Source of the DNA: Escherichia coli
GTDB taxonomy: Bacteria > Pseudomonadota > Gammaproteobacteria > Enterobacterales > Enterobacteriaceae
Strand: one strand, 5' to 3'
NCBI RefSeq assembly: GCF_001677475.2
Contig: NZ_CP015229.1
DNA length: 64,000 nt
Position numbers and translations under genes: made by a program
Notes under the pieces: model-generated
Seen by the model: only the letters and a program-made list of their open reading frames with translations
Databases searched by the model: none
What the model was told of the DNA's origin: nothing
Part shown: positions 1-64,000 of the stretch, piece after piece
Layout of the letters: each line of letters starts with the position of its first letter
Position numbering within the stretch: position 1 is the stretch's first letter

Positions 1-87
1 TGGTGCGAGGGGGGGGACTTGAACCCCCACGTCCGTAAGGACACTAACACCTGAAGCTAGCGCGTCTACCAATTCCGCCACCTTCGC
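1..87 (-). tRNA. leuQ: tRNA-Leu (anticodon CAG), 87 nt, ends CCA
   Basis: Reverse complement of 1..87 reads GCGAAGGTGGCGGAATTGGTAGACGCGCTAGCTTCAGGTGTTAGTGTCCTTACGGACGTGGGGGTTCAAGTCCCCCCCCTCGCACCA, the E. coli Leu tRNA; adjacency to rsmC suggests leuQ. Window starts at the tRNA 3' end. Confidence 0.85.
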
Positions 88-128
88 ATACCGTCAATTC
101 TTAAAAAGAATTGCTACCACGGAGGCGC

Positions 129-156
129 ATTCTAGTGGTTTTCAGCTTTTCGTCAA
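129..156 (-). promoter_or_regulatory. sigma70 promoter of the leu tRNA operon (-35 TTGACG, 16-nt spacer, -10 TAGAAT, GC-rich discriminator)
   Basis: Read on the minus strand upstream of the tRNA 5' end: TTGACG-N16-TAGAAT followed by GCGCCTCC, typical of stringently controlled stable-RNA promoters. Confidence 0.55.
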
Positions 157-199
157 TAGTTAATTATCGCCGGAGGTGTAATTGCTGGAAAAATGTCCA

Positions 200-387
<188 letters not shown>

Positions 388-1419
388 TTAACCTTTCTTC
401 GCCTGGCGGGTCATAATGGCGCGATACACCTTGAAACGCCCGGTTTGCGCGATAACTTCGTGGAAGCCAAATGTCTCATCCAGCACGTCCGGATAAGGCA
501 GGAAGGCGTTCGCTACAATTCGCAGCTCGCCGCCGCTATTAAGATGACGCACCGCGCCGCGAATCAGCGTTTGCGCGGCATCCAGGCTGGTTTGCATCCC
601 ATCGTGGAACGGCGGGTTGGAGATGATCATATCAAAACGACCTTTCACCTCGGAAAAGACGTTACTGGCAAAGACTTCACCTTCAACACCGTTGGCCGCA
701 AGTGTTGCGCGGCTGGCTTCTACCGCTGGCGCAGAGACATCGCACAGAGTGAGACGAATTTTCGGTGAATGGCGCGCAAAGGCAACCGAAAGCACGCCCG
801 CGCCGCAGCCGACATCCAGCACTTTACCTTTCGTGTGCGGAGTTAACGTCGAGAGCAGCAACTGGCTACCGACATCCAGACCGTCGCGGCTAAACACGCC
901 AGGCAGCGTTTTGACCGTCAGGCCATCGACGCTGTATTCGCCCCAGAATTTATCGGCATCAAACACCGGCTGTTTTTCCAGACGACCAAAATAGAGGCCA
1001 CAGCGACGGGCGCTGTCGACTTTATTCAACGGCGCATAATCTGCCAGCATCTGTTCGGCGCTGCGCACGCCGCTGCGGTTCTCGCCAACGACAAAAATAT
1101 CCGTGCCCACCGGCAGCAGAGAAAGTAAATTCATCAACTGGAACTGGGCTTCCGGTTTGTTCTTCGGCCAGTAGTAAATCAAAGTATCGCAATCTGCGAC
1201 GTCATCCGCCGTGGCGACCAGGCTAAAACGGGCGTTATCCCCCATCTGGCGGCTTAACACCTGCCAATGGTGGAATTGCTGGGTATGAGCACGGCTGGCC
1301 GCGGTATCTAAACGCGCGGGCAGGTCATCCTGTAAGTCTCCGGCAAAAAGAATACGGCTTTGTTCGAAATCATCACTGTGACGCAGCAAGACTTCACTTG
1401 CCGGGGTAAATGCAGACAT
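388..1419 (-). CDS. rsmC: 16S rRNA (guanine1207-N2)-methyltransferase
   Basis: 343-aa ORF with a methyltransferase fold motif ([12 protein letters not shown]) and K-12 synteny next to holD. Confidence 0.9.
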
Positions 1420-1521
1420 GGAATGCTCCTCAATTAATACTGGCGGCGATTATAGCCATATGTTGGCGCGGTATCGACGAATTTGCTATATTTGCGCCCC
1501 TGACAACAGGAGCGATTCGCT

Positions 1522-1935
1522 ATGACATCCCGACGAGACTGGCAGTTACAGCAACTGGGCATTACCCAGTGGTCGCTGCGTCGCCCTGGCGCGTTGCAGG
1601 GGGAGATTGCCATTGCGATCCCGGCACACGTCCGTCTGGTGATGGTGGCAAACGATCTTCCCGCCCTGACTGATCCTTTAGTGAGCGATGTTCTGCGCGC
1701 ATTAACCGTCAGCCCCGATCAAGTGCTGCAACTGACGCCAGAAAAAATCGCGATGCTGCCACAAGGCAGTCGCTGCAACAGCTGGCGGTTGGGTACTGAC
1801 GAACCGCTATCACTGGAAGGCGCTCAGGTGGCATCACCGGCGCTCACCGAATTACGGGCAAACCCAACGGCACGCGCCGCGTTATGGCAACAAATTTGCA
1901 CATATGAACACGATTTCTTCCCTCGAAACGACTGA
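1522..1935 (+). CDS. holD: DNA polymerase III psi subunit
   Basis: 137-aa ORF MTSRRDWQLQQLGITQWSL...; recognised as HolD; overlaps rimI start as in K-12. Confidence 0.9.
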   Translation: MTSRRDWQLQQLGITQWSLRRPGALQGEIAIAIPAHVRLVMVANDLPALTDPLVSDVLRALTVSPDQVLQLTPEKIAMLPQGSRCNSWRLGTDEPLSLEGAQVASPALTELRANPTARAALWQQICTYEHDFFPRND

Positions 1936-2350
1936 TTTACCAGCGGCTTACCACATTGAACAACGCGCCCACGCCTTTCCGTGGAGTGAAAAAACCTTTG
2001 CCAGCAACCAGGGCGAGCGTTATCTCAACTTTCAGTTAACGCAAAACGGCAAAATGGCGGCGTTTGCGATTACGCAAGTGGTGCTAGATGAAGCTACATT
2101 GTTCAATATTGCGGTCGATCCTGACTATCAGCGTCAGGGATTGGGAAGGGCGCTGCTGGAACATCTGATCGACGAACTGGAAAAACGCGGCGTGGCGACG
2201 CTATGGCTGGAAGTCCGTGCTTCAAACGCTGCCGCCATTGCCCTGTACGAAAGTTTAGGCTTTAACGAGGCGACAATTCGCCGCAATTACTACCCCACCA
2301 CGGACGGTCGCGAAGACGCCATCATCATGGCGTTGCCAATCAGTATGTAA
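1904..2350 (+). CDS. rimI: ribosomal protein S18 alanine N-acetyltransferase (GNAT)
   Basis: 148-aa ORF with GNAT motif [13 protein letters not shown]; synteny holD-rimI-yjjG. Confidence 0.9.
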
Positions 2351-2364
2351 GACAAGGTGGAATA

Positions 2365-3042
2365 ATGAAGTGGGACTGGATTTTCTTTGATGCCGATGAA
2401 ACGCTGTTTACCTTTGACTCATTCACCGGCCTGCAGCGGATGTTTCTTGACTACAGCGTCACCTTTACCGCTGAAGATTTTCAGGACTATCAGGCCGTTA
2501 ACAAGCCACTGTGGGTGGATTATCAAAACGGCGCGATCACTTCATTACAGCTTCAGCACGGGCGGTTTGAGAGCTGGGCCGAACGGCTGAACGTCGAGCC
2601 GGGTAAACTCAACGAAGCCTTTATTAATGCGATGGCGGAAATCTGTACGCCGCTGCCGGGCGCGGTTTCTCTGCTTAACGCCATTCGTGGCAACGCCAAA
2701 ATCGGCATCATCACCAACGGCTTTAGTGCCTTGCAACAGGTGCGTCTGGAACGCACGGGCCTGCGTGATTACTTCGATTTGCTGGTGATTTCCGAAGAAG
2801 TTGGCGTTGCCAAACCGAATAAGAAAATTTTCGATTATGCGCTGGAACAGGCGGGCAATCCTGACCGTTCACGCGTGCTGATGGTTGGCGACACTGCCGA
2901 GTCCGATATTCTCGGTGGCATCAACGCCGGGCTTGCGACCTGCTGGCTGAATGCGCACAATCGCGAGCAACCAGAAGGCATCGCGCCCACCTGGACCGTT
3001 TCTTCGTTGCACGAACTGGAGCAGCTCCTGTGTAAACACTGA
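2365..3042 (+). CDS. yjjG: HAD-family pyrimidine 5'-nucleotidase
   Basis: 225-aa ORF starting [15 protein letters not shown] (HAD DxD motif); K-12 synteny. Confidence 0.88.
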
Positions 3043-3132
3043 TTGCCTCCCCCCCGTTGATGGGTAAAATAGCCGCAATTTTTCGTTTTCAACAAGCGCG
3101 GCGCGATGCCGCTTACTCAAGAAGAAAGAATT

Positions 3133-3207
3133 ATGACGTTGTCTCCTTATTTGCAAGAGGTGGCGAAGCGCCGCACTTTTGCCATTATTTCTCACCCCAA
3201 TAATTAA
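3133..3207 (+). pseudogene. prfC: Displaced 5' end of prfC (first ~21 codons) left at attL, running into phage DNA to a stop
   Basis: ATG at 3133 encodes [22 protein letters not shown] then diverges (NN*) after the att core; the full prfC is at 54307. Confidence 0.8.
3184..3197. other. attL core (ATTATTTCTCACCC), left prophage junction
   Basis: Identical 14-bp sequence recurs at 54355..54368 inside the intact prfC 5' end; flanking ~20 bp match with one mismatch. Confidence 0.75.
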
Positions 3208-3361
3208 GCCTAAATTAAAGCTCTTTTACTTTTTCAAAGTCCTTTCAGTTAATTGATGTTTGGTTTTATAAGTCATTTAAATACAGTTAGTTATGTGGCT
3301 TCTTTAATTGAAAATTCTTTCATGTAACTTTAAATCGATCAGGTTGCTTTCATCAAAAATC

Positions 3362-3418
3362 TGTACATATGCTTGTACATAATGTACAAAGCAGCAGAGG
3401 TGTTTTGCGATTTGTACA
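3362..3418. promoter_or_regulatory. Cluster of four TGTACA-containing repeats (TTGTACATA / ATGTACAAA) between attL and int; candidate integrase arm-type sites
   Basis: ctgTACAtatgctTGTACATAATGTACAAAg ... tTGTACAag; the same 9-mers recur near attR (54172..54286). Confidence 0.4.
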
Positions 3419-3427
3419 AGGTGAGTA

Positions 3428-4663
3428 ATGGCGCTGTCTGATGCGTGGTTGCGTTCAGTCGTTGGAAAGGAACGTGATAAGGTTTTGGTTAAATCCGATC
3501 GTGATGGTCTGTCTGTCAGAGTATCACCGAAAGGTCGCGTAGTGTTCCAATATCGTTATCAATGGGCAGGGAAAGGTGAGCGCCTTGATATCGGAACTTA
3601 CCCGGCAACTGGATTAAAAGAGGCCAGAGAAGAAGTTATCCGTCTCCGTGGTGAACTCGAGTCAAACCGCAATCCACGATTAGTCAAGCAGGCTGAAAAA
3701 CGAAAAGCTACTGAAGCCATGACGGTAGAGTCTGTGATCCGTGCCTGGTATGAAGCATATTGTGTAAAAAATAAAAAAGGTTCTGAACAGATACTCCGCT
3801 CGTTTGAGCTGCACCTGTTCTCTAAAATCGGGAATATCCCTCACGATGCAGCTACATTGCATGATTGGTTAGAAGTCCTGGAGCCTCTTAGCACCAAGAC
3901 TCCAGCAATAGTAGACCGATTGCTAATTAACGCAAAGCAGGCTCATGTCTGGGCGTATAAGAGAAAGCTCATTGAAACTCGCCCACTGTCGGATATCACG
4001 GGTAAAGATATGGATATCCGTAAAGGTCAGAAAAAACGGTTTCTGACACATGATGAAATTAACATCCTTTATGCTGCGATCGATGGTTCTCGAATGGTTC
4101 CTAAATACCGAGCCTTCATTAAACTATTGCTGCATTTTGGTTGCCGTAGTTCAGAGCTAATTACTGCTAGGGTGGATGATTTTGATTTCATAAATAAGGT
4201 ATGGACTGTACCACCAGAACGACATAAGACTGGGGACATAACAGGCGAACCGCTAAAGCGGCCCATTATTGAACCGGTTGAAGAGCTTATAAAATACGTT
4301 ATCTCTATGAACAACGGTTCCGATATGCTTTTTACTAAGGAAGGAAGCAGGGAGCCAGTTGGTCGGACATCATTGCAGTCGCTGCCTTACAATTTAATGC
4401 AGTTCGCATGGCGACGTTTGGGGTATCAATTTCCTCATTGGTCTCTTCATGATTTGAGACGAACAGCACGAACAAACTTTTCTGATCTTACTGCTCCTCA
4501 TATTGCTGAAATAATGCTTGGTCATAAACTGCCAGGTGTATGGCAAGTTTATGATAAGAGCGATTATCTAGAAGAACAGCGTAAAGCTTACTGGGCATGG
4601 TGGGAGAGGGTTGAATCGATCGTTACTTGTACTGACTTAATCTCCAACGGACAGTTTGCGTAG
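3428..4663 (+). CDS. int: Tyrosine integrase, P4-type (N-terminal arm-binding domain plus catalytic domain)
   Basis: 411-aa ORF directly inside attL; C-terminal HDLRRTARTN and catalytic Y region typical of tyrosine recombinases; SD AAGGTGAG before ATG. Confidence 0.9.
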   Translation: MALSDAWLRSVVGKERDKVLVKSDRDGLSVRVSPKGRVVFQYRYQWAGKGERLDIGTYPATGLKEAREEVIRLRGELESNRNPRLVKQAEKRKATEAMTVESVIRAWYEAYCVKNKKGSEQILRSFELHLFSKIGNIPHDAATLHDWLEVLEPLSTKTPAIVDRLLINAKQAHVWAYKRKLIETRPLSDITGKDMDIRKGQKKRFLTHDEINILYAAIDGSRMVPKYRAFIKLLLHFGCRSSELITARVDDFDFINKVWTVPPERHKTGDITGEPLKRPIIEPVEELIKYVISMNNGSDMLFTKEGSREPVGRTSLQSLPYNLMQFAWRRLGYQFPHWSLHDLRRTARTNFSDLTAPHIAEIMLGHKLPGVWQVYDKSDYLEEQRKAYWAWWERVESIVTCTDLISNGQFA

Positions 4664-4821
4664 CCAGAGCGTAATCATATCTGCCAGTCCGCTGCGGATA
4701 CCTTGTGTACTGGGTTTTTAGCCAGACTACGTTAACCGGTAGCTTCAGTATTTGGGGTGTCGGCAGGAGTTTGATGGTTTATTGGGTTACTGTGGGACTA
4801 AGGATGTAGGGATGCCAATCG

Positions 4822-5955
4822 ATGAATTATGAAAAATATCATAGCACAAACAGAAGCAAGGGTTTGCGAACCTTCTGCTACTTAATTTATTATGTGCAGG
4901 TGATTTTTAATGTGATGAAGTGTTTTATGACTCGCGGAAACTTTGATTTTATAAACTCTAACGTGGTTTTCTCAGAAGCCGATAAGTCATTGTGGATTGA
5001 TCTCATTAACACCGATTGTATTTGGTATGATATGATAATTAATCCTCCTGATGATATAAGAACAAATAAGATAATAAAGAACTATCTCAGAATTATGGAA
5101 AAATATACGAGGGAAAGCTGTGAAAAGAGATTTATTTATTTCTTAGGTTCAAGAAAAAAAGTGAGGTTTTCAACCAAGAAACAGCCTAGGTATAACCCAT
5201 TCACAAAAAATATAGTATTCACTCTGTTGATTGGCAAAGAAGAGCGAAAGCTTCGGATAAAATATTCCTTTTGCACGTTTACGCAGAATGGGGTAGTGAA
5301 GGTAACTCCAAATGTTAGAGTAACTGAGAAGTTTCTCTACATTGAATATGAAAATGGCAATTTATGTGTGATGTCAGTTCATGATTTCGTAAACGGACAT
5401 TATATTGATTTAGGAATTCATACAGAAGTGCATTACGTAGGATATACACGTCATCCGCATCGGCGCCCTGTTGATTTTATTCACCGTGGCTTATCAAAGA
5501 TGCTGTATAGCGTTTCAAATGACGATAATGATTTTTTTGTTTGTTTTAGTATATTTAATCCAAGGATTATATCTCTGAATAATAAATGTAATGTGGTCTT
5601 TAATATTTCAAATTCTCTACTGGATGAAATTGATGTTGATAATGAGGGGAGAATTATTGAAAACTGCTTAATACGTTACTTTGATCCTAAGCTTCAAGAT
5701 GATGACAAGGAAAGTAAAAGGTCAGATTTAAATAAAATGTTTATGGACCTGGTGGAAAATAAAAAAATTAAAAAAATATACGTTAATTTTCAATATGAAA
5801 GGAATAATGAGTATTTCTGCTTTTACTCTAAAGTTGTTCCGCCGAAATTTCATCATTTCTTTGTGTTGGATTTTTCTGATGGCAAGATAAATATTGATAG
5901 AGACCAGGATATGATGACTCAGATGGCATTGTGCATGGGGTATTATAATTATTAA
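4822..5955 (+). CDS. Hypothetical protein, strongly AT-rich cargo gene between int and xis (function unknown)
   Basis: Single uninterrupted 377-codon ORF with N/K/I/F-rich composition, much lower GC than the flanks; alternative in-frame ATG at ~4915 has a better SD. No motif I can assign. Confidence 0.55.
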   Translation: MNYEKYHSTNRSKGLRTFCYLIYYVQVIFNVMKCFMTRGNFDFINSNVVFSEADKSLWIDLINTDCIWYDMIINPPDDIRTNKIIKNYLRIMEKYTRESCEKRFIYFLGSRKKVRFSTKKQPRYNPFTKNIVFTLLIGKEERKLRIKYSFCTFTQNGVVKVTPNVRVTEKFLYIEYENGNLCVMSVHDFVNGHYIDLGIHTEVHYVGYTRHPHRRPVDFIHRGLSKMLYSVSNDDNDFFVCFSIFNPRIISLNNKCNVVFNISNSLLDEIDVDNEGRIIENCLIRYFDPKLQDDDKESKRSDLNKMFMDLVENKKIKKIYVNFQYERNNEYFCFYSKVVPPKFHHFFVLDFSDGKINIDRDQDMMTQMALCMGYYNY

Positions 5956-6164
5956 TATTTCGCCTGATGCCAACTCAAAATCTTTTTTGTCGCATCCATT
6001 GTGGATTAATATTCAGAGGTAAGGGGTATCTGCGGAATTTATATTTTGCAGGATGAGCATACAATACATGATATAACATCTGTTTTTGGCACAGAGCATA
6101 TAGTCAGATTATGTTTAGTTCTGTGCCATAGATGGATATTATCTCACCTCTTGGCTAACTCTCA

Positions 6165-6359
6165 TTACTCAATAACTCCAGCAAATCTGTATATTTTGCG
6201 TGATGCCCATTTATTTGGGCAGGATTTAATATCAGGATCTGGAAAATCTGGCCTGTATTTCTGGCCTGTCCTCCTGTTTACGCTGTTCCAGCGAAGCACC
6301 GTCGATATTGAAACGCCACAGAATTCGGCGACTTGTTTTGTTGTCATTAAGTTGCTCAT
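6165..6359 (-). CDS. xis: Excisionase / AlpA-family small DNA-binding protein
   Basis: 64-aa ORF MSNLMTTKQVAEFCGVSISTVLRW..., winged-helix pattern of the AlpA/Xis family; SD GGAGGGG upstream; last gene of the leftward operon. Confidence 0.6.
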   Translation of the reverse strand: MSNLMTTKQVAEFCGVSISTVLRWNSVNRRTGQKYRPDFPDPDIKSCPNKWASRKIYRFAGVIE

Positions 6360-6393
6360 TGCTACCCCTCCAGCGGTTGTTCAGTTGAAAGAC

Positions 6394-6930
6394 TCATGCG
6401 CATGTGCGTAACTCCGATAACTCGTTAAAGCGTTCCATAAACATCCCGTAGGCATGGCCTGGCGACAGTGGAATAACTTTGAACATCTCTGTGGCAGAGA
6501 TGCCTTCCAGTACTGGCCAGAAAGAGCCATCATCAAGCCCGAGATCGCGGCGTTCGGTTGCCAGCATGATGAGATCGGCATATTTCACGGGTGTACTCAT
6601 AACCGGGGGTAACCCGTATTTCTCACGGATTACTGTGTCTATTTTTTCTTCCATCCGTTTATAGTCAGGAAGAAAGCGTTTCAGTGGTGCGGGGATGTCC
6701 TGGCAATACGCTTCTGTTGCATCATGCATTAACGCTTCAAAAGCAAATTCCTGCGGTACCAGCTGGCTGCAAAGCACCGCATGTTGGGCGACGCTGTAGA
6801 AGTGTGAAAGATGACCGGCAAAGCGACAGATATTTGAAAGGGAAACCGCGATATCGTTAATATCGATGTCGTCTTTATTTATCCTGTCATAATAAAAATG
6901 CTTCCCGGAAAAAGTTTTAATAAATGACAT
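6394..6930 (-). CDS. HD-domain phosphohydrolase, YfdR-like (5'-deoxynucleotidase family)
   Basis: HD motif (ALMHDATEAY); N-terminus MSFIKTFSGKHFYYD with SD GGAGAA chosen at 6930 rather than the track start 6957. Confidence 0.75.
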   Translation of the reverse strand: MSFIKTFSGKHFYYDRINKDDIDINDIAVSLSNICRFAGHLSHFYSVAQHAVLCSQLVPQEFAFEALMHDATEAYCQDIPAPLKRFLPDYKRMEEKIDTVIREKYGLPPVMSTPVKYADLIMLATERRDLGLDDGSFWPVLEGISATEMFKVIPLSPGHAYGMFMERFNELSELRTCA

Positions 6931-7057
6931 TTTGTTCTCCACGTATATGCGTTGCACCGTGCTGAATTCTGGTAAAAGGAAGCCCTCACCATCTGGCGAT
7001 TATTGGGTAAATTATGTTGACATAAATGCCCCCGCAGGGGCATTTGCAGTAATGAAA

Positions 7058-7882
7058 TCAGGCGGTGAAAGTACCAATAAAGGTTTCTACTTTGCTGTCT
7101 TTGAATTTCTCAACAAGCAGATCACGAAATTCGTTAGCCATTTCTTCCTGCACCGCTTCCAGCTGAATAATGCGCAGAACCAGTACAGGACGATCGCCAG
7201 TGATAATGCTGAGGCGTAATTTAAACGGACGTTCTTTCAGACCTTCAAACGGAACGCATTTAAATTCAAATGCCACTGGCATAATGTCTTTGGTCTTCGC
7301 TTCGACAGACTCCATCAGGGAGCGTTTGCCGCTGAAGTCATTATCTTCAAAATCAGCGGTCTGGTTCGCTTCAATTGTGATTTTACGGATCGCCGCAGCC
7401 GCTTTGGTTGCCTGAATGGCGTCACCATTAGCATCAAAGCCCACAAGGTAGTCGGCCCAGTCTTCAATCCATTCTGCCAGTGACTTCTGGGAGTTACGCT
7501 CGCCGTTAACAGACAACAGGGCAGAGAACGGTGCTGTCTTTTTCAGTTTGAGAGTGGCGGTGTTATCTGCGTGACCTGGTTCATCAATAGTACCCAGGTT
7601 AAGCACACTGACTGCTCGCATATTATCGGCATCGATAAAGCAGCGGGTGCCTTCATCTGCAAGATCTTTAGAATAACGGGTAAAGTCATCGATGCTGGCA
7701 GTGGAAAGCGCACCACGGAAACGGAAGCGATTTAAATTAAATTTTTCCAGATCATGAATGCGGAAATTCTCAGGCAATGCCACAGCATCGGCACCAATCT
7801 TACTGATAATTTCATTAACACCCTGAGCAGAAATAAGGGCATGGATTTGATTAATTGCGGTTGCGTCTAAGTTCTGAGACAT
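7058..7882 (-). CDS. YfdQ-like (DUF2303) prophage protein
   Basis: 274-aa ORF; recalled similarity to KplE1 YfdQ; same operon as the YfdR-like gene. Confidence 0.6.
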
Positions 7883-7947
7883 AATAAGTCCTCACTATAT
7901 AAAGATATTCAGTGATGAGATAAATAATCGGTTAATTAAGAACGATA

Positions 7948-8310
7948 TTAATGACCTGCTGCGCGGAGTTTTCCGTCAGGTTCACCGGCAAGAGTCAGTA
8001 ATTGTCCCTGGTCTTCCTGCAGAATAGTCAGGCGACCACCGCGATTGACATACATCGGCGTTTCGGTGGTGTCTTCTTCGGAAATTTTCCCGCGGTTAGT
8101 CGGGCGAACATATGAGAGTTTGTGTTTGATTTTCACACGGTTCTCATCAAATGGTTCGATTTCCAGGTTGAGTGAGACCTTACCTTTGGTTTTCGTGTTC
8201 ATCACACCTGAAGCGACTTCACTGAGAACTGCGCCGATTTTGGTTTCAAATACGCCGCCGTCCAGCTCCCCGATAAATGCCTGCACATCAGTACTGCGTT
8301 CGCTAGCCAT
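7948..8310 (-). CDS. YfdP-like prophage protein (120 aa)
   Basis: Track ORF trimmed to internal ATG at 8310 (MASERSTDVQ...) preceded by SD GAGGAG; synteny with yfdQ/yfdR-like genes. Confidence 0.5.
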   Translation of the reverse strand: MASERSTDVQAFIGELDGGVFETKIGAVLSEVASGVMNTKTKGKVSLNLEIEPFDENRVKIKHKLSYVRPTNRGKISEEDTTETPMYVNRGGRLTILQEDQGQLLTLAGEPDGKLRAAGH

Positions 8311-8944
8311 TTTGCTGCTCCTCATCATATCGACCCTGCAAGGTCGGTTGGTTTCTCCACAAAACAGAGAAGAACACCTGCGGTGGCAGCCGCCCGGATG
8401 GATTGGGTTATGAGCCCGTCGTCCGGTGATGCTCTTCTCTGTTTTGTAAAAAGAGCGGTACCAGCCGGAAGCAAGTGTACAAACTGGTACCGCCAAAGCA
8501 GTGGCTGTTGTGGTGACCGGTGCTGATCTCCGGCTTGCGGTTATTTCAGACTCTCACGGGTGTTTAATTGCCCCGCCGAACAGCTCTTTTCCGCAATAGC
8601 TGCAATGTCTTTCGCGCATCAGCCTGCGCATTCACCACAACGCTGAGAGCACTTAGCCAGTTACGGCACCACACTTTGTCGCGGTTCCATAAATGCCCTC
8701 ATCGTTGCACCCTGGTCTCTTCCCAGGTGTCAAACCGAACCGCCACGCTGGTTAGGCGTCTTATCAGCATCATCATTGACTTGCACATTCCGGCTACCTG
8801 GTTTGTTTGCCCGAGCAAGGAGTGGATTGTCCCCTTTAACGTCCCCAGACCGCTAACGACGCATGTGCCATACGCCGTGTTACAACCAAATTTTGTTAGT
8901 ACCTTGTTTGTTGGTCTGGAAAGAAAGATAAAATGAAGTTGCGC

Positions 8945-8985
8945 ATTATGCAAGTGTTTTTGTTGCGAGATATGCAATTTGATGG
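8945..8985. promoter_or_regulatory. Putative OL operator/PL promoter region (TTGCG-N5-TGCAA palindromes)
   Basis: TTGCGCATTATGCAA and TTGCGAGATATGCAA immediately downstream of the cI terminator; the same half-site recurs in the cI-cro intergenic region. Confidence 0.4.
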
Positions 8986-8989
8986 GTAA

Positions 8990-9012
8990 TGAAAAGCCAC
9001 CTTCGGGTGGCT
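8990..9012 (-). terminator. Rho-independent terminator downstream of the repressor gene
   Basis: GCCACC-TTCG-GGTGGC stem-loop followed by a U-run on the minus strand. Confidence 0.6.
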
Positions 9013-9032
9013 AATTGATGAGGAGGTAAGGG

Positions 9033-9725
9033 TTAATTGTGTCGCTTAAGGGTTTGTGACTGGCTGATTAAGACCTTTCCAAAGACCATAAACCGGTGTT
9101 CATTTTCGCTGGTAATTCCCCATTCACGGTAAATCTGGTTATCAGAAATCACCAGTAGTTTGTCAGGTATCATTTGCAGTCGTTTGACATAAATTTTATC
9201 ATCAAAACCAAATACATAGATACCATCTCCATCAAACTGATTGATACTGACATCAACGAAGATGAGATCTCCTGGCTCAATGGTTGGACACATACTGTCC
9301 CCACGAACGTTGATTACTTTAATGTGATTTGCTGGCCGTCCGCCAAACATCGATACAGCATTATCAGTTCTGTATTCAATGGCATGAATCACATCAATGA
9401 CATCACCGCCCTGGATAAGGCCATTTCCCGCACTGGCACTGATATCCAGCATTTCAATACGGAATACATCCTTCACCTGCGCAACATCCTCACTAATACT
9501 GTTTTTACATACAGTATTACTTTTGAAGTCTGAGGTAAAGAGATCAGCAATATCAACACCTAAGCTCCTGGCAATATTACTCAGGGCTTGTTCAGTGAAT
9601 TGTTTCTGCTTACCTGTTTCCAGGCGCGAGATATTTGCCGCATCCACTCCTATTGCTTCAGCGAGATCGGCGATTTTCATGTTCTTCGCTTGGCGAAGTT
9701 GTCTGACTCGATTTCCTATGTTCAT
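9033..9725 (-). CDS. CI-like repressor (N-terminal HTH, C-terminal S24/LexA-type autopeptidase)
   Basis: 230-aa ORF; HTH (MKIADLAEAIGVDAANISRLETGK) and S24 peptidase motifs (GDSM ... KRL). Confidence 0.85.
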   Translation of the reverse strand: MNIGNRVRQLRQAKNMKIADLAEAIGVDAANISRLETGKQKQFTEQALSNIARSLGVDIADLFTSDFKSNTVCKNSISEDVAQVKDVFRIEMLDISASAGNGLIQGGDVIDVIHAIEYRTDNAVSMFGGRPANHIKVINVRGDSMCPTIEPGDLIFVDVSINQFDGDGIYVFGFDDKIYVKRLQMIPDKLLVISDNQIYREWGITSENEHRFMVFGKVLISQSQTLKRHN

Positions 9726-9729
9726 GCGT

Positions 9730-9822
9730 TTATTACATTTCTTTATTGCGCGTTAAGCAAATCAACTTGCGCAAAATATTTGCGTGAAATAATATGCTCA
9801 TCACGCAATATGTGGAGGTTAT
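9730..9822. promoter_or_regulatory. Divergent promoter/operator region between cI and cro (OR-like)
   Basis: Repeated TTGCGCAA / TTGCGTGA ... TCACGCAA palindromic half-sites between divergent genes. Confidence 0.5.
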
Positions 9823-10083
9823 ATGCAATCACCATTACGGAATGTGCGTAAAGCGCACGGATTTACTTTGCAGCATGTTGCTGCTGGCGTTCAGGTCAAT
9901 CCAGCGACGCTGAGTCGTATTGAAAGACTGGAACAAATTCCATCTATCGAGCTTGCAGAACGTCTGGCCAATTTTTTTAAGGGTGAAATCAGCGAAATGC
10001 AGATTCTTTATCCGGCACGTTTTCAATCTAGCCAAAACCAGAATGGGTTTAAACCACAGGAACAGGAGATAAGCCGTGGGTAA
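9823..10083 (+). CDS. Cro-like HTH regulator (YdaS-like)
   Basis: 86-aa HTH ORF divergent from cI; SD GGAGG before ATG. Confidence 0.7.
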   Translation: MQSPLRNVRKAHGFTLQHVAAGVQVNPATLSRIERLEQIPSIELAERLANFFKGEISEMQILYPARFQSSQNQNGFKPQEQEISRG

Positions 10084-10627
10084 GCATCACTGGAAAGTGG
10101 AAAAACAGCCTGAGTGGTACGTGAAAGCTGTCAGAAAAACTATCGCGGCGTTGCCGGGGGGTTACGCTGAAGCTGCTGAGTGGCTGGATGTAACAGAGAA
10201 CGCTTTATTCAACCGCCTTCGTGCAGATGGCGATCAGATTTTCCCGCTGGGATGGGCAATGATTTTACAGCGCGCTGCTGGCACTCACTACATTGCGGAT
10301 GCTGTCGCACAGTCTGCTGGTGGGGTGTTTGTATCGCTTCCTGAAATTGAGGAAGTAGAGAACGCCGATATAAACCAGCGCCTGCTGGAAGTCATCGAAC
10401 AAATCGGGAGTTACTCAAAGCAGATTCGTTCGGCAATCGAAGATGGGGTAGTGGAGCCACACGAGCAGACAGCAATTAATGATGAGTTGTATCTGTCGAT
10501 TTCGAAGCTCCAGGAGCATGCGGCACTGGTCTACAAAATTTTCTGCGCTCCAGAAAAGAGTGACGCCCGCGAGTGTGCAGCTCCGGGCGTCGTGGCGTTT
10601 TGTGTCTGTGGAGAAACTAACGCATGA
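10076..10627 (+). CDS. YdaT-like protein (CII-position regulator of Rac-type immunity regions)
   Basis: 183-aa ORF overlapping the cro-like gene; GTG start with SD AGGAG; position and size match racR-ydaS-ydaT arrangement. Confidence 0.55.
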   Translation: MGKHHWKVEKQPEWYVKAVRKTIAALPGGYAEAAEWLDVTENALFNRLRADGDQIFPLGWAMILQRAAGTHYIADAVAQSAGGVFVSLPEIEEVENADINQRLLEVIEQIGSYSKQIRSAIEDGVVEPHEQTAINDELYLSISKLQEHAALVYKIFCAPEKSDARECAAPGVVAFCVCGETNA

Positions 10628-10772
10628 ACAGTTTAACGGCAAATAACCGTTTGTCGCAACAGCTGGTGGTCAGCGTCTCTGAACACCTGTTGTTACGGCA
10701 TGAATGCAGATTACCAAATCACCAGGCTGTAAGTAACCACAGAGAACTTTACCTGACTGTGGGGGGCGAGTT

Positions 10773-10952
10773 GTGCAGGAACTTAACCGCTGGTTTCGTG
10801 ACGGAAGAGGGCTTTATGTTCATGTTATTCGTTGGGAACCAGAAACACAGCGCGTTATCTATCTTCGCAAAGACTACCCGCATGAGTGCTTTAGTCCTTT
10901 GTGGAAATTCAGGCGTGATTTTGTTGAGTGTGACGGACCACCAACACATTGA
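10773..10952 (+). CDS. Hypothetical 59-aa protein (GTG start), upstream of a terminator
   Basis: GTG preceded by GGGGGG; ORF MQELNRWFRDGRGLYVHVIRWEPETQRV...; below the track length cutoff; hand-translated. Confidence 0.3.
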   Translation: MQELNRWFRDGRGLYVHVIRWEPETQRVIYLRKDYPHECFSPLWKFRRDFVECDGPPTH

Positions 10953-11037
10953 TTCTGCCATTCCGGGACGTTACACTGTTCAGGCACCTTATAAAACGGG
11001 TGCCGGGCGTGGAAACCCGGAATTCACCAAAGCGCAC

Positions 11038-11060
11038 AACCGCGCTCTTGCGGTTTTTTT
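11038..11060 (+). terminator. Rho-independent terminator (tR1-like) containing a boxA-like CGCTCTT
   Basis: AACCGC-GCTCTT-GCGGTT stem followed by TTTTTTTG. Confidence 0.5.
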
Positions 11061-11229
11061 GTGTCATGAGCAGCATTACGCCCAAATTATGGTGGGGCGT
11101 GCAGGGCCAACTTCGGTTGGGCCGGGTTCTTTGGTGACCGGTATTTCCACCCCTGTACGTCTCACCACCAATAAGGTCGTGGAAAGCCTTGGTGGTGAGT
11201 TATTAAAAATCACCAAAGAGGCTGCCATC

Positions 11230-11775
11230 ATGGCTACGATCCCAACCCTCACTCAACCTGAAATTGCCATCGTTGATGGTCAGGTTGTTACTTCATCCCT
11301 GGCTGTTGCCAACTTCTTCTCCAAACGTCATGACGATGTACTGAAAAAGATCCGCACGCTTGAATGCTCAGCATCATTCACTGCCCGCAATTTTTCGGTG
11401 AGTGATTACACTGATTGCACAGGTCGCAAACTTCATTGCTACCAAATCACACGCGACGGTTTTGCGTTTCTTGCTATGGGTTTCACGGGTAAACGTGCTG
11501 CCCAGTTCAAAGAGGCATATATCAATGCCTTTAACCAGATGGAGAAACAGCTTTCAAAGCCCGCTGTACCGAGCGACGTTGCACATAACGCCAGCGTTCT
11601 CTGTTCCTACATTTCATCAATTCATCAGGTCTGGCTGCAGCAGCTTTATCCTATGTTGGCAAAAGCCGAATCTCCGCTGGCTGTTAGCTTATATGATTAT
11701 ATTAATGATGCTTCGGCGCTGGCCTGCCTCATAAATTTGTCGCTGAACCCTTCAGAGGTAAGGGGGCGCAAATGA
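11230..11775 (+). CDS. Rha-family phage regulatory protein / antirepressor-like
   Basis: C-terminal part of track ORF 10624..11775; start set at MATIPTLTQPEIAIVDGQVV with SD AAAGAGG; Rha-like N-terminus. Confidence 0.6.
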   Translation: MATIPTLTQPEIAIVDGQVVTSSLAVANFFSKRHDDVLKKIRTLECSASFTARNFSVSDYTDCTGRKLHCYQITRDGFAFLAMGFTGKRAAQFKEAYINAFNQMEKQLSKPAVPSDVAHNASVLCSYISSIHQVWLQQLYPMLAKAESPLAVSLYDYINDASALACLINLSLNPSEVRGRK

Positions 11776-11996
11776 TCCGGAATATTTTCAAACGTTTTAC
11801 CAATCAGACTTTCCGTTGTCCTCGTCCGGGTCAGTGGTACACCACGCCTGCAGGGCATGTTCTACGTGTTAGCCTGGTTGACCGTGAATGTCAGAAGGTG
11901 GTTTGTGAACCGCTGGGCCGTAATTACCGCGTCAGTATGCCGCTTATAGCCTTTTGCTCCGGAAAAAACATGAAGCATCTCGGAGGTGCAGCATGA
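11772..11996 (+). CDS. Hypothetical small phage protein (74 aa)
   Basis: ATGA overlaps with both neighbours, suggesting translational coupling. Confidence 0.4.
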   Translation: MIRNIFKRFTNQTFRCPRPGQWYTTPAGHVLRVSLVDRECQKVVCEPLGRNYRVSMPLIAFCSGKNMKHLGGAA

Positions 11997-12811
11997 GTAT
12001 GGAGCTGATGGTTAAAGCGATGAAAATTCGAGTGGGTAATCCATTGCGAAAACTGGTTCTGATCAAGCTGGCTGATAATGCCAGCGATCAGGGTGAGTGC
12101 TGGCCCAGCTACCAGCATATTGCTGACCAGTGCGAGATTAGCAAACGTTCTGTGATGAATCATATTGCGGCCCTTTGTGATTCCGGGCTGGTAAAAAAAG
12201 TCACCCGGAAAGGTGAAAAAGGTAACTCAAGTAATATCTATCTCCTTCATCTTGATGGTGCAGGAGATTCACTAGGGGGTAGTGCAAATAATTCACTATC
12301 TGGTGCAGCAAATTCACCAGGTAGTGCAGGAGTTGCACCAGGGGGTGGTGCAGGAGATTCACCCAGAACCAGTCACTCTTTTGAACCAGTCAAAGAACCA
12401 GTCAATGAACCAATAGCTGTTGGTGCATCTGCTGATGAGTCTGTGCGAGTTCGTTCAAACCGACCGGAATACTCTCCGGAGTTTGAGCAGGCATGGCTGG
12501 CATACCCCAAACGTGCTGGTGGCAATTCAAAATCTGCAGCCTTCAAAGCCTGGAAAGCCCGTTTGAATGAGGGGGTAAAACCCGAAACCATGCTGGAAGG
12601 TGTGAAACGCTACGCGGGCTGGGTATCTGCGATGGGTAACAGCGGCACACAATTTGTGAAACAGGCTGTCACGTTCTTTGGTCCGGATCGTCATTTCGAA
12701 GAATCCTGGGAAGTTCCTGCGGTATCTGCAGCCAGACGCGAGGACCCGTACTTCAAAGCCAGTTACGACAACGTGGACTACAGCCAGATCCCGGCAGGAT
12801 TCAGGGGGTAA
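11993..12811 (+). CDS. Replication initiator, O-like (N-terminal HTH)
   Basis: Start at MSMELMVKAMK with SD GGAGGTG; N-terminal winged-helix; internal iteron-like DNA repeats. Confidence 0.6.
   Translation: MSMELMVKAMKIRVGNPLRKLVLIKLADNASDQGECWPSYQHIADQCEISKRSVMNHIAALCDSGLVKKVTRKGEKGNSSNIYLLHLDGAGDSLGGSANNSLSGAANSPGSAGVAPGGGAGDSPRTSHSFEPVKEPVNEPIAVGASADESVRVRSNRPEYSPEFEQAWLAYPKRAGGNSKSAAFKAWKARLNEGVKPETMLEGVKRYAGWVSAMGNSGTQFVKQAVTFFGPDRHFEESWEVPAVSAARREDPYFKASYDNVDYSQIPAGFRG
12250..12420. repeat. Iteron-like direct repeats inside the O-like gene (putative ori)
   Basis: About five imperfect ~18-21 bp repeats (GGTGCAGGAGATTCAC-like) followed by three GAACCAGTCA repeats, analogous to lambda ori within O. 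Confidence 0.45.
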
Positions 12812-12813
12812 TC

Positions 12814-13302
12814 ATGAGTCTTTTGAATGAAGTTCAGAAATTCATTGAAGCCCATCCGGGGTGTACTTCCGGAGACATTGCAGATGCTTTTGCAGGTTAC
12901 TCACGGCAGCGCGTTCTGCAGTCAGCAAGCAAGTTACGTCAGAGTGGGCGTGTGGCTCACCGTTGTGAAGGAGATACACGCAGACATTTCCCGCGCCTGA
13001 CTGAGAGAGCGCAGGAGCCGGAACCACAACCAGTTCGTGAAACCAGACCTGTGCGCAATTTCTATGTCGGCACTAACGATCCCCGGGTAATTTTGTGCCT
13101 GACCCGCCAGGCTGAAGAACTGGAGTCCAGGGGCTTATACCGTCGTGCTGCAACCGTGTGGATGGCGGCATTCCGTGAAAGCCACTCCCAGTCAGAACGA
13201 AACAATTTTCTGGCGCGCCGTGAGCGGTGCTTACGGAAAAGCAGCAAGCGCGCTGTATCGGGTGATGAGTGGTATCTGTCAGGGAATTACGTGGGGGCTT
13301 AA
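12814..13302 (+). CDS. PerC-family (Pch-like) transcriptional activator candidate
   Basis: 162-aa ORF with C-terminal LESRGLYRRAATVWMAAF resembling the PerC signature; recalled, not searched. Confidence 0.4.
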   Translation: MSLLNEVQKFIEAHPGCTSGDIADAFAGYSRQRVLQSASKLRQSGRVAHRCEGDTRRHFPRLTERAQEPEPQPVRETRPVRNFYVGTNDPRVILCLTRQAEELESRGLYRRAATVWMAAFRESHSQSERNNFLARRERCLRKSSKRAVSGDEWYLSGNYVGA

Positions 13303-13955
13303 TGAGTAATAAATATTGCCAGGCGCTGGTGGAACTGCGGAACAAACCAGCCCATGAACTGAAGGAAGTGGGCGATCAGTGGCGCACGCCGGACAACATT
13401 TTCTGGGGAATTAACACCCTGTTTGGCCCGTTTGTTCTGGATCTGTTCACCGACGGTGATAACGCCAAATGTGCCGCGTATTACACGGCGGAAGACAATG
13501 CGCTGGCGCATGACTGGTCAGAACGTCTTGCGGAGCTTAAAGGTGCTGCCTTTGGTAATCCCCCATACAGCCGCGCCAGTCAGCATGAGGGGCAATACAT
13601 CACCGGCATGCGTTACATCATGAAGCATGCCAGTGCCATGCGTGATAAGGGCGGACGCTATGTTTTCCTGATCAAAGCTGCCACCAGCGAAGTGTGGTGG
13701 CCGGAAGATGCAGATCATATTGCTTTTATTCGCGGGCGTATTGGTTTTGAAGTGCCTGCCTGGTTTATCCCGAAAGACGAGAAGCAGGTGCCGACAGGCG
13801 CTTTCTTCGCTGGTGCTATTGCTGTTTTCGATAAGACCTGGAAGGGACCGGCAATCAGCTACATCGGGCGCGATGAACTTGAGGCATGTGGTGAGGCGTT
13901 TCTGGCGCAGGTTCGCCAGCAGGCAGAACGGCTGGTCAGGGAGATAGTGGCATGA
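13302..13955 (+). CDS. Phage N6-adenine DNA methyltransferase (Dam-like, orphan)
   Basis: FGNPPYS (NPPY) catalytic motif; ATG at 13302 with SD; no adjacent restriction gene. Confidence 0.75.
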   Translation: MSNKYCQALVELRNKPAHELKEVGDQWRTPDNIFWGINTLFGPFVLDLFTDGDNAKCAAYYTAEDNALAHDWSERLAELKGAAFGNPPYSRASQHEGQYITGMRYIMKHASAMRDKGGRYVFLIKAATSEVWWPEDADHIAFIRGRIGFEVPAWFIPKDEKQVPTGAFFAGAIAVFDKTWKGPAISYIGRDELEACGEAFLAQVRQQAERLVREIVA

Positions 13956-14341
13956 AGCTGATCCTGCCTTTTCCGCCCAGCGTGAACACGTACTGGCGAC
14001 ACCCCAACAAAGGGGCGTTTGCAGGTAAGAGCCTGATAAGCGCGGCGGGGCGCAAATTCCAGAGCGCGGCGTGTGCAGCAATAGTTGAGCAGTTACGTCG
14101 TCTGCCGAAACCAACGTCGGCACCTGCTTCAGTGGAGATCGTGTTGTTTCCTCCGGATAACCGGATCCGCGATCTGGACAACTATAACAAGGCGCTGTTT
14201 GACGCCCTGACCCACGCGGGTGTGTGGGAAGACGACAGTCAGGTGAAAAGAATGCTGGTGGAGTGGGGACCGGTTATCCCGGAAGGGAAGGTCGAGATCA
14301 CTATCAGTAAGTACGAGAAAACGGCGGGTGCAGCCGCCTGA
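13952..14341 (+). CDS. rusA: RusA Holliday-junction resolvase
   Basis: 129-aa ORF MKLILPFPPSVNTYW... with conserved Asp residues typical of RusA. Confidence 0.85.
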   Translation: MKLILPFPPSVNTYWRHPNKGAFAGKSLISAAGRKFQSAACAAIVEQLRRLPKPTSAPASVEIVLFPPDNRIRDLDNYNKALFDALTHAGVWEDDSQVKRMLVEWGPVIPEGKVEITISKYEKTAGAAA

Positions 14342-14360
14342 TCAAGAGGAGAAACGAAGT

Positions 14361-15203
14361 ATGAATAATCTGATGGTCATTGATGGTATTGAAGTTCGTC
14401 GTGATGCTTATGGGCGTTACAGCCTGAACGATCTGCATCGGGCTGCTGTTGCATCTGGTGCAAATGCCAGAACTAAGGAGCCGGGAAAGTTTCTTTCCAG
14501 CCAACAGATTACTGAGCTGGTTCAGGAATTGATCGATACCCAAAATTTGGGTGTCGGTTCATTCAATGAAACTACCCAAAATTTGGGTAGTAAACCAGTA
14601 AGTAAAATAGAAGGGCGGAATGGAGGAACGTATGTCTGCAAGGAACTGGTGTATGCCTATGCAATGTGGATCAGCCCGTCATTCCATCTGAAGGTGATCC
14701 GTACTTTCGATATGGTAACCAGCACACCGGAAAAATTATCCGGGCAGGCTGCTGACAAGATGCAGGCTGGCGTGATCCTGCTGGACTTTATGCGCCGGGA
14801 ATTAAACCTGTCTAACTCATCAGTGCTTGGAGCCTGTCAGAAGCTTCAGGAGGCTGTTGGCTTACCGAATCTGGCACCGCGCTATGCCATTGATGCTCCT
14901 GCTGACGCGCCTGATGGCTCAAGTCGCCCCACGCTGTCGCTGAGTGCACTGCTGAAACAGTATGGTATCCGCCTGACGGCTAATCAGGCATATCACCAGA
15001 TGGTGAAGCTGGGGATCGTTGAACAACGCGAACGATACAGCCGTACCGCGATTAACAACATCAAAAAATTCTGGTCGCTGACGGCGAAAGGCTGCATGTT
15101 CGGCAAGAACATCACCAGTCCTGCAAATCCGCGCGAGACGCAGCCGCATTTCTTCGAATCCCGATTCCCTGAGCTGTTAAAGCTGCTCGATACCGTTCAT
15201 TGA
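14361..15203 (+). CDS. KilA-N domain protein (antirepressor-like)
   Basis: N-terminus MNNLMVIDGIEVRRDAYGRYSLNDLHRA is a KilA-N signature; start trimmed to ATG with SD AGAGGAG. Confidence 0.65.
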   Translation: MNNLMVIDGIEVRRDAYGRYSLNDLHRAAVASGANARTKEPGKFLSSQQITELVQELIDTQNLGVGSFNETTQNLGSKPVSKIEGRNGGTYVCKELVYAYAMWISPSFHLKVIRTFDMVTSTPEKLSGQAADKMQAGVILLDFMRRELNLSNSSVLGACQKLQEAVGLPNLAPRYAIDAPADAPDGSSRPTLSLSALLKQYGIRLTANQAYHQMVKLGIVEQRERYSRTAINNIKKFWSLTAKGCMFGKNITSPANPRETQPHFFESRFPELLKLLDTVH

Positions 15204-15204
15204 G

Positions 15205-16200
15205 GTGACCGTGAGAGCACTACTGACCCCTGAAATTGCCCCGCGTATGGGGATCGTATTGTTCAGGCCAGGTTCAGAGCTGATGCCCCTGTTTATGCAG
15301 GGGCGTGTCCTGCTGGAGCCTGAGCCGGAACGTTATTCATCTTTCGCCAGTGGTGCCGTTCCGGCGGCATCACAACCGCTGGCGGATGATCCTGCCGTTC
15401 GGGCCGTGTTCCGCAATGAGGCAGTGATCCGTCGTGCTGGTGGCGTGGAATGTCTTGAAAGCTGGTTACTTCGTGAAAAGGGCTGTCAGTGGCCTCATTC
15501 CGACTGGCACAGCGAGAACATGACCACAATGCGACACGCGCCGGGCGCAATCCGTCTGTGTTGGCACTGCGATAACCAGTTGCGTGATCAGTTCACGGAA
15601 CGGCTGGAATCAATGGCAACGGATAACTGTGCCCGCTGGGTGTTATCTGTCGTGCGTCGGGATCTCGGTTTTGATGACAGTCACGTAGTGACAATGCCGG
15701 AACTGTGCTGGTGGCTGGTTCGTAATGACCTGGCGGATGCCTTACCGGAAAGTGCAGCCCGTAAGGCACTGAGATTACCGAAGCCTGTTGTGCCGTCTGT
15801 CACCCGGGAAAGTGACCTTGTGCCTTCGGTTCCTGCCACCAGCATCATCCAGGATAAAGCGAAAAAGGTGCTGGCGCTGAAAGTGGATCCGGAGTCGCCG
15901 GAGTCTTTTATGTTACGCCCAAAACGTCGCCGCTGGGTTAATGAAAAGTACACGCGCTGGGTTAAGACACAGCCGTGTGCATGTTGTGGAAAGCCCGCTG
16001 ATGATCCCCACCACCTGATAGGCCACGGTCAGGGTGGAATGGGTACAAAAGCGCATGACCTTTTTGTGTTGCCTTTGTGCAGAAAGCATCACGACGAGCT
16101 GCATGCGAATACCGTGGCATTTGAAGAGAATTATGGCTCCCAGCTGGAGCTGATATTTCGTTTTATCGATCGTGCGCTGGCAATAGGCGTACTGGCGTAA
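15205..16200 (+). CDS. DUF968-type prophage protein (YdfU-like), Cys/His-rich C-terminus
   Basis: 331-aa ORF upstream of Q as in Qin; C-terminal CACCGKPADDPHHLIGHG...CRKHHDELH. Confidence 0.55.
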   Translation: MTVRALLTPEIAPRMGIVLFRPGSELMPLFMQGRVLLEPEPERYSSFASGAVPAASQPLADDPAVRAVFRNEAVIRRAGGVECLESWLLREKGCQWPHSDWHSENMTTMRHAPGAIRLCWHCDNQLRDQFTERLESMATDNCARWVLSVVRRDLGFDDSHVVTMPELCWWLVRNDLADALPESAARKALRLPKPVVPSVTRESDLVPSVPATSIIQDKAKKVLALKVDPESPESFMLRPKRRRWVNEKYTRWVKTQPCACCGKPADDPHHLIGHGQGGMGTKAHDLFVLPLCRKHHDELHANTVAFEENYGSQLELIFRFIDRALAIGVLA

Positions 16201-16213
16201 GTGGAGAACGAGC

Positions 16214-16966
16214 ATGAACCTTGAAGCTTTACCAAAATATTACTCCCCAAAATCGCCAAAATTGAGTGATGACGCACCGGCGACAGGCTCGGGTGGTTTA
16301 ACAATAACAGATGTGATGGCTGCGCAGGGGATGGTGCAGTCGAAAGCTCCGCTTGGTTTTGCCTTATTCCTGGCAAAAGTTGGTGTTCAGGATCCTCAGT
16401 TTGCGATTGAAGGTCTGCTCAATTACGCGATGGCAATGGATAATCCGACATTGAACAAATTGAGTGAAGAAATCCGGTTACAGATCATCCCTTACCTTGT
16501 GAATTTTGCCTTTGCTGATTATTCCAGGTCTGCGGCAAGTAAGGCTCGCTGTGAGTATTGTGCTGGTACTGGATTTCATAATGTATTGCGCGAAGTGGTG
16601 AAACACTCCAGAAGCGGGGAATCTGTTATCAAGGAAGAGTGGGTGAAGGAACTATGTCAGCATTGCCATGGTAAGGGAGAAGTCAGCACAGCGTGCAGAG
16701 GGTGTAAGGGGAAAGGTATTGTCCTGGATGAAAAAAGAACCCGGCTTCATAGCACGCCTGTTTATAAGGTTTGTGGGCGTTGCAATGGAAACCGGTTTAG
16801 TCGTTTACCAACGACACTGGCGCGGTGTCATGTCCAGAAGCTGGTACCAGACCTGACGGATTATCAGTGGTACAAAGGATATGCAGATGTCATTGATAAA
16901 CTGGTTACAAAGTGCTGGCAGGAAGAAGCATATGCTGAGGTGCAATTAAGAAAAGTGACGAGATAA
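16214..16966 (+). CDS. Late-gene antiterminator Q (zinc-binding)
   Basis: 250-aa ORF with multiple CxxC motifs (CEYCAGTG, CQHCHGKG, CRGCKGKG, CGRCNGN); upstream of the lysis cassette. Confidence 0.75.
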   Translation: MNLEALPKYYSPKSPKLSDDAPATGSGGLTITDVMAAQGMVQSKAPLGFALFLAKVGVQDPQFAIEGLLNYAMAMDNPTLNKLSEEIRLQIIPYLVNFAFADYSRSAASKARCEYCAGTGFHNVLREVVKHSRSGESVIKEEWVKELCQHCHGKGEVSTACRGCKGKGIVLDEKRTRLHSTPVYKVCGRCNGNRFSRLPTTLARCHVQKLVPDLTDYQWYKGYADVIDKLVTKCWQEEAYAEVQLRKVTR

Positions 16967-17727
16967 ATGATTTTCACCGAACGATGGCGACATAACGATT
17001 GTATTTTCTAAGGAAACGTGCAAAGAGTTTTCCAATGATGAGCCTTATATGCATACCGGTGGAAAATATCAATAAGCCGCGCAGAGTGGTTTTTTTGTGG
17101 ACATAAACTTTGTGCAGAACGGTAACCATTATGGTTGCCGTGAATGCAGTTTTTTTACATTGCTGGCTTTTTTAGATTTGTGTTAGTTATTGATATTAAC
17201 AAGAAGGGGAAAAGACATGCTAAAACGGCAGGATATGAAGGAAACGGTTATGCGTGAATGTTCCAGTGTGATTAACCATATCATCTGGAGAAGCCATCCT
17301 GATGCAGGGAAGAGGTAACAGTAACGCGCATCAATCAGGCTGCAAATAAATGGCTTACGCCGGAAATCTGGCTATCGATGTATTACCGGTTTGTTACCCA
17401 TGAAGAAAATTAAGGTGATAACGAAACTGATTTTATAGGTGTCTTGTCAGAGTGTTGCGATGAAACTTGTGTTGGCAGTGCAGGGAAAACAGTAGGATGA
17501 AAATTATAAATTGCTTTAAATTAGCTTGATTTTCCTCATGTTATGAGATATTTGTCTTATATTGCTGGTTAATTATGAAAATTTTTGTAAATCTACAGCA
17601 ATAAAATCCATATTAATTAAAGCACTAGATGCGTTTCTGATTTGTGCATGAAACATACATATCATAATGATTAATTGCATCTATAATTACAGATACAGCA
17701 TTGTGCTGTTAAAAAACTGGAGTCCCC

Positions 17728-17835
17728 ATGAATACATTATATGTAAGTGATTCAAATGAAAAATCTCATGACAGGAATAAAAACAATGAGGATAGTAAGG
17801 GTAAGGATAATAAAAAAGACAACCGGAAAGAGTAA
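17728..17835 (+). CDS. Hypothetical 35-aa highly charged small protein
   Basis: ATG with upstream CTGGAG; MNTLYVSDSNEKSHDRNKNNEDSKGKDNKKDNRKE; hand-translated, below track cutoff. Confidence 0.25.
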   Translation: MNTLYVSDSNEKSHDRNKNNEDSKGKDNKKDNRKE

Positions 17836-17870
17836 ATAATCTTTCCTGCATAAAAATACTAGGGTGGAAT

Positions 17871-17990
17871 ATGTCAGAACATCCAGATTTTGATGACCGT
17901 AAGCCTGATGATGAGCCCGTTGAGCGTCCTGATGAGGGGCAACCATTGAACCCTTTTTCACCGGATGATAAAAGAGATCCTATTATTTAG
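17871..17990 (+). CDS. Hypothetical 39-aa acidic small protein
   Basis: ATG preceded by GGGTGG; MSEHPDFDDRKPDDEPVERPDEGQPLNPFSPDDKRDPII; followed by a terminator. Confidence 0.25.
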   Translation: MSEHPDFDDRKPDDEPVERPDEGQPLNPFSPDDKRDPII

Positions 17991-18044
17991 ATATAGCAGA
18001 ATATAGCCGTTTAAAGTAGGTTGTGTTTTGTTGCTATCCTTAAA

Positions 18045-18071
18045 CCACCTCCACAGGAGGTGGTTTTTTAC
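18045..18071 (+). terminator. Rho-independent terminator
   Basis: CCACCTCC-ACAG-GGAGGTGG followed by TTTTTTA. Confidence 0.7.
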
Positions 18072-18126
18072 TAATGGAACATTAATTGGCAGATGTGATT
18101 GTGTACAACTTATGGGAGGCTTAAGA

Positions 18127-18312
18127 TTATTTTCTGCCAATAATAAAACCAAGCGTTAACCCTATGCTTAGAGCAACCACCACGCTAGTCAGTGGATAAT
18201 TTCTAAATTTATCTTTAACGTTTTCTTTGCCTCCCTGCAAAGCATCGTCAGCACATGATGCATATTTTTTGACAGTATTAACTATTTCGTTTTCAGATTG
18301 ATTTGAAGTCAT
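18127..18312 (-). CDS. Small C-terminally membrane-anchored protein, DUF883 (ElaB/YqjD)-like
   Basis: C-terminus DKFRNYPLTSVVVALSIGLTLGFIIGRK resembles ElaB-family anchors; start taken at internal ATG. Confidence 0.35.
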   Translation of the reverse strand: MTSNQSENEIVNTVKKYASCADDALQGGKENVKDKFRNYPLTSVVVALSIGLTLGFIIGRK

Positions 18313-18765
18313 GTTTGAAGTCCTGATGTTAAGTGGCTTTTTAATTATAGCAGATATGCTTTCAATGATAGGGCGGAGAGTTGTTATTGAGGTGATACTA
18401 TGACCACTCAATCAACATTACATAAAATGACGTTTACTCCTGTTTGGCACAGTAGCAGAATTTTGCTTCTGCTACTGAAGTCGCTTTAGCACTAGAATAT
18501 GCAGATGGATAAAGCAGTTCAGCGTATGTACTGCGTCATGCATATCGGTCTTGCAGATATGACGAGAAGGGGAGACAAGGTGTGTGTAATGTAGAAGTCT
18601 TTAAAGTGCTGTCTGGGATAACTCTATACTGAAGTGCAATTGATAAAAGTAACACGATAAAGGTTTTTCAATGAAGATGGTAACGTGATGCTTGCATTTT
18701 TCAAAAAATATGGATAAAATTTTTTCAACGATGGGCTTTGTATACCCGACGTTAAGAAAAAGTAG

Positions 18766-18792
18766 AAAACCCGCTGATGAGCGGGTTTTGTG
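18766..18792. terminator. Bidirectional rho-independent terminator
   Basis: AAACCCGC-TGATGA-GCGGGTTTTG with T/A runs on both sides. Confidence 0.55.
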
Positions 18793-19081
18793 CTTTAAAT
18801 GGGGCAATGGTAATGTTGAATCTCATCCCGGGACTCATGTCTGTTAACTTATTATTTAGCTGGTGACTTGGTTATTTGCCTGATGTTTAAAATGTTTTCT
18901 TCCAGTACAATGTCCCTAAACACAATGAGTCTGCTTATTATATTATTAGCAGAGCTATTACGGCCAAAGTACAGCATAAGCTTTTAAAGCCAGTCAACCA
19001 GTCATCAAGACAGACGGGGTTATTCATAAAAACTCTCCATGTGTGATCCGATGGGGCCTGAAATTAAAGCTTTAATATAGC

Positions 19082-19294
19082 TCATGAAAGGTAAACATTG
19101 GCAGCTGAAGGGCCACGCAGAGCATTTATCCGGCAAAATTCCACGCGTAATCCGGTGGTAATTTCTTCTGCATCGCGGAGATTGAGCGCTGAAACATGAA
19201 GCTGGACATCGATACGACCATCGGATGGGGTGATAAGACCCTTGCCGCTTTTGCCGTCAAAGGTTTTGACAATTCCTGTCATTTTACGGGACAA
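19082..19294 (-). CDS. Cold-shock protein, CspF/CspH-like
   Basis: 70-aa [30 protein letters not shown]...; cold-shock domain; non-ATG start as in K-12 cspH/cspF. Confidence 0.85.
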
Positions 19295-19594
19295 AAAAAT
19301 TCCTTAATACTGATAACTTGGCGCACTATACACACGTTCCTGAAGAAAGCTATAGTTTTTTGATGGGGTTGAAGATGGCTGGATGTCTAAAATAAACATT
19401 GCTTCATATGTTCAACTATGCGTTAATGATTGCGTCGGTTTGAAGAACAGACGATATACGAAGTAGTTTACTAAAGCAGTTCTCATTTCAGGTGTTATTC
19501 ACTTATTCCTTCTTTGAGTCTCTCCAATTAAGTACGAAGTCGTTTCTGTTATACAAGCCATTTATGCCGAAAGGCTCAAGTTAAGGAATGTAGA

Positions 19595-19810
19595 ATGTCA
19601 AATAAAATGACTGGTTTAGTAAAATGGTTTAACGCTGATAAAGGTTTTGGCTTTATTTCTCCTGTTGATGGTAGTAAAGATGTGTTTGTGCATTTTTCTG
19701 CGATTCAGAATGATAATTTTCGAACCTTATTTGAAGGTCAAAAGGTTACCTTCTCTGTAGAGAGTGGTGCTAAAGGTCCTGCAGCAGCAAATGTCATAAT
19801 TACTGATTAA
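19595..19810 (+). CDS. cspB: Cold-shock protein CspB
   Basis: 71-aa [44 protein letters not shown]...; near-identical to recalled CspB; divergent from the cspF-like gene as in Qin. Confidence 0.9.
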
Positions 19811-20092
19811 AATTAATAGTTTGTCTGTATACGATAACGAAGAAGGCTGATGCCTGAGTGGAGATACAGACAGAGTGGTGAATATTGGATCTCTTTAATA
19901 AATAGTAAGGAGATCCAATACATGAAACAATGGCCAGCATATTTGGCAATAACTTAATCAGGAAAAGTATGCTAACCATTGTGGTGAAGTGCAGGTTTGC
20001 TGCATGAATAGTTTTACAGCAGAAGCTAACTGCTAGCATAGCAAAACAAAGTGCGTAAGTGGATGACTCCCACAAAAAGCACCACAATATTA

Positions 20093-20115
20093 AACCCGCT
20101 CAGGCGGGTTTTTTA
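20093..20115 (+). terminator. Rho-independent terminator
   Basis: CCCGC-TCAG-GCGGG followed by TTTTTTATT. Confidence 0.65.
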
Positions 20116-20173
20116 TTATCTGCTTTAAATATGTTATTAAAATATAAAAAATACTTGTTACGAATAAAATCAA

Positions 20174-20344
20174 TCAAGCTACAGCTTTAAGATTTGTCTG
20201 GAATACTTTGTTGCAATGAGGGCAGATCAAAAGAGCACCTTTTTGTACTCTTGAAAAACTGTGTTCTGACTCTTGGGTGCAGTTTGGGCAGGAACATTTA
20301 ACGAGATAATTACGGCGTGATTTTGAGTCTTTACGTTCTGACAT
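20174..20344 (-). CDS. Small zinc-ribbon protein (two CxxC pairs), function unknown
   Basis: MSERKDSKSRRNYLVKCSCPNCTQ...CPHCNKVF; start at internal ATG with SD AGGA; a TGTATA-N8-TATACA palindrome lies just upstream. Confidence 0.45.
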   Translation of the reverse strand: MSERKDSKSRRNYLVKCSCPNCTQESEHSFSRVQKGALLICPHCNKVFQTNLKAVA

Positions 20345-20562
20345 AGGCTTTTCCTGTATAAATGGCCGTATACAGTACACTAAATATGAAAACATATCTC
20401 GTATTATTATTTAATATATGATTTTCTTTTAAAATAATTACCCACATTTTTAATGTGTCTGTTTTTTAGCGCCGTTGAGAACAACGTTTGCTATAAAAAC
20501 TAACCCATAGACTCCGATCTTTTCAAACATATTGCACCATCTGTGTACATCGGGGTGAGGAT

Positions 20563-20778
20563 ATGAAATCAATGGATAAGTTAACAACAGGTATCGCCTA
20601 TGGCACATCGGCTGGTAATGCTGGTTTCTGGGCATTGCAGTTACTCGATAAAGTAACTCCGTCACAGTGGGCTGCAATCGGTGTGCTGGGTAGTCTGGTT
20701 TTTGGCCTGCTGACATATCTGACAAACCTTTATTTCAAGATTAAAGAAGACAGGCGTAAGGTTGCGAGAAGAGAGTAA
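20563..20778 (+). CDS. Holin (phage 21 S / EssD-EssQ class II type)
   Basis: 71-aa ORF with two TM segments and charged C-terminus ([13 protein letters not shown]). Confidence 0.85.
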
Positions 20779-20782
20779 TCCA

Positions 20783-21334
20783 ATGACTCAAGACTATGAA
20801 CTGGTTGTGAAAGGAGTTCGCAATTTTGAGAATAAAGTGGCGGTAACTGTAGCCTTACGGGACAAAAAACACTTTGACGGTGAAATTTTTGACCTGGACA
20901 TCTCGCTGGACCGTGTTGAAGGTGCCGCGCTGGAGTTTTATGAGGCAGCAGCCAGAAGGAGCATCAGACAGGTCTTCCTGGATGTTGCTGCCGGGTTATG
21001 TGAAGGGGATGAGCAGTCGCCGGAAAAGCGCCCCATAATTTTAGAGGCGCAGAATGTGTGGATAACCTACAAAGGAAAGCTACCGGGAAGAATTACTGGT
21101 TCTCTGAAGACGCCACCGACGGCATTGCGGTCAGAAAAAGATGATATTGAATCGCCCATTGAAAAACTGGAGGGCAGCGTCGCTGATCTGAATAAAAAAT
21201 TGTCGGTGCTGATTCCTTCTGAAGATGAAAAAAAACGCCGCGATGAGCAGTTTGCGGCGTTTTACGATTATTGCATTGAAGTTACTCGCAGGAATTTTGT
21301 GAAGATTTTTGAGGAGGGTAAATCTCTTCAGTAA
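20783..21334 (+). CDS. Hypothetical protein between holin and endolysin
   Basis: 184 aa from ATG at 20783 (MTQDYELVVKGV...); no recognised motif; possibly YdfR-position gene. Confidence 0.4.
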   Translation: MTQDYELVVKGVRNFENKVAVTVALRDKKHFDGEIFDLDISLDRVEGAALEFYEAAARRSIRQVFLDVAAGLCEGDEQSPEKRPIILEAQNVWITYKGKLPGRITGSLKTPPTALRSEKDDIESPIEKLEGSVADLNKKLSVLIPSEDEKKRRDEQFAAFYDYCIEVTRRNFVKIFEEGKSLQ

Positions 21335-21542
21335 GCTTATTGGCGGACGCTGCAATTAATTCAGGAAGGTCCGCAAGGTCATCTGTCAGTGGATATGATG
21401 AAAAATCGGCGGCAGTTCTGTTAAGAAGCGCTTTAACTAATTCCTTTTCCTTCTCCGGCAACAAGTTGATTAGAGCTACGACTGCTTGCCTGAGTGCGAT
21501 TAAATCAGCAAAAGTTTGTTTTGGTAGATTTGTGTAATCCAT
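21282..21542 (-). CDS. Hypothetical 86-aa protein, convergent and 3'-overlapping the preceding ORF
   Basis: Minus-strand ATG preceded by SD GAGGCG; non-repetitive protein-like composition. Confidence 0.35.
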   Translation of the reverse strand: MDYTNLPKQTFADLIALRQAVVALINLLPEKEKELVKALLNRTAADFSSYPLTDDLADLPELIAASANKLTEEIYPPQKSSQNSCE

Positions 21543-21655
21543 AGTCGCCTCGGTGTTTATCAGATTGACATCCTCCTCCCGCCAGTGCCCATCACTGGTG
21601 AGGTAAGATTTAACATATCCGGGGATTTGAAGCCGATAAATCCTGATAAATATCC

Positions 21656-22683
<1,028 letters not shown>

Positions 22684-23045
22684 ATTAATATTAAATCGGA
22701 TTATTTTTAGCGCTGAATGTGAAATTTAAATAAAAAGGACTCTTCCATGAGTCAAAATCCTTGAAATCTTAAGGGTAAGATAAAAGGTCATTAGACAGAA
22801 TGACACGTTTTATTAATAAATAAAGCTATTGTTTCATTCGTGTGTTTTTCTTTACAAAAGTAATCCTTGCTATGGTTGGTTAATCATGCGTTAATGGTGT
22901 TCTGGTTTGTTACAAAATTATCTGAAGCAGTCATTGTTATAATTTTATTATTTGTACCTCTTGAGATTTCCTTGTTGGTTTTTCTCTCTGATATTTTTTT
23001 CGGACCATTCTGCCCAAGGGCTAACTTCTTCAAAAGGTAATAATG

Positions 23046-23258
23046 ATGTCTAACAAAATGACTGGTTTAGTGAAATGGTTTAACCCTGAAAAAGGTTTTG
23101 GTTTCATCACGCCGAAAGATGGTAGCAAAGATGTGTTTGTCCATTTCTCAGCTATTCAGAGCAACGATTTCAAAACGTTAACTGAGAATCAGGAAGTCGA
23201 ATTTGGTATTGAGAACGGACCTAAAGGCCCCGCGGCTGTTCATGTTGTGGCACTTTGA
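23046..23258 (+). CDS. cspI: Cold-shock protein CspI
   Basis: [70 protein letters not shown] matches recalled CspI. Confidence 0.9.
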
Positions 23259-23461
23259 GGTAGAAAATATTACAAACCATATTCACTTTAGATGCCCGTG
23301 TTGCCATGGTTCTCAGTATAGAACATCATCTTTTGATGTTTCTGACAGGAATCCTTTCGGGGCAAAATGTATCTTTTGTAAATCAATGATGATTACATTT
23401 GATAATATTTCACAATACTTAAATGTTAGCCGTCTGTCGTTAGATTTAAGAAAGTGAAAAT

Positions 23462-23486
23462 GAAGGCTCCTTCGGGAGCTTTTTTG
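23462..23486 (+). terminator. Rho-independent terminator after cspI
   Basis: GGCTCC-TTCG-GGAGC followed by TTTTTTG. Confidence 0.7.
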
Positions 23487-23490
23487 CTTA

Positions 23491-23760
23491 GTGTCTAGTC
23501 GATGGATACTCACATATTACGGTAACATTATGAAAAAAATAATAGTTTTTTTTAACTCTGAACCAGCAATGGTAGTGCCAGTGATGACCGGAGTTAACAC
23601 CATCATGCGTGAATATCCAAATGGCGAAACAACACACCTCACTGTAATGGCTGCAGGGTTTCCATCTCTGACCGGAGATCATAAAGTCATTTATGTAGCA
23701 GCGGATCGACATGTAACTTCAGAAGAAATTCTGGAAGCAGCAATGAGACTCTTGAATTGA
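23491..23760 (+). CDS. Hypothetical small protein
   Basis: 89-codon ORF; start uncertain; no recognised motif. Confidence 0.3.
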   Translation: MSSRWILTYYGNIMKKIIVFFNSEPAMVVPVMTGVNTIMREYPNGETTHLTVMAAGFPSLTGDHKVIYVAADRHVTSEEILEAAMRLLN

Positions 23761-23932
23761 TTTGATTCTAATGCATTGATAATAAATGATAATCATCTTT
23801 ATCTGTTTGTGTGAAATTTAGACCGTCGTATGTTGATTATTGCGATGTTTCATCTTATCTTTTATACGTTTGCTCCATATAATTGACACTACTGTGTACC
23901 AGGAAAGTCATAACAGACTAAAAGAGGAAATG

Positions 23933-24106
23933 ATGAACATTGAAGAGTTAAAAACAAAAACAGAAGCAGATATTTCTGAATATATAACAAAAAAAATCAT
24001 TGAGCTTAAGAAAAAGACCGGGAAAGAAGTTACCAGTATCCAGTTTACTGCACGGGAAAAAATGACTGGTCTTGAAAGCTATGATATCAAGATTGATTTA
24101 ATCTAG
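23933..24106 (+). CDS. gnsB: GnsA/GnsB-family small protein
   Basis: MNIEELKTKTEADISEYITKKIIELKKKTGKEVTSIQFTAREKMTGLESYDIKIDLI resembles GnsB; SD AGAGGA upstream. Confidence 0.75.
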   Translation: MNIEELKTKTEADISEYITKKIIELKKKTGKEVTSIQFTAREKMTGLESYDIKIDLI

Positions 24107-24401
24107 TCTGTTTATAGTATTAGCATCAATTTCTTGTCAGATGCTATTCAACAATACAATTTACCCATAAACCTCGTTTTTACGGGGTTTTGTTATATTT
24201 AAACATTACCGAATAGATATAAATCTCGATAGTCGGTGGTATTGGTTGTGTGACAATACCTAGTCTTTTCGGTATGCCTGGAGAGAATACAAACGACAGA
24301 TTATGTAAGGGAAACGCGCTGAAACTTTCACACTTTCATGCTGAGTGATTTGACGTTATATTTTTAGCCGCAAGTGAAGAGCAAACGCATGGAGCGACAA
24401 A

Positions 24402-24608
24402 ATGCATAAAGATCAATACACTGATGACTCATCCCTGGATCAGGTCCGTGTAAAAACTATGCTCACTAGCACCATTTCTATGAGTTATCCGGATGTTGTA
24501 ATTGCATGTATAGAACATCAAGTGTCTCTGGAAGCATTCAGGGCAATTGAGGCAGCGTTGGTGAAGCACGATAAGAATTCGAAGGATTATTCCCTGGTGG
24601 TTGACTGA
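24402..24608 (+). CDS. Hypothetical small protein
   Basis: 68-aa ORF, no recognised motif. Confidence 0.3.
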
Positions 24609-24858
24609 TCACCATAACTGCTAACCATTCAAACTATTTCACCTGTGACAGAGTCAATATCGCATTCTGTCACTGTCAGGCTAATACAGAACTACAATTC
24701 AACTACTGCAATGCCTCGTAATTAGGTGAATTTACAATATCGTCCTGTTCGGATGCCAACTGCATTTCTGAGGATAAGGCGTTTATGACTCACATATTTG
24801 TCCCACACGCTCGCCAGTCCTGTGCGGGGTGGGAGGGGAGGTAAAGAAACCGGGATGT

Positions 24859-25053
24859 TCATCCATCATCACTTTGGATTGATGTATATGCTCTCTTTTC
24901 TGACGTTAGTCTCCGACGGCAGGCTTCAATGACCCAGGCTGAGAAATTCCCAGACCCTTTTTGCTCAAGAGCGATGTTAATTTGTTCAATCATTTGGTTA
25001 GGAAAGCGGATGTTGCGGGTTGTTGTTCTGCAGGTTCTGTTCTTCGTTGACAT
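24859..25053 (-). CDS. Small DNA-binding protein (DUF3950-like) upstream of cos
   Basis: 64-aa ORF MSTKNRTCRTTTRNIRFPNQMIEQINIALEQKGSGNFSAWVIEACRRRL, ribbon-helix-helix-like pattern. Confidence 0.5.
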   Translation of the reverse strand: MSTKNRTCRTTTRNIRFPNQMIEQINIALEQKGSGNFSAWVIEACRRRLTSEKRAYTSIQSDDG

Positions 25054-25239
25054 GAGGTTGCCCCGTATTCAGTGTCGCTGATTTGTATTGTCTGAAGTTG
25101 TTTTTACGTTAAGTTGATGCAGATCAATTAATACGATACCTGCGTCATAATTGATTATTTGACGTGGTTTGATGGCGTAGATGCACGTTGTGACATGTAG
25201 ATGATAATTATTATCATTTTGCGGGTCCTTTCCGGCGAT

Positions 25240-25330
25240 CCGACAGGTTACGGGGCGGCGACCTCGCGGTTTTTCGCTATTTATGAGATTTTTTGAGGGG
25301 GTGGTTGTTGTTTAATTGTTTGGTATATCT
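25240..25330. other. cos site; cosN cohesive end GGGCGGCGACCT at about 25253..25264
   Basis: Sequence ACAGGTTACG|GGGCGGCGACCT|CGCGGTTTTTCGCTATTTATGA matches the lambda cos junction from memory. Confidence 0.8.
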
Positions 25331-25480
25331 AATTGATAAGTAAGGTGAAAATAAAATAAATACAACAACCTTACGATGTGCTTTGATGTCATTAATGTGA
25401 AAAAATTAAATGATATCAAATGGTTTTGTAAAAACACATGGTTGTTGTATCGCTTTTTATCGATGACTTATGGAGAGGAG

Positions 25481-25987
25481 ATGGCCTTTTTATTGAATAA
25501 AAGTGATATGGCCTCCTCCATCGGTATCTCTGTTCAGGCATTTGATAAATGGGGCGTTCCTCCTGTCGAGCGTCGGGGGAGGGAAGTTTTTTATGACGTT
25601 AAAACTGTACTGGAGATAGATCGCGAGCGGCGACAACACAATCATAGAACACCTGATGACGGGGGCGATCTGGAGGAAAGGCTGCTTCGGGCCAGAGCTG
25701 AACTGACAGAAGAACAGGCCGTAGCTCAAAAACTTAAAAATCAGGTAACCGAAGGTAAGCTCATCGATTCAGACTTCTGCGTTTTCGCCCTCAGCAAGCT
25801 GGCGATGGCATTGTCCAGTACGCTTGATTCTATTCCGTTATCCATGCAGCGACAGTTCCCGGATTTAACGCCACGTCATCTTGACCATCTGAAAACCCTT
25901 ATTGCGAAGGGCGCAAATCAGTGTGCGCGGGCAGGGGATAAATTACCGGATTTGCTGGATGAATATATCAGAGCAACAACTGAATAA
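25481..25987 (+). CDS. nu1: Terminase small subunit Nu1
   Basis: Lambda Nu1-like; start at ATG with SD GGAGAGGAG in the track frame. Confidence 0.85.
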   Translation: MAFLLNKSDMASSIGISVQAFDKWGVPPVERRGREVFYDVKTVLEIDRERRQHNHRTPDDGGDLEERLLRARAELTEEQAVAQKLKNQVTEGKLIDSDFCVFALSKLAMALSSTLDSIPLSMQRQFPDLTPRHLDHLKTLIAKGANQCARAGDKLPDLLDEYIRATTE

Positions 25988-27887
25988 TCTGATGGCTGCC
26001 GTTTCGGTTGCGCTGCAGCCTCTGGTCAGGGTTGTACCGATGACGGCAGTTGAATGGGCTGACCAGTATTATTATCTGCCGAAAGAATCCTCATACGGTG
26101 ACGGCGAATGGAAAACGCTGCCGTTCCAGATCGCCATCATGAACAGTATGGGGAATGATCAGATCCGCACTGTTAATCTGATTAAATCTGCCCGTGTTGG
26201 CTATACAAAGATGTTGCTGGGGGTGGTCGGGTATTTTATTGAGCATAAATCCCGAAACAGTCTGCTTTTTCAGCCCACGGATTCTGCCGCTGAAGATTTT
26301 ATGAAGTCTCACGTGGAGACGACGATTAGGGACGTGCCATGCCTGAAAGACCTTTCCCCATGGCTGGGTCGTAAACATCGTGATAATACCCTCACGCTGA
26401 AACGCTTTTCATCGGGCGTCGGTTTCTGGTGCCTGGGCGGCGCTGCCGCCAAAAACTACCGTGAAAAATCCGTGGATGTGGTCTGCTATGACGAACTTTC
26501 CTCGTTCGAACCGGATGTTGAAAAAGAGGGTTCGCCAACCCTGCTGGGGGATAAACGTATTGAGGGCTCTGTATGGCCAAAATCCATTCGCGGCTCGACG
26601 CCTAAAATCAAAGGCTCCTGCCAGATCGAAAAAGCCGCTAACGAGTCGGCACATTTCATGCGTTTTTATGTGCCCTGTCCGCACTGTGGGGGGGAGCAGT
26701 ATCTGAAATTTGGCGATGATGCCTCGCCTTTCGGTCTTAAGTGGGAGAAGAATAAGCCAGAAAGTGTTTTCTACCTTTGTGAGCATCATGGCTGTGTGAT
26801 CCATCAGTCTGAGCTTGACCAGAGTAACGGGCGGTGGATCTGTGAAAACACGGGCATGTGGACCCGTGACGGCCTGATGTTTTTCAGCGCCCGGGGTGAT
26901 GAAATTCCGCCGCCGCGCTCCATCACTTTCCATATCTGGACGGCGTACAGTCCGTTCACCACCTGGGTACAGATTGTCTATGACTGGCTGGATGCACTGA
27001 AAGATCCCAACGGCCTGAAAACCTTTGTGAACACCACGCTGGGCGAGACCTACGAAGAGGCCGTGGGCGAAAAACTCGATCACCAGGTACTGATGGATAA
27101 GGTTGTGCGTTACACGGCGGCGGTGCCTGCCCGGGTGGTTTATCTGACGGCCGGCATTGACTCGCAGCGAAACCGTTTTGAGATGTATGTCTGGGGATGG
27201 GCTCCGGGAGAGGAAGCCTTTCTGGTGGATAAAATCATCATTATGGGGCGTCCCGATGAGGAAGAGACGCTGTTACGTGTGGATGCGGCGATCAACAAAA
27301 AATACCGCCATGCAGACGGAACCGAAATGACCATTTCCCGTGTCTGCTGGGACATCGGGGGGATCGATGGCGAAATCGTTTATCAGAGGTCAAAAAAACA
27401 CGGTGTTTTCCGGGTGCTGCCGGTAAAAGGCGCATCTGTCTATGGCAAGCCGGTGATCACCATGCCAAAAACCCGCAATCAGCGGGGCGTGTATCTGTGT
27501 GAAGTGGGGACGGACACCGCAAAAGAAATTCTCTATGCCCGTATGAGAGCCGATCCCACGCCTGCGGATGAAGCCACGTCGTATGCCATCCGTTTTCCTG
27601 ATGATCCGGAGATTTTTTCGCAGACAGAGGCGCAGCAACTGGTGGCGGAAGAGCTTGTGGAGAAGTGGGAAAAAGGAAAGATGCGTCTGCTGTGGGATAA
27701 CAAAAAGCGGCGTAACGAAGCGCTGGACTGCCTGGTGTATGCCTACGCGGCATTACGTGTGTCCGTGCAACGTTGGCAGCTTGATCTGGCTGTACTGGCA
27801 AAATCCCGGGAAGAAGAGACGACCCGGCCAACCCTTAAAGAACTGGCAGCGAAGCTGTCCGGAGGAGTGAATGGTTACAGTCGCTGA
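25959..27887 (+). CDS. A: Terminase large subunit A
   Basis: MNISEQQLNNL... with strong recalled similarity to lambda gpA (Walker A and endonuclease regions). Confidence 0.92.
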   Translation: MNISEQQLNNLMAAVSVALQPLVRVVPMTAVEWADQYYYLPKESSYGDGEWKTLPFQIAIMNSMGNDQIRTVNLIKSARVGYTKMLLGVVGYFIEHKSRNSLLFQPTDSAAEDFMKSHVETTIRDVPCLKDLSPWLGRKHRDNTLTLKRFSSGVGFWCLGGAAAKNYREKSVDVVCYDELSSFEPDVEKEGSPTLLGDKRIEGSVWPKSIRGSTPKIKGSCQIEKAANESAHFMRFYVPCPHCGGEQYLKFGDDASPFGLKWEKNKPESVFYLCEHHGCVIHQSELDQSNGRWICENTGMWTRDGLMFFSARGDEIPPPRSITFHIWTAYSPFTTWVQIVYDWLDALKDPNGLKTFVNTTLGETYEEAVGEKLDHQVLMDKVVRYTAAVPARVVYLTAGIDSQRNRFEMYVWGWAPGEEAFLVDKIIIMGRPDEEETLLRVDAAINKKYRHADGTEMTISRVCWDIGGIDGEIVYQRSKKHGVFRVLPVKGASVYGKPVITMPKTRNQRGVYLCEVGTDTAKEILYARMRADPTPADEATSYAIRFPDDPEIFSQTEAQQLVAEELVEKWEKGKMRLLWDNKKRRNEALDCLVYAYAALRVSVQRWQLDLAVLAKSREEETTRPTLKELAAKLSGGVNGYSR

Positions 27888-28077
27888 ACTGCAGGCGCTG
27901 CGTCAGGCGCGCCTTGATTTATTAACCGGTAAACGGGTGGTGTCTGTCCAGAAAGATGGTCGCAGAATTGAATATACGGCGGCTTCTCTGGATGAGCTTA
28001 ACCGGGCGATCAATGATGCGGAGTCGGTACTGGGGACAACCCGACGTCGCCGTCGTCCGCTGGGAGTGAGGTTATGA
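27871..28077 (+). CDS. W: Head-tail joining protein W
   Basis: 68-aa lambda W-like (TGKRVVSVQKDGRRIEYTA). Confidence 0.85.
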   Translation: MVTVAELQALRQARLDLLTGKRVVSVQKDGRRIEYTAASLDELNRAINDAESVLGTTRRRRRPLGVRL

Positions 28078-29666
28078 AACGAACGCCTGTCCTGATTGAT
28101 GTGAACGGTGTTCCGCTTCGTGAGAGTCTCAGCTACAACGGGGGCGGCGCAGGATTTGGCGGGCAAATGGCGGAGTGGTTGCCACCGGCGCAGAGTGCCG
28201 ATGCGGCCCTGCTGCCCGCGTTGCGTCTGGGGAATGCCCGGGCAGATGATCTGGTGCGCAATAACGGAATAGCGGCTAATGCGGTTGCCCTGCATAAGGA
28301 TCACATTGTCGGGCATATGTTTCTGATCAGCTACCGTCCGAACTGGCGCTGGCTGGGGATGCGGGAGACCGCAGCAAAAAGCTTTGTCGATGAGGTGGAG
28401 GCGTCCTGGTCGGAATACGCCGAAGGGATGTTTGGCGAGATCGACGTGGAAGGAAAACGCACGTTCACGGAATTTATCCGTGAAGGTGTGGGCGTTCATG
28501 CGTTTAACGGCGAAATCTTTGTGCAGCCGGTCTGGGATACGGAAACCACGCAGTTATTCCGTACGCGTTTTAAAGCTGTGAGTCCGAAACGGGTGGACAC
28601 GCCTGGACACGGTATGGGGAACCGTTTTCTGCGGGCCGGTGTGGAGGTCGATCGATATGGCCGTGCCGTCGCGTACCATATCTGTGAGGATGATTTTCCG
28701 TTCTCTGGTAGTGGACGATGGGAACGGATCCCGCGTGAACTTCCCACCGGGCGTCCGGCCATGCTGCATATTTTCGAGCCGGTGGAGGACGGGCAGACCC
28801 GTGGGGCTAATCAGTTTTACAGCGTCATGGAACGGCTGAAGATGCTCGATTCCCTGCAGGCAACACAGCTTCAGTCGGCCATAGTGAAGGCGATGTATGC
28901 AGCGACGATTGAAAGTGAACTTGATACCGAAAAGGCCTTTGAATATATCGCCGGCGCGCCACAGGAGCAGAAGGATAATCCGCTTATTAATATTCTGGAG
29001 AAGTTCTCCAGCTGGTATGACACGAATAACGTGACACTGGGCGGAGTCAAAATTCCGCACCTTTTCCCTGGTGATGATCTGAAACTACAGACTGCGCAGG
29101 ATTCAGACAATGGATTTTCTGCACTTGAACAGGCGCTGCTGCGGTATATCGCCGCCGGTCTTGGCGTTTCCTACGAACAGTTGTCCCGTGATTACTCGAA
29201 GGTCAGTTACTCAAGTGCCCGCGCCTCCGCCAATGAGTCGTGGCGCTATTTTATGGGGCGGCGAAAATTTATTGCGGCCCGGCTGGCCACGCAGATGTTT
29301 TCCTGCTGGCTGGAAGAGGCACTTCTTCGGGGGATTATTCGTCCGCCACGGGCACGTTTTGATTTTTATCAGGCGCGATCAGCCTGGTCACGGGCAGAGT
29401 GGATTGGTGCCGGAAGAATGGCCATTGACGGGCTCAAGGAAGTCCAGGAATCAGTGATGCGCATTGAGGCCGGACTGAGCACGTATGAGAAAGAGCTGGC
29501 GCTAATGGGCGAGGATTATCAGGACATTTTCCGCCAGCAGGTCAGGGAATCTGCAGAGCGGCAAAAAGCCGGACTCTCACGTCCGGTGTGGATATCGCAG
29601 GCGTATCAGCAGCAGATAGCGGAGAGTCGCAGGCCGGAAGAGGAGACAACACCACGTGAGACGTAA
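28074..29666 (+). CDS. B: Portal protein B
   Basis: 530-aa lambda gpB-like; packaging gene order. Confidence 0.9.
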   Translation: MKRTPVLIDVNGVPLRESLSYNGGGAGFGGQMAEWLPPAQSADAALLPALRLGNARADDLVRNNGIAANAVALHKDHIVGHMFLISYRPNWRWLGMRETAAKSFVDEVEASWSEYAEGMFGEIDVEGKRTFTEFIREGVGVHAFNGEIFVQPVWDTETTQLFRTRFKAVSPKRVDTPGHGMGNRFLRAGVEVDRYGRAVAYHICEDDFPFSGSGRWERIPRELPTGRPAMLHIFEPVEDGQTRGANQFYSVMERLKMLDSLQATQLQSAIVKAMYAATIESELDTEKAFEYIAGAPQEQKDNPLINILEKFSSWYDTNNVTLGGVKIPHLFPGDDLKLQTAQDSDNGFSALEQALLRYIAAGLGVSYEQLSRDYSKVSYSSARASANESWRYFMGRRKFIAARLATQMFSCWLEEALLRGIIRPPRARFDFYQARSAWSRAEWIGAGRMAIDGLKEVQESVMRIEAGLSTYEKELALMGEDYQDIFRQQVRESAERQKAGLSRPVWISQAYQQQIAESRRPEEETTPRET

Positions 29667-31161
29667 TCTTTCACACATTATTGCCGCAGCATTCAATGAA
29701 CCGCTGCTTCTGGAGCCCGCCTATGCGCGGGTTTTCTTTTGCGCGCTCGGGCGCGAGATGGGGGCAGCAAGTCTTTCGGTACCACAACAACAGGTACAGC
29801 TTGATGCTCCCGGAATGCTGGCTGAAACGGACGAGTATATGGCCGGAGGTAAACGACCGGCCCGTGTTTACCGGGTGGTGAACGGTATTGCTGTACTGCC
29901 GGTGACCGGCACGCTGGTGCACCGGCTGGGTGGTATGCGGCCATTTTCCGGAATGACAGGCTATGACGGCATTGTCGCCTGTCTTCAGCAGGCAATGGCG
30001 GATAGCCAGGTGCGGGGCGTACTGCTGGACATTGACAGTCCGGGCGGGCAGGCCGCCGGCGCGTTTGACTGCGCTGACATGATTTACCGCCTCCGTCAGC
30101 AGAAGCCGGTCTGGGCACTGTGCAATGACACGGCCTGTTCTGCAGCCATGCTGCTGGCGTCGGCCTGCTCCCGACGGCTGGTTACCCAGACATCCCGTAT
30201 CGGCTCCATTGGCGTGATGATGAGCCATGTCAGCTATGCCGGTCATCTGGCGCAGGCCGGTGTGGATATCACGCTGATTTACTCAGGGGCGCACAAGGTG
30301 GATGGCAATCAGTTTGAAGCGTTGCCGGCAGAGGTTCGCCAGGACATGCAGCAGCGGATTGATGCGGCGCGCCGGATGTTTGCCGAAAAAGTGGCGATGT
30401 ATACCGGTCTGTCTGTTGATGCCATCACGGGAACAGAGGCTGCCGTTTTTGAAGGTCAGTCCGGCATTGAGGCCGGGCTGGCGGATGAATTAATCAATGC
30501 GTCGGATGCCATCAGTGTGATGGCCACGGCGCTGAACAGTAATGTCAGAGGAGGCACTATGCCGCAATTAACTGCAACGGAAGCCGCCGCGCAGGAGAAC
30601 CAGCGAGTGATGGGGAGCCTGACATGCCAGGAAGCGAAAGGACGTGAACAGCTTGCCACGATGCTGGCAGGACAACAGGGCATGAGCGTTGAACAGGCCC
30701 GGGCGATTCTGGCCGCGGCGGCACCGCAGCAGCCGGTGGCATCCACGCAGAGTGAAGCCGATCGCATTATGGCGTGTGAAGAAGCGAACGGTCGTGAACA
30801 ACTGGCGGCAACGCTGGCGGCGATGCCGGAGATGACGGTGGAAAAAGCCCGCCCGATCCTGGCTGCTTCACCGCAGGCGGATGCCGGACCATCACTCCGT
30901 GATCAGATCATGGCACTGGATGAGGCAAAAGGGGCTGAGGCGCAGGCTGAACAGCTGGCTGCCTGCCCGGGAATGACAGTGGAGAGCGCCCGGGCTGTGC
31001 TGGCTGCGGGATCAGGTAAGGCAGAACCGGTCTCTGCATCCACAACCGCCATGTTTGAACATTTCATGGCGAACCATTCACCGGCAGCGGTACAGGGTGG
31101 CGTGGCACAGACGTCAGCAGACGGTGATGCGGACGTGAAAATGCTCATGGCCATGCCATGA
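29656..31161 (+). CDS. C: Head maturation protease C (S49 family) with nested scaffold Nu3-like C-terminal region
   Basis: 501-aa ORF; C-terminal three tandem ~35-aa repeats. Confidence 0.85.
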   Translation: MRRNLSHIIAAAFNEPLLLEPAYARVFFCALGREMGAASLSVPQQQVQLDAPGMLAETDEYMAGGKRPARVYRVVNGIAVLPVTGTLVHRLGGMRPFSGMTGYDGIVACLQQAMADSQVRGVLLDIDSPGGQAAGAFDCADMIYRLRQQKPVWALCNDTACSAAMLLASACSRRLVTQTSRIGSIGVMMSHVSYAGHLAQAGVDITLIYSGAHKVDGNQFEALPAEVRQDMQQRIDAARRMFAEKVAMYTGLSVDAITGTEAAVFEGQSGIEAGLADELINASDAISVMATALNSNVRGGTMPQLTATEAAAQENQRVMGSLTCQEAKGREQLATMLAGQQGMSVEQARAILAAAAPQQPVASTQSEADRIMACEEANGREQLAATLAAMPEMTVEKARPILAASPQADAGPSLRDQIMALDEAKGAEAQAEQLAACPGMTVESARAVLAAGSGKAEPVSASTTAMFEHFMANHSPAAVQGGVAQTSADGDADVKMLMAMP

Positions 31162-31197
31162 AGTCAGTGCTGACCATCAATAGGAGGTTTTTACAAT

Positions 31198-31545
31198 ATG
31201 GTGACGAAAACCATCACTGAACAGCGTGCGGAAGTACGTATTTTTGCCGGTAATGATCCGGCTCATACCGCCACAGGCAGCAGCGGGATTTCTCAGGCAA
31301 CACCGGCACTGACGCCCCTGATGCTGGATGAGTCTACCGGGAAACTGGTGGTCTGGGACGGACAGAAAGCCGGTAGTGCGGCTGGCATACTGGTACTGCC
31401 GCTTGAAGGCACAGAGACGGTGCTGACGTATTACAAGTCGGGAACCTTTGCGACGGAGGCAATCCACTGGCCTGAAAGTGTGGATGAACACAAAAAGGCC
31501 AACGCCTTTGCCGGCAGTGCCCTGAGTCACGCGGCGCTGCCGTAA
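31198..31545 (+). CDS. D: Head decoration protein D
   Basis: Lambda gpD-like (NDPAHTATG...PLMLD...KSGTFA). Confidence 0.88.
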   Translation: MVTKTITEQRAEVRIFAGNDPAHTATGSSGISQATPALTPLMLDESTGKLVVWDGQKAGSAAGILVLPLEGTETVLTYYKSGTFATEAIHWPESVDEHKKANAFAGSALSHAALP

Positions 31546-31602
31546 CACGTTATCAGGCCACCGCGGTGGCCTGACTGATTTCTGAATGAAAGGAACTGAT
31601 TT

Positions 31603-32631
31603 ATGGGATTGTTTACGACCCGCCAGTTGCTCGGTTATACCGAACAAAAAGTGAAATATCGTGCGCTGTTTCTGGAGCTGTTTTTCCGCCGTACGGTGAA
31701 TTTCCATACCGAAGAGGTGATGCTGGACAAAATTACCGGAAAAACGCCGGTGGCGGCCTATGTCTCCCCGGTTGTTGAAGGAAAAGTGCTGCGTCATCGT
31801 GGTGGTGAAACCCGCGTGTTGCGTCCGGGCTACGTCAAGCCGAAACACGAATTTAATTACCAGCAGGCGGTTGAGCGCCTTCCTGGTGAAGATCCATCTC
31901 AACTGAACGATCCGGCTTACCGCCGTCTGCGTATCATTACCGATAACCTCAAACAGGAAGAGCACGCGATTGTCCAGGTGGAAGAAATGCAGGCGGTAAA
32001 TGCTGTGTTGTATGGCAAATACACCATGGAAGGAGACCAGTTCGAGAAAATTGAGGTCGATTTTGGCAGGTCGACGAAGAATAACATCACACAGGGTAGC
32101 GGTAAGGAATGGTCAAAACAGGATCGTGACACGTTCGATCCTACACATGATATTGATCTTTACTGCGACCAGGCCAGCGGTCTTGTGAATATTGCCATCA
32201 TGGACGGTACCGTTTGGCGTCTGCTGAATGGTTTTAAGCTGTTTCGCGAAAAACTGGATACCCGTCGCGGTTCAAATTCACAACTCGAAACGGCAGTGAA
32301 AGATCTGGGCGCAGTGGTGTCCTTCAAGGGGTATTACGGCGATCTGGCTATTGTTGTGGCGAAAACGTCTTATATAGCAGAAGACGGTATCGAAAAACGT
32401 TATCTTCCAGATGGCATGCTGGTCCTGGGGAATACTGCTGCAGATGGGATCCGTTGTTACGGAGCCATTCAGGATGCGCAGGCGTTGTCCGAAGGTGTGG
32501 TGGCTTCTTCCCGTTATCCGAAACACTGGCTGACGGTGGGGGATCCTGCCCGTGAATTTACCATGACGCAGTCCGCACCGCTGATGGTGTTGCCGGACCC
32601 GGATGAGTTTGTGGTGGTACAGGTGAAATAA
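31603..32631 (+). CDS. E: Major capsid protein E
   Basis: 342-aa lambda gpE-like (PGYVKPKHE, DPAREFTM, LPDPDEFV). Confidence 0.92.
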   Translation: MGLFTTRQLLGYTEQKVKYRALFLELFFRRTVNFHTEEVMLDKITGKTPVAAYVSPVVEGKVLRHRGGETRVLRPGYVKPKHEFNYQQAVERLPGEDPSQLNDPAYRRLRIITDNLKQEEHAIVQVEEMQAVNAVLYGKYTMEGDQFEKIEVDFGRSTKNNITQGSGKEWSKQDRDTFDPTHDIDLYCDQASGLVNIAIMDGTVWRLLNGFKLFREKLDTRRGSNSQLETAVKDLGAVVSFKGYYGDLAIVVAKTSYIAEDGIEKRYLPDGMLVLGNTAADGIRCYGAIQDAQALSEGVVASSRYPKHWLTVGDPAREFTMTQSAPLMVLPDPDEFVVVQVK

Positions 32632-32640
32632 TCCGTGAGC

Positions 32641-32668
32641 GGGGGCGAAATGCCCCCGTGTCTTTTTT
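32641..32668 (+). terminator. Terminator-like hairpin between E and FI (possible attenuator)
   Basis: GGGGGC-GAAAT-GCCCCC followed by GTGTCTTTTTTC. Confidence 0.35.
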
Positions 32669-32682
32669 CACAGGGGGCTGAT

Positions 32683-33057
32683 ATGGCAACGAAAGAGCAA
32701 AATCTGAAACGGCTTGATGAACTGGCCCTGATTCTGGGGCGTGAGCCGGATATATCCGGGAGTGCCGCAGAGATAGCGCAGCGGGTGGCGGAATGGGAAG
32801 AGGAAATGCAGTCATCCGGCGATGATGTACAGGTTATGAATATGGATATCCGGGAGCAGGAAACCGCGGCTCATGATGTTCGTGAGGAAACATCCGGCGC
32901 GTTAACGCGCATCAGAGTTCTGACCTGCCTCCATCTCTGTGGCATTGATGGTGAAACGGGGGAATCCGTTGAGCTTGCGGATGTTGGTCGGGTGATTCTG
33001 ATTATGTCCTCAGATGCAAAAACACACGTTGATGGCGGAATGGCTGTTTATGCGTGA
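32683..33057 (+). CDS. FI: DNA packaging protein FI
   Basis: Start at MATKEQN with SD GGGGG; position between E and FII. Confidence 0.7.
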   Translation: MATKEQNLKRLDELALILGREPDISGSAAEIAQRVAEWEEEMQSSGDDVQVMNMDIREQETAAHDVREETSGALTRIRVLTCLHLCGIDGETGESVELADVGRVILIMSSDAKTHVDGGMAVYA

Positions 33058-33403
33058 TTTTCAGAATGCCTTTGATGCCGCCCTTGCCGGGGTGGACAGT
33101 ACGATTGTTGAAGTGATGGGCATCAGTGCGCAGTTCACCTCCGGTGCACAGCGTGGCGGCGAGGTTCATGGCGTTTTTGACGATCCGGAGTCGCTGGGTT
33201 TTGCCAGTAGTGGGATCCGTATTGAAGGAAGCAACCCGTCATTATTTGTGCTTACGGATACGGTTTGTGCTGTACGGCGTGGTGACACGCTGACCATTAA
33301 CGGCGAGATATTCTGGGTGGATCGTGTTTCTCCGGATGACGGAGGGAGTTGTTATCTCTGGCTCAACCGGGGGCAACCACCTGCCGTTAACCGTCGCCGC
33401 TGA
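33050..33403 (+). CDS. FII: Head-tail connector FII
   Basis: 117 aa from MRDFQNAF; C-terminus VDRVSPDDGGSC.LWL.RG.PPAVNRRR as in lambda FII. Confidence 0.85.
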   Translation: MRDFQNAFDAALAGVDSTIVEVMGISAQFTSGAQRGGEVHGVFDDPESLGFASSGIRIEGSNPSLFVLTDTVCAVRRGDTLTINGEIFWVDRVSPDDGGSCYLWLNRGQPPAVNRRR

Positions 33404-33414
33404 AAGGGGGATGT

Positions 33415-33993
33415 ATGGCCATAAAAGGTCTTGAGCAGGCCGTTGAAAACCTCAGCCGTATCAGCAAAACGGCGGTGCCTGGTGCCGCCGCAATGGCCAT
33501 TAACCGCGTTGCTTCATCCGCGATATCGCAGTCGGCGTCACAGGTTGCCCGTGAGACAAAGGTACGCCGGAAACTGGTAAAGGAAAGGGCCAGGCTGAAA
33601 AGGGCCACGGTCAAAAATCCGCAGGCCAGAATCAAGGTTAACCGGGGGGATTTGCCCGTAATCAAGCTGGGTAACGCGCGGATTGTCCTGCCCCGACGCA
33701 GGCGTCGTAAAAAGGGGCAGCGTTCAGCCCTGAAAGGTGGCGGCAGCGTGCTTGTGGTGGGAAACCGTCGTATTCCCGGCGCGTTTATTCAGCAACTGAA
33801 AAATGGCCGCTGGCATGTTATGCAGCGTGTGGCCGGGAAAAACCGTTACCCCATTGATGTAGTGAAAATCCCGATGGCGGTGCCGCTGACCACGGCGTTT
33901 AAACAAAATATTGAGCGGATACGGCGTGAACGTCTTCCGAAAGAGCTGGGCTATGCGCTGCAGCATCAACTGAGGATGGTAATAAAGCGATGA
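33415..33993 (+). CDS. Z: Tail completion protein Z
   Basis: 192-aa lambda gpZ-like. Confidence 0.85.
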   Translation: MAIKGLEQAVENLSRISKTAVPGAAAMAINRVASSAISQSASQVARETKVRRKLVKERARLKRATVKNPQARIKVNRGDLPVIKLGNARIVLPRRRRRKKGQRSALKGGGSVLVVGNRRIPGAFIQQLKNGRWHVMQRVAGKNRYPIDVVKIPMAVPLTTAFKQNIERIRRERLPKELGYALQHQLRMVIKR

Positions 33994-34385
33994 AACATAC
34001 TGAACTCCGTGCAGCCGTACTGGATGCACTGGAGAAGCATGACACCGGGGCGACGTTTTTTGATGGTCGCCCCGCTGTTTTTGATGAGGCGGATTTTCCG
34101 GCAGTTGCCGTTTATCTCACCGGCGCTGAATACACGGGCGAAGAGCTGGACAGCGATACCTGGCAGGCGGAGCTGCATATCGAAGTTTTCCTGCCTGCTC
34201 AGGTGCCGGATTCAGAGCTGGATGCGTGGATGGAGTCCCGGATTTATCCGGTGATGAGTGATATCCCGGCACTGTCAGATTTGATCACCAGTATGGTGGC
34301 CAGCGGCTATGACTACCGGCGCGACGATGATGTGGGCCTGTGGAGTTCAGCCGATCTGACTTATGTCATTACCTATGAAATGTGA
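33990..34385 (+). CDS. U: Tail terminator protein U
   Basis: 131 aa; matches recalled lambda gpU almost residue for residue. Confidence 0.95.
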
Positions 34386-34392
34386 GGACGCT

Positions 34393-35133
34393 ATGCCTGT
34401 ACCAAATCCTACAATGCCGGTGAAAGGTGCCGGGACCACCCTGTGGGTTTATAAGGGGAGCGGTGACCCTTATGCGAATCCGCTTTCAGACGTTGACTGG
34501 TCGCGTCTGGCAAAAGTTAAAGACCTGACGCCCGGCGAACTGACCGCTGAGTCCTATGACGACAGCTATCTCGATGATGAAGATGCAGACTGGACTGCGA
34601 CCGGGCAGGGGCAGAAATCCGCCGGAGATACCAGCTTCACGCTGGCGTGGATGCCCGGAGAGCAGGGGCAGCAGGCGCTGCTGGCGTGGTTTAATGAAGG
34701 TGATACCCGTGCCTATAAAATCCGCTTCCCGAACGGCACGGTCGATGTGTTCCGTGGCTGGGTGAGCAGTATCGGTAAGGCGGTGACGGCGAAGGAAGTG
34801 ATCCCCCGTACGGTGAAGGTCACCAATGTGGGCCGTCCGTCAATGGCAGAAGATCGCAGTACGGTAACAGCGGCAACCGGTATGACTGTGACGCCTGCCA
34901 GCTCCTCGGTGGTGAAAGGGCAGAGCACCACGCTGACCGTGGCATTCCAGCCGGAGGGCGCAACTGACAAGAGCTTCCGTGCGGTGTCAGCGGATAAAAC
35001 AAAAGCCACCGTGTCGGTCAGTGGTATGACCATCACCGTGAAAGGCGTTGCTGCAGGCAAGGTCAACATTCCGGTTGTATCCGGTAATGGTGAACTTGCT
35101 GCGGTTGCAGAAATCACTGTCACCGACAGTTAA
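34393..35133 (+). CDS. V: Major tail protein V
   Basis: [31 protein letters not shown]...; near-identical to recalled lambda gpV including the C-terminal Ig-like domain. Confidence 0.95.
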
Positions 35134-35148
35134 TCCGGAGAGTCAGCG

Positions 35149-35571
35149 ATGTTCCTGAAAACCGAATCATTTGAACATAACGGCGTGACCGTCACGCTTT
35201 CTGAACTGTCAGCCCTGCAGCGTATTGAGCATCTCGCCCTGATGAAACGGCAGGCAGAACAGGCGGAGTCAGACAGCAACCGGCAGGTTACTGTGGAAGA
35301 CGTCATCAGAACCGGTGCTTGTGTGGTGGCGATGTCCCTGTGGCATAACCATCCGAAGAAGACGCAGATGCCGTCCATGAATGAAGCCGTTAAACAGATT
35401 GAGCAGGAAGTGCTTACCACCTGGCCCACAGAGGCAATTTCTCATGCTGAAAACGTGGTGTACCGGCTGTCCGGAATGTATGAGTTTGTGGTGAATGATG
35501 CCCCTGACCAGGCAGAGGACGCCGGGCCTGCAGAGCCTGTTTCTGCGGGAAAGTGTTCGACGGTGAGCTGA
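35149..35571 (+). CDS. G: Tail assembly chaperone G
   Basis: 140-aa lambda gpG-like; ends just past the slippery site. Confidence 0.9.
   Translation: MFLKTESFEHNGVTVTLSELSALQRIEHLALMKRQAEQAESDSNRQVTVEDVIRTGACVVAMSLWHNHPKKTQMPSMNEAVKQIEQEVLTTWPTEAISHAENVVYRLSGMYEFVVNDAPDQAEDAGPAEPVSAGKCSTVS
35547..35553 (+). other. Programmed -1 ribosomal frameshift slippery heptamer GGGAAAG (G to G-T fusion)
   Basis: G GGA AAG in the G frame, followed by the T ORF in the -1 frame. Confidence 0.85.
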
Positions 35572-35987
35572 GTTTTGCCCTGAAACTGGCGCGCGAGATG
35601 GGGCGACCCGACTGGCGTGCCATGCTTGCCGGGATGTCATCCACGGAGTATGCCGACTGGCACCGCTTTTACAGTACCCATTATTTTCATGATGTTCTGC
35701 TGGATATGCACTTTTCCGGGCTGACGTACACCGTACTCAGCCTGTTTTTCAGCGATCCGGATATGCATCCGCTGGATTTCAGTCTGCTGAACCGGCGCGA
35801 GGCTGACGAAGAGCCTGAAGATGATGTGCTGATGCAGAAAGCGGCAGGGCTTGCCGGAGGTGTCCGCTTTGGCCCGGACGGGAATGAAGTTATCCCTACT
35901 TCCCCGGATGTGGCGGACATGACGGAGGATGACGTAATGCTGATGACAGTATCAGAAGGGATCGCAGGAGGAGTCCGGTATGGCTGA
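35553..35987 (+). CDS. T: Tail assembly protein T (expressed as G-T frameshift fusion)
   Basis: -1 frame ORF downstream of the slippery site; lambda gpT-like. Confidence 0.85.
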   Translation: MFDGELSFALKLAREMGRPDWRAMLAGMSSTEYADWHRFYSTHYFHDVLLDMHFSGLTYTVLSLFFSDPDMHPLDFSLLNRREADEEPEDDVLMQKAAGLAGGVRFGPDGNEVIPTSPDVADMTEDDVMLMTVSEGIAGGVRYG

Positions 35988-38541
35988 ACCGGTAGGCGAT
36001 CTGGTCGTTGATTTGAGTCTGGATGCGGCCAGATTTGACGAGCAGATGGCCAGAGTCAGGCGTCATTTTTCCGGTACGGAAAGTGATGCGAAAAAAACAG
36101 CGGCAGTCGTTGAACAGTCGCTGAGCCGACAGGTGCTGGCTGCACAGAAAGCGGGGATTTCCGTCGGGCAGTATAAAGCCGCCATGCGTATGCTGCCTGC
36201 ACAGTTCACCGACGTGGCCACGCAGCTTGCAGGCGGGCAAAGTCCGTGGCTGATCCTGCTGCAACAGGGGGGGCAGGTGAAGGACTCCTTCGGCGGGATG
36301 ATCCCCATGTTCAGGGGGCTTGCCGGTGCGATCACTCTGCCGATGGTCGGGGCCACCTCGCTGGCGGTGGCGACCGGTGCGCTGGCGTATGCCTGGTATC
36401 AGGGCAACTCAACCCTGTCCGATTTCAACAAAACGCTGGTCCTTTCCGGCAATCAGGCGGGACTGACGGCAGATCGTATGCTGGTCCTGTCCAGAGCCGG
36501 GCAGGCGGCAGGGCTGACGTTTAACCAGACCAGCGAGTCACTCAGCGCACTGGTTAAGGCGGGGGTAAGCGGTGAGGCTCAGATTGCGTCCATCAGCCAG
36601 AGTGTGGCGCGTTTCTCCTCTGCATCCGGCGTGGAGGTGGACAAGGTCGCTGAAGCCTTCGGGAAGCTGACCACAGACCCGACGTCGGGGCTGACGGCGA
36701 TGGCACGCCAGTTCCATAACGTGACGGCGGAGCAGATTGCGTATGTTGCTCAGTTGCAGCGTTCCGGCGATGAAGCCGGGGCATTGCAGGCGGCGAACGA
36801 GGCCGCAACGAAAGGGTTTGATGACCAGACCCGCCGCCTGAAAGAGAACATGGGCACGCTGGAGACCTGGGCAGACAGGACTGCGCGGGCATTCAAATCC
36901 ATGTGGGATGCGGTGCTGGATATTGGTCGTCCTGATACCGCGCAGGAGATGCTGATTAAGGCAGAGGCTGCGTTTAAGAAAGCAGACGACATCTGGAATC
37001 TGCGCAAGGATGATTATTTTGTTAACGATGAAGCGCGGGCGCGTTACTGGGATGATCGTGAAAAGGCCCGTCTTGCGCTTGAAGCCGCCCGAAAGAAGGC
37101 TGAGCAGCAGACTCAACAGGACAAAAATGCGCAGCAGCAGAGCGATACCGAAGCGTCACGGCTGAAATATACCGAAGAGGCGCAGAAGGCTTACGAACGG
37201 CTGCAGACGCCGCTGGAGAAATATACCGCCCGTCAGGAAGAACTGAACAAGGCACTGAAAGACGGGAAAATCCTGCAGGCGGATTACAACACGCTGATGG
37301 CGGCGGCGAAAAAGGATTATGAAGCGACGCTGAAAAAGCCGAAACAGTCCGGCGTGAAGGTGTCTGCGGGCGATCGTCAGGAAGACAGTGCTCATGCTGC
37401 CCTGCTGACGCTTCAGGCAGAACTCCGGACGCTGGAGAAGCATGCCGGAGCGAATGAGAAAATCAGCCAGCAGCGCCGGGATTTGTGGAAGGCAGAAAGT
37501 CAGTTCGCGGTACTGGAGGAGGCGGCACAACGTCGCCAGCTGTCCGCACAGGAGAAATCCCTGCTGGCGCATAAAGATGAGACGCTGGAGTACAAACGCC
37601 AGCTGGCTGCACTTGGCGACAAGGTTACGTATCAGGAGCGCCTGAACGCGCTGGCGCAGCAGGCGGATAAATTCGCACAGCAGCAACGGGCAAAACGGGC
37701 CGCCATTGATGCGAAAAGCCGGGGGCTGACTGACCGGCAGGCAGAACGGGAAGCCACGGAACAGCGCCTGAAGGAACAGTATGGCGATAATCCGCTGGCG
37801 CTGAATAACGTCATGTCAGAGCAGAAAAAGACCTGGGCGGCTGAAGACCAGCTTCGCGGGAGCTGGATGGCAGGCCTGAAGTCCGGCTGGAGTGAGTGGG
37901 AAGAGAGCGCCACGGACAGTATGTCGCAGGTAAAAAGTGCAGCCACGCAGACCTTTGATGGTATTGCACAGAATATGGCGGCGATGCTGACCGGCAGTGA
38001 GCAGAACTGGCGCAGCTTCACCCGTTCCGTGCTGTCCATGATGACAGAAATTCTGCTTAAGCAGGCAATGGTGGGGATTGTCGGGAGTATCGGCAGCGCC
38101 ATTGGCGGGGCTGTTGGTGGCGGCGCATCCGCGTCAGGCGGTACAGCCATTCAGGCCGCTGCGGCGAAATTCCATTTTGCAACCGGAGGATTTACGGGAA
38201 CCGGCGGCAAATATGAGCCAGCGGGGATTGTTCACCGTGGTGAGTTTGTCTTCACGAAGGAGGCAACCAGCCGGATTGGCGTGGGGAATCTTTACCGGCT
38301 GATGCGCGGCTATGCCACCGGCGGTTATGTCGGTACACCGGGCAGCATGGCAGACAGCCGGTCGCAGGCGTCCGGGACGTTTGAGCAGAATAACCATGTG
38401 GTGATTAACAACGACGGCACGAACGGGCAGATAGGTCCGGCTGCTCTGAAGACGGTGTATGACATGGCCCGCAAGGGTGCCCGTGATGAAATTCAGACAC
38501 AGATGCGTGATGGTGGCCTGTTCTCCGGAGGTGGACGATGA
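35980..38541 (+). CDS. H: Tape measure protein H
   Basis: 853-aa ORF, near-identical to recalled lambda gpH. Confidence 0.95.
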   Translation: MAEPVGDLVVDLSLDAARFDEQMARVRRHFSGTESDAKKTAAVVEQSLSRQVLAAQKAGISVGQYKAAMRMLPAQFTDVATQLAGGQSPWLILLQQGGQVKDSFGGMIPMFRGLAGAITLPMVGATSLAVATGALAYAWYQGNSTLSDFNKTLVLSGNQAGLTADRMLVLSRAGQAAGLTFNQTSESLSALVKAGVSGEAQIASISQSVARFSSASGVEVDKVAEAFGKLTTDPTSGLTAMARQFHNVTAEQIAYVAQLQRSGDEAGALQAANEAATKGFDDQTRRLKENMGTLETWADRTARAFKSMWDAVLDIGRPDTAQEMLIKAEAAFKKADDIWNLRKDDYFVNDEARARYWDDREKARLALEAARKKAEQQTQQDKNAQQQSDTEASRLKYTEEAQKAYERLQTPLEKYTARQEELNKALKDGKILQADYNTLMAAAKKDYEATLKKPKQSGVKVSAGDRQEDSAHAALLTLQAELRTLEKHAGANEKISQQRRDLWKAESQFAVLEEAAQRRQLSAQEKSLLAHKDETLEYKRQLAALGDKVTYQERLNALAQQADKFAQQQRAKRAAIDAKSRGLTDRQAEREATEQRLKEQYGDNPLALNNVMSEQKKTWAAEDQLRGSWMAGLKSGWSEWEESATDSMSQVKSAATQTFDGIAQNMAAMLTGSEQNWRSFTRSVLSMMTEILLKQAMVGIVGSIGSAIGGAVGGGASASGGTAIQAAAAKFHFATGGFTGTGGKYEPAGIVHRGEFVFTKEATSRIGVGNLYRLMRGYATGGYVGTPGSMADSRSQASGTFEQNNHVVINNDGTNGQIGPAALKTVYDMARKGARDEIQTQMRDGGLFSGGGR

Positions 38542-38867
38542 AGACCTTCCGCTGGAAAGTGAAACCCGGTATGGATGTGGCTTCGGTCCCTTCTGTAAGA
38601 AAGGTGCGCTTTGGTGATGGCTATTCCCAGCGAGCGCCTGCCGGGCTGAATGCCAACCTGAAAACGTACAGCGTGACGCTTTCTGTCCCCCGTGAGGAGG
38701 CCACGGTACTGGAGTCGTTTCTGGAAGAGCACGGGGGCTGGAAATCCTTTCTGTGGACGCCGCCTTATGAGTGGCGGCAGATAAAGGTGACCTGCGCAAA
38801 ATGGTCGTCGCGGGTCAGTATGCTGCGTGTTGAGTTCAGCGCAGAGTTTGAACAGGTGGTGAACTGA
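38538..38867 (+). CDS. M: Minor tail protein M
   Basis: 109-aa lambda gpM-like. Confidence 0.92.
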   Translation: MKTFRWKVKPGMDVASVPSVRKVRFGDGYSQRAPAGLNANLKTYSVTLSVPREEATVLESFLEEHGGWKSFLWTPPYEWRQIKVTCAKWSSRVSMLRVEFSAEFEQVVN

Positions 38868-39565
38868 TGCAGGATATCCGGCAGGAAACACTGAATGAAT
38901 GCACCCGTGCGGAGCAGTCGGCCAGCGTGGTGCTCTGGGAAATCGACCTGACAGAGGTCGGTGGAGAACGTTATTTTTTCTGTAATGAGCAGAACGAAAA
39001 AGGTGAGCCGGTCACCTGGCAGGGGCGACAGTATCAGCCGTATCCCATTCAGGGGAGCGGTTTTGAACTGAATGGCAAAGGCACCAGTACGCGCCCCACG
39101 CTGACGGTTTCTAACCTGTACGGTATGGTCACCGGGATGGCGGAAGATCTGCAGAGTCTGGTCGGCGGAACGGTGGTCCGGCGTAAGGTTTACGCCCGTT
39201 TTCTGGATGCGGTGAACTTCGTCAACGGAAACAGTGACGCCGATCCGGAGCAGGAGGTGATCAGCCGCTGGCGCATCGAGCAGTGCAGCGAACTGAGCGC
39301 GGTGAGTGCCTCCTTTGTACTGTCCACGCCGACGGAAACGGATGGCGCTGTTTTTCCGGGACGTATCATGCTGGCCAACACCTGCACCTGGACCTATCGC
39401 GGTGACGAGTGCGGTTATAGCGGTCCGGCTGTCGCGGATGAATATGACCAGCCAACGTCCGATATCACGAAGGATAAATGCAGCAAATGCCTGAGCGGTT
39501 GTAAGTTCCGCAATAACGTCGGCAACTTTGGCGGCTTCCTTTCCATTAACAAACTTTCGCAGTAA
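38867..39565 (+). CDS. L: Minor tail protein L
   Basis: 232-aa lambda gpL-like with C-terminal Cys cluster. Confidence 0.92.
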   Translation: MQDIRQETLNECTRAEQSASVVLWEIDLTEVGGERYFFCNEQNEKGEPVTWQGRQYQPYPIQGSGFELNGKGTSTRPTLTVSNLYGMVTGMAEDLQSLVGGTVVRRKVYARFLDAVNFVNGNSDADPEQEVISRWRIEQCSELSAVSASFVLSTPTETDGAVFPGRIMLANTCTWTYRGDECGYSGPAVADEYDQPTSDITKDKCSKCLSGCKFRNNVGNFGGFLSINKLSQ

Positions 39566-39570
39566 ATCCC

Positions 39571-40314
39571 ATGACACAGACAGAATCAGCGATTCTGGCG
39601 CACGCCCGGCGATGTGCGCCAGCGGAGTCGTGCGGCTTCGTGGTGAGAACGCCGGAGGGGGAAAGATATTTTCCCTGCGTGAATATTTCCGGTGAGCCGG
39701 AGGCGTATTTCCGTATGTCGCCGGAAGACTGGCTGCAGGCAGAAATGCAGGGTGAGATTGTGGCGCTGGTCCACAGCCACCCCGGTGGTCTGCCCTGGCT
39801 GAGTGAGGCCGACCGGCGGCTGCAGGTGCAGAGTGATTTGCCGTGGTGGCTGGTCTGCCGGGGGACGATTCATAAGTTCCGCTGTGTGCCGCATCTCACC
39901 GGGCGGCGCTTTGAGCACGGTGTGACGGACTGTTACACACTGTTCCGGGATGCTTATCATCTGGCGGGGATTGAGATGCCGGATTTTCATCGCGAGGATG
40001 ACTGGTGGCGTAACGGCCAGAATCTCTATCTGGATAATCTGGAGGCGACGGGGCTGTATCAGGTGCCGTTGTCAGCGGCACAGCCGGGCGATGTGCTGCT
40101 GTGCTGTTTTGGTTCATCGGTGCCGAATCACGCCGCAATTTACTGCGGCGACGGCGAGCTGCTGCACCATATTCCTGAACAACTGAGCAAACGAGAGAGG
40201 TACACCGACAAATGGCAGCGACGCACACACTCCCTCTGGCGTCACCGGGCATGGCGCGCATCTGCCTTTACGGGGATTTACAACGATTTGGTCGCCGCAT
40301 CGACCTTCGTGTGA
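39571..40314 (+). CDS. K: Tail assembly protein K (MPN/JAB plus NlpC/P60-like)
   Basis: 247-aa lambda gpK-like (HSHP motif). Confidence 0.9.
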   Translation: MTQTESAILAHARRCAPAESCGFVVRTPEGERYFPCVNISGEPEAYFRMSPEDWLQAEMQGEIVALVHSHPGGLPWLSEADRRLQVQSDLPWWLVCRGTIHKFRCVPHLTGRRFEHGVTDCYTLFRDAYHLAGIEMPDFHREDDWWRNGQNLYLDNLEATGLYQVPLSAAQPGDVLLCCFGSSVPNHAAIYCGDGELLHHIPEQLSKRERYTDKWQRRTHSLWRHRAWRASAFTGIYNDLVAASTFV

Positions 40315-40883
40315 AAACGGGGGCTGAAGCCATCCGGGCACTGGCCACACAGCTCCCGGCGTTTCGTCAGAAACTGAGCGACGGCTGGTATCAGGTACGG
40401 ATTGCCGGGCGGGACGTCAGCACGTCCGGGTTAACGGCGCAGTTACATGAGACTCTGCCTGATGGCGCTGTGATTCATATTGTTCCCAGAGTCGCCGGGG
40501 CCAAGTCAGGTGGCGTATTCCAGATTGTCCTGGGGGCTGCCGCCATTGCCGGATCATTCTTTACCGCCGGAGCCACCCTTGCAGCATGGGGGGCAGCCAT
40601 TGGGGCCGGTGGTATGACCGGCATCCTGTTTTCTCTCGGTGCCAGTATGGTGCTCGGTGGTGTGGCGCAGATGCTGGCACCGAAAGCCAGAACTCCCCGT
40701 ACACAGACAACGGATAACGGTAAGCAGAACACCTATTTCTCCTCACTGGATAACATGGTTGCCCAGGGCAATGTTCTGCCTGTTCTGTACGGGGAAATGC
40801 GCGTGGGGTCACGCGTGGTTTCTCAGGAGATCAGCACGGCAGACGAAGGGGACGGTGGTCAGGTTGTGGTGATTGGTCGCTGA
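40212..40883 (+). CDS. I: Tail assembly protein I
   Basis: 223-aa ORF matching recalled lambda gpI; overlaps K 3' end. Confidence 0.9.
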   Translation: MAATHTLPLASPGMARICLYGDLQRFGRRIDLRVKTGAEAIRALATQLPAFRQKLSDGWYQVRIAGRDVSTSGLTAQLHETLPDGAVIHIVPRVAGAKSGGVFQIVLGAAAIAGSFFTAGATLAAWGAAIGAGGMTGILFSLGASMVLGGVAQMLAPKARTPRTQTTDNGKQNTYFSSLDNMVAQGNVLPVLYGEMRVGSRVVSQEISTADEGDGGQVVVIGR

Positions 40884-40943
40884 TGCAAAATGTTTTATGT
40901 GAAACCGCCTGCGGGCGGTTTTGTCATTTATGGAGCGTGAGGA

Positions 40944-42370
40944 ATGGGTAAAGGAAGCAGTAAGGGGCATACCCCGCGCGAAGCGAAGGACAACCTGAAG
41001 TCCACGCAGTTGCTGAGTGTGATCGATGCCATCAGCGAAGGGCCGGTTGAAGGTCCGGTGGATGGATTAAAAAGCGTGCTGCTGAACAGTACGCCGGTGC
41101 TGGACACTGAGGGGAATACCAACATCTCCGGTATCACGGTGGTGTTCCGTGCCGGTGAGCAGGAGCAGACACCGCCGGAGGGGTTTGAATCCTCCGGCTC
41201 CGAGACGGTGCTGGGTACGGAAGTGAAATATGACACGCCGATCACCCGCACCATTACGTCTGCAAACATCGACCGTCTGCGCTTTACCTTCGGTGTACAG
41301 GCACTGGTGGAAACCACCTCAAAGGGTGACAGGAATCCGTCGGAAGTCCGTCTGCTGGTTCAGATACAACGTAACGGTGGCTGGGTGACGGAAAAAGACA
41401 TCACCATTAAGGGCAAAACCACCTCGCAGTATCTGGCCTCGGTGGTGGTGGATAACCTGCCGCCGCGCCCGTTTAATATCCGGATGCGCAGGATGACGCC
41501 GGACAGCACCACAGACCAGCTGCAGAACAAAACGCTCTGGTCGTCATACACCGAAATTATCGATGTGAAACAGGGCTACCCGAACACGGCACTGGTCGGC
41601 GTGCAGGTGGACTCGGAGCAGTTCGGCAGCCAGCAGGTGAGCCGTAATTATCATCTGCGCGGGCGTATTCTGCAGGTGCCGTCGAATTATAACCCGCAGA
41701 CGCGGCAATACAGCGGTATCTGGGACGGAACGTTTAAACCGGCATACAGCAACAACATGGCCTGGTGTCTGTGGGATATGCTGACCCATCCGCGCTACGG
41801 CATGGGGAAACGTCTTGGTGCGGCGGATGTGGACAAATGGGCGCTGTATGTCATCGGCCAGTACTGCGACCAGTCAGTACCGGACGGCTTTGGCGGCACG
41901 GAGCCGCGCATCACCTGTAATGCATACCTGACCACACAGCGCAAGGCGTGGGATGTGCTCAGTGATTTCTGCTCGGCGATGCGCTGTATGCCGGTATGGA
42001 ACGGGCAGACGCTGACGTTCGTGCAGGACCGACCATCAGATAAGGTGTGGACCTATAACCGCAGTAATGTGGTGATGCCGGATGATGGCGCGCCGTTCCG
42101 CTACAGCTTCAGCGCCCTGAAGGACCGCCATAATGCCGTTGAGGTGAACTGGATTGACCCGAACAACGGCTGGGAGACGGCGACAGAGCTTGTTGAAGAT
42201 ACGCAGGCCATTGCCCGTTACGGTCGTAATGTCACGAAGATGGATGCCTTTGGCTGTACCAGCCGGGGGCAGGCACACCGCGCCGGGCTGTGGCTGATTA
42301 AAACGGAACTGCTGGAGACGCAGACCGTGGATTTCAGCGTGGGTGCTGAAGGGCTTCGCCATGTACCGGG
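40944..42370 (+). pseudogene. J: Tail tip/host-specificity protein J, 5' fragment (~476 codons) truncated by IS insertion
   Basis: Lambda J-like N-terminus ending ...GLRHVPG at the IS junction; track ORF runs a few codons into the IS to a stop. Confidence 0.9.
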
Positions 42371-42463
42371 TATGAGACGACAATAACTCAGTCCGCCTGG
42401 CGCCGATTATTCTGGCCGGTTTTGTAACCTGAGTGTCATTTACATGATCCAACAGGAAATGGC

Positions 42464-43963
42464 GTGACGCTCAATACTTCTCAGGTCAGTTACTATATGA
42501 CTCAGCGTAAGAAAGGTATAACTCAGCATATCTCGGCCATGAAGGCTGGTATCTCAGTCCGTTCTGGTCGTCGGATCGAAAAAGGAGAGTGGGCAAAAAA
42601 CAGTGTTCGGCACTGGCGCACACGCAAAGATCCTCTGGAAGCTGTGTGGGACAGCATGCTTGTTCCTCTGTTGAAAGAGAGGCCGGCTCTGACACCAACA
42701 ACTCTACTGGAGATGCTACAGGATAAATATCCCGGCCAGTACCCCAACAGCCTTCGAAGAACAATGCAACGGCGGGTTCGCGAATGGAAACTACAGTATG
42801 GTACAGAGCAGGAGGTCATGTTCCGCCAGCAACATCAGCCCGGCCTGCGAGGCCTGTCGGACTTTACTGAACTGAAAGGTGTAGTTGTCACCATCGCCGG
42901 TAAGTTGTTGGCGCATAAGTTGTATCACTTCCGTCTGGAATGGAGCCACTGGAGCTGGATGCGGGTTGTTCTGGGTGGTGAGAGCTTCTCTGCTCTGGCT
43001 GAAGGCCTGCAGGAAGCCCTCGGACAACTGGGCGGAGTGCCGGTAGAACATAAAACGGACAGCCTGAGGGCAGCATGGAAACAACAGGGCGAAGATGGAC
43101 GCCGCGAGCTGACTGAGCGTTATGCTACTCTCTGTCAGCACTACGGAATGCAGGGCGTACACAATAATGCCGGTCGGGGCCACGAAAATGGCTCGGTTGA
43201 AAGTGCCCACGGACATCTGAAAAGGCGTATCTGTCAGGCGCTGATACTGCGGGGCAGTAACGACTTCAGCACCATAGAAGAATATCAGGCCTTCATCACT
43301 CAGCAGGTTATGCGGCACAACCGTAACAATCAGGATCTGGTCAAGGAAGAACGTCTTCATCTGAAACCGCTGCCGCTTCGTCGCAGTGCTGACTATGATG
43401 AGCTGACTGTGAGGGTTAGTCGCAGCAGTACCATCAATGTGAAGCACGTCGTCTACAGCGTACCTTCCCGGCTTGTAGGTCAACTGTTACGGGTCAGGTT
43501 ATGGGACGATCGTCTGAGCTGTTACGTTGGCAGCAGCGAGGTCATGAGCTGCCCTCGCGTCAGACCAGAAAAAGGGAAGACGCGGGCCCGTCGTATCGAC
43601 TTCCGACATGTGATCGACAGTCTGGCAAAAAAGCCCGGTGCGTTCTGCCATGCAACGCTGAGAAATGACATCCTGCCGGACGATGAATGGCGGAGGCTGT
43701 GGCGTCGCTTATGTAATCATCTGGAGCCCGATATGGCAGGAAGGCTGATGGTACATGCCCTGAAACTGGCTGCAGGATACGACGATATCTCAGTCGTGGC
43801 AAAAGGTATGGAGCAGATGCTGAATACCCCGGGAAACGTGGATCTGCACCGGCTGATGCGCTTCCTGGGTATAAAAGAAAAGGCGTTGCCGGTAGTCAAT
43901 GTGATACAGCATAACCTGAGCAGTTATGAGCAACTACTGCGTGGCAAGGGAGGTTCGCAGTGA
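42464..43963 (+). CDS. istA: IS21-family transposase IstA
   Basis: 499-aa ORF with N-terminal HTH and DDE-type core; followed by overlapping IstB. Confidence 0.8.
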   Translation: MTLNTSQVSYYMTQRKKGITQHISAMKAGISVRSGRRIEKGEWAKNSVRHWRTRKDPLEAVWDSMLVPLLKERPALTPTTLLEMLQDKYPGQYPNSLRRTMQRRVREWKLQYGTEQEVMFRQQHQPGLRGLSDFTELKGVVVTIAGKLLAHKLYHFRLEWSHWSWMRVVLGGESFSALAEGLQEALGQLGGVPVEHKTDSLRAAWKQQGEDGRRELTERYATLCQHYGMQGVHNNAGRGHENGSVESAHGHLKRRICQALILRGSNDFSTIEEYQAFITQQVMRHNRNNQDLVKEERLHLKPLPLRRSADYDELTVRVSRSSTINVKHVVYSVPSRLVGQLLRVRLWDDRLSCYVGSSEVMSCPRVRPEKGKTRARRIDFRHVIDSLAKKPGAFCHATLRNDILPDDEWRRLWRRLCNHLEPDMAGRLMVHALKLAAGYDDISVVAKGMEQMLNTPGNVDLHRLMRFLGIKEKALPVVNVIQHNLSSYEQLLRGKGGSQ

Positions 43964-44715
43964 GCAATATCCATCACCTTGAACATAGCCTGCGTAAACT
44001 ACGCCTGACACGAGTTGGAGCTGAATGGCACGCTCTGGAAAAACGAGCGCTGGCAGAAGGCTGGACACCATCGCGCTATCTTCTGACGCTATGCAATGAA
44101 GAACTCCTGTGGCGCGAGAGTGAAAAACTGCGTCGTTATAAAAAGGAGGCCCGGTTGCCAGTTGCCAAAACGCTGAGCGAATACGACTTCAGTCAGGTGC
44201 CGGAACTGAATGGAGCTCAGTTCCGGCAACTCTGTGAAACGACAGACTGGGTTGATGCAGGAGAAAACGTTCTGCTGTTCGGAGCCAGCGGGTTGGGGAA
44301 AAGCCATCTGGCGGCAGCGATCGTGGATGGCGTAGTAGGTCAGGGCTACCGGGCCCGGTTCTACAGCGCAGGAGAGCTGTTGCAGGAACTACGTAAAGCC
44401 AGAGCTCAGTTGAAACTGAATGAGCTGCTACTGAAACTGGATCGCTACCGGGTGATAGTGGTGGATGATCTTGGCTATGTCAAACGCGATAGTGCCGAAA
44501 CGGGTGTGCTGTTCGAGTTAATAGCGCATCGCTATGAACGTGGGAGCCTGGTGATAACCAGTAACCATCCGTTCAGCATGTGGGGCAGCATCTTCGTGGA
44601 TGAGACTATGGCGGTGGCTGCGGCAGACAGGCTGATCCATCACGGATATATGTTCGAACTGAAAGGGGAAAGCTACAGGAAAAAGACAGCGAAGGCAGTA
44701 ACAAGCGCGACTTGA
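43960..44715 (+). CDS. istB: IS21-family ATP-binding helper IstB
   Basis: Walker A (LLFGASGLGKSHLA), Walker B (VVDDLGYV) and C-terminal DRLIHHG motif. Confidence 0.88.
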   Translation: MSNIHHLEHSLRKLRLTRVGAEWHALEKRALAEGWTPSRYLLTLCNEELLWRESEKLRRYKKEARLPVAKTLSEYDFSQVPELNGAQFRQLCETTDWVDAGENVLLFGASGLGKSHLAAAIVDGVVGQGYRARFYSAGELLQELRKARAQLKLNELLLKLDRYRVIVVDDLGYVKRDSAETGVLFELIAHRYERGSLVITSNHPFSMWGSIFVDETMAVAAADRLIHHGYMFELKGESYRKKTAKAVTSAT

Positions 44716-44781
44716 TGTCGCCCTGAAGGGTGCGGCCAGTATAGTTGGCGCGAGTCGGCAAAACTAGTTGACGTCTAATAA

Positions 44782-46773
44782 CCGGGCGATGTCATTGAAA
44801 TCTGCGATGATGACTATGCCGGTATCAGCACCGGTGGTCGCGTGCTGGCGGTGAACAGCCAGACCCGGACGCTGACGCTCGACCGTGAAATCACGCTGCC
44901 ATCCTCCGGTACCACGCTGATAAGCCTGGTTGACGGAAGTGGTAATCCGGTCAGCGTGGAGGTTCAGTCCGTCACCGACGGACTTAAGGTGAAAGTGAAC
45001 CGGGTTCCTGACGGCGTTGCAGAATACAGCGTGTGGGGGCTGAAGCTGCCGACGCTGCGCCAGCGCCTGTTCCGCTGCGTGAGTATCCGTGAGAACGACG
45101 ACGGCACGTATGCCATCACTGCCGTGCAGCATGTACCGGAAAAAGAAGCCATCGTGGATAACGGGGCGCACTTTGACGGCGACCAGAGCGGCACGGTGAA
45201 TGGTGTCACGCCGCCAGCGGTGCAGCACCTGACCGCCGAAGTCACCGCAGACAGCGGGGAATATCAGGTGCTGGCGCGCTGGGACACGCCGAAGGTGGTG
45301 AAGGGCGTGAGCTTCCTGCTCCGTCTGACCGTAACAGCGGATGACGGCAGTGAGCGGCTGGTCAGCACGGCCCGGACGACGGAAACCACATACCGCTTCA
45401 CGCAACTGGCGCTGGGGAACTACAGGCTGACAGTCCGGGCGGTAAATGCGTGGGGGCAGCAGGGCGATCCGGCGTCGGTATCGTTCCGGATTGCCGCACC
45501 GGCAGCACCGTCGAGGATTGAGCTGACGCCGGGCTATTTTCAGATAACCGCCACGCCGCATCTTGCCGTTTATGACCCGACGGTACAGTTTGAGTTCTGG
45601 TTCTCGGAAAAGCGGATTACCGATATCAGGCAGGTTGAAACCACAGCCCGCTATCTTGGTACGGCGCTGTACTGGATAGCCGCCAGTATCAATATCAAAC
45701 CGGGCCATGATTATTACTTTTATATCCGCAGTGTGAACACCGTTGGCAAATCGGCATTCGTGGAGGGCGTCGGTCGGGCGAGCGATGATGCGGAAGGTTA
45801 CCTGGATTTTTTCAAAGGCAAGATAACCGAATCCCATCTCGGTAAAGAGCTGCTGGAAAAAGTTGATTTGACGGAGGATAACGCCAGCAGACTGGATGAG
45901 TTTTCGAAAGAGTGGAAGGACGCTAACGATAAATGGAATGCCATGTGGGGCGTCAAAATTGAGCAGACCAAAGACGGCAAACATTATGTCGCGGGTATTG
46001 GCCTCAGCATGGAGGACACGGAGGAAGGCAAGCTGAGCCAGTTTCTGGTTGCCGCTAACCGTATCGCGTTTATTGACCCGGCAAACGGGAATGAAACGCC
46101 GATGTTTGTGGCGCAGGGCAACCAGATATTCATGAACGACGTGTTCCTGAAGCGCCTGACAGCCCCCACCATTACCAGCGGTGGCAGTCCTCCGGTATTT
46201 TCCCTGACATCAGACGGAAAGCTGACCGCTAAAAATGCGGATATCAGTGGTAGTGTGAATGCGAACTCAGGAACGCTCAACAATGTCACGATTAACCAGA
46301 ACTGTACGATTAAGGGCATGCTGGAGGCGACTCAGGTCAGAGGTGACTTCGTTAAAGCTGTATCCAAATCATTTCCGAAACAGGCTGGTACGTGGGGTAA
46401 CACGGAAACACCAAACGGGACGGTTACAGTCACCATCAGCGATGATCATAACTTTGACCGTCAAATCATTATTCCGCCCATTATCTTTAACGGAATAGCG
46501 TATAGCGATCCGGGAAGTGGTAATAACCCGGGAGGTACAAGATACACGGGTTATGGTTTTGAAGTTCGCAAAAACGGTGTATTAATCGCATCCAGAGAAA
46601 CTAAAGGGGCCATTCCCGGTAGCTACAGTGCGGTTATTGATATGCCGAGTGGCAGGGGAAGCGTCACTCTGGAGTTTAAGGTTTTCCATAAAGGCAATCA
46701 GTGGGCAGGTAATATCACCGACTGTACGGTGATTGTGACCAAAAAAGCCGCTTCCGGCATCAGTATTCGTTGA
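44782..46773 (+). pseudogene. J: Tail tip/host-specificity protein J, 3' fragment
   Basis: Resumes in frame ([29 protein letters not shown]...) exactly as lambda J continues after ...HVPG. Confidence 0.9.
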
Positions 46774-46794
46774 AATTGTTATAACCCATATAAG

Positions 46795-46820
46795 GGCACC
46801 AGAAATGGTGCCTTTTTTAT
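46795..46820 (+). terminator. Rho-independent terminator after J
   Basis: GGCACC-AGAAAT-GGTGCC followed by TTTTTTATT. Confidence 0.7.
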
Positions 46821-46842
46821 TGCAGAAAAGCGAGAGGTAATT

Positions 46843-47442
46843 ATGCGTAAACTTTATGCCGCCATTTTGTCCGCAGCCATTTGTCTGGCCGTATCCGGTG
46901 CGCTTGCATGGGCATCTGAACATCAGTCCACGCTGAGCGCGGGGTATCTTCATGCCCGGACCAACGTTCCCGGCAGTGATGATCTGAACGGGATTAACGT
47001 GAAATACCGTTATGAGTTTACGGATACGCTGGGGCTGGTGACGTCATTCAGCTATGCAGGAGACAAGAATCGCCAGCTGACCCGTTACAGCGATACCCGC
47101 TGGCATGAAGATTCCGTGCGTAACCGCTGGTTCAGCGTGATGGCGGGGCCGTCTGTGCGCGTGAATGAATGGTTCAGCGCGTATGCGATGGCGGGTATGG
47201 CTTACAGCCGTGTTTCGACTTTTTCCGGGGATTACCTTCGCGTAACTGACAACAAGGGGAAAACGCACGATGTGCTGACCGGAAGTGATGACGGTCGCCA
47301 CAGCAACACGTCTCTGGCGTGGGGGGCTGGCGTGCAGTTTAACCCGACCGAATCCGTGGCCATTGATATTGCTTATGAAGGTTCTGGCAGTGGTGACTGG
47401 CGCACTGACGGTTTCATCGTGGGTGTCGGTTATAAATTCTGA
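46843..47442 (+). CDS. lom: Lom-like outer-membrane beta-barrel protein (Ail/Lom family)
   Basis: 199-aa ORF with signal peptide and C-terminal ...GVGYKF; position J-lom-stf as in lambda. Confidence 0.85.
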   Translation: MRKLYAAILSAAICLAVSGALAWASEHQSTLSAGYLHARTNVPGSDDLNGINVKYRYEFTDTLGLVTSFSYAGDKNRQLTRYSDTRWHEDSVRNRWFSVMAGPSVRVNEWFSAYAMAGMAYSRVSTFSGDYLRVTDNKGKTHDVLTGSDDGRHSNTSLAWGAGVQFNPTESVAIDIAYEGSGSGDWRTDGFIVGVGYKF

Positions 47443-47467
47443 TTAGCCAGGTAACACAGTGTTATGA

Positions 47468-47496
47468 CAGCCCGCCGGTTCAGGTGGGCTTTTTTG
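47468..47496 (+). terminator. Terminator-like hairpin after lom
   Basis: AGCCCGCC...GGTGGGCT followed by TTTTTTG. Confidence 0.45.
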
Positions 47497-47506
47497 TGGG
47501 GGGAAT

Positions 47507-50446
47507 ATGGCAGTAAAGATTTCAGGTGTACTGAAAGACGGCACAGGAAAACCGGTACAGAACTGCACAATCCAGCTGAAAGCAAAACGTAACAGCACCA
47601 CGGTGGTGGTGAACACGCTGGCCTCAGAAAATCCGGATGAAGCCGGGCGTTATAGCATGGACGTTGAGTACGGTCAGTACAGCGTTATTCTGTTGGTGGA
47701 AGGATGCCCGCCGTCACATGCCGGGACCATCACCGTGTATGAAGATTCCCGACCCGGTACGCTGAATGATTTTCTCGGTGCCATGACGGAGGATGATGCC
47801 CGTCCGGAGGCTCTGCGCCGTTTTGAACTGATGGTGGAAGAGGTGGCGCGTAACGCGTCCGCGGTGGCACAGAACACGGCAGCCGCGAAGAAGTCAGCCG
47901 GCGATGCCGGCACATCTGCCCGTGAGGCGGCAACCCATGCGACTGATGCTGCAGATTCAGCACGTGCAGCCAGCACGTCAGCCGGACAGGCCGCGACGTC
48001 AGCTCAGGAGGCTTTTTCCTGCGCAGGAACGGCATCAGCAAAAGCCTCTGAGGCATCAAAAAGTGCTGCCGCTGCAGAGTCCTCAAAAAGCGCGGCGGCC
48101 ACCAGTGCCGGTGCCGCGAAAACGTCTGAAACGAATGCTGCAGCGTCACAACAATCAGCAGCCACTTCTGCATCCACCGCGACCACGAAAGCGTCAGAAG
48201 CTGCCACCTCAGCCCGGGATGCGTCGGCTTCAAAAGAGGCGGCAAAATCATCAGAAACGAGCGCAGCCTCGAGCGCAAGTAGTTCCGCTTCCTCGGCAAC
48301 AGCGGCAGCAAATTCTGCGAAGGCGGCAAAAACGTCCGAGACGAACGCCAGGTCTTCTGAAACGGCAGCGGAACAGAGCGCCTCAGCTGCGGCAGGTTCA
48401 GAAACTACCGCTGCATCATCAGCCCGTGAGGCGTCAGTCAAAGCGGAGGAGGCTGCAGCCAGTGCCACTGCCGCCGGAAAATCGGCAGAAAGCGCCGCAT
48501 CATCCGCTTCAACAGCCACAACGAAGGCTGGCGAAGCCACTGAACAGGCCAGCGCAGCAGCGAGGTCAGCTTCCGCAGCGAAGACATCCGAAACGAACGC
48601 GAAAGCGTCGGAAACCAGCGCAGAATCCTCAAAAACGGCTGCCGCATCGTCCGCCAGTTCGGCGGCGTCATCGGCCTCATCGGCGTCTGCTTCAAAAGAT
48701 GAGGCGACCAGACAAGCGTCAGCAGCGAAGGGCAGCGCCACGACGGCATCCACGAAGGCAACAGAGGCTGCTGGCAGTGCGACGGCGGCAGCACAGAGCA
48801 AAAGTACGGCGGAATCCGCGGCAACGCGCGCCGAGACAGCGGCAAAACGGGCAGAGGATATTGCATCCGCCGTGGCGCTTGAGGATGCGAGCACGACGAA
48901 AAAGGGGATAGTACAGCTCAGCAGTGCGACCAACAGCACTTCCGAGTCACAGGCGGCAACGCCAAAGGCAGTAAAAGCAGCCAATGACAATGCTGAGAAA
49001 CGTCTGCAGAAAGATCAGAACGGTGCGGATATCCCTGGCAAAGACACCTTTACGAAAAATATTGGTGCCTGCCGTGCCTTCGGTGGGTCAGTAAGCACAA
49101 CAACAGGAAACTGGACGACTGCACAGTTTATCGAGTGGCTGGATTCTCAGGGAGCATTTAACCATCCATACTGGATGTGCAAGGGTTCCTGGTCTTATGG
49201 CAATAATAAAATCATTACTGATACTGGCTGCGGTAATATTCATCTCGCCGGAGCTGTCATTGAAGTAATGGGGATAAAGTCAGCGATGACGATCCGCATT
49301 ACCACTCCGACTACATCCAGCGGTGGCGGAACAACCAACGCCCAGTTTACCTATATTAATCACGGAACAGATTATTCACCTGGCTGGCGAAGGGACTATA
49401 ACTCCAGAAATAAGCCAACGGCATCAGAGATCGGGGCGCTACCGTCAGGTGGAACAGCAGTATCATCAGTTAATCTGGCTTCAAAAGGTCGGGTAGCCGC
49501 GCTGACAGACAATACGCAGGGGGCAGCAGGTCTTGAGTTATACGAGGTGTATAACAACGGATATCCAACAGCGTATGGAAATATCATTCACCTGAAAGGG
49601 ATGACAGCCGTTGGCGAAGGTGAGTTACTCATCGGCTGGAGTGGTACAAGCGGTGCTCATGCTCCGGCATTTATTCGTTCACGACGGGATACGACCGACG
49701 CAAACTGGTCGCCGTGGGCGCAGCTTTACACCTCGGCTCATCCTCCTGCAGAGTTTTATCCAGTCGGTGCACCAATCCCGTGGCCATCAGATACCGTTCC
49801 GTCTGGCTATGCCCTGATGCAGGGGCAGACTTTTGACAAATCTGCATACCCGAAACTTGCAGCGGCTTATCCGTCAGGCGTTATTCCTGATATGCGTGGC
49901 TGGACGATTAAGGGCAAGCCCGCCAGTGGTCGTGCCGTATTGTCTCAGGAACAGGACGGCATTAAATCGCACACCCACAGCGCCAGCGCATCCAGTACGG
50001 ATTTGGGGACGAAAACCACATCGTCGTTTGATTACGGCACTAAATCCACGAATAACACCGGTGCGCATACCCATAGTTTAAGTGGCAGCACGAATGCGGC
50101 TGGTAATCACAGCCATAGAGATGGCCGTCGATTTAACCCCAGTGTTTTTAAAGATACTTATCAATATGGTTATACAAGCTCAGGTCAAAATACCTGGGGG
50201 GTACAAGGCTCAGTAGGTATGTCTACGGGGTGGTTAGCTAATACCAGTACAGATGGTAATCATAGCCACTCACTGTCCGGTACAGCAGTATCTGCAGGTG
50301 CACACGCGCATACTGTCGGTATTGGTGCTCATACGCACTCCGTTGCGATAGGGTCACATGGACACACCATCACCGTTAACGCTGCTGGTAACGCGGAAAA
50401 CACCGTCAAAAACATCGCATTTAACTATATTGTGAGGCTTGCATGA
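47507..50446 (+). CDS. stf: Side tail fibre protein Stf (Ala/Ser-rich repeats; C-terminal HxH repeats)
   Basis: 979-aa ORF; long low-complexity central region; C-terminus [18 protein letters not shown]...[15 protein letters not shown] typical of lambda-type Stf. Confidence 0.85.
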
Positions 50447-51345
50447 TTACGCTCATTCTTTCTGCACCAGTAACAGAAATGGCTGAAGCATTTAAGCGGG
50501 TATTCGCAAATGCAGATAATGTGAATATTGTCGGAAAGCCATTTGAAACAATCAGGGAATTTGACTGCATGGTAAGTGCGGCAAACAGTTTCGGCCTGAT
50601 GGATGGCGGTGTTGATGCCGCCATTACCGCATTCTTCGGTACTCAGTTACAGTCCCGCGTTCAGAATCATATTCTTCGTGAATATCTCGGCGAGCAGCCT
50701 GTAGGTTCTGCATTTGTTATTGAAACGGGGCATAATCATCATCCCTGGCTGGTACATGCGCCAACAATGCGTGTTCCGCTGACAATTGACGGAACAGACG
50801 CTGTATATAACGCAACCTGGGCCGCTCTGCTTGCCATCTTTCAGCACAATAAACACGCAACGACAGACAGGAAAATAAAAACGGTGGTATTCCCTGCAAT
50901 GGGAGCCGGATGTGGTCAGGTGCCGTTTGAAAGTGTTGCCCGGCAGATGAAGCAGGCATGGGATAACTTTAATAAAAAAACAGAATCAATTAACTGGGAA
51001 TACGCACAATCCCGCCAGTCGGCAGTATTTGGCACATATGCATACTGTCCGGGTAATTCTGTTTGCCGTTATGCGGATACTAAATATATTGGATGCGGCG
51101 ATTATCGGACGTATTGCTCACGTTCCGGGCAGGTCTGTATTAACCCTGAACATCAGGCTGATGATGTACTGATACAACATCAGGCTAATAACCGGTTTCG
51201 CCCTGGTTCGCATATACACCGGATTAATCCAGAAAATCCCGTAGGTAATGTCATCTCTGGCGCACATAGCCACGGAAGTAGCATCGTTATTGGTGCTCAC
51301 ACCCATACGCTCAATAAACAATATTCTGTCTCTGATATTAAGTAG
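50443..51345 (+). CDS. Macro-domain (ADP-ribose binding/hydrolase-like) protein with tail-fibre-like His-repeat C-terminus, inserted between stf and tfa
   Basis: ATGA overlap with stf stop; macro motifs [18 protein letters not shown] and [14 protein letters not shown]; C-terminal [18 protein letters not shown] echoes the Stf C-terminus; stop 8 nt before tfa ATG. Confidence 0.6.
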
Positions 51346-51353
51346 AGGTGAAC

Positions 51354-51929
51354 ATGGATTTCAGAATGAGTGAACAACCACGGACCATAACAATTTATAA
51401 TCTGCTGGCCGGAACTAATGAATTTATTGGTGAAGGTGATGCATATATTCCGCCTCATACAGGTCTGCCAGCAAACAGTACCGATATTGCACCGCCAGAT
51501 ATTCCGGCTGGCTTTGTGGCTGTTTTCAACAGTGATGAGGCATCGTGGCATCTCGTTGAAGACCATCGGGGTAAAACCGTCTATGACGTGGCTTCCGGCG
51601 ACGCGTTATTTATTTCTGAACTTGGCCCATTACCGGAAAATGTCACTTGGTTATCCCCGGAAGGGGAGTTTCAGAAGTGGAACGGCACAGCCTGGGTGAA
51701 GGATACGGAAGCAGAAAAACTGTTCCGGATCCGGGAGGCGGAAGAAACAAAAAACAACCTGATGCAGGTAGCCAGTGAGCATATTGCGCCGCTTCAGGAT
51801 GCTGCAGATCTGGAAATTGCAACGGAGGAAGAAATCTCGTTGCTGGAAGCATGGAAAAAGTATCGGGTATTGCTGAACCGTGTTGATACGTCAACTGCAC
51901 AGGATATTGAATGGCCAGCACTGCCGTAG
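51354..51929 (+). CDS. tfa: Tail fibre assembly protein Tfa
   Basis: [41 protein letters not shown]... matches recalled lambda Tfa; SD GAGGTG upstream. Confidence 0.9.
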
Positions 51930-52026
51930 GGTAAAACATATAAATTCTATAATTAGATGTATCTTTCCATTTACGGCAAGGAAGGGGGCTTGGAAGACGT
52001 AAAGCATCTCACACCGAGATTATTTT

Positions 52027-52617
52027 TTATATGTCAGGTGTCTGAAGTTTTGCTTTGGCTCTTAAAATGGTTTGCCGCGAGGTTTTGAATTCCCGGGCAA
52101 TGGCACTTATACTTACACCTGACTTAATTCGTTCGAATACCACCTGTTTCTGTTCTTCATTTAACACAGGTGGTCGACCAAAACGTTTCCCTGCGCCCCG
52201 GGCTCTTACTATCCCGGAATGAGTGCGTTCAAGTAAAAGGTCTCGTTCAAATTCAGCGACTGCTGAAATTACTTGCATCATCATTTTTCCTGTTGGACTG
52301 GTCAGGTCAATGCCCCCCAATGCTAAGCAATGCACTCTGATACCTGTTTCGGTCAGTTGTTCCACTGTTTTCCTGATATCCATTGCATTACAACCAAGGC
52401 GATCCAGTTTTGTCACAATCAATTGATCACCACATTTCAGGCGAGCAAGCAACCGGTTAAAACCAGGACGCTCACTGGTTGCTGCTGAGCCGCTAATGTG
52501 TTCTTCGATTATTTGCTGAGGTTTGATTTTAAAACCTGCACTTTCGATTTCCCGGCGTTGATTTTCGGGGGTCTGATCCAGCGTTGATATCCGACAGTAA
52601 GCAAAAATTCGAGACAT
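52027..52617 (-). CDS. pin: Serine recombinase / DNA invertase (Pin/Hin/Gin family)
   Basis: 196-aa [18 protein letters not shown]... with catalytic Ser motif and C-terminal HTH; adjacent to tfa as in e14/Rac/Qin. Confidence 0.88.
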
Positions 52618-52996
52618 AGTGAGACTCTATACGAAATTGGTGTACATATCATAATGCATATCCAAAAATTATTTCGCTTATTATTGTACATATTTGTATG
52701 TATACGTTCGAAAATAAACGAATTCGGATGCAGTCCCGTAATTTTGGTGTAACCAAAAATCGATTTTTTGAAAAATGGCTTTAACTCGGTTTGTTTTTCG
52801 AACTCCGGGCGGACTCGAGGAAGACGAATAATAGTGTTGTATGTTATTTTAACCAGATTTTAAGTTGTTTGGTCGTGGAAAAGTGGAGCAAAATGTTGTT
52901 AAAGTGGAAAAATGGTAAAAAAAGTAGGTTGTTGCGGAATAACGTAGTTGTTGATATTTTTTTAATGCATTGAAAAATTATTTTTCAGGGGGGGTA

Positions 52997-53230
52997 TTAC
53001 ACTTTACCATTTAAATTTTGGTTGTCTTTAAGAACTGATATCGCTGTTTGTAATAATTCTTTGTTATCCAGCCATGACTTTTTCTTTATGTTTCCTTCAA
53101 TGTAATCAAGCAATGTTCTGGTATTGATAGGTCTTCCCTGTTTTGCTACTTCCACGACAGCATCTCCCAGGATAATTCTGACTTCAGGAAGCTGCGCAGG
53201 GAACCACTTTAGGGTGTCTTTTGATTTCAT
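52997..53230 (-). CDS. YdfK/YnaE-like cold-shock-induced prophage protein
   Basis: MKSKDTLKWFPAQLPEVRIILGDAVVEVAKQGRPINTRTLLDYIEGNIKK...; matches recalled YdfK; start trimmed to internal Met. Confidence 0.75.
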   Translation of the reverse strand: MKSKDTLKWFPAQLPEVRIILGDAVVEVAKQGRPINTRTLLDYIEGNIKKKSWLDNKELLQTAISVLKDNQNLNGKV

Positions 53231-53298
53231 GAAGATATTCCTTAAAATATTATTGGTTTTCATTGCAATATTGTATGTCTGATTCAGGATATGTTGAC

Positions 53299-53412
53299 TT
53301 ATACATCGGTTTTGTCCGGGTTATTGGATATGCCAATCCCTAATTTTATTAGAGCATGACCAAAAATGCTGAATATGATAAGTAGTGAAGTGATTATCAG
53401 TATGCTGTTCAT
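53299..53412 (-). CDS. Hypothetical 37-aa hydrophobic membrane peptide (type I toxin-like)
   Basis: Hand-translated [37 protein letters not shown]; SD GAGG 4 nt upstream; TTGTCA/TATATA promoter-like elements upstream. Confidence 0.3.
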
Positions 53413-53838
53413 ATAGCCTCGAATTAGTATGGTGTTATATATAATATAGTTGACAATTTTTATCCTGGGTGTTCTTAAAGTTCGTAGATGAACCCTGTAG
53501 TTTCAGGTATACAGGAATGCTTACAGATAGCGGCAAAAGTCAGGAGGTTAATGGCGCAAACTGAAGGGGTAGCTGCGAACTAACTTAGGTAGAGACTCTA
53601 CACGGATTCGGTTTAAAAGTATACATAGATAACAATTTTTATCTGAAGAAGAAAAATATTAAGGTGATATGGTCATATATACTTTAATGCGGAAGAATGA
53701 ATGTGATGAGAGTGCTGTATCTGAATGGTTGAAAAACCGCAGACACGTCGTATGCAAGAACGTGCTGCGGTTGGCTGGTGAACTTCCGATAGTGCGAGTA
53801 TTGAATGATTTCCAGCCGTTACCGATTTTACGTGTTAA

Positions 53839-54087
53839 TTAGTGAACAAACCACTCGTCAGCAGACTCCCAGGTATCTTTCAGAGTTTCCTGAACAAAAG
53901 TTTTAGCTGAATCTTTATCGGCGGTGCGCGTAACAGAAAGGCCATCGTTGCTGGTGGCTTTTACGATCACCTCTACATCGTCATAACGCTTACTGATGCG
54001 TCGAGTTAATTCTTCCTTTAACGCATCCACAGCACCGTTTGGCATTTTAGTCATTTTCTCTTTGGCTATGCAGATCTCAATACGCAT
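53839..54087 (-). CDS. dinI: DinI-family damage-inducible protein
   Basis: 82-aa [13 protein letters not shown]...[11 protein letters not shown] matching the DinI family; two LexA boxes upstream. Confidence 0.85.
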
Positions 54088-54102
54088 AAAAATCCCTCTA
54101 CA

Positions 54103-54146
54103 CTGTGTTTGTATACAGTGTTATTTTTAACTGTATGAATAAACAG
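54103..54146. promoter_or_regulatory. Two tandem LexA boxes (CTGT-N8-ACAG) in the dinI-like promoter
   Basis: CACTGTGTTTGTATACAGTG at 54101..54120 and AACTGTATGAATAAACAGTG at 54129..54148. Confidence 0.75.
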
Positions 54147-54171
54147 TGTCAATAGAACAAAGATTGCTGCA

Positions 54172-54286
54172 TGTACAAATGTTCTTTGGCTACAAATACA
54201 CCTACTGATCATGTTCTGCTATGCTCTGATACCTCCAAAATGTACAATCAGCGGCATGAATTTTTCTTTGTACATATGATTGTACA
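54172..54286. promoter_or_regulatory. TGTACA-containing repeats near attR (ATGTACAAA, TTGTACATA x2); candidate arm-type sites overlapping the phage-borne prfC promoter region
   Basis: Same 9-mers as at 3362..3418 near attL. Confidence 0.4.
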
Positions 54287-54306
54287 TAATCAAAGAGACA
54301 ACAATT

Positions 54307-55893
54307 ATGACAAGCCTTTTGGCCGCAGAGGTAGCGAAAAGAAGAACCTTTGCAATTATTTCTCACCCGGACGCCGGTAAAACAACCATCACCGAGAAGG
54401 TGCTGCTGTTCGGACAGGCCATTCAGACCGCCGGTACAGTAAAAGGCCGTGGCTCTAACCAGCACGCTAAGTCGGACTGGATGGAGATGGAAAAGCAGCG
54501 TGGGATCTCCATTACCACGTCTGTGATGCAGTTTCCGTATCACGACTGCCTGGTTAACCTGCTCGACACCCCGGGGCACGAAGACTTCTCGGAAGATACC
54601 TATCGTACTCTGACGGCGGTGGACTGCTGCCTGATGGTTATCGACGCTGCAAAAGGTGTTGAAGATCGTACCCGCAAGCTGATGGAAGTTACCCGTCTGC
54701 GCGACACGCCGATCCTCACCTTTATGAACAAACTTGACCGTGATATCCGCGACCCGATGGAGCTGCTCGATGAAGTTGAGAACGAGCTGAAAATCGGCTG
54801 TGCACCGATCACCTGGCCGATTGGCTGCGGCAAGCTGTTTAAAGGCGTTTACCACCTTTATAAAGATGAAACCTATCTTTATCAGAGCGGTAAAGGCCAC
54901 ACCATTCAGGAAGTCCGCATTGTTAAAGGGCTGAATAACCCGGATCTCGATGCTGCGGTTGGTGAAGATCTGGCGCAGCAGCTGCGTGACGAACTGGAAC
55001 TGGTGAAAGGCGCGTCTAACGAGTTCGACAAAGAGCTGTTCCTTGCGGGCGAAATCACTCCGGTATTCTTCGGTACTGCGCTGGGTAACTTCGGCGTTGA
55101 TCATATGCTGGATGGCCTGGTGGAGTGGGCCCCTGCGCCGATGCCGCGTCAGACTGATACCCGTACCGTAGAGGCGAGCGAAGACAAATTTACCGGCTTC
55201 GTATTTAAAATTCAGGCCAACATGGACCCGAAACACCGCGACCGCGTGGCGTTTATGCGTGTGGTGTCCGGTAAATATGAAAAAGGCATGAAGCTGCGCC
55301 AGGTGCGTACTGCGAAAGATGTGGTGATCTCCGACGCGCTGACCTTTATGGCGGGTGACCGTTCGCACGTTGAAGAAGCGTATCCTGGCGATATCCTCGG
55401 CCTGCACAACCACGGCACCATTCAGATCGGCGACACCTTTACCCAGGGTGAGATGATGAAGTTCACCGGTATTCCGAACTTCGCGCCAGAACTGTTCCGT
55501 CGTATCCGCCTGAAAGATCCGCTGAAGCAAAAACAGCTGCTTAAAGGGCTGGTACAGCTTTCCGAAGAGGGCGCGGTGCAGGTGTTCCGTCCGATCTCCA
55601 ACAACGATCTGATCGTTGGTGCGGTTGGTGTGCTGCAGTTTGATGTGGTGGTAGCGCGTCTGAAGAGCGAATACAACGTTGAAGCAGTGTATGAGTCAGT
55701 CAACGTTGCCACTGCCCGCTGGGTAGAATGTGCGGACGCGAAGAAATTCGAAGAGTTCAAGCGTAAGAACGAAAGCCAACTGGCGCTTGATGGCGGCGAT
55801 AACCTCGCTTACATCGCTACCAGCATGGTCAATCTGCGCCTGGCGCAGGAACGTTATCCGGACGTTCAGTTCCACCAGACCCGCGAGCATTAA
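54307..55893 (+). CDS. prfC: Peptide chain release factor 3 (RF3), reconstituted with a phage-derived 5' end
   Basis: [27 protein letters not shown]... with GTPase motifs; first ~16 codons come from the prophage side of attR. Confidence 0.92.
54355..54368. other. attR core (ATTATTTCTCACCC) within prfC codons 17-21
   Basis: Exact copy of the 14-bp sequence at 3184..3197. Confidence 0.75.
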
Positions 55894-56285
55894 TTCTTGC
55901 CTCCAGGGCGCGGTAGCCGCTGCGCCCTGTCAATTTCCCTTCCTTATTAGCCGCTTACGGAATGTTCTTAAAACATTCACTTTTGCTTATGTTTTCGCTG
56001 ATATCCCGAGCGGTTTCAAAATTGTGATCTATATTTAACAAAGTAATGACATTTCTGACGGCGTTAAATACCGTTCAATGCGTAGATATCAGTATCTAAA
56101 GCCGTCGATTGTCATTCTACCGATATTAATAACTGATTCAGAGGCTGTAATGGTCGTTATTCATCACCCATCGCTTTTGTGATGGCGACCATTGACTTCT
56201 GTAGAGGGTGAAGTCTCTCCCTATTCAGCAATGCAACCTCGTGTTGCCAGGCTCAAATTACGAGCAAACATACAGGAATAAATCG

Positions 56286-56891
56286 ATGACTATGACAAGA
56301 CTGAAGATTTCGAAAACTCTGCTGGCTGTAATGTTGACCTCTGCCGTCGCGACCGGCTCTGCCTACGCGGAAAACAACGCACAGACTACCAATGAAAGCG
56401 CAGGGCAAAAAGTCGATAGCTCTATGAATAAAGTCGGTAATTTCATGGATGACAGCGCCATCACCGCGAAAGTGAAGGCGGCGCTGGTGGATCATGACAA
56501 CATCAAGAGCACCGATATCTCTGTCAAAACCGATCAAAAAGTCGTGACCCTGAGCGGTTTCGTTGAAAGCCAGGCTCAGGCCGAAGAGGCAGTGAAAGTG
56601 GCGAAAGGCGTTGAAGGGGTGACCTCTGTCAGCGACAAACTGCACGTTCGCGACGCTAAAGAAGGCTCTGTGAAGGGCTACGCGGGTGACACCGCCACCA
56701 CCAGTGAAATCAAAGCCAAACTGCTGGCGGACGATATCGTCCCTTCCCGTCATGTGAAAGTTGAAACCACCGACGGCGTGGTTCAGCTCTCCGGTACCGT
56801 CGATTCCCAGGCACAGAGCGACCGTGCTGAAAGTATCGCCAAAGCGGTAGATGGTGTGAAAAGCGTTAAAAATGATCTGAAAACTAAGTAA
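56286..56891 (+). CDS. osmY: Periplasmic osmotically inducible protein OsmY (two BON domains)
   Basis: [28 protein letters not shown] signal peptide then BON repeats; track start 56208 is upstream of the recognised start. Confidence 0.9.
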
Positions 56892-57017
56892 TTCGTCGTA
56901 ATTCGTCCTCCCGAACTTTGTCGGGAGGCGCGATGTGCACCACACTAAAAATATCGCATTGAGTGATTTTCACGCTCATATCAAGCGGTGACATTAACTA
57001 TGGTAAAGGAGACGCTT

Positions 57018-57179
57018 ATGTTTCGTTGGGGCATCATATTTCTGGTTATCGCGTTAATCGCCGCCGCACTTGGGTTTGGTGGTCTGGCCGGTACCGCTGC
57101 AGGCGCAGCTAAAATTGTCTTTGTCGTCGGGATTATTCTGTTCCTGGTGAGTTTGTTCATGGGCCGAAAACGACCCTAG
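57018..57179 (+). CDS. ytjA: Small membrane protein YtjA (DUF1328)
   Basis: 53 aa [22 protein letters not shown]... with SD AAGGAG. Confidence 0.8.
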
Positions 57180-57210
57180 ATTTCAGACCATTAAGAAAAT
57201 TTTATCCAAA

Positions 57211-57240
57211 GCCAGTCCAGCGGACTGGCTTTTGCGGTTT
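57211..57240 (+). terminator. Rho-independent terminator after ytjA
   Basis: GCCAGTCC-AGCG-GACTGGC followed by TTTTGCGGTTTT. Confidence 0.7.
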
Positions 57241-57300
57241 TAGCGAATAATAAATTGCGTTACTTTGTCATTCTTTCACAACAAAAACAGGAAGGCAGAG

Positions 57301-58370
57301 GTGGGGCAGCGAATACCTGTAACGCTTGGTAATATTGCGCCGTTGTCGCTAAGGCCGTTCCAGCCTGGACGAATAGCTCTGGTGTGCGAAGGCGGCGGAC
57401 AGCGTGGAATTTTCACGGCTGGCGTGCTGGATGAGTTTATGCGCGCGCAGTTTAATCCTTTCGATCTTTATCTCGGCACATCTGCCGGGGCGCAGAACCT
57501 CTCGGCGTATATCTGCAATCAGCCCGGTTACGCGCGCAAAGTCATCATGCGCTATACCACAAAACGCGAATTTTTCGATCCATTGCGCTTTGTCCGTGGA
57601 GGAAATCTTATCGATCTCGACTGGCTGGTGGAGGCCACCGCAAGCCAGATGCCGTTGCAAATGGATACCGCAGCGCGGTTATTTGACAGCGGCAAATCGT
57701 TTTATATGTGCGCCTGTCGTCAGGATGACTATGCGCCGAATTACTTTTTGCCAACTAAACAAAACTGGCTGGATGTGATTCGCTCCTCCAGTGCGATACC
57801 TGGCTTTTATCGTAGCGGAGTGTCGCTGGAAGGTATTAACTACCTGGATGGTGGGATCAGTGATGCGATCCCGGTTAAAGAGGCGGCAAGGCAGGGCGCT
57901 AAAACGTTAGTCGTCATCCGCACTGTGCCGTCACAAATGTACTACACGCCGCAGTGGTTCAAACGCATGGAACGCTGGCTGGGTGACAGTAGCCTGCAGC
58001 CGCTGGTCAATCTGGTGCAGCATCATGAAACCAGCTATCGTGACATTCAGCAATTTATTGAGAAACCACCGGGCAAGCTGCGGATATTCGAAATTTATCC
58101 GCCGAAGCCATTACATAGTATCGCGCTTGGCAGTCGGATTCCGGCGCTGCGTGAAGACTATAAACTTGGGCGTTTATGCGGTCGTTATTTCCTCGCCACG
58201 GTCGGTAAATTATTGACTGAAAAAGCGCCGCTTACCCGCCATCTGGTGCCAGTGGTGACGCCGGAATCGATCGTTATTCCGCCTGCGCCAGTCGCCAACG
58301 ATACGCTGGTTGCCGAAGTGAGCGATGCTCCGCAGGCGAACGACCCGACATTTAACAATGAGGATCTGGC

Positions 58371-58374
<4 letters not shown>
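57301..58374 (+). CDS. yjjU: Patatin-like phospholipase YjjU
   Basis: GxGxxG (CEGGGQRG) and GTSAG serine motif; GTG start with SD AGGAAGG preferred over the track start. Confidence 0.8.
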
Positions 58375-59350
<976 letters not shown>

Positions 59351-59352
59351 TG

Positions 59353-60216
59353 TTACAAATACAGCGCCGGGAATATTAAGCGGCTCACCCCGCGCACCTT
59401 TAATGCATCAGCCAACGGCTCAACGTCTTCCGGCGTGGCGCTCGCCCAGCTTTGCGCTTCGCCATACACGCCGTGGGCATGAAACGCGTTCAGGCGTACC
59501 GGAACATCGCCGACTCCCTTGATAAACGCCGCCAGTTCTTCGATGTGTTGCAAATAATCCACCTGGCCAGGGATTACCAGCAAACGCAGTTCCGCCAGCT
59601 TACCGCGCTCTGCCAGCAAACAGATGCTGCGCTTAATCTGCTGATTATCGCGTCCGGTTAATTGCTGATGACATTCGCTCCCCCACGCTTTGAGATCGAG
59701 CATTGCGCCGTCGCACACCGGAAGCAATTTTTCCCAGCCGGTTTCGCTCAACATGCCATTACTGTCCACCAGACAGGTGAGGTGGCGCAGTTGCGGATCA
59801 TTTTTGATAGCAGTAAACAGCGCCACCACAAACGGTAGCTGGGTCGTGGCTTCGCCGCCGCTTACCGTTATCCCTTCGATAAACAGCACTGCTTTGCGGA
59901 TATGGCTAAGCACCTCATCCACGCTCATGGACTGCGCCATTGGCGTGGCATGTTGCGGACACATCTTCAGGCAGGTATCACATTGCTCGCAGACCACAGC
60001 GTTCCACACCACTTTGCCGTCAACAATCTGCAACGCCTGATGCGGACACTGTGGCACGCACTCCCCACAGTCATTGCAGCGTCCCATCGTCCACGGATTG
60101 TGACAGTTTTTACAGCGCAGATTGCAGCCCTGCAAAAACAGAGCCAGACGACTGCCTGGCCCGTCAACGCAGGAGAAGGGGATAATCTTACTGACTAAAG
60201 CGCATCTGCTGTTCAT
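59353..60216 (-). CDS. yjjW: Glycyl-radical enzyme activating protein YjjW (radical SAM)
   Basis: CxxxCxxC radical-SAM and ferredoxin-like Cys clusters. Confidence 0.85.
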
Positions 60217-61738
60217 GGCTTATCACGCGCGGCTGGCGTTCCAGAATACGAGTGTTGCGTGCTGCTTCTTCGCCTAGCCAGGTGGTGTTGGTGCGTGAAC
60301 CTTCGGCGCGATATTTTTCTAAATCCGACAAACGCACCATATAACCGGTAACGCGAACCAGATCGTTACCGCTGACATTGGCGGTAAATTCACGCATTCC
60401 GGCTTTAAAGGCTCCGAGGCAAAGCTGTACCAGCGCCTGCGGATTACGTTTGATGGTTTCGTCGAGCGTCAGAATATCGCTGATACCGGAATAATAATAA
60501 GCATGATGCGGGGCGACAGTTTGCAGATGGGTGATCGGATCTGGCTCATCGCCATACGGCAAACGCGCGCCCGGCGTGGTGCCGATATCGGAACTGATCC
60601 CCGACTGTGCGTGTAACATGGCGCGTTTTTGCCAGCCATATTTCACGGGGGTATTGGCGACAAACTCCGCCAGTTGCGCGCTGATGCGATAACCCACTTC
60701 ATTTGCAGCAGCTTCTTTACCGTAACGTGCGACAATTCCTTCTTTCTCACACAGTAAGTTAACTGCTTCCGCCAGTCCGTACATGCCAAACATTGGCACA
60801 AAACGTTCAGGGTTAATCAGCCCTTCTTTCACCAGGAAGCTATTCTCAAAGAAGTGTGATTGTTGATAGAGGAATTCACACCGCGCATCGATGATGGCGA
60901 TCTGCTGCTGGCAGTAGTGCGGTAGAGTGCGCGTAAAGAAGTCTTCCAGCGATTCACTGCGCTCGGCAATGGCTTTCAGGTTAAGGCGTACCAGCGTGCT
61001 GCCACCACCCGCCAGCGGCAGTGAGTTGTAACAGCTCACAATCCCGTAGCCCCCTTTTGTGAAAATTTTATCATGCACCGGACCGTTGGCGATGTGCGGT
61101 TTGCTACATTCACAGATGTTTTTCGCCACTTCCAGCAGCAGGTCATCAGGGGTGATTTCAGGATCGTAGATAAAGGTCAGGTTCGGTGAAACCTGCTTCA
61201 ACTCTGCGTCTGCACGTAAAATCGCACGGGTAATGGGCGAATCAGATGGGCCGATATTGGCATGCATAAAGGCGTCTGGCAGGGTTCTGTCGAGGTAACG
61301 CCAGAAACGTTTTATTCGAATATCGATCTCGTCTTGTGTTAGAATTCTAACATACGGTTGCAACAACGCATCCAGTTGCCCCAGGTAGACCGGCATCGAT
61401 GTGACCGACGGTACGTGGTGGTAAAGAATGGTCAGCAGAGAGAGTGCGTCATCAAGATCTTTCGCGCCTTCCAGCTCCAGCCATTCGGAACCGTTCGCCA
61501 GAAAACGGGCGTAATCGGGTAAGACATAGCGCGGTTTGTACGGCGCATGACCTTCAAACATATCGCAGATTACACCCTCATCCAGCGCGCGGCGGGCTTC
61601 GGCAGGAAGCTGCGGATAAGGCAGATTGTTTTCTGCTTCCAGTGCCAGAAAATGGCGCTTCTGCTCCGGGCTAAGCACTGGGCTGGTGACAATTTGCTGG
61701 CAACGTTGTTGCAGTGCATTTTCATGAGAAGTGGGCAT
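60188..61738 (-). CDS. yjjI: YjjI, putative glycine-radical enzyme
   Basis: 516-aa ORF, K-12 synteny, overlaps yjjW start. Confidence 0.85.
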
Positions 61739-61995
61739 CTTCTTTTCCTTTTATGCCGAAGGTGATGCGCCATTGTAAGAAGTTTCGTGATGTTCACTTT
61801 GATCCTGATGCGTTTGCCACCACTGACGCATTCATTTGAAAGTGAATTATTTGAACCAGATCGCATTACAGTGATGCAAACTTGTAAGTAGATTTCCTTA
61901 ATTGTGATGTATATCGAAGTGTGTTGCGGAGTAGATGTTAGAATACTAACAAACTCGCAAGGTGAATTTTATTGGCGACAAGCCAGGAGAATGAA

Positions 61996-62775
61996 ATGAC
62001 TGATCTGAAAGCAAGCAGCCTGCGTGCACTGAAATTGATGGACCTGACCACCCTGAATGACGACGACACCGACGAGAAAGTAATCGCTCTGTGTCATCAG
62101 GCCAAAACTCCGGTTGGCAATACCGCCGCTATCTGTATCTATCCTCGCTTTATCCCAATTGCTCGCAAAACGCTGAAAGAGCAGGGTACCCCGGAAATCC
62201 GTATCGCTACGGTAACCAACTTCCCACACGGTAACGACGACATCGAAATCGCGCTGGCAGAAACCCGTGCGGCAATCGCCTACGGTGCTGATGAAGTTGA
62301 CGTTGTGTTCCCGTACCGCGCGCTGATGGCGGGTAACGAGCAGGTTGGTTTTGACCTGGTGAAAGCCTGTAAAGAGGCTTGCGCGGCAGCGAATGTACTG
62401 CTGAAAGTGATCATCGAAACCGGCGAACTAAAAGACGAAGCGCTGATCCGTAAAGCGTCTGAAATCTCCATCAAAGCGGGTGCTGACTTCATCAAAACCT
62501 CTACCGGTAAAGTGGCAGTGAACGCGACGCCGGAAAGCGCACGCATCATGATGGAAGTGATCCGTGATATGGGCGTAGAAAAAACCGTTGGTTTCAAACC
62601 GGCGGGCGGCGTGCGTACTGCGGAAGATGCGCAGAAATATCTCGCCATCGCAGATGAACTGTTCGGTGCTGACTGGGCCGATGCGCGTCACTACCGCTTT
62701 GGCGCTTCCAGCCTGCTGGCAAGCCTGCTGAAGGCTCTGGGCCACGGCGACGGTAAGAGCGCCAGCAGCTACTAA
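61996..62775 (+). CDS. deoC: Deoxyribose-phosphate aldolase
   Basis: [29 protein letters not shown]... with SD AGGAGAATGAA; track start is 8 codons upstream. Confidence 0.92.
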
Positions 62776-62852
62776 GGCTTGATTTGCCGGATGACGCAGC
62801 GATGCTCATCCGGTTCCCCGATTACCTCGTCTCTTTTCCACGGGAGGTTACC

Positions 62853-64000
62853 TTGTTTCTCGCACAAGAAATTATTCGTAAAAAACGTGATGGTCATGCG
62901 CTGAGCGATGAAGAAATTCGTTTCTTTATCAACGGTATTCGCGACAACACTATCTCCGAAGGGCAGATTGCCGCCCTCGCGATGACCATTTTCTTCCACG
63001 ATATGACAATGCCTGAGCGTGTCTCGCTGACCATGGCGATGCGAGATTCAGGAACCGTTCTCGACTGGAAAAGCCTGCATCTGAATGGCCCGATTGTTGA
63101 TAAACACTCGACCGGCGGCGTCGGCGATGTGACTTCGCTGATGTTGGGGCCGATGGTCGCAGCCTGCGGCGGCTATATTCCGATGATCTCCGGTCGCGGC
63201 CTCGGTCATACTGGCGGTACGCTCGACAAACTGGAATCCATCCCTGGCTTCGACATTTTCCCGGATGACAACCGTTTCCGCGAAATTATTAAAGACGTCG
63301 GCGTGGCGATTATCGGCCAGACCAGCTCACTGGCTCCGGCGGATAAACGTTTCTACGCGACCCGTGATATTACCGCAACCGTGGACTCCATCCCGCTGAT
63401 CACTGCCTCGATCCTGGCGAAGAAACTGGCGGAAGGTCTGGATGCGTTGGTGATGGACGTGAAAGTAGGTAGTGGTGCATTTATGCCGACCTACGAACTC
63501 TCTGAAGCCCTTGCCGAAGCGATTGTTGGCGTAGCTAACGGCGCGGGCGTGCGCACCACCGCGCTGCTCACCGATATGAATCAGGTACTGGCCTCCAGTG
63601 CAGGTAACGCGGTTGAGGTTCGTGAAGCAGTGCAGTTCCTGACGGGAGAATATCGTAACCCGCGTCTGTTTGATGTCACGATGGCGCTGTGCGTTGAGAT
63701 GCTTATCTCCGGCAAACTGGCGAAAGATGACGCCGAAGCGCGCGCGAAATTGCAGGCGGTGCTGGACAACGGTAAAGCGGCAGAAGTCTTTGGTCGTATG
63801 GTAGCGGCACAAAAAGGCCCGACTGACTTCGTTGAGAACTACGCGAAGTATCTACCGACAGCGATGCTGACGAAAGCAGTCTATGCTGATACCGAAGGTT
63901 TTGTCAGTGAAATGGATACCCGTGCGCTGGGGATGGCAGTGGTTGCAATGGGCGGCGGACGCCGTCAGGCATCTGACACCATCGATTACAGCGTCGGCTT
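62853..64000 (+). CDS. deoA: Thymidine phosphorylase, 3'-truncated by window end
   Basis: TTG start; [29 protein letters not shown]...; runs off the window. Confidence 0.9.

Follow-up and report, generated by a model that had tools for sequence, protein, structure and literature searches.

The window analysed here, a 64,000-nt stretch of Escherichia coli DNA, carries a 37-codon open reading frame (ORF) in AT-rich DNA between a ydfK-like and a dinI-like gene. The initial annotation headlined the product as a candidate type I toxin and noted a resemblance to toxins of the small membrane type or to small proteins of prophages. The question raised by this locus is whether the peptide is such a toxin, another kind of prophage small protein, or no functional protein at all. 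The features on which the answer depends are listed in Table 1.

Table 1. Position of ynaM and of neighbouring genes and RNA features in the window
Feature	Position	Strand	Remarks
ydfK	52997..53230	minus	77 aa, 'cold shock protein YdfK' (RefSeq); PF27475 (YnaE family); 68 nt downstream of ynaM
ynaM/ynfT-family gene	53299..53412	minus	37 codons + TAA; predicted single-helix small membrane protein
Shine–Dalgarno GAGG	53420..53417	minus	4 nt before ynaM ATG
Leader (5′ UTR) of ynaM–ydfK unit	53413..53611	minus	~199 nt, given the predicted start
Equivalents of leader-internal 3′ ends	53546..53558	minus	Measured in K-12; transferred by ungapped alignment and ATG distance
Promoter-like site TTCAGA-18 nt-TATACT	53618..53647	minus	9/12 consensus match
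Intrinsic terminator	53732..53772	minus	14-pair hairpin 53772..53735 + U5; dG −20 kcal/mol, z = −3.9
DinI-like gene	53839..54087	minus	Outside the conserved ynaM–ydfK module; other sequence there in Rac and other loci

Identity and conservation of the ORF

On the minus strand, the ORF begins with an ATG at 53412..53410 and ends with a TAA at 53301..53299. Its translation, its Kyte–Doolittle profile (19-residue maximum of 2.54 at residues 4–22) and an AlphaFold2 model built on a 9-sequence alignment, with one helix at residues 2–30 and a low-confidence tail at residues 31–37, all agree with the hydrophobic helix followed by a polar tail that the initial annotation had described. The tail (SNNPDKTD) has an acidic or neutral character and contains no basic or aromatic signature. 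The claimed Shine–Dalgarno (SD) sequence was also confirmed, and it is kept as tGAGGa at Salmonella-type loci. In RNA folding, the SD was predicted to be approximately 47% unpaired, and the AUG of ynaM to be mostly paired within a local hairpin (probability of being unpaired, 0.02). RefSeq and family matches support the position between ydfK-like and dinI-like genes, and the AT-rich setting is reflected in a GC content of 34% in the ORF and 37.6% in 53264–53838, against 50.3% in the whole window.

The peptide matched Pfam PF23676 (YnaM) over residues 1–37 of 37 with 93.3 bits against a cut-off of 27, and NCBIfam NF041477 (YnaM_YnfT_fam), also at full length, with 59.9 bits against a cut-off of 35. 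It is identical at 36 of 37 residues to both YnaM of the Rac prophage and YnfT of the Qin prophage of strain K-12, with S18G as the sole difference. The K-12 genes are located at 1434406–1434293 (ynaM, Rac) and 1632890–1633003 (the second copy in Qin, now ynfT) (VanOrsdel et al., 2018; PMC6001520), and the K-12 form of the protein is YNAM_ECOLI in UniProt. Megablast found the surrounding 951 bp at 100% identity in E. coli chromosomes, and at a 100% identical locus RefSeq annotates ydfK, WP_001372053.1 ('YnaM/YnfT family protein'), the DinI-like gene, prfC and osmY. In the public protein collection, at least 1000 contigs carry the exact peptide under the name 'MULTISPECIES: YnaM/YnfT family protein [Enterobacteriaceae]', and PHROGs places it in phrog_35882, with the function category unknown. 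A full-length family score above the cut-off, 37 residues comprising a helix and the SNNPDKTD tail, and a ydfK-adjacent location at a prophage end were all found for this ORF. Judged from its sequence, the ORF is the already known and catalogued ynaM/ynfT gene of E. coli lambdoid prophages; the gene has entries in Pfam, NCBIfam, UniProt and RefSeq, and the existence of its protein was shown in 2018. The broader wording of the initial annotation, a prophage small protein, is thus upheld in the form of a conserved and intact member of the YnaM/YnfT family.

Of the complete E. coli genomes, 5426 in number, 2806 carry the interval 53200–53480, nearly always at 95% identity or higher and in one to three copies per genome, and every full-length row sampled from these genome matches is annotated as YnaM/YnfT. 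The locus also occurs in the isolated temperate phages 2H10, Tritos, mEp460, PhiR63_1, HannyBb, Turner and Kati, and Salmonella phage 118970_sal3 carries a 76%-identical version. When 1.84 billion cluster representatives were searched exhaustively with HMMER, only three clusters (50% identity) were returned, and the range of YnaM is narrow, comprising Escherichia and Salmonella.

Homologous loci were collected using YdfK as bait, giving 28 loci on viral contigs and two in genomes, to which three annotated records (L001–L003) were added. The scan of genome contigs used near-exact YdfK peptide patterns and yielded only these two loci, both from E. coli, the Salmonella-type loci coming from viral contigs. 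The 37-codon ORF was intact in all 27 loci with an upstream flank, among which nine nucleotide alleles were distinguished. The initial annotation had named conservation across prophages as a check and disruption at homologous loci as grounds for refutation; the former was observed and the latter was not. The dN/dS ratio was 0.06–0.18 across the nine alleles and approximately 0.1 when the E. coli type is compared with the Salmonella type; the two differ at 14 synonymous and nine non-synonymous sites (dS approximately 1.0, dN approximately 0.11). In codons 25–37, the two types show seven synonymous differences (pS 0.81) and one non-synonymous difference, and residues G25–K34 are invariant among the nine variants. 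The substitution pattern thus identifies the ORF as a gene under purifying selection, and YnaM/YnfT as a strongly constrained small protein carried by approximately half of the complete E. coli genomes. A damaged allele is seen occasionally, as in P0003, a 41-aa variant in which the tail is replaced.

The accessory end of a lambdoid prophage houses the module, and genes for a tail fibre, tail-fibre assembly and an invertase are found just upstream. In prophage-free genomes, including K-12 and BL21, the match to the window begins at approximately 54327, some 20 nt inside prfC, placing the prophage junction near 54327, approximately 0.9 kb from ynaM. Like the K-12 copies, the window copy lies directly upstream of ydfK/ynaE and downstream of tail-fibre and invertase genes, and it has the leader, promoter-like site and upstream terminator in common with them. 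It differs from them in its host prophage and attachment site, the prophage in the window ending in the 5′ end of prfC and Rac ending beside uspF, and in having a dinI-like gene upstream.

Organization and transcription of the ynaM–ydfK unit

The conserved block has the order terminator, leader, ynaM, 68-nt spacer and ydfK. Alignment of E. coli loci with differing upstream genes showed that homology starts exactly at the terminator hairpin. In Qin of K-12, Term-seq 3′ ends at 1632571 and 1632574 were recorded directly after the U-run (Adams et al., 2021; PMC7815308, supplementary file 1), indicating that intrinsic termination takes place at this hairpin, which thereby insulates the module. The same terminator also ends the transcript of the dinI-like gene. 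Rfam assigned no family at threshold to 52600–54300; CssrB scored 24 bits, below its gathering score of 76, a weak match for most of which the terminator hairpin accounts, and a plant microRNA match in the E-value scan was considered spurious. A 57-aa ORF on the plus strand (53669..53842), which has no family match and overlaps the terminator, was likewise treated as spurious.

Promoter-like elements, which the initial annotation had reported for the ORF, occur in the region at the frequency given by shuffled sequences (seven consensus matches found versus 6.9 expected), and the one promoter that has external support is situated approximately 200 nt upstream rather than beside the ORF. This site, TTCAGA-18 nt-TATACT, is the sole minus-strand promoter-like site between the terminator and the ORF, and both of its hexamers are invariant in the E. 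coli loci covering it, with one variable position in the spacer. It sits downstream of the terminator and upstream of the leader 3′ ends described below, an interval within which the start site must fall. Shimada et al. (2017; PMC5493296) reported genomic SELEX peaks of the RpoS, RpoH and RpoE holoenzymes at 1432638/1432738 in the ynaE–uspF spacer and at 1630740/1630638 in the ydfI–ydfK spacer. The supplement of ROSE has no entry for these genes. If the SELEX positions are U00096.2 coordinates (offset from U00096.3 by approximately 1976), the peaks fall approximately 170–300 bp upstream of both ORFs and so coincide with this site. TTCAGA-18-TATACT is thus the probable promoter of the ynaM–ydfK unit. 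A TTGTCA ... TATAAC pair just upstream of the ORF was rejected because its spacing is unfit for sigma-70; a proximal promoter is nevertheless a possibility, hinted at by the conservation of a 50–75-nt stretch in Salmonella-type loci.

The leader is approximately 90% conserved among E. coli loci. Salmonella-type loci match the E. coli type over only ~50–75 nt upstream of ynaM, which makes the long leader a feature particular to the E. coli lineage. Between 53621 and 53479, the leader strand is rich in C and poor in G; its C/G ratio of approximately 2 is near the 95th percentile of the window, a bias that is compatible with Rho loading and non-diagnostic of it. For the leader and ORF together (322 nt), the folding energy is −55.7 kcal/mol, and shuffled sequences average −55.1 (z = −0.14). 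RNAalifold detected no covariation in the leader, for which the input sequences were too similar to be informative.

The measurements of RNA ends and Rho dependence come from the K-12 paralogues, whose leader is approximately 90% identical to that of the window. In Rac, 3′ ends on the minus strand were mapped at 1434540, with 44,933 reads in LB at OD 0.4 and 51,526 in M63, and at 1434552, with 76,298 reads in LB at OD 2.0. The uspF terminator has counts of similar size, and 1632744 (plus strand) in Qin is the same leader 3′ end (Adams et al., 2021; PMC7815308). The listed 3′-end sequences span −50 to +10, which was checked on the uspF terminator. The leader 3′ ends thus lie 134 and 146 nt before the ATG, equivalent to 53546 and 53558 in the window, and RNAs of approximately 54–66 nt are expected if transcription starts near 53611. 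In that study, the ends were classed as 'orphan' because ynaM was missing from its annotation (Adams et al., 2021; PMC7815308). A Rho termination region was placed at 1434347 (minus strand), 59 nt inside ynaM, at the coarse resolution of windows of 800 nt; read counts upstream and downstream were 93 and 2 without bicyclomycin and 188 and 95 with it (Rho score 23.5, p = 9e-12; PMC7815308, supplementary file 2). Tying these published ends and the Rho region to the small-protein gene ynaM is the one mildly new angle of the present analysis, and it offers a handle on the silencing of the prophage cold-shock genes ydfK and ynaE at 37 °C.

For ydfK, the start at 53230 is preferred, since its ATG and SD are conserved in Salmonella-type loci; the ATG at 53263 shows no such conservation, for which reason an 88-aa version beginning there was rejected. 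The AlphaFold2 model of YdfK (pLDDT 74.7, moderate confidence) has four helices, and its closest PDB fold is YmgB/AriR (2OXL_A), with a TM-score of 0.69 when query-normalised and 0.84 when target-normalised, an rmsd of 2.1 Å over 61 columns, 15% identity, a Foldseek probability of 1.00 and E = 0.12. A weak match to the YcgZ profile (E = 0.009) agrees with an AriR-like fold; among PDB sequences, neither a sequence nor a profile search turned up a match to YdfK. AriR and YcgZ are small regulators that feed into envelope signalling, and the ycgZ–ymgABC genes are reported as cold-induced. As regards the partner gene ydfK only, the unit resembles the ycgZ–ymgA–ariR(ymgB)–ymgC cluster in that the YdfK model superposes on AriR and both sets are reported to be cold-induced, and it differs in that, to our knowledge, no small membrane protein is encoded ahead of ariR. 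The modelled fold is a lead to a possible target of the unit, namely small regulators that feed into envelope signalling, and provides no evidence on the function of YnaM. In the contexts of distant YdfK/YnaE genes, a divergent YnfU-family gene was present in two of the three examined.

Function of YnaM and alternative explanations

In K-12, chromosomally SPA-tagged YnaM was detected by immunoblotting in LB cultures (VanOrsdel et al., 2018; PMC6001520), and YnaM had been positive in an earlier ribosome-profiling screen with tetracycline. The level of the SPA-tagged protein exceeds that of most newly found small proteins, though the tag and the linked marker could inflate it. At ynaM, Weaver et al. 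detected no ribosome density from initiation complexes; we suspect that the two identical copies in K-12 left the reads unmappable. Our literature search found no paper assigning a function to YnaM or YnfT, ynfT being listed among the uncharacterised Qin genes, and no over-expression data for ynaM or ynfT.

Considering these results, the ORF is likely to be a working ynaM/ynfT gene that encodes a single-pass membrane protein, and we propose the following scenario. ynaM is the first cistron of a compact two-gene unit, ynaM–ydfK, which lambdoid prophages of both Escherichia and Salmonella carry in their accessory or 'b-region' end. The alignment and the K-12 3′ ends show that the unit begins with its own intrinsic terminator and is thereby insulated from upstream genes, and transcription would start from the promoter approximately 200 nt upstream of the ORF, as suggested by consensus, position and polymerase binding in vitro. 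By homology with the K-12 paralogues, most transcripts at 37 °C would stop early, at the leader 3′ ends and then in the Rho region centred on the ORF, so that little transcription would reach ydfK unless Rho is inhibited. YnaM itself may be non-toxic, a small membrane protein with the role of binding a larger protein of the envelope or membrane and modulating it. YdfK, which has a predicted fold similar to that of the small regulator YmgB/AriR, may act jointly with YnaM. The invariance of the tail, despite the high divergence of its synonymous sites, points to a specific contact rather than to generic membrane damage.

The modulator step is drawn by analogy. AcrZ, MgrB, MgtS and KdpF are characterised small inner-membrane modulators of E. 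coli. Like them, YnaM has fewer than 50 residues and a single transmembrane helix and accumulates detectably, presumably without toxicity, and its conserved short extramembrane segment would suggest a specific partner, as in those proteins. YnaM differs from them in having no sequence relationship to any of the four and in being prophage-borne.

A role mainly in cis, with ynaM as a translated leader ORF whose ribosomes shield the transcript from Rho and thereby set the read-through into ydfK, is compatible with the modulator reading but is rather unlikely to be the principal function. It would fit the location of ynaM 68 nt upstream of ydfK on the same strand in 27 of 27 prophage-type loci, the C-rich and G-poor leader and the centring of the K-12 Rho region inside ynaM, with downstream reads rising from 2 to 95 in the presence of bicyclomycin (coarse resolution, paralogue). 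It would also fit the naming of ydfK and ynaE as cold-shock genes, which change together with cspB, cspI and ynfN. However, the strong constraint on the amino-acid sequence, including the tail, and the stability and fair abundance of the tagged protein exceed what a spacer ORF needs. Furthermore, no ynaM-like or hydrophobic ORF was found upstream of distant YdfK/YnaE genes (PF27475, 55–64% identity) in Enterobacter, a second E. coli type and Limnobaculum, suggesting that ydfK-type genes do not require ynaM. Rho silencing of AT-rich prophage DNA is widespread, and the Rho signal at ynaM therefore need not be regulatory.

Somewhat less probable again is a more elaborate arrangement in which the leader and ynaM together gate the expression of a prophage cold-shock unit in a manner not described before. 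From a constitutive promoter, an abundant leader RNA of approximately 55–65 nt, possibly a prophage small RNA, would be made, and Rho would stop most transcripts in or before ynaM until cold or another signal, perhaps acting through ynaM translation, allows read-through to the AriR-like YdfK, with YnaM and YdfK then acting on envelope signalling.

We regard it as very unlikely that YnaM is a type I toxin, that is, a toxic inner-membrane peptide that a small RNA, antisense or nearby, ordinarily keeps from being made. With Hok/Gef, Ldr, TisB, Ibs, ShoB, ZorO and DinQ, the peptide shares a small hydrophobic helix, an origin in DNA that is often mobile or prophage-derived, here AT-rich prophage DNA, and a long 5′ leader; tisB, shoB, zorO and dinQ are type I toxins whose mRNAs have long leaders, and that of ynaM is approximately 200 nt. 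The predicted pairing of the start codon in a local hairpin would also fit, as would one antisense-oriented promoter-like match on the plus strand at 53221..53248. This match is, however, within chance expectation for the region (7 versus 6.9), and its −10 element lacks the final T in Salmonella-type loci. A plus-strand TTGACA at 53450 was considered as an antisense or divergent promoter and rejected for its poor −10 element (TCTTAA).

The other observations argue against a toxin. A Pfam scan at E ≤ 10 returned only YnaM and two unrelated sub-threshold matches, with no type I toxin family, PADLOC gave no match, and Rfam found no RNA family at threshold in 52600–54300. The Term-seq tables for three growth conditions contain no 3′ ends on the opposite strand at either K-12 copy (PMC7815308), and no complementary stretch above chance was found elsewhere in the window; these negatives on an antitoxin RNA come from indirect data. 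The mRNA is not unusually structured (z = −0.14), with the SD about half open, and YnaM-SPA is readily detected in unstressed LB growth. The acidic or neutral tail is, moreover, more constrained than the helix. YnaM thus differs from the known type I toxins in showing no homology to them, no detected antitoxin RNA and no strongly structured mRNA, in being made in unstressed cells and in having a tail that is neither basic nor aromatic. The toxin headline of the initial annotation is accordingly left unsupported, there being no toxin-family match, Rfam RNA, opposite-strand 3′ ends or structured mRNA, and the tagged protein accumulates.

That the ORF arose by chance or is a decaying remnant in non-coding prophage DNA is refuted by its conservation and by the detection of its protein and can be set aside with near certainty: short ORFs are indeed plentiful (63 of at least 20 aa in 4 kb here), AT-rich DNA favours Ile, Leu and Phe codons and damaged alleles such as P0003 occur, but an ATG ORF of 30 aa or more with a segment as hydrophobic arose in only 0.4% of 2000 dinucleotide-preserving shuffles of 53264–53838, dN/dS is near 0.1, the synonymous sites having diverged, curated family models match and the K-12 protein has been detected. 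In the same 2000 shuffles, a hydrophobic ORF together with an SD-like 4-mer arose in none.

Implied leader RNA and upstream boundary of the ynaM-ydfK module

In the Term-seq tables for strain K-12, the 3' ends falling in the leader of ynaM and its Qin paralogue ynfT are abundant and labelled 'orphan' (Adams et al., 2021; PMC7815308). These ends imply that, under each of the three growth conditions, a short RNA of ~54-66 nt is made from the promoter of the module. The leader RNA matched no known RNA family in the Rfam scan, and the leader alignment contained no covariation by which its structure could be judged.

In the alignment of the loci, the conserved module begins exactly at a strong hairpin followed by U5, irrespective of the gene upstream, and 3' ends of the K-12 Qin copy lie directly after the U-run of this hairpin (PMC7815308). 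A sub-threshold Rfam match to CssrB in this region is attributable to the boundary hairpin. A 57-aa plus-strand ORF running across the hairpin, which shares 4 nt with the 3' end of the dinI-like gene and had no match in Pfam or NCBIfam, is probably spurious.

Features in the window, with the corresponding K-12 leader ends
Feature	Position	Strand	Basis or remark
tRNA	4..87	-	Rfam gathering-level; left edge of window
naRNA4 (CssrE) repeats, n = 3	227..309 and 59150..59329	+ (59150..59329)	Rfam gathering-level
isrK and C4 antisense RNA, adjoining	10984..11172	+	Rfam gathering-level
cspA-thermoregulator	19434..19873	+	Rfam match, 159 bits
cspA-thermoregulator	22889..23304	+	Rfam match, 111 bits
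IS009	51697..51895	+	Rfam gathering-level; within tail-fibre assembly gene
88-aa ydfK ORF	52997..53263	-	mechanical call
Direct repeat, proximal copy	53453..53464	-	GATAAAAATTGT
Implied leader RNA	53546..53611	-	homology to K-12 3' ends
Direct repeat, distal copy	53632..53643	-	GATAAAAATTGT
CssrB match	53632..53769		Rfam, sub-threshold
57-aa ORF	53669..53842	+	
Hairpin + U5	53732..53772	-	upstream boundary of conserved module
Prophage/prfC junction	~54307..54327		alignment limit of genomes without this prophage
K-12 leader 3' ends, Rac	1434540/1434552	-	Term-seq (PMC7815308)
K-12 leader 3' ends, Qin	1632744	+	Term-seq (PMC7815308)

Direct repeat upstream of ynaM

The 12-nt sequence GATAAAAATTGT occurs twice: one copy precedes the ynaM ATG by ~40 nt, and the other falls in the spacer that separates the hexamers of the distal promoter-like site (TTCAGA-18-TATACT). 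Apart from the proximal copy and the sequence around it, nothing upstream of ynaM is shared with Salmonella-type loci. The pair may represent a promoter duplication or a site for a regulator, but a repeat of this kind is expected by chance (E = 1).

YdfK start, distant relatives and YnaM variants

The 88-aa ydfK call is over-extended, the conserved start being the ATG at 53230 (77 aa), preceded by AAGGAA. The YdfK model is similar to YmgB/AriR (2OXL). On Enterobacter, E. coli and Limnobaculum contigs (L034-L038), YdfK/YnaE-family genes of more distant relationship (55-64% identity) occur without ynaM. Their neighbour in E. coli and Limnobaculum is a small-protein gene of the YnfU family (PF23499), transcribed divergently; in Enterobacter and E. 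coli, a GH94 glycoamylase-like gene of 2860 aa lies alongside. Separately, a 41-aa YnaM variant from a public protein collection (P0003) has its conserved tail replaced beyond residue 27, indicating that damaged alleles occur occasionally.

Prophage context and the prfC junction

The two cspA-thermoregulator matches indicate that the same prophage has csp-type cold-shock genes besides ydfK. Since genomes without this prophage (K-12, BL21) align only from ~54327, a point ~20 nt into prfC, the prophage appears to provide prfC with its promoter region and initial codons. The dinI-like/prfC junction is common to 651 of 5426 genomes.

Follow-up and report, generated by a model that had tools for sequence, protein, structure and literature searches.

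The locus studied here (53839-54148) comprises an 82-codon minus-strand open reading frame (ORF) and the 61 nt upstream of it, and lies at the right edge of a 51-kb lambda-like prophage inserted in prfC of Escherichia coli GCF_001677475.2. Positions refer to the window, the whole 64,000-nt stretch of contig NZ_CP015229.1 that was analyzed (Table 1).

The dinI-like gene and the prophage edge

In a profile search, the product of the ORF matched the Pfam family DinI (PF06183) over the entire length of the profile (positions 1-63 of 63; E 1.2e-19), with a score of 70.8 bits against a cutoff of 24.2, making it a full-length member of the DinI family by the curated Pfam threshold. It also matched PHROG 189, “RecA filament binding protein DinI” (E 4.4e-31), a profile of 151 positions to which the prophage protein aligns at 71-149 only. 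When compared with E. coli DinI (PDB 1GHH; E 7.9e-13), 38 of 83 positions were identical (46% over the full length), and the acidic C-terminal helix TWESAD(E/D)WFV was conserved between the two proteins. This helix of DinI is implicated in RecA binding. The three matches bear out the first-pass annotation of this DNA, which had called the gene a dinI homologue, and on grounds of homology it is likely that the 82-aa product binds RecA filaments.

The prophage is bounded by 2 exact copies of a 14-bp att core. The sequence records of phages 2H10 and PhiR63_1 end at positions that map to 54368-54370, and records of Stx2c phages annotate a 14-bp “duplication due to insertion”. A gene for a tyrosine integrase with an Arm-DNA-binding domain (3428-4663) adjoins attL. 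At the opposite edge, the phage provides the first 47 nt of the prfC coding sequence as well as all DNA upstream of it, and the prfC codons before attR differ from those of the native stump that was left at attL. In other words, a repeated core is combined with a divergent, phage-borne 5' copy of the target gene, as in a prophage that has replaced the 5' end of prfC upon insertion. The dinI-like gene is located 268 bp from the attR core, and the earlier description of a gene that sits next to attR and beside a phage-supplied prfC 5' region was therefore accurate. Between the dinI promoter and prfC, 4 copies of the motif TGTACAWA were found. This motif occurs 12 times in the window, with 2.9 occurrences expected, and 8 of the 12 fall within ~230 bp of the 2 att cores; we regard these repeats as putative arm-type sites for the integrase, in the P arm of attP.

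Table 1. Features of the dinI-like cassette and of the prophage ends, by position in the window (HI, heterology index).
Feature	Position	Strand	Basis
att core ATTATTTCTCACCC, 14 bp	attL 3184-3197; attR 54355-54368		exact repeat search
Native prfC 5' stump left at attL	3133-3183		attL/attR alignment
Intrinsic terminator, 14-bp stem with one bulge, then UUUUU	53730-53772	-	RNA fold
dinI-like CDS, 82 aa, stop included	53839-54087	-	ORF list, Pfam, PHROG, 1GHH identity
Shine-Dalgarno GAGGG, 6 nt before ATG	54094-54098	-	direct reading; conserved in related loci
Proximal LexA box CACTGTATACAAACACAGTG, core 54103-54118, 13 nt before ATG	54101-54120		pattern, HI 6.26, 55 of 55 loci
-10 hexamer AAAAAT (alternative register TAAAAA at 54124-54129)	54123-54128	-	promoter scan
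Distal LexA box CACTGTTTATTCATACAGTT, core 54131-54146, fills -35/-10 spacer	54129-54148		pattern, HI 4.55, 55 of 55 loci
-35 hexamer TTGACA	54147-54152	-	promoter scan; homology between cassettes of different phages starts here
Four TGTACAWA repeats between dinI promoter and prfC	54172-54288		motif clustering
Phage-supplied prfC 5' end	54308-54354	+	attL/attR alignment, ORF list

Elsewhere in the prophage, a minus-strand gene at 9033-9725 encodes a CI repressor with a helix-turn-helix (HTH) and a Peptidase_S24 domain (E 6.6e-19), followed by cro-like and cII-like genes. Since the repressor has both domains, induction should follow the lambda paradigm of RecA-stimulated CI self-cleavage, with no need for an antirepressor. 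A search for inverted repeats of at least 20 nt, as would delimit an invertible tail-fiber segment beside the invertase, returned none. Among structured and small RNAs from Rfam, only IS009 (51697-51895) scored above threshold between 50000 and 56000; a match to CssrB at 53632-53769 was treated as a chance hit, as it reached 24 bits against a gathering score of 76.

Two LexA boxes on the dinI promoter

Read along the minus strand, the elements upstream of the gene are arranged in the order TTGACA-CTGTTTATTCATACAG-TT-AAAAAT-AA-CACTGTATACAAACACAGTG-TA-GAGGG-ATTTTT-ATG. The promoter scan identified TTGACA and AAAAAT, at 10 of 12 matches, as the only good promoter reading into the dinI-like gene; its -10 hexamer is weak in either register (AAAAAT or TAAAAA), behind a spacer of 18 nt. 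Both LexA boxes precede the gene, as the first-pass annotation had stated, and more precisely they are located on the -35/-10 spacer and on the predicted start. The distal box touches the -35 hexamer, while the proximal box begins 2 nt past the -10 hexamer and extends over the predicted start of transcription, a placement by which each of them could occlude the promoter. The boxes had also been described as tandem, which is correct in that there are 2 of them, but they neither abut nor overlap: their centers are 28 bp apart, or ~2.7 helical turns. Two LexA dimers therefore probably act independently of each other, one by blocking the spacer and one by blocking the start site, rather than as a cooperative pair.

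To score these boxes, we rebuilt a matrix for the heterology index (HI) from 29 E. coli LexA operators; its values correlated with published HI values (table in PMC11228462) at a Spearman coefficient of 0.93. The distal 20-mer, AACTGTATGAATAAACAGTG, had an HI of 4.55, and the proximal 20-mer, CACTGTGTTTGTATACAGTG, an HI of 6.26, which is the range of the recA, dinI, cho and ruvA operators. Judged by the operator pattern TACTG(TA)5CAGTA together with the HI range of proven operators, both boxes qualify as LexA operators, and the scoring against the LexA consensus that had been proposed with the first-pass annotation thus gave values like those of genuine SOS operators. We then compared these scores with chance expectations for the window. 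The core pattern CTGT-N8-ACAG is found 5 times where 0.77 matches are expected, and in none of 100 shuffles were 5 matches reached. Two of the other matches (10727 and 38032) have an HI of ~16 and are chance occurrences, and the next-best unrelated site in the window has an HI of 10.75. Sites with an HI of 6.3 or lower, of which the real window holds 3, were absent from all 300 first-order Markov simulations of the 64-kb window, where the lowest HI was 6.75. With scores better than that of any simulated site, both boxes are, at the level of sequence, real and high-scoring predicted LexA operators, far beyond chance, and the original description of 2 good boxes stands.

Downstream of the gene, the intrinsic terminator begins 67 nt past the stop codon, and the 131-nt stretch that contains it folds at -31.9 kcal/mol (z = -3.06). 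Given this hairpin behind the gene, the dinI-like unit is predicted to be monocistronic, with a transcript of ~390 nt. A plus-strand ORF at 53669-53842, which is annotated as “hypothetical” in PhiR63_1 and for which no Pfam or PHROG family was found, is probably not a gene; it runs antisense across the terminator and into the dinI stop codon.

Distribution of the cassette and related systems

The promoter and the gene together form a cassette of 314 nt. Of 5426 complete E. coli genomes, 1695 contain it, in as many as 7 copies per genome; these copies are annotated as “DinI-like family protein”. Among phages, the cassette is identical or near-identical in 2H10, cdtI, mEp460 and PhiR63_1. Up to the att core, the region is 99.5-99.9% identical to PhiR63_1 and to 2H10 (“Lambda_2H10”, genus Glaedevirus), in whose genomes no other gene separates dinI from attP and int. 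Proteins of 94-100% identity are encoded by cdtI, mEp460, VT1-Sakai and many Stx1a-, Stx2a- and Stx2c-converting phages, and throughout the phage collection the gene is nearly always found at the extreme right end of the record. It is because the phage carries the gene next to attP that it comes to lie beside attR in the prophage.

Conservation of the boxes was assessed on IMG/VR loci, of which 80 were retrieved; boxes were counted in those 55 whose upstream sequence was 100 nt or longer. Both boxes were kept in all 55 loci, with a spacing of 28 bp in 54 of them. Variation among these loci is mainly confined to the N8 centers, with HIs of 5.6 (distal) and 3.5 (proximal) for the commonest variants; the proximal box studied here (HI 6.3) is poorer than the commonest proximal one. 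Scans for related loci with dinI and cI returned only relatives of 98-100% identity, and more diverse homologues were taken from a tblastn search of the phage collection. In PhiR12_5, which encodes a protein of 69.5% identity, the same promoter is found with boxes of HI 4.3 and 6.3, and the variant of VT1-Sakai and BP-4795 keeps the architecture with both boxes weaker (HI 7.4-10). A single box, 14-19 nt from the ATG, is present in Klebsiella P18-100, Kp4884-1, PHB10 and Gifsy-2 (42-68% identity), and YeP1 is without a box, its dinI following another ORF.

Similarity between loci starts exactly at the -35 hexamer, preceded by at least 5 unrelated upstream flanks, and at the other side the similarity to Stx2c phages stops at ~53737, a mosaic boundary just past the terminator. 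Since the similarity begins at the -35 hexamer behind unrelated flanks, promoter, operators and gene move together as a single module, which is independent of the one for integration. The block bounded by the -35 hexamer and ~53737 thus has the features of a “moron”: it has its own promoter and its own terminator, sits between conserved modules, and is present or absent independently of its neighbors. We conclude that the cassette is a self-contained accessory gene of 2H10/mEp460/cdtI-type lambdoid phages, situated beside attP.

The cassette is already known, and has been annotated in related phages. VT1-Sakai H0001, BP-4795 ORF85 (whose product is 60% identical to the prophage DinI-like protein) and the copies in cdtI, mEp460, 2H10 and PhiR63_1 are the same gene, with the same right-end position by attR, the same orientation and the same promoter. 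On the homologous cassette of VT1-Sakai, AP000400 has a promoter entry (“putative promoter of H0001 and H0002 genes”) and, at the place of the proximal box, the entry “LexA protein, putative SOS box”; only this box is marked there, and the promoter is assigned to H0002 as well, a second gene, whereas the unit described here ends at its terminator. Our analysis therefore refines this picture by finding 2 good operators in a widespread E. coli cassette, where the old annotation marks one and distant homologues have one.

The chromosomal dinI gene of E. coli has a single LexA box. In contrast to that gene, with its one good operator, the prophage copy is phage-borne and has 2 good operators. The chromosomal dinI genes of E. 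coli and Salmonella, whose products share 46% identity and the acidic C-terminal helix with the prophage protein, are LexA-regulated as well: chromosomal dinI is among the LexA-regulated genes in the HI table of PMC11228462, and for dinI of S. Typhimurium the boxes given have HIs of 4.0 and 17.6 (PMC8072944). A prophage-borne dinI behind a LexA box is also found in the prophages Gifsy-1, -2 and -3, where it is damage-induced (tagged DinI accumulates after mitomycin C) and heads a dinI-antirepressor-irsA operon that encodes the antirepressors GfoA and GftA (Lemire, Figueroa-Bossi & Bossi 2011; PMC3121763). The Gifsy homologues, whose control by LexA is established by experiment (PMC3121763, PMC8072944), have single boxes of HI 3.9-5.3 and were induced 4.6-23-fold by nalidixic acid (PMC8072944). 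The Gifsy-2 protein is 42% identical to that of the prophage, and the single box of Gifsy-2, with an HI of ~2.8 by our matrix, is 19 nt from the ATG. While the Gifsy locus is part of the early region, downstream of the replication genes, the cassette studied here is found at attP; and while the Gifsy dinI genes are followed by an antirepressor that induces prophages with uncleaved repressors, the present gene is followed by a terminator, in a prophage with a self-cleaving CI. Other LexA-controlled phage genes with a DinI-like domain, all in PHROG 189, are tum of coliphage 186 and its split counterparts in PSP3 and Fels-2. In these Tum-type systems the DinI part is fused to or downstream of an antirepressor, whereas the prophage protein consists of the DinI part alone. 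As for operator number, lexA, recN and ydjM are SOS promoters with multiple operators and colicin genes have 2 overlapping boxes, arrangements that are in general linked to tight repression. The prophage promoter resembles these in having more than one LexA operator, here 28 bp apart and without overlap.

Regulation of the cassette and a LexA box inside cI

Taken together, we consider it very probable that the cassette is a LexA-repressed prophage dinI moron, and we are equally confident in its regulatory part, the predicted repression by LexA through 2 operators. In a lysogen, LexA dimers on both operators would block the promoter at 2 points, independently of CI. Upon DNA damage, RecA filaments would trigger LexA self-cleavage and both operators would clear, and derepression would give rise to the ~390-nt monocistronic mRNA that ends at the hairpin terminator. 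The DinI-like protein would then bind RecA filaments, stabilize them, and curb their co-protease activity toward slow substrates, among them UmuD and, probably, the S24-type CI of the phage itself. Late SOS functions and prophage induction would thereby be braked or tuned in a dose-dependent manner. On the other hand, host DinI can either stabilize or inhibit RecA functions, depending on its dose. By analogy with host DinI, we tentatively set the direction of the effect as restraint of RecA co-protease activity.

The opposite direction is possible, if on the doubtful side: a phage DinI-like protein might promote induction, in that stabilized RecA filaments would make the co-protease signal last longer and, once SOS is strong, commit the lysogen to cleavage of CI. 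As this leaves the regulation as described above and reverses only the physiological sign, the boxes, the promoter and their conservation fit it just as well, and sequence does not discriminate between the 2 directions. The RecA-dependent, self-cleaving type of CI in this prophage fits such a role, as does the stabilization of RecA filaments by DinI (reference 27 of PMC3121763, as cited there). However, DinI is also described as turning SOS off by inhibiting the co-protease activity of RecA (Yasuda 1998, as cited in PMC10575684), and non-polar deletions of dinI in Gifsy-1 and Gifsy-3 caused no measurable change in induction (PMC3121763).

We also considered whether the boxes control the divergent promoter of the phage-supplied prfC, by which release factor 3 would become SOS-responsive in lysogens, and find this very unlikely. 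With 51 kb of prophage separating prfC from its native promoter, the gene must be transcribed from within the 220 bp in which the dinI promoter is also located. However, the boxes lie upstream of the prfC ATG with 160 bp in between, and the only promoter-like hexamer pairs on the plus strand, which are weak (at most 8 of 12 matches), are found at 54251-54308, well clear of the boxes; moreover, the boxes are kept in phages that are integrated elsewhere.

We give next to no credence to the cassette being the first gene of a Gifsy-type, LexA-controlled antirepressor operon (dinI-antirepressor-irsA) that triggers induction. Such an arrangement does exist behind a LexA box in Gifsy prophages (PMC3121763), Gifsy-2 has 2 further same-strand genes after dinI, and the partial PHROG 189 alignment would fit fused Tum-like forms. 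Here, however, a strong terminator follows the gene, the ORF list contains no credible same-strand ORF behind it (only ORFs of 32-33 aa), the similarity to Stx2c phages ends just past the terminator, and CI carries the S24 self-cleavage domain. With neither a co-transcribed antirepressor nor a repressor that lacks this domain, the operon model is largely refuted.

That the palindromes are not LexA sites at all, but Int/Xis/IHF arm sites, phage-repressor operators or a bidirectional terminator, is equally far-fetched: they do lie ~210-250 bp from the att core, and a terminator scan does flag the proximal palindrome with a T-run on the plus strand (54100-54121), but they match the LexA consensus far better than chance, the arm-type repeat found here is a different motif, the flagged terminator is an artefact with only 3 G-C pairs and a T-run that is the complement of the -10 A-run, and the palindromes stay with the dinI promoter where the flanks (at least 5 unrelated ones) and the att modules differ, which shows that they are not att-arm sites.

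Apart from the dinI cassette, the window contains another LexA box, which is the best site of the entire window (HI 2.6; TACTGTATGTAAAAACAGTA) and is located inside cI, at 9497-9516. It covers nt 210-229 of cI, within the part that encodes the linker joining the HTH domain to the S24 domain. A box is present at the same position of cI in SfII (HI 1.3), ST64B (4.4), Klebsiella phage 1 LV-2017 (3.7), Eeyore (4.1) and Fels-1 (4.6; 51% protein identity), and absent from the cI homologues at ~43% identity in PhiR47_2, HK022 and ST101-KPC2phi6.1. Across 6 cI genes, the 10 core bases (TACTGT and CAGT) are invariant, compared to 10 of 30 columns just upstream. The codons over the box change the encoded amino acid (N/T/D before it; N/H/S/Y within it) while keeping the third-position base that the box requires, which points to selection on the DNA motif rather than on the protein. 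In all 6 genes, a -35-like hexamer (TTTACC, TTTACA or TTTTCA) is found on the sense strand exactly 17 nt before TACTGT, the same geometry as in Gifsy-2 and Kp4884-1, where dinI has a single-box promoter. Within 10-15 codons past the box there are in-frame GTG or TTG codons, preceded or accompanied by variable Shine-Dalgarno-like runs, and a terminator directly follows cI. The box may be part of an SOS-derepressed internal promoter, perhaps for a CI fragment without the DNA-binding domain, or may serve as a LexA roadblock on the transcription of cI.

A more speculative reading, which we hold to be unlikely, is that the dinI cassette and the cI-internal operator form 2 arms of a LexA circuit over RecA-dependent CI cleavage, in which cleavage of LexA would release a modulator of RecA filaments and alter cI expression at once. 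If true, LexA would set the timing of the lysis-lysogeny decision in addition to CI cleavage, and the multiple dinI copies in many E. coli genomes could couple co-resident prophages. No description of a LexA site inside cI was found in the searchable literature, an absence that carries little weight given that subscription journals are mostly outside its coverage. The clade with the cI-internal box, which comprises mEp460/SfII, ST64B, Fels-1 and Klebsiella prophages, is a more promising lead than the dinI cassette.

The finding at the dinI locus itself matters little, the cassette being by all predictions a very common SOS-regulated accessory gene of prophages, and its confirmation mainly tidies the annotation, which gains a second operator, a monocistronic unit, and precise boundaries for att and prfC. 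Nevertheless, about a third of complete E. coli genomes have one to seven extra, predicted LexA-controlled copies of dinI, which raises questions on RecA activity, mutagenesis, the induction of Stx phages and survival of quinolone treatment; a genome-association study has flagged a prophage DinI-like gene with regard to the evolution of quinolone resistance (PMC10575684).

LexA box within the repressor gene

The strongest of the LexA boxes in the window, as judged by heterology index (HI; lower values are closer to the operator consensus), lies inside cI, the prophage repressor gene, where it falls in the linker-coding region (Table). Five cI homologues with 51-97% protein identity, those of SfII, ST64B, Klebsiella phage 1 LV-2017, Eeyore and Fels-1, also carry a LexA box at the corresponding codons, and all 10 core bases are invariant among the cI genes compared. 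In the codons that overlap the box, the encoded amino acid varies while the base required by the box is kept. On the sense strand of cI, a -35-like hexamer is located exactly 17 nt upstream of the box. We found no description of a LexA box inside cI in the searchable literature. The box may act as an SOS-controlled internal promoter or as a LexA roadblock.

Features of the repressor gene and the prophage right end
Feature	Position	Strand	Remarks
LexA box TACTGTATGTAAAAACAGTA	9497-9516		inside cI (9033-9725, minus strand); HI about 2.6
IS009 (RF02111)	51697-51895	+	Rfam, 220.9 bits against a gathering score of 117; full length
Pin-type serine invertase	52027-52617	-
YnaE/YdfK-like ORF	52997-53263	-	PHROG 2718
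YnaM/YnfT-family ORF, 37 aa	53299-53412	-	Pfam E 5.2e-27
57-aa ORF	53669-53842	+	antisense to dinI terminator; overlaps dinI stop codon by 4 nt

The dinI gene and its neighbors

The DinI-like protein (53842-54087, minus strand) covers only positions 71-149 of the 151-position profile PHROG 189. This family evidently includes both DinI proteins that stand alone and longer ones with an additional N-terminal half, such as has been described for Tum of phage 186. The ORF antisense to the predicted hairpin terminator of dinI, a shorter form of which is annotated in PhiR63_1 as “hypothetical protein”, belongs to no family in Pfam or PHROG and is probably not a gene.

A module of 3 genes on the minus strand (52027-53412), made up of the invertase gene, the YnaE/YdfK-like ORF and the YnaM/YnfT-family ORF, separates dinI from the tail-fibre genes. 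Upstream of ynaM is an untranslated stretch of about 250 nt, followed farther upstream by a weak promoter-like site (53647-53618). No inverted repeats of at least 20 nt that would mark an invertible segment were found in 49500-52100. The IS009 match, a strong one, immediately precedes the invertase gene and falls within the 3' portion of the region of the tail-fibre-assembly gene.

Attachment arms, prfC and a shared block

The motif TGTACAWA occurs 12 times in the window against 2.9 expected, and 8 of these copies are grouped next to attL and attR, in each case towards the phage (3362-3418 and 54172-54288), with the attR-side copies filling the gap between the dinI promoter and prfC. The integrase specific for prfC contains an Arm-DNA-binding domain, and the grouped copies probably serve as its arm-type binding sites.

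The prophage has replaced the promoter and first codons of prfC (54153-54368 versus 3133-3197), so that the native start MTLSPYLQE becomes the phage-supplied MTSLLAAE, shorter by one residue. The phage also contributes the 155 nt ahead of the new ATG, and in these no strong sigma-70 promoter was recognisable, the best candidates having 8/12 matches.

A mosaic junction is found at about 53737. From there to 54400, a block consisting of the terminator, dinI, its promoter, the attP arm and the att core is common to Stx2c- and Stx1a-converting phage records at 96.5% identity. The similarity does not extend to the side of ynaM/ynaE, and the dinI-attP block is therefore exchanged as a unit among prfC-integrating phages.

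Follow-up and report, generated by a model that had tools for sequence, protein, structure and literature searches.

The prfC gene in the analyzed stretch of Escherichia coli DNA (64,000 nucleotides; hereafter, the window) is interrupted by a 51,171-bp lambdoid prophage at positions 3198–54368, flanked by two copies of ATTATTTCTCACCC. In the explanation that we consider very probable, a cdtI-type lambdoid phage has integrated in prfC, and a patch of phage DNA has rebuilt the gene for full-length RF3.

The phage would enter prfC by site-specific recombination carried out by a tyrosine recombinase, with the crossover within the 14-bp identity, that is, in the Ile-Ile-Ser-His-Pro codons just before the P-loop (SHPDAGKT). 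With a site so close to the 5' end, integration parts the prfC body from its promoter, its ribosome-binding site, and its first 16–17 codons. The left side of attP brings a diverged version of the prfC translation start and of the first 16 codons. Fused in frame at attR, this version encodes a full-length RF3 that departs from the native protein solely in its N-terminal tail, which is naturally variable. The native promoter region and start remain at attL, where they form a dead-end ORF of 24 codons directed toward int. We infer that the phage DNA also supplies a working prfC promoter. The arrangement is common and already known, and a preliminary description of this DNA had read it correctly, with minor corrections given below.

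Structure of the Integration Site

The two copies of the att core, defined by the repeat and by alignment, occupy positions 3184–3197 (attL) and 54355–54368 (attR); the prophage body (3198–54354) is delimited by the repeat spacing and by identity to phage PhiR63_1, and the 51,171 bp are counted core to core. The core occurs twice in the window, at the two junctions only. Taken alone, an exact 14-mer repeat is not significant, as chance alone would produce about 7.6 such pairs in a sequence of 64 kb; the significance of the junctions comes from a 42-nt in-frame repeat with 81% identity (3156–3197 vs. 54327–54368), from its location on either side of an integrase and phage genes, and from the exact Campbell-type match to K-12 attB and free-phage attP.

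At the left junction, the host gene yjjG (2365–3042, plus strand; identified by its ORF and by the RefSeq annotation of matching genomes and of K-12) lies upstream of the stranded native prfC 5' end (3133–3207, plus strand), located exactly where the preliminary description had put it. Its ORF has 24 codons, from an ATG at 3133 to a TAA stop at 3205–3207, and is made of 22 native codons followed by NN and a stop of phage DNA. The start is identical to that of K-12 prfC, and the corresponding fragment in other lysogens is labeled by PGAP as a truncated pseudogene. The attL side retains the native promoter region along with the native prfC start.

At the right junction, a phage dinI-like gene (53839–54087, minus strand; NCBIfam PRK10597, RefSeq and phage annotations) is divergent from the hybrid prfC (54307–55893, plus strand). 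The latter matches TIGR00503, the prfC equivalog model, with 1089.6 bits over residues 6–528; the intact gene described earlier at attR is thus confirmed, its ORF running to 55893 and encoding 528 amino acids. The ATG is at 54307, while the mechanical ORF begins at a TTG at 54280. In another lysogen, RefSeq annotates the hybrid as full-length prfC (WP_000202564.1). The att core is inside the prfC ORF, and the in-frame substitute brought by the element restores this ORF to full length. The core had been assigned to prfC codons 17–21, which holds in the hybrid numbering; natively these are codons 18–22, since the hybrid is one residue shorter.

Several other features were seen near the junctions and in the host flanks. 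Two LexA-box-like palindromes (CTGT-N8-ACAG) at 54103–54118 and 54131–54146 precede the dinI-like gene (minus strand); on the plus strand, the first of them scores as a terminator-like hairpin as well. Features at 4–87, 227–309, and 59150–59329 comprise a minus-strand tRNA gene at the window's left edge and naRNA4 matches; three naRNA4 (REP-derived) matches are found in the host flanks.

Phage-Borne Codons of the Hybrid Gene

In the free phages 2H10 and cdtI, codons 1–16 of the hybrid prfC (54307–54354, plus strand) are joined to phage DNA without a break. The preliminary description considered residues 3–8 as phage-supplied; indeed, amino acids change only there, from the native LSPYLQ to SLLAA, but all of codons 1–16 are phage DNA. 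The N-terminal tail of RF3 is naturally variable: MTLSPYLQE in E. coli and Salmonella, MSNSPFLQE in Xenorhabdus, MSGNKVE in Shewanella, and MTKQAAE in Pseudomonas.

In the nine codons for EVAKRRTFA, the phage and the host differ at eight bases, and all eight differences are synonymous, none non-synonymous; they include two CGC-to-AGA arginine codons. No random set of eight substitutions out of 200,000 preserved this peptide. Because all of the observed differences are synonymous and none of the random sets keeps the peptide, the phage segment appears to have been kept to encode RF3, which is strong evidence for selection on the phage-borne prfC codons at the level of the encoded peptide. The start-codon context AATTATGAC is common to the phage copy and the host, and 269 bp to the left of the core are nearly invariant in four phages with different cargo. 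The hybrid RF3 should be functionally equivalent to the native protein.

Integrase and Putative Arm-Type Sites

The integrase gene (3428–4663, plus strand) encodes a tyrosine integrase of the cdtI-phage type, as judged by its Pfam domains and its identity to the cdtI and PhiR63_1 proteins. The domains Arm-DNA-bind_3 (E-value 5e-16), Phage_int_M (3e-6), and Phage_integrase (1e-16) form the P4/IntSXT-type architecture. The protein is 100% identical to the PhiR63_1 integrase and shares 396/402 residues (99%) with that of phage cdtI, and 33 phage records have an integrase with at least 95% identity. A review of tyrosine recombinases groups the cdtI integrase with IntSXT as a prfC-targeting cluster (PMC8138268). 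More distant relatives, with 84% (Salmonella), 65% (Xenorhabdus), 50% (Shewanella), and 51% (Pseudomonas) identity, are located 200–230 bp downstream of a stranded piece of prfC that breaks off at IISHP. The IMG/VR scan yielded 117 integrase relatives, of which 80 were kept; these were 96–100% identical and mostly trimmed at int, and therefore uninformative on attP diversity.

An integrase 96% identical to that of the prophage is also present in PLSDB record NZ_CP019281.1 (E. coli, 33,754 bp), filed as a plasmid; it could represent a prfC phage that was excised or binned wrongly.

Motif clustering places four TGTACA repeats in the P' arm, from the core toward int (3362–3418), and four in the P arm, ahead of the substitute prfC start (54172–54286), so that 8 of the 16 TGTACA copies in the window fall into the two clusters. 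In the P arm, the module TTGTACATATGATTGTACATAAT stops 16 nt short of the hybrid ATG, and a near-identical counterpart is located in the P' arm at 3361–3383; each of the clusters contains the module TGTACATATG(A/C)TTGTACATAAT. Similar repeats are seen upstream of int in the Salmonella, Xenorhabdus, Shewanella, and Pseudomonas relatives, and in R997. The repeats are probably arm-type integrase sites.

Candidate Expression Signals at the Two Junctions

The best candidate for the native prfC promoter, predicted by a consensus scan, is TTGCCT-16-TAAAAT (3043–3070, plus strand). Its score is 13.0, against a window-wide median of 6.2, 95th percentile of 10.3, and maximum of 13.7. It has been left at attL, 51 kb from the body of the gene. 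In the 220 bp from dinI to the hybrid ATG, strict consensus and weight-matrix scans found no convincing sigma-70 promoter; the best match upstream of the hybrid prfC, TTTTCT-17-CATAAT, scores 7.8 (vs. the median of 6.2), and its leader would be only some 10 nt long. Since the closest phage genes upstream are read in the other direction, read-through is unlikely to help, and if prfC is expressed, a promoter is needed within the interval between dinI and the ATG. The earlier claim that the prfC promoter is replaced thus stands in its first half, the native candidate being left at attL, while no convincing replacement is predicted; replacement of the promoter by phage DNA is nonetheless taken as likely. 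A search of Rfam gave no match at either junction.

The same data allow for a two-way rewiring, unlikely in our opinion, in which RF3 would be made from a phage-controlled, possibly Int-responsive, weaker promoter that overlaps the arm sites and has a very short leader, while the host prfC promoter would feed int and set basal excision. The only sigma-70-like candidate upstream of the hybrid ATG has its -10-like element (CATAAT, 54285–54290) inside a TGTACA repeat, R997 shows an equal repeat-to-ATG geometry, and two LexA-box-like sites are located 160–200 bp upstream; on the other side of the prophage, the stretch from the native promoter candidate to int has no predicted terminator. However, the interaction of Int with the repeats is putative, and the layout is not conserved, as the R997 core faces xis, with int on the other strand; further, the expression of SXT int is undetectable without SetCD (PMC4344509). 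The geometry noted earlier, with the displaced host promoter pointing into the co-directional int, is correct, but it was not created by integration: in attP of the free phage, int is already preceded by a prfC-like upstream region that belongs to the phage and by a 23-codon mini-ORF; therefore, integration swaps upstream regions and makes no new arrangement. If the rewiring were true, about one in eight E. coli genomes would have altered termination and quality-control capacity, a hidden lysogenic-conversion trait.

Also unlikely is an effective knock-out of prfC in lysogens, the reading frame being repaired and the promoter lost, so that the gene would be silent or much reduced, and the cell RF3-deficient. 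It would agree with the lack of a good promoter match upstream of the hybrid start; also, E. coli can live without RF3, and viable lysogens are therefore no proof of expression. In a comparative study, Bobay et al. list prfC among the genes "disrupted" by prophages (PMC3603311), and for elements inserted in dusA, the replacement promoter was shown experimentally and gives lower expression of the target gene than the native one (PMC8409611). Yet the synonymous nature of all eight base differences in the phage-borne codons indicates selection on the peptide, and the conserved start-codon context and the near-invariance of the 269 bp across the four phages likewise speak against a silent gene; moreover, SXT is reported to supply a new prfC promoter at the same site (PMC8409611).

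Direction of Exchange and Population Frequency

In a four-way alignment, attB of K-12 MG1655 equals the left part of attL joined to the right part of attR, and attP of the free phage 2H10 equals, base for base, the left part of attR joined to the right part of attL; attP of phage cdtI agrees with that of 2H10. The attP reconstructed from the prophage matches both phages, with the substitute prfC 5' end and the 14-bp core placed between dinI and int, and the MTSLLAAE start with its upstream DNA adjoins dinI and int in both. In K-12 MG1655, yjjG is directly followed by prfC starting with MTLSPYLQ.

Among 5,426 complete E. coli genomes, 4,717 have an empty site with the MTLSPYLQ start, counted as genomes matching the reconstructed attB in one piece. 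The attL junction (yjjG, the prfC fragment, int) is present in 699 of the 5,426 genomes, and the attR junction (the dinI-like gene beside prfC) in 657. No empty-site genome with MTSLLAAE directly after yjjG was seen; in the 657 genomes with the attR junction, phage DNA is always upstream.

The preliminary description had suggested aligning both junctions to the unoccupied K-12 prfC, and had considered that MTSLLAAE could turn out to be the native allele. The alignment supports a phage-supplied MTSLLAAE start, and unoccupied sites carry MTLSPYLQ, both in K-12 and in the 4,717 genomes. Since MTSLLAAE lies between dinI and int in free phages, and MTLSPYLQ is found at unoccupied sites, MTSLLAAE is phage-supplied, along with all of the DNA upstream of it. 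The reverse exchange, with MTSLLAAE as the native host allele and the attL fragment brought by the phage, has nothing in its favor beyond the symmetry of the repeat itself and is rejected as extremely improbable, being refuted by the K-12 and other empty-site genomes, where MTLSPYLQ directly follows yjjG, and by the four-way alignment, where 2H10 and cdtI hold MTSLLAAE between dinI and int.

The Prophage and Related Phages

By its gene content, the element is a lambdoid prophage, with genes for CI, Cro, Q, lysis, terminase, portal, major head/capsid, and J tail proteins; the reading as an ICE or an island was rejected, as the body is a lambdoid phage genome. PhiR63_1 is 95.6–99.9% identical to the prophage in three regions: from int to lysis and at the right end the values are 99.5–99.9%, and in the tail genes about 96%, apart from one 368-bp tail-fiber segment at 87.8%; the head genes differ.

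A gap relative to PhiR63_1, together with PHROG matches to a transposase and to DnaC-like/IstB proteins, marks an IS21-family insertion (42371–44780, plus strand) with IstA at 42464–43963 and IstB at 43960–44715. It splits the tail gene J into halves at 40944–42386 and 44842–46773, and the prophage copy is probably defective for making infectious particles.

The phages cdtI, 2H10, and PhiR63_1 and the Stx1a and Stx2c phages of E. coli CC119, described at prfC in PMC10132054, all have integrases 96.6–100% identical to that of the prophage. The attP of cdtI and 2H10 is essentially identical to the prophage attP, including the substitute prfC start, and the Stx2c and Stx1a phage records annotate the same 14-bp duplication as the prophage core. 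The prophage differs from the cdtI-type phages in a mosaic fashion, in the head and tail-fiber genes and in having the IS21-family insertion in J. No cdt or stx cargo was seen among the prophage ORFs examined.

Several Rfam matches are found within the prophage. Two matches to the cspA thermoregulator (159 and 111 bits; 19434–19873 and 22889–23304), in the Q-to-lysis region, correspond to phage-borne cold-shock protein genes and a 200-nt direct repeat D1. Adjacent matches to isrK and C4 antisense RNA (10984–11172) are inside a Rha-like ORF (10624–11775), and a full-length match to IS009 (221 bits; 51697–51895) overlaps a tail-fiber assembly gene.

Comparison With Other Elements Targeting 5' Gene Ends

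The SXT/R391 element R997 shares with the prophage the target gene and codons (IISHP, just before the P-loop). Like that of the prophage, its attP carries its own substitute prfC start fused in frame, and paired GTACAAA repeats are found in both arms, in one of them right before the substitute ATG. However, the vehicle is a conjugative element and not a phage, and the substitute peptide MANQDFLNEINKRR is unlike that of the prophage; xis faces the core in R997, with int on the opposite strand, whereas in the prophage int faces the core; and the identity with attB reaches further in the 3' direction (CACCCTGATGCC). The R997 and prophage integrases are only 38% identical, while PMC2791158 defines the SXT/R391 family by an integrase nearly identical to IntSXT. 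Likewise, the conserved conjugation and SetR/SetCD backbone of the family is not seen in the prophage, whose body is a lambdoid phage genome, and no conjugation genes were found among the prophage ORFs annotated through near-identity to PhiR63_1.

The circular record of R997 (NZ_KY433363.1) joins GCTATCATC to ATTATTTCCCACCC, resulting in four Ile codons in a row. The doubled Ile-Ile is located exactly at the end-to-start join of the record and looks like an artefact, a partial core duplication from circularizing an integrated copy for deposit.

The integrases of Gifsy-1 (analyzed at the ends of record NC_010392) and of Klebsiella phage Kpn_R1 are 46–47% identical to the prophage integrase. The target here is lepA (EF4) instead of prfC; as with prfC, this is a translational GTPase gene, and attP carries a substitute lepA 5' end (MKNIRNFSIIAHID, then N and a stop). 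The crossover is just before the LepA P-loop, at the codons homologous to RF3 IISHP, and the arm repeats are of the TGTCCA/TGGACA type, vs. TGTACA in the prophage. Integrases of this clade have apparently switched from one paralogous translational GTPase gene to another while keeping to the same structural position. The dusA-specific elements resemble the prophage in being inserted in the 5' end of a conserved gene with an altered N-terminus (PMC8409611), and differ from it in the target gene.

In Moraxella phage Mcat19, an integrase with 40% identity is preceded by TGTACATAAT repeats, like those of the prophage. A stranded host fragment ending with MMPTPSHLTTISIIGH is located there after a yciA-like thioesterase gene and before the integrase gene.

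Discussion

The finding leaves the current understanding unchanged. Two unrelated vehicles, a lambdoid phage and an ICE, target the prfC codons just ahead of the P-loop, and in lepA, a paralogous GTPase gene, the homologous codons are the target of a related integrase. The locus provides a clean example of the principle that elements targeting the 5' end of a conserved gene must bring both a coding patch and expression signals. As the gene is rebuilt, prfC should not be scored as "disrupted" in lysogens, contrary to PMC3603311. The hybrid prfC allele is present in about 12–13% of complete E. coli genomes, where annotation and pangenome pipelines would otherwise split RF3 into two alleles or call the attL fragment a pseudogene.
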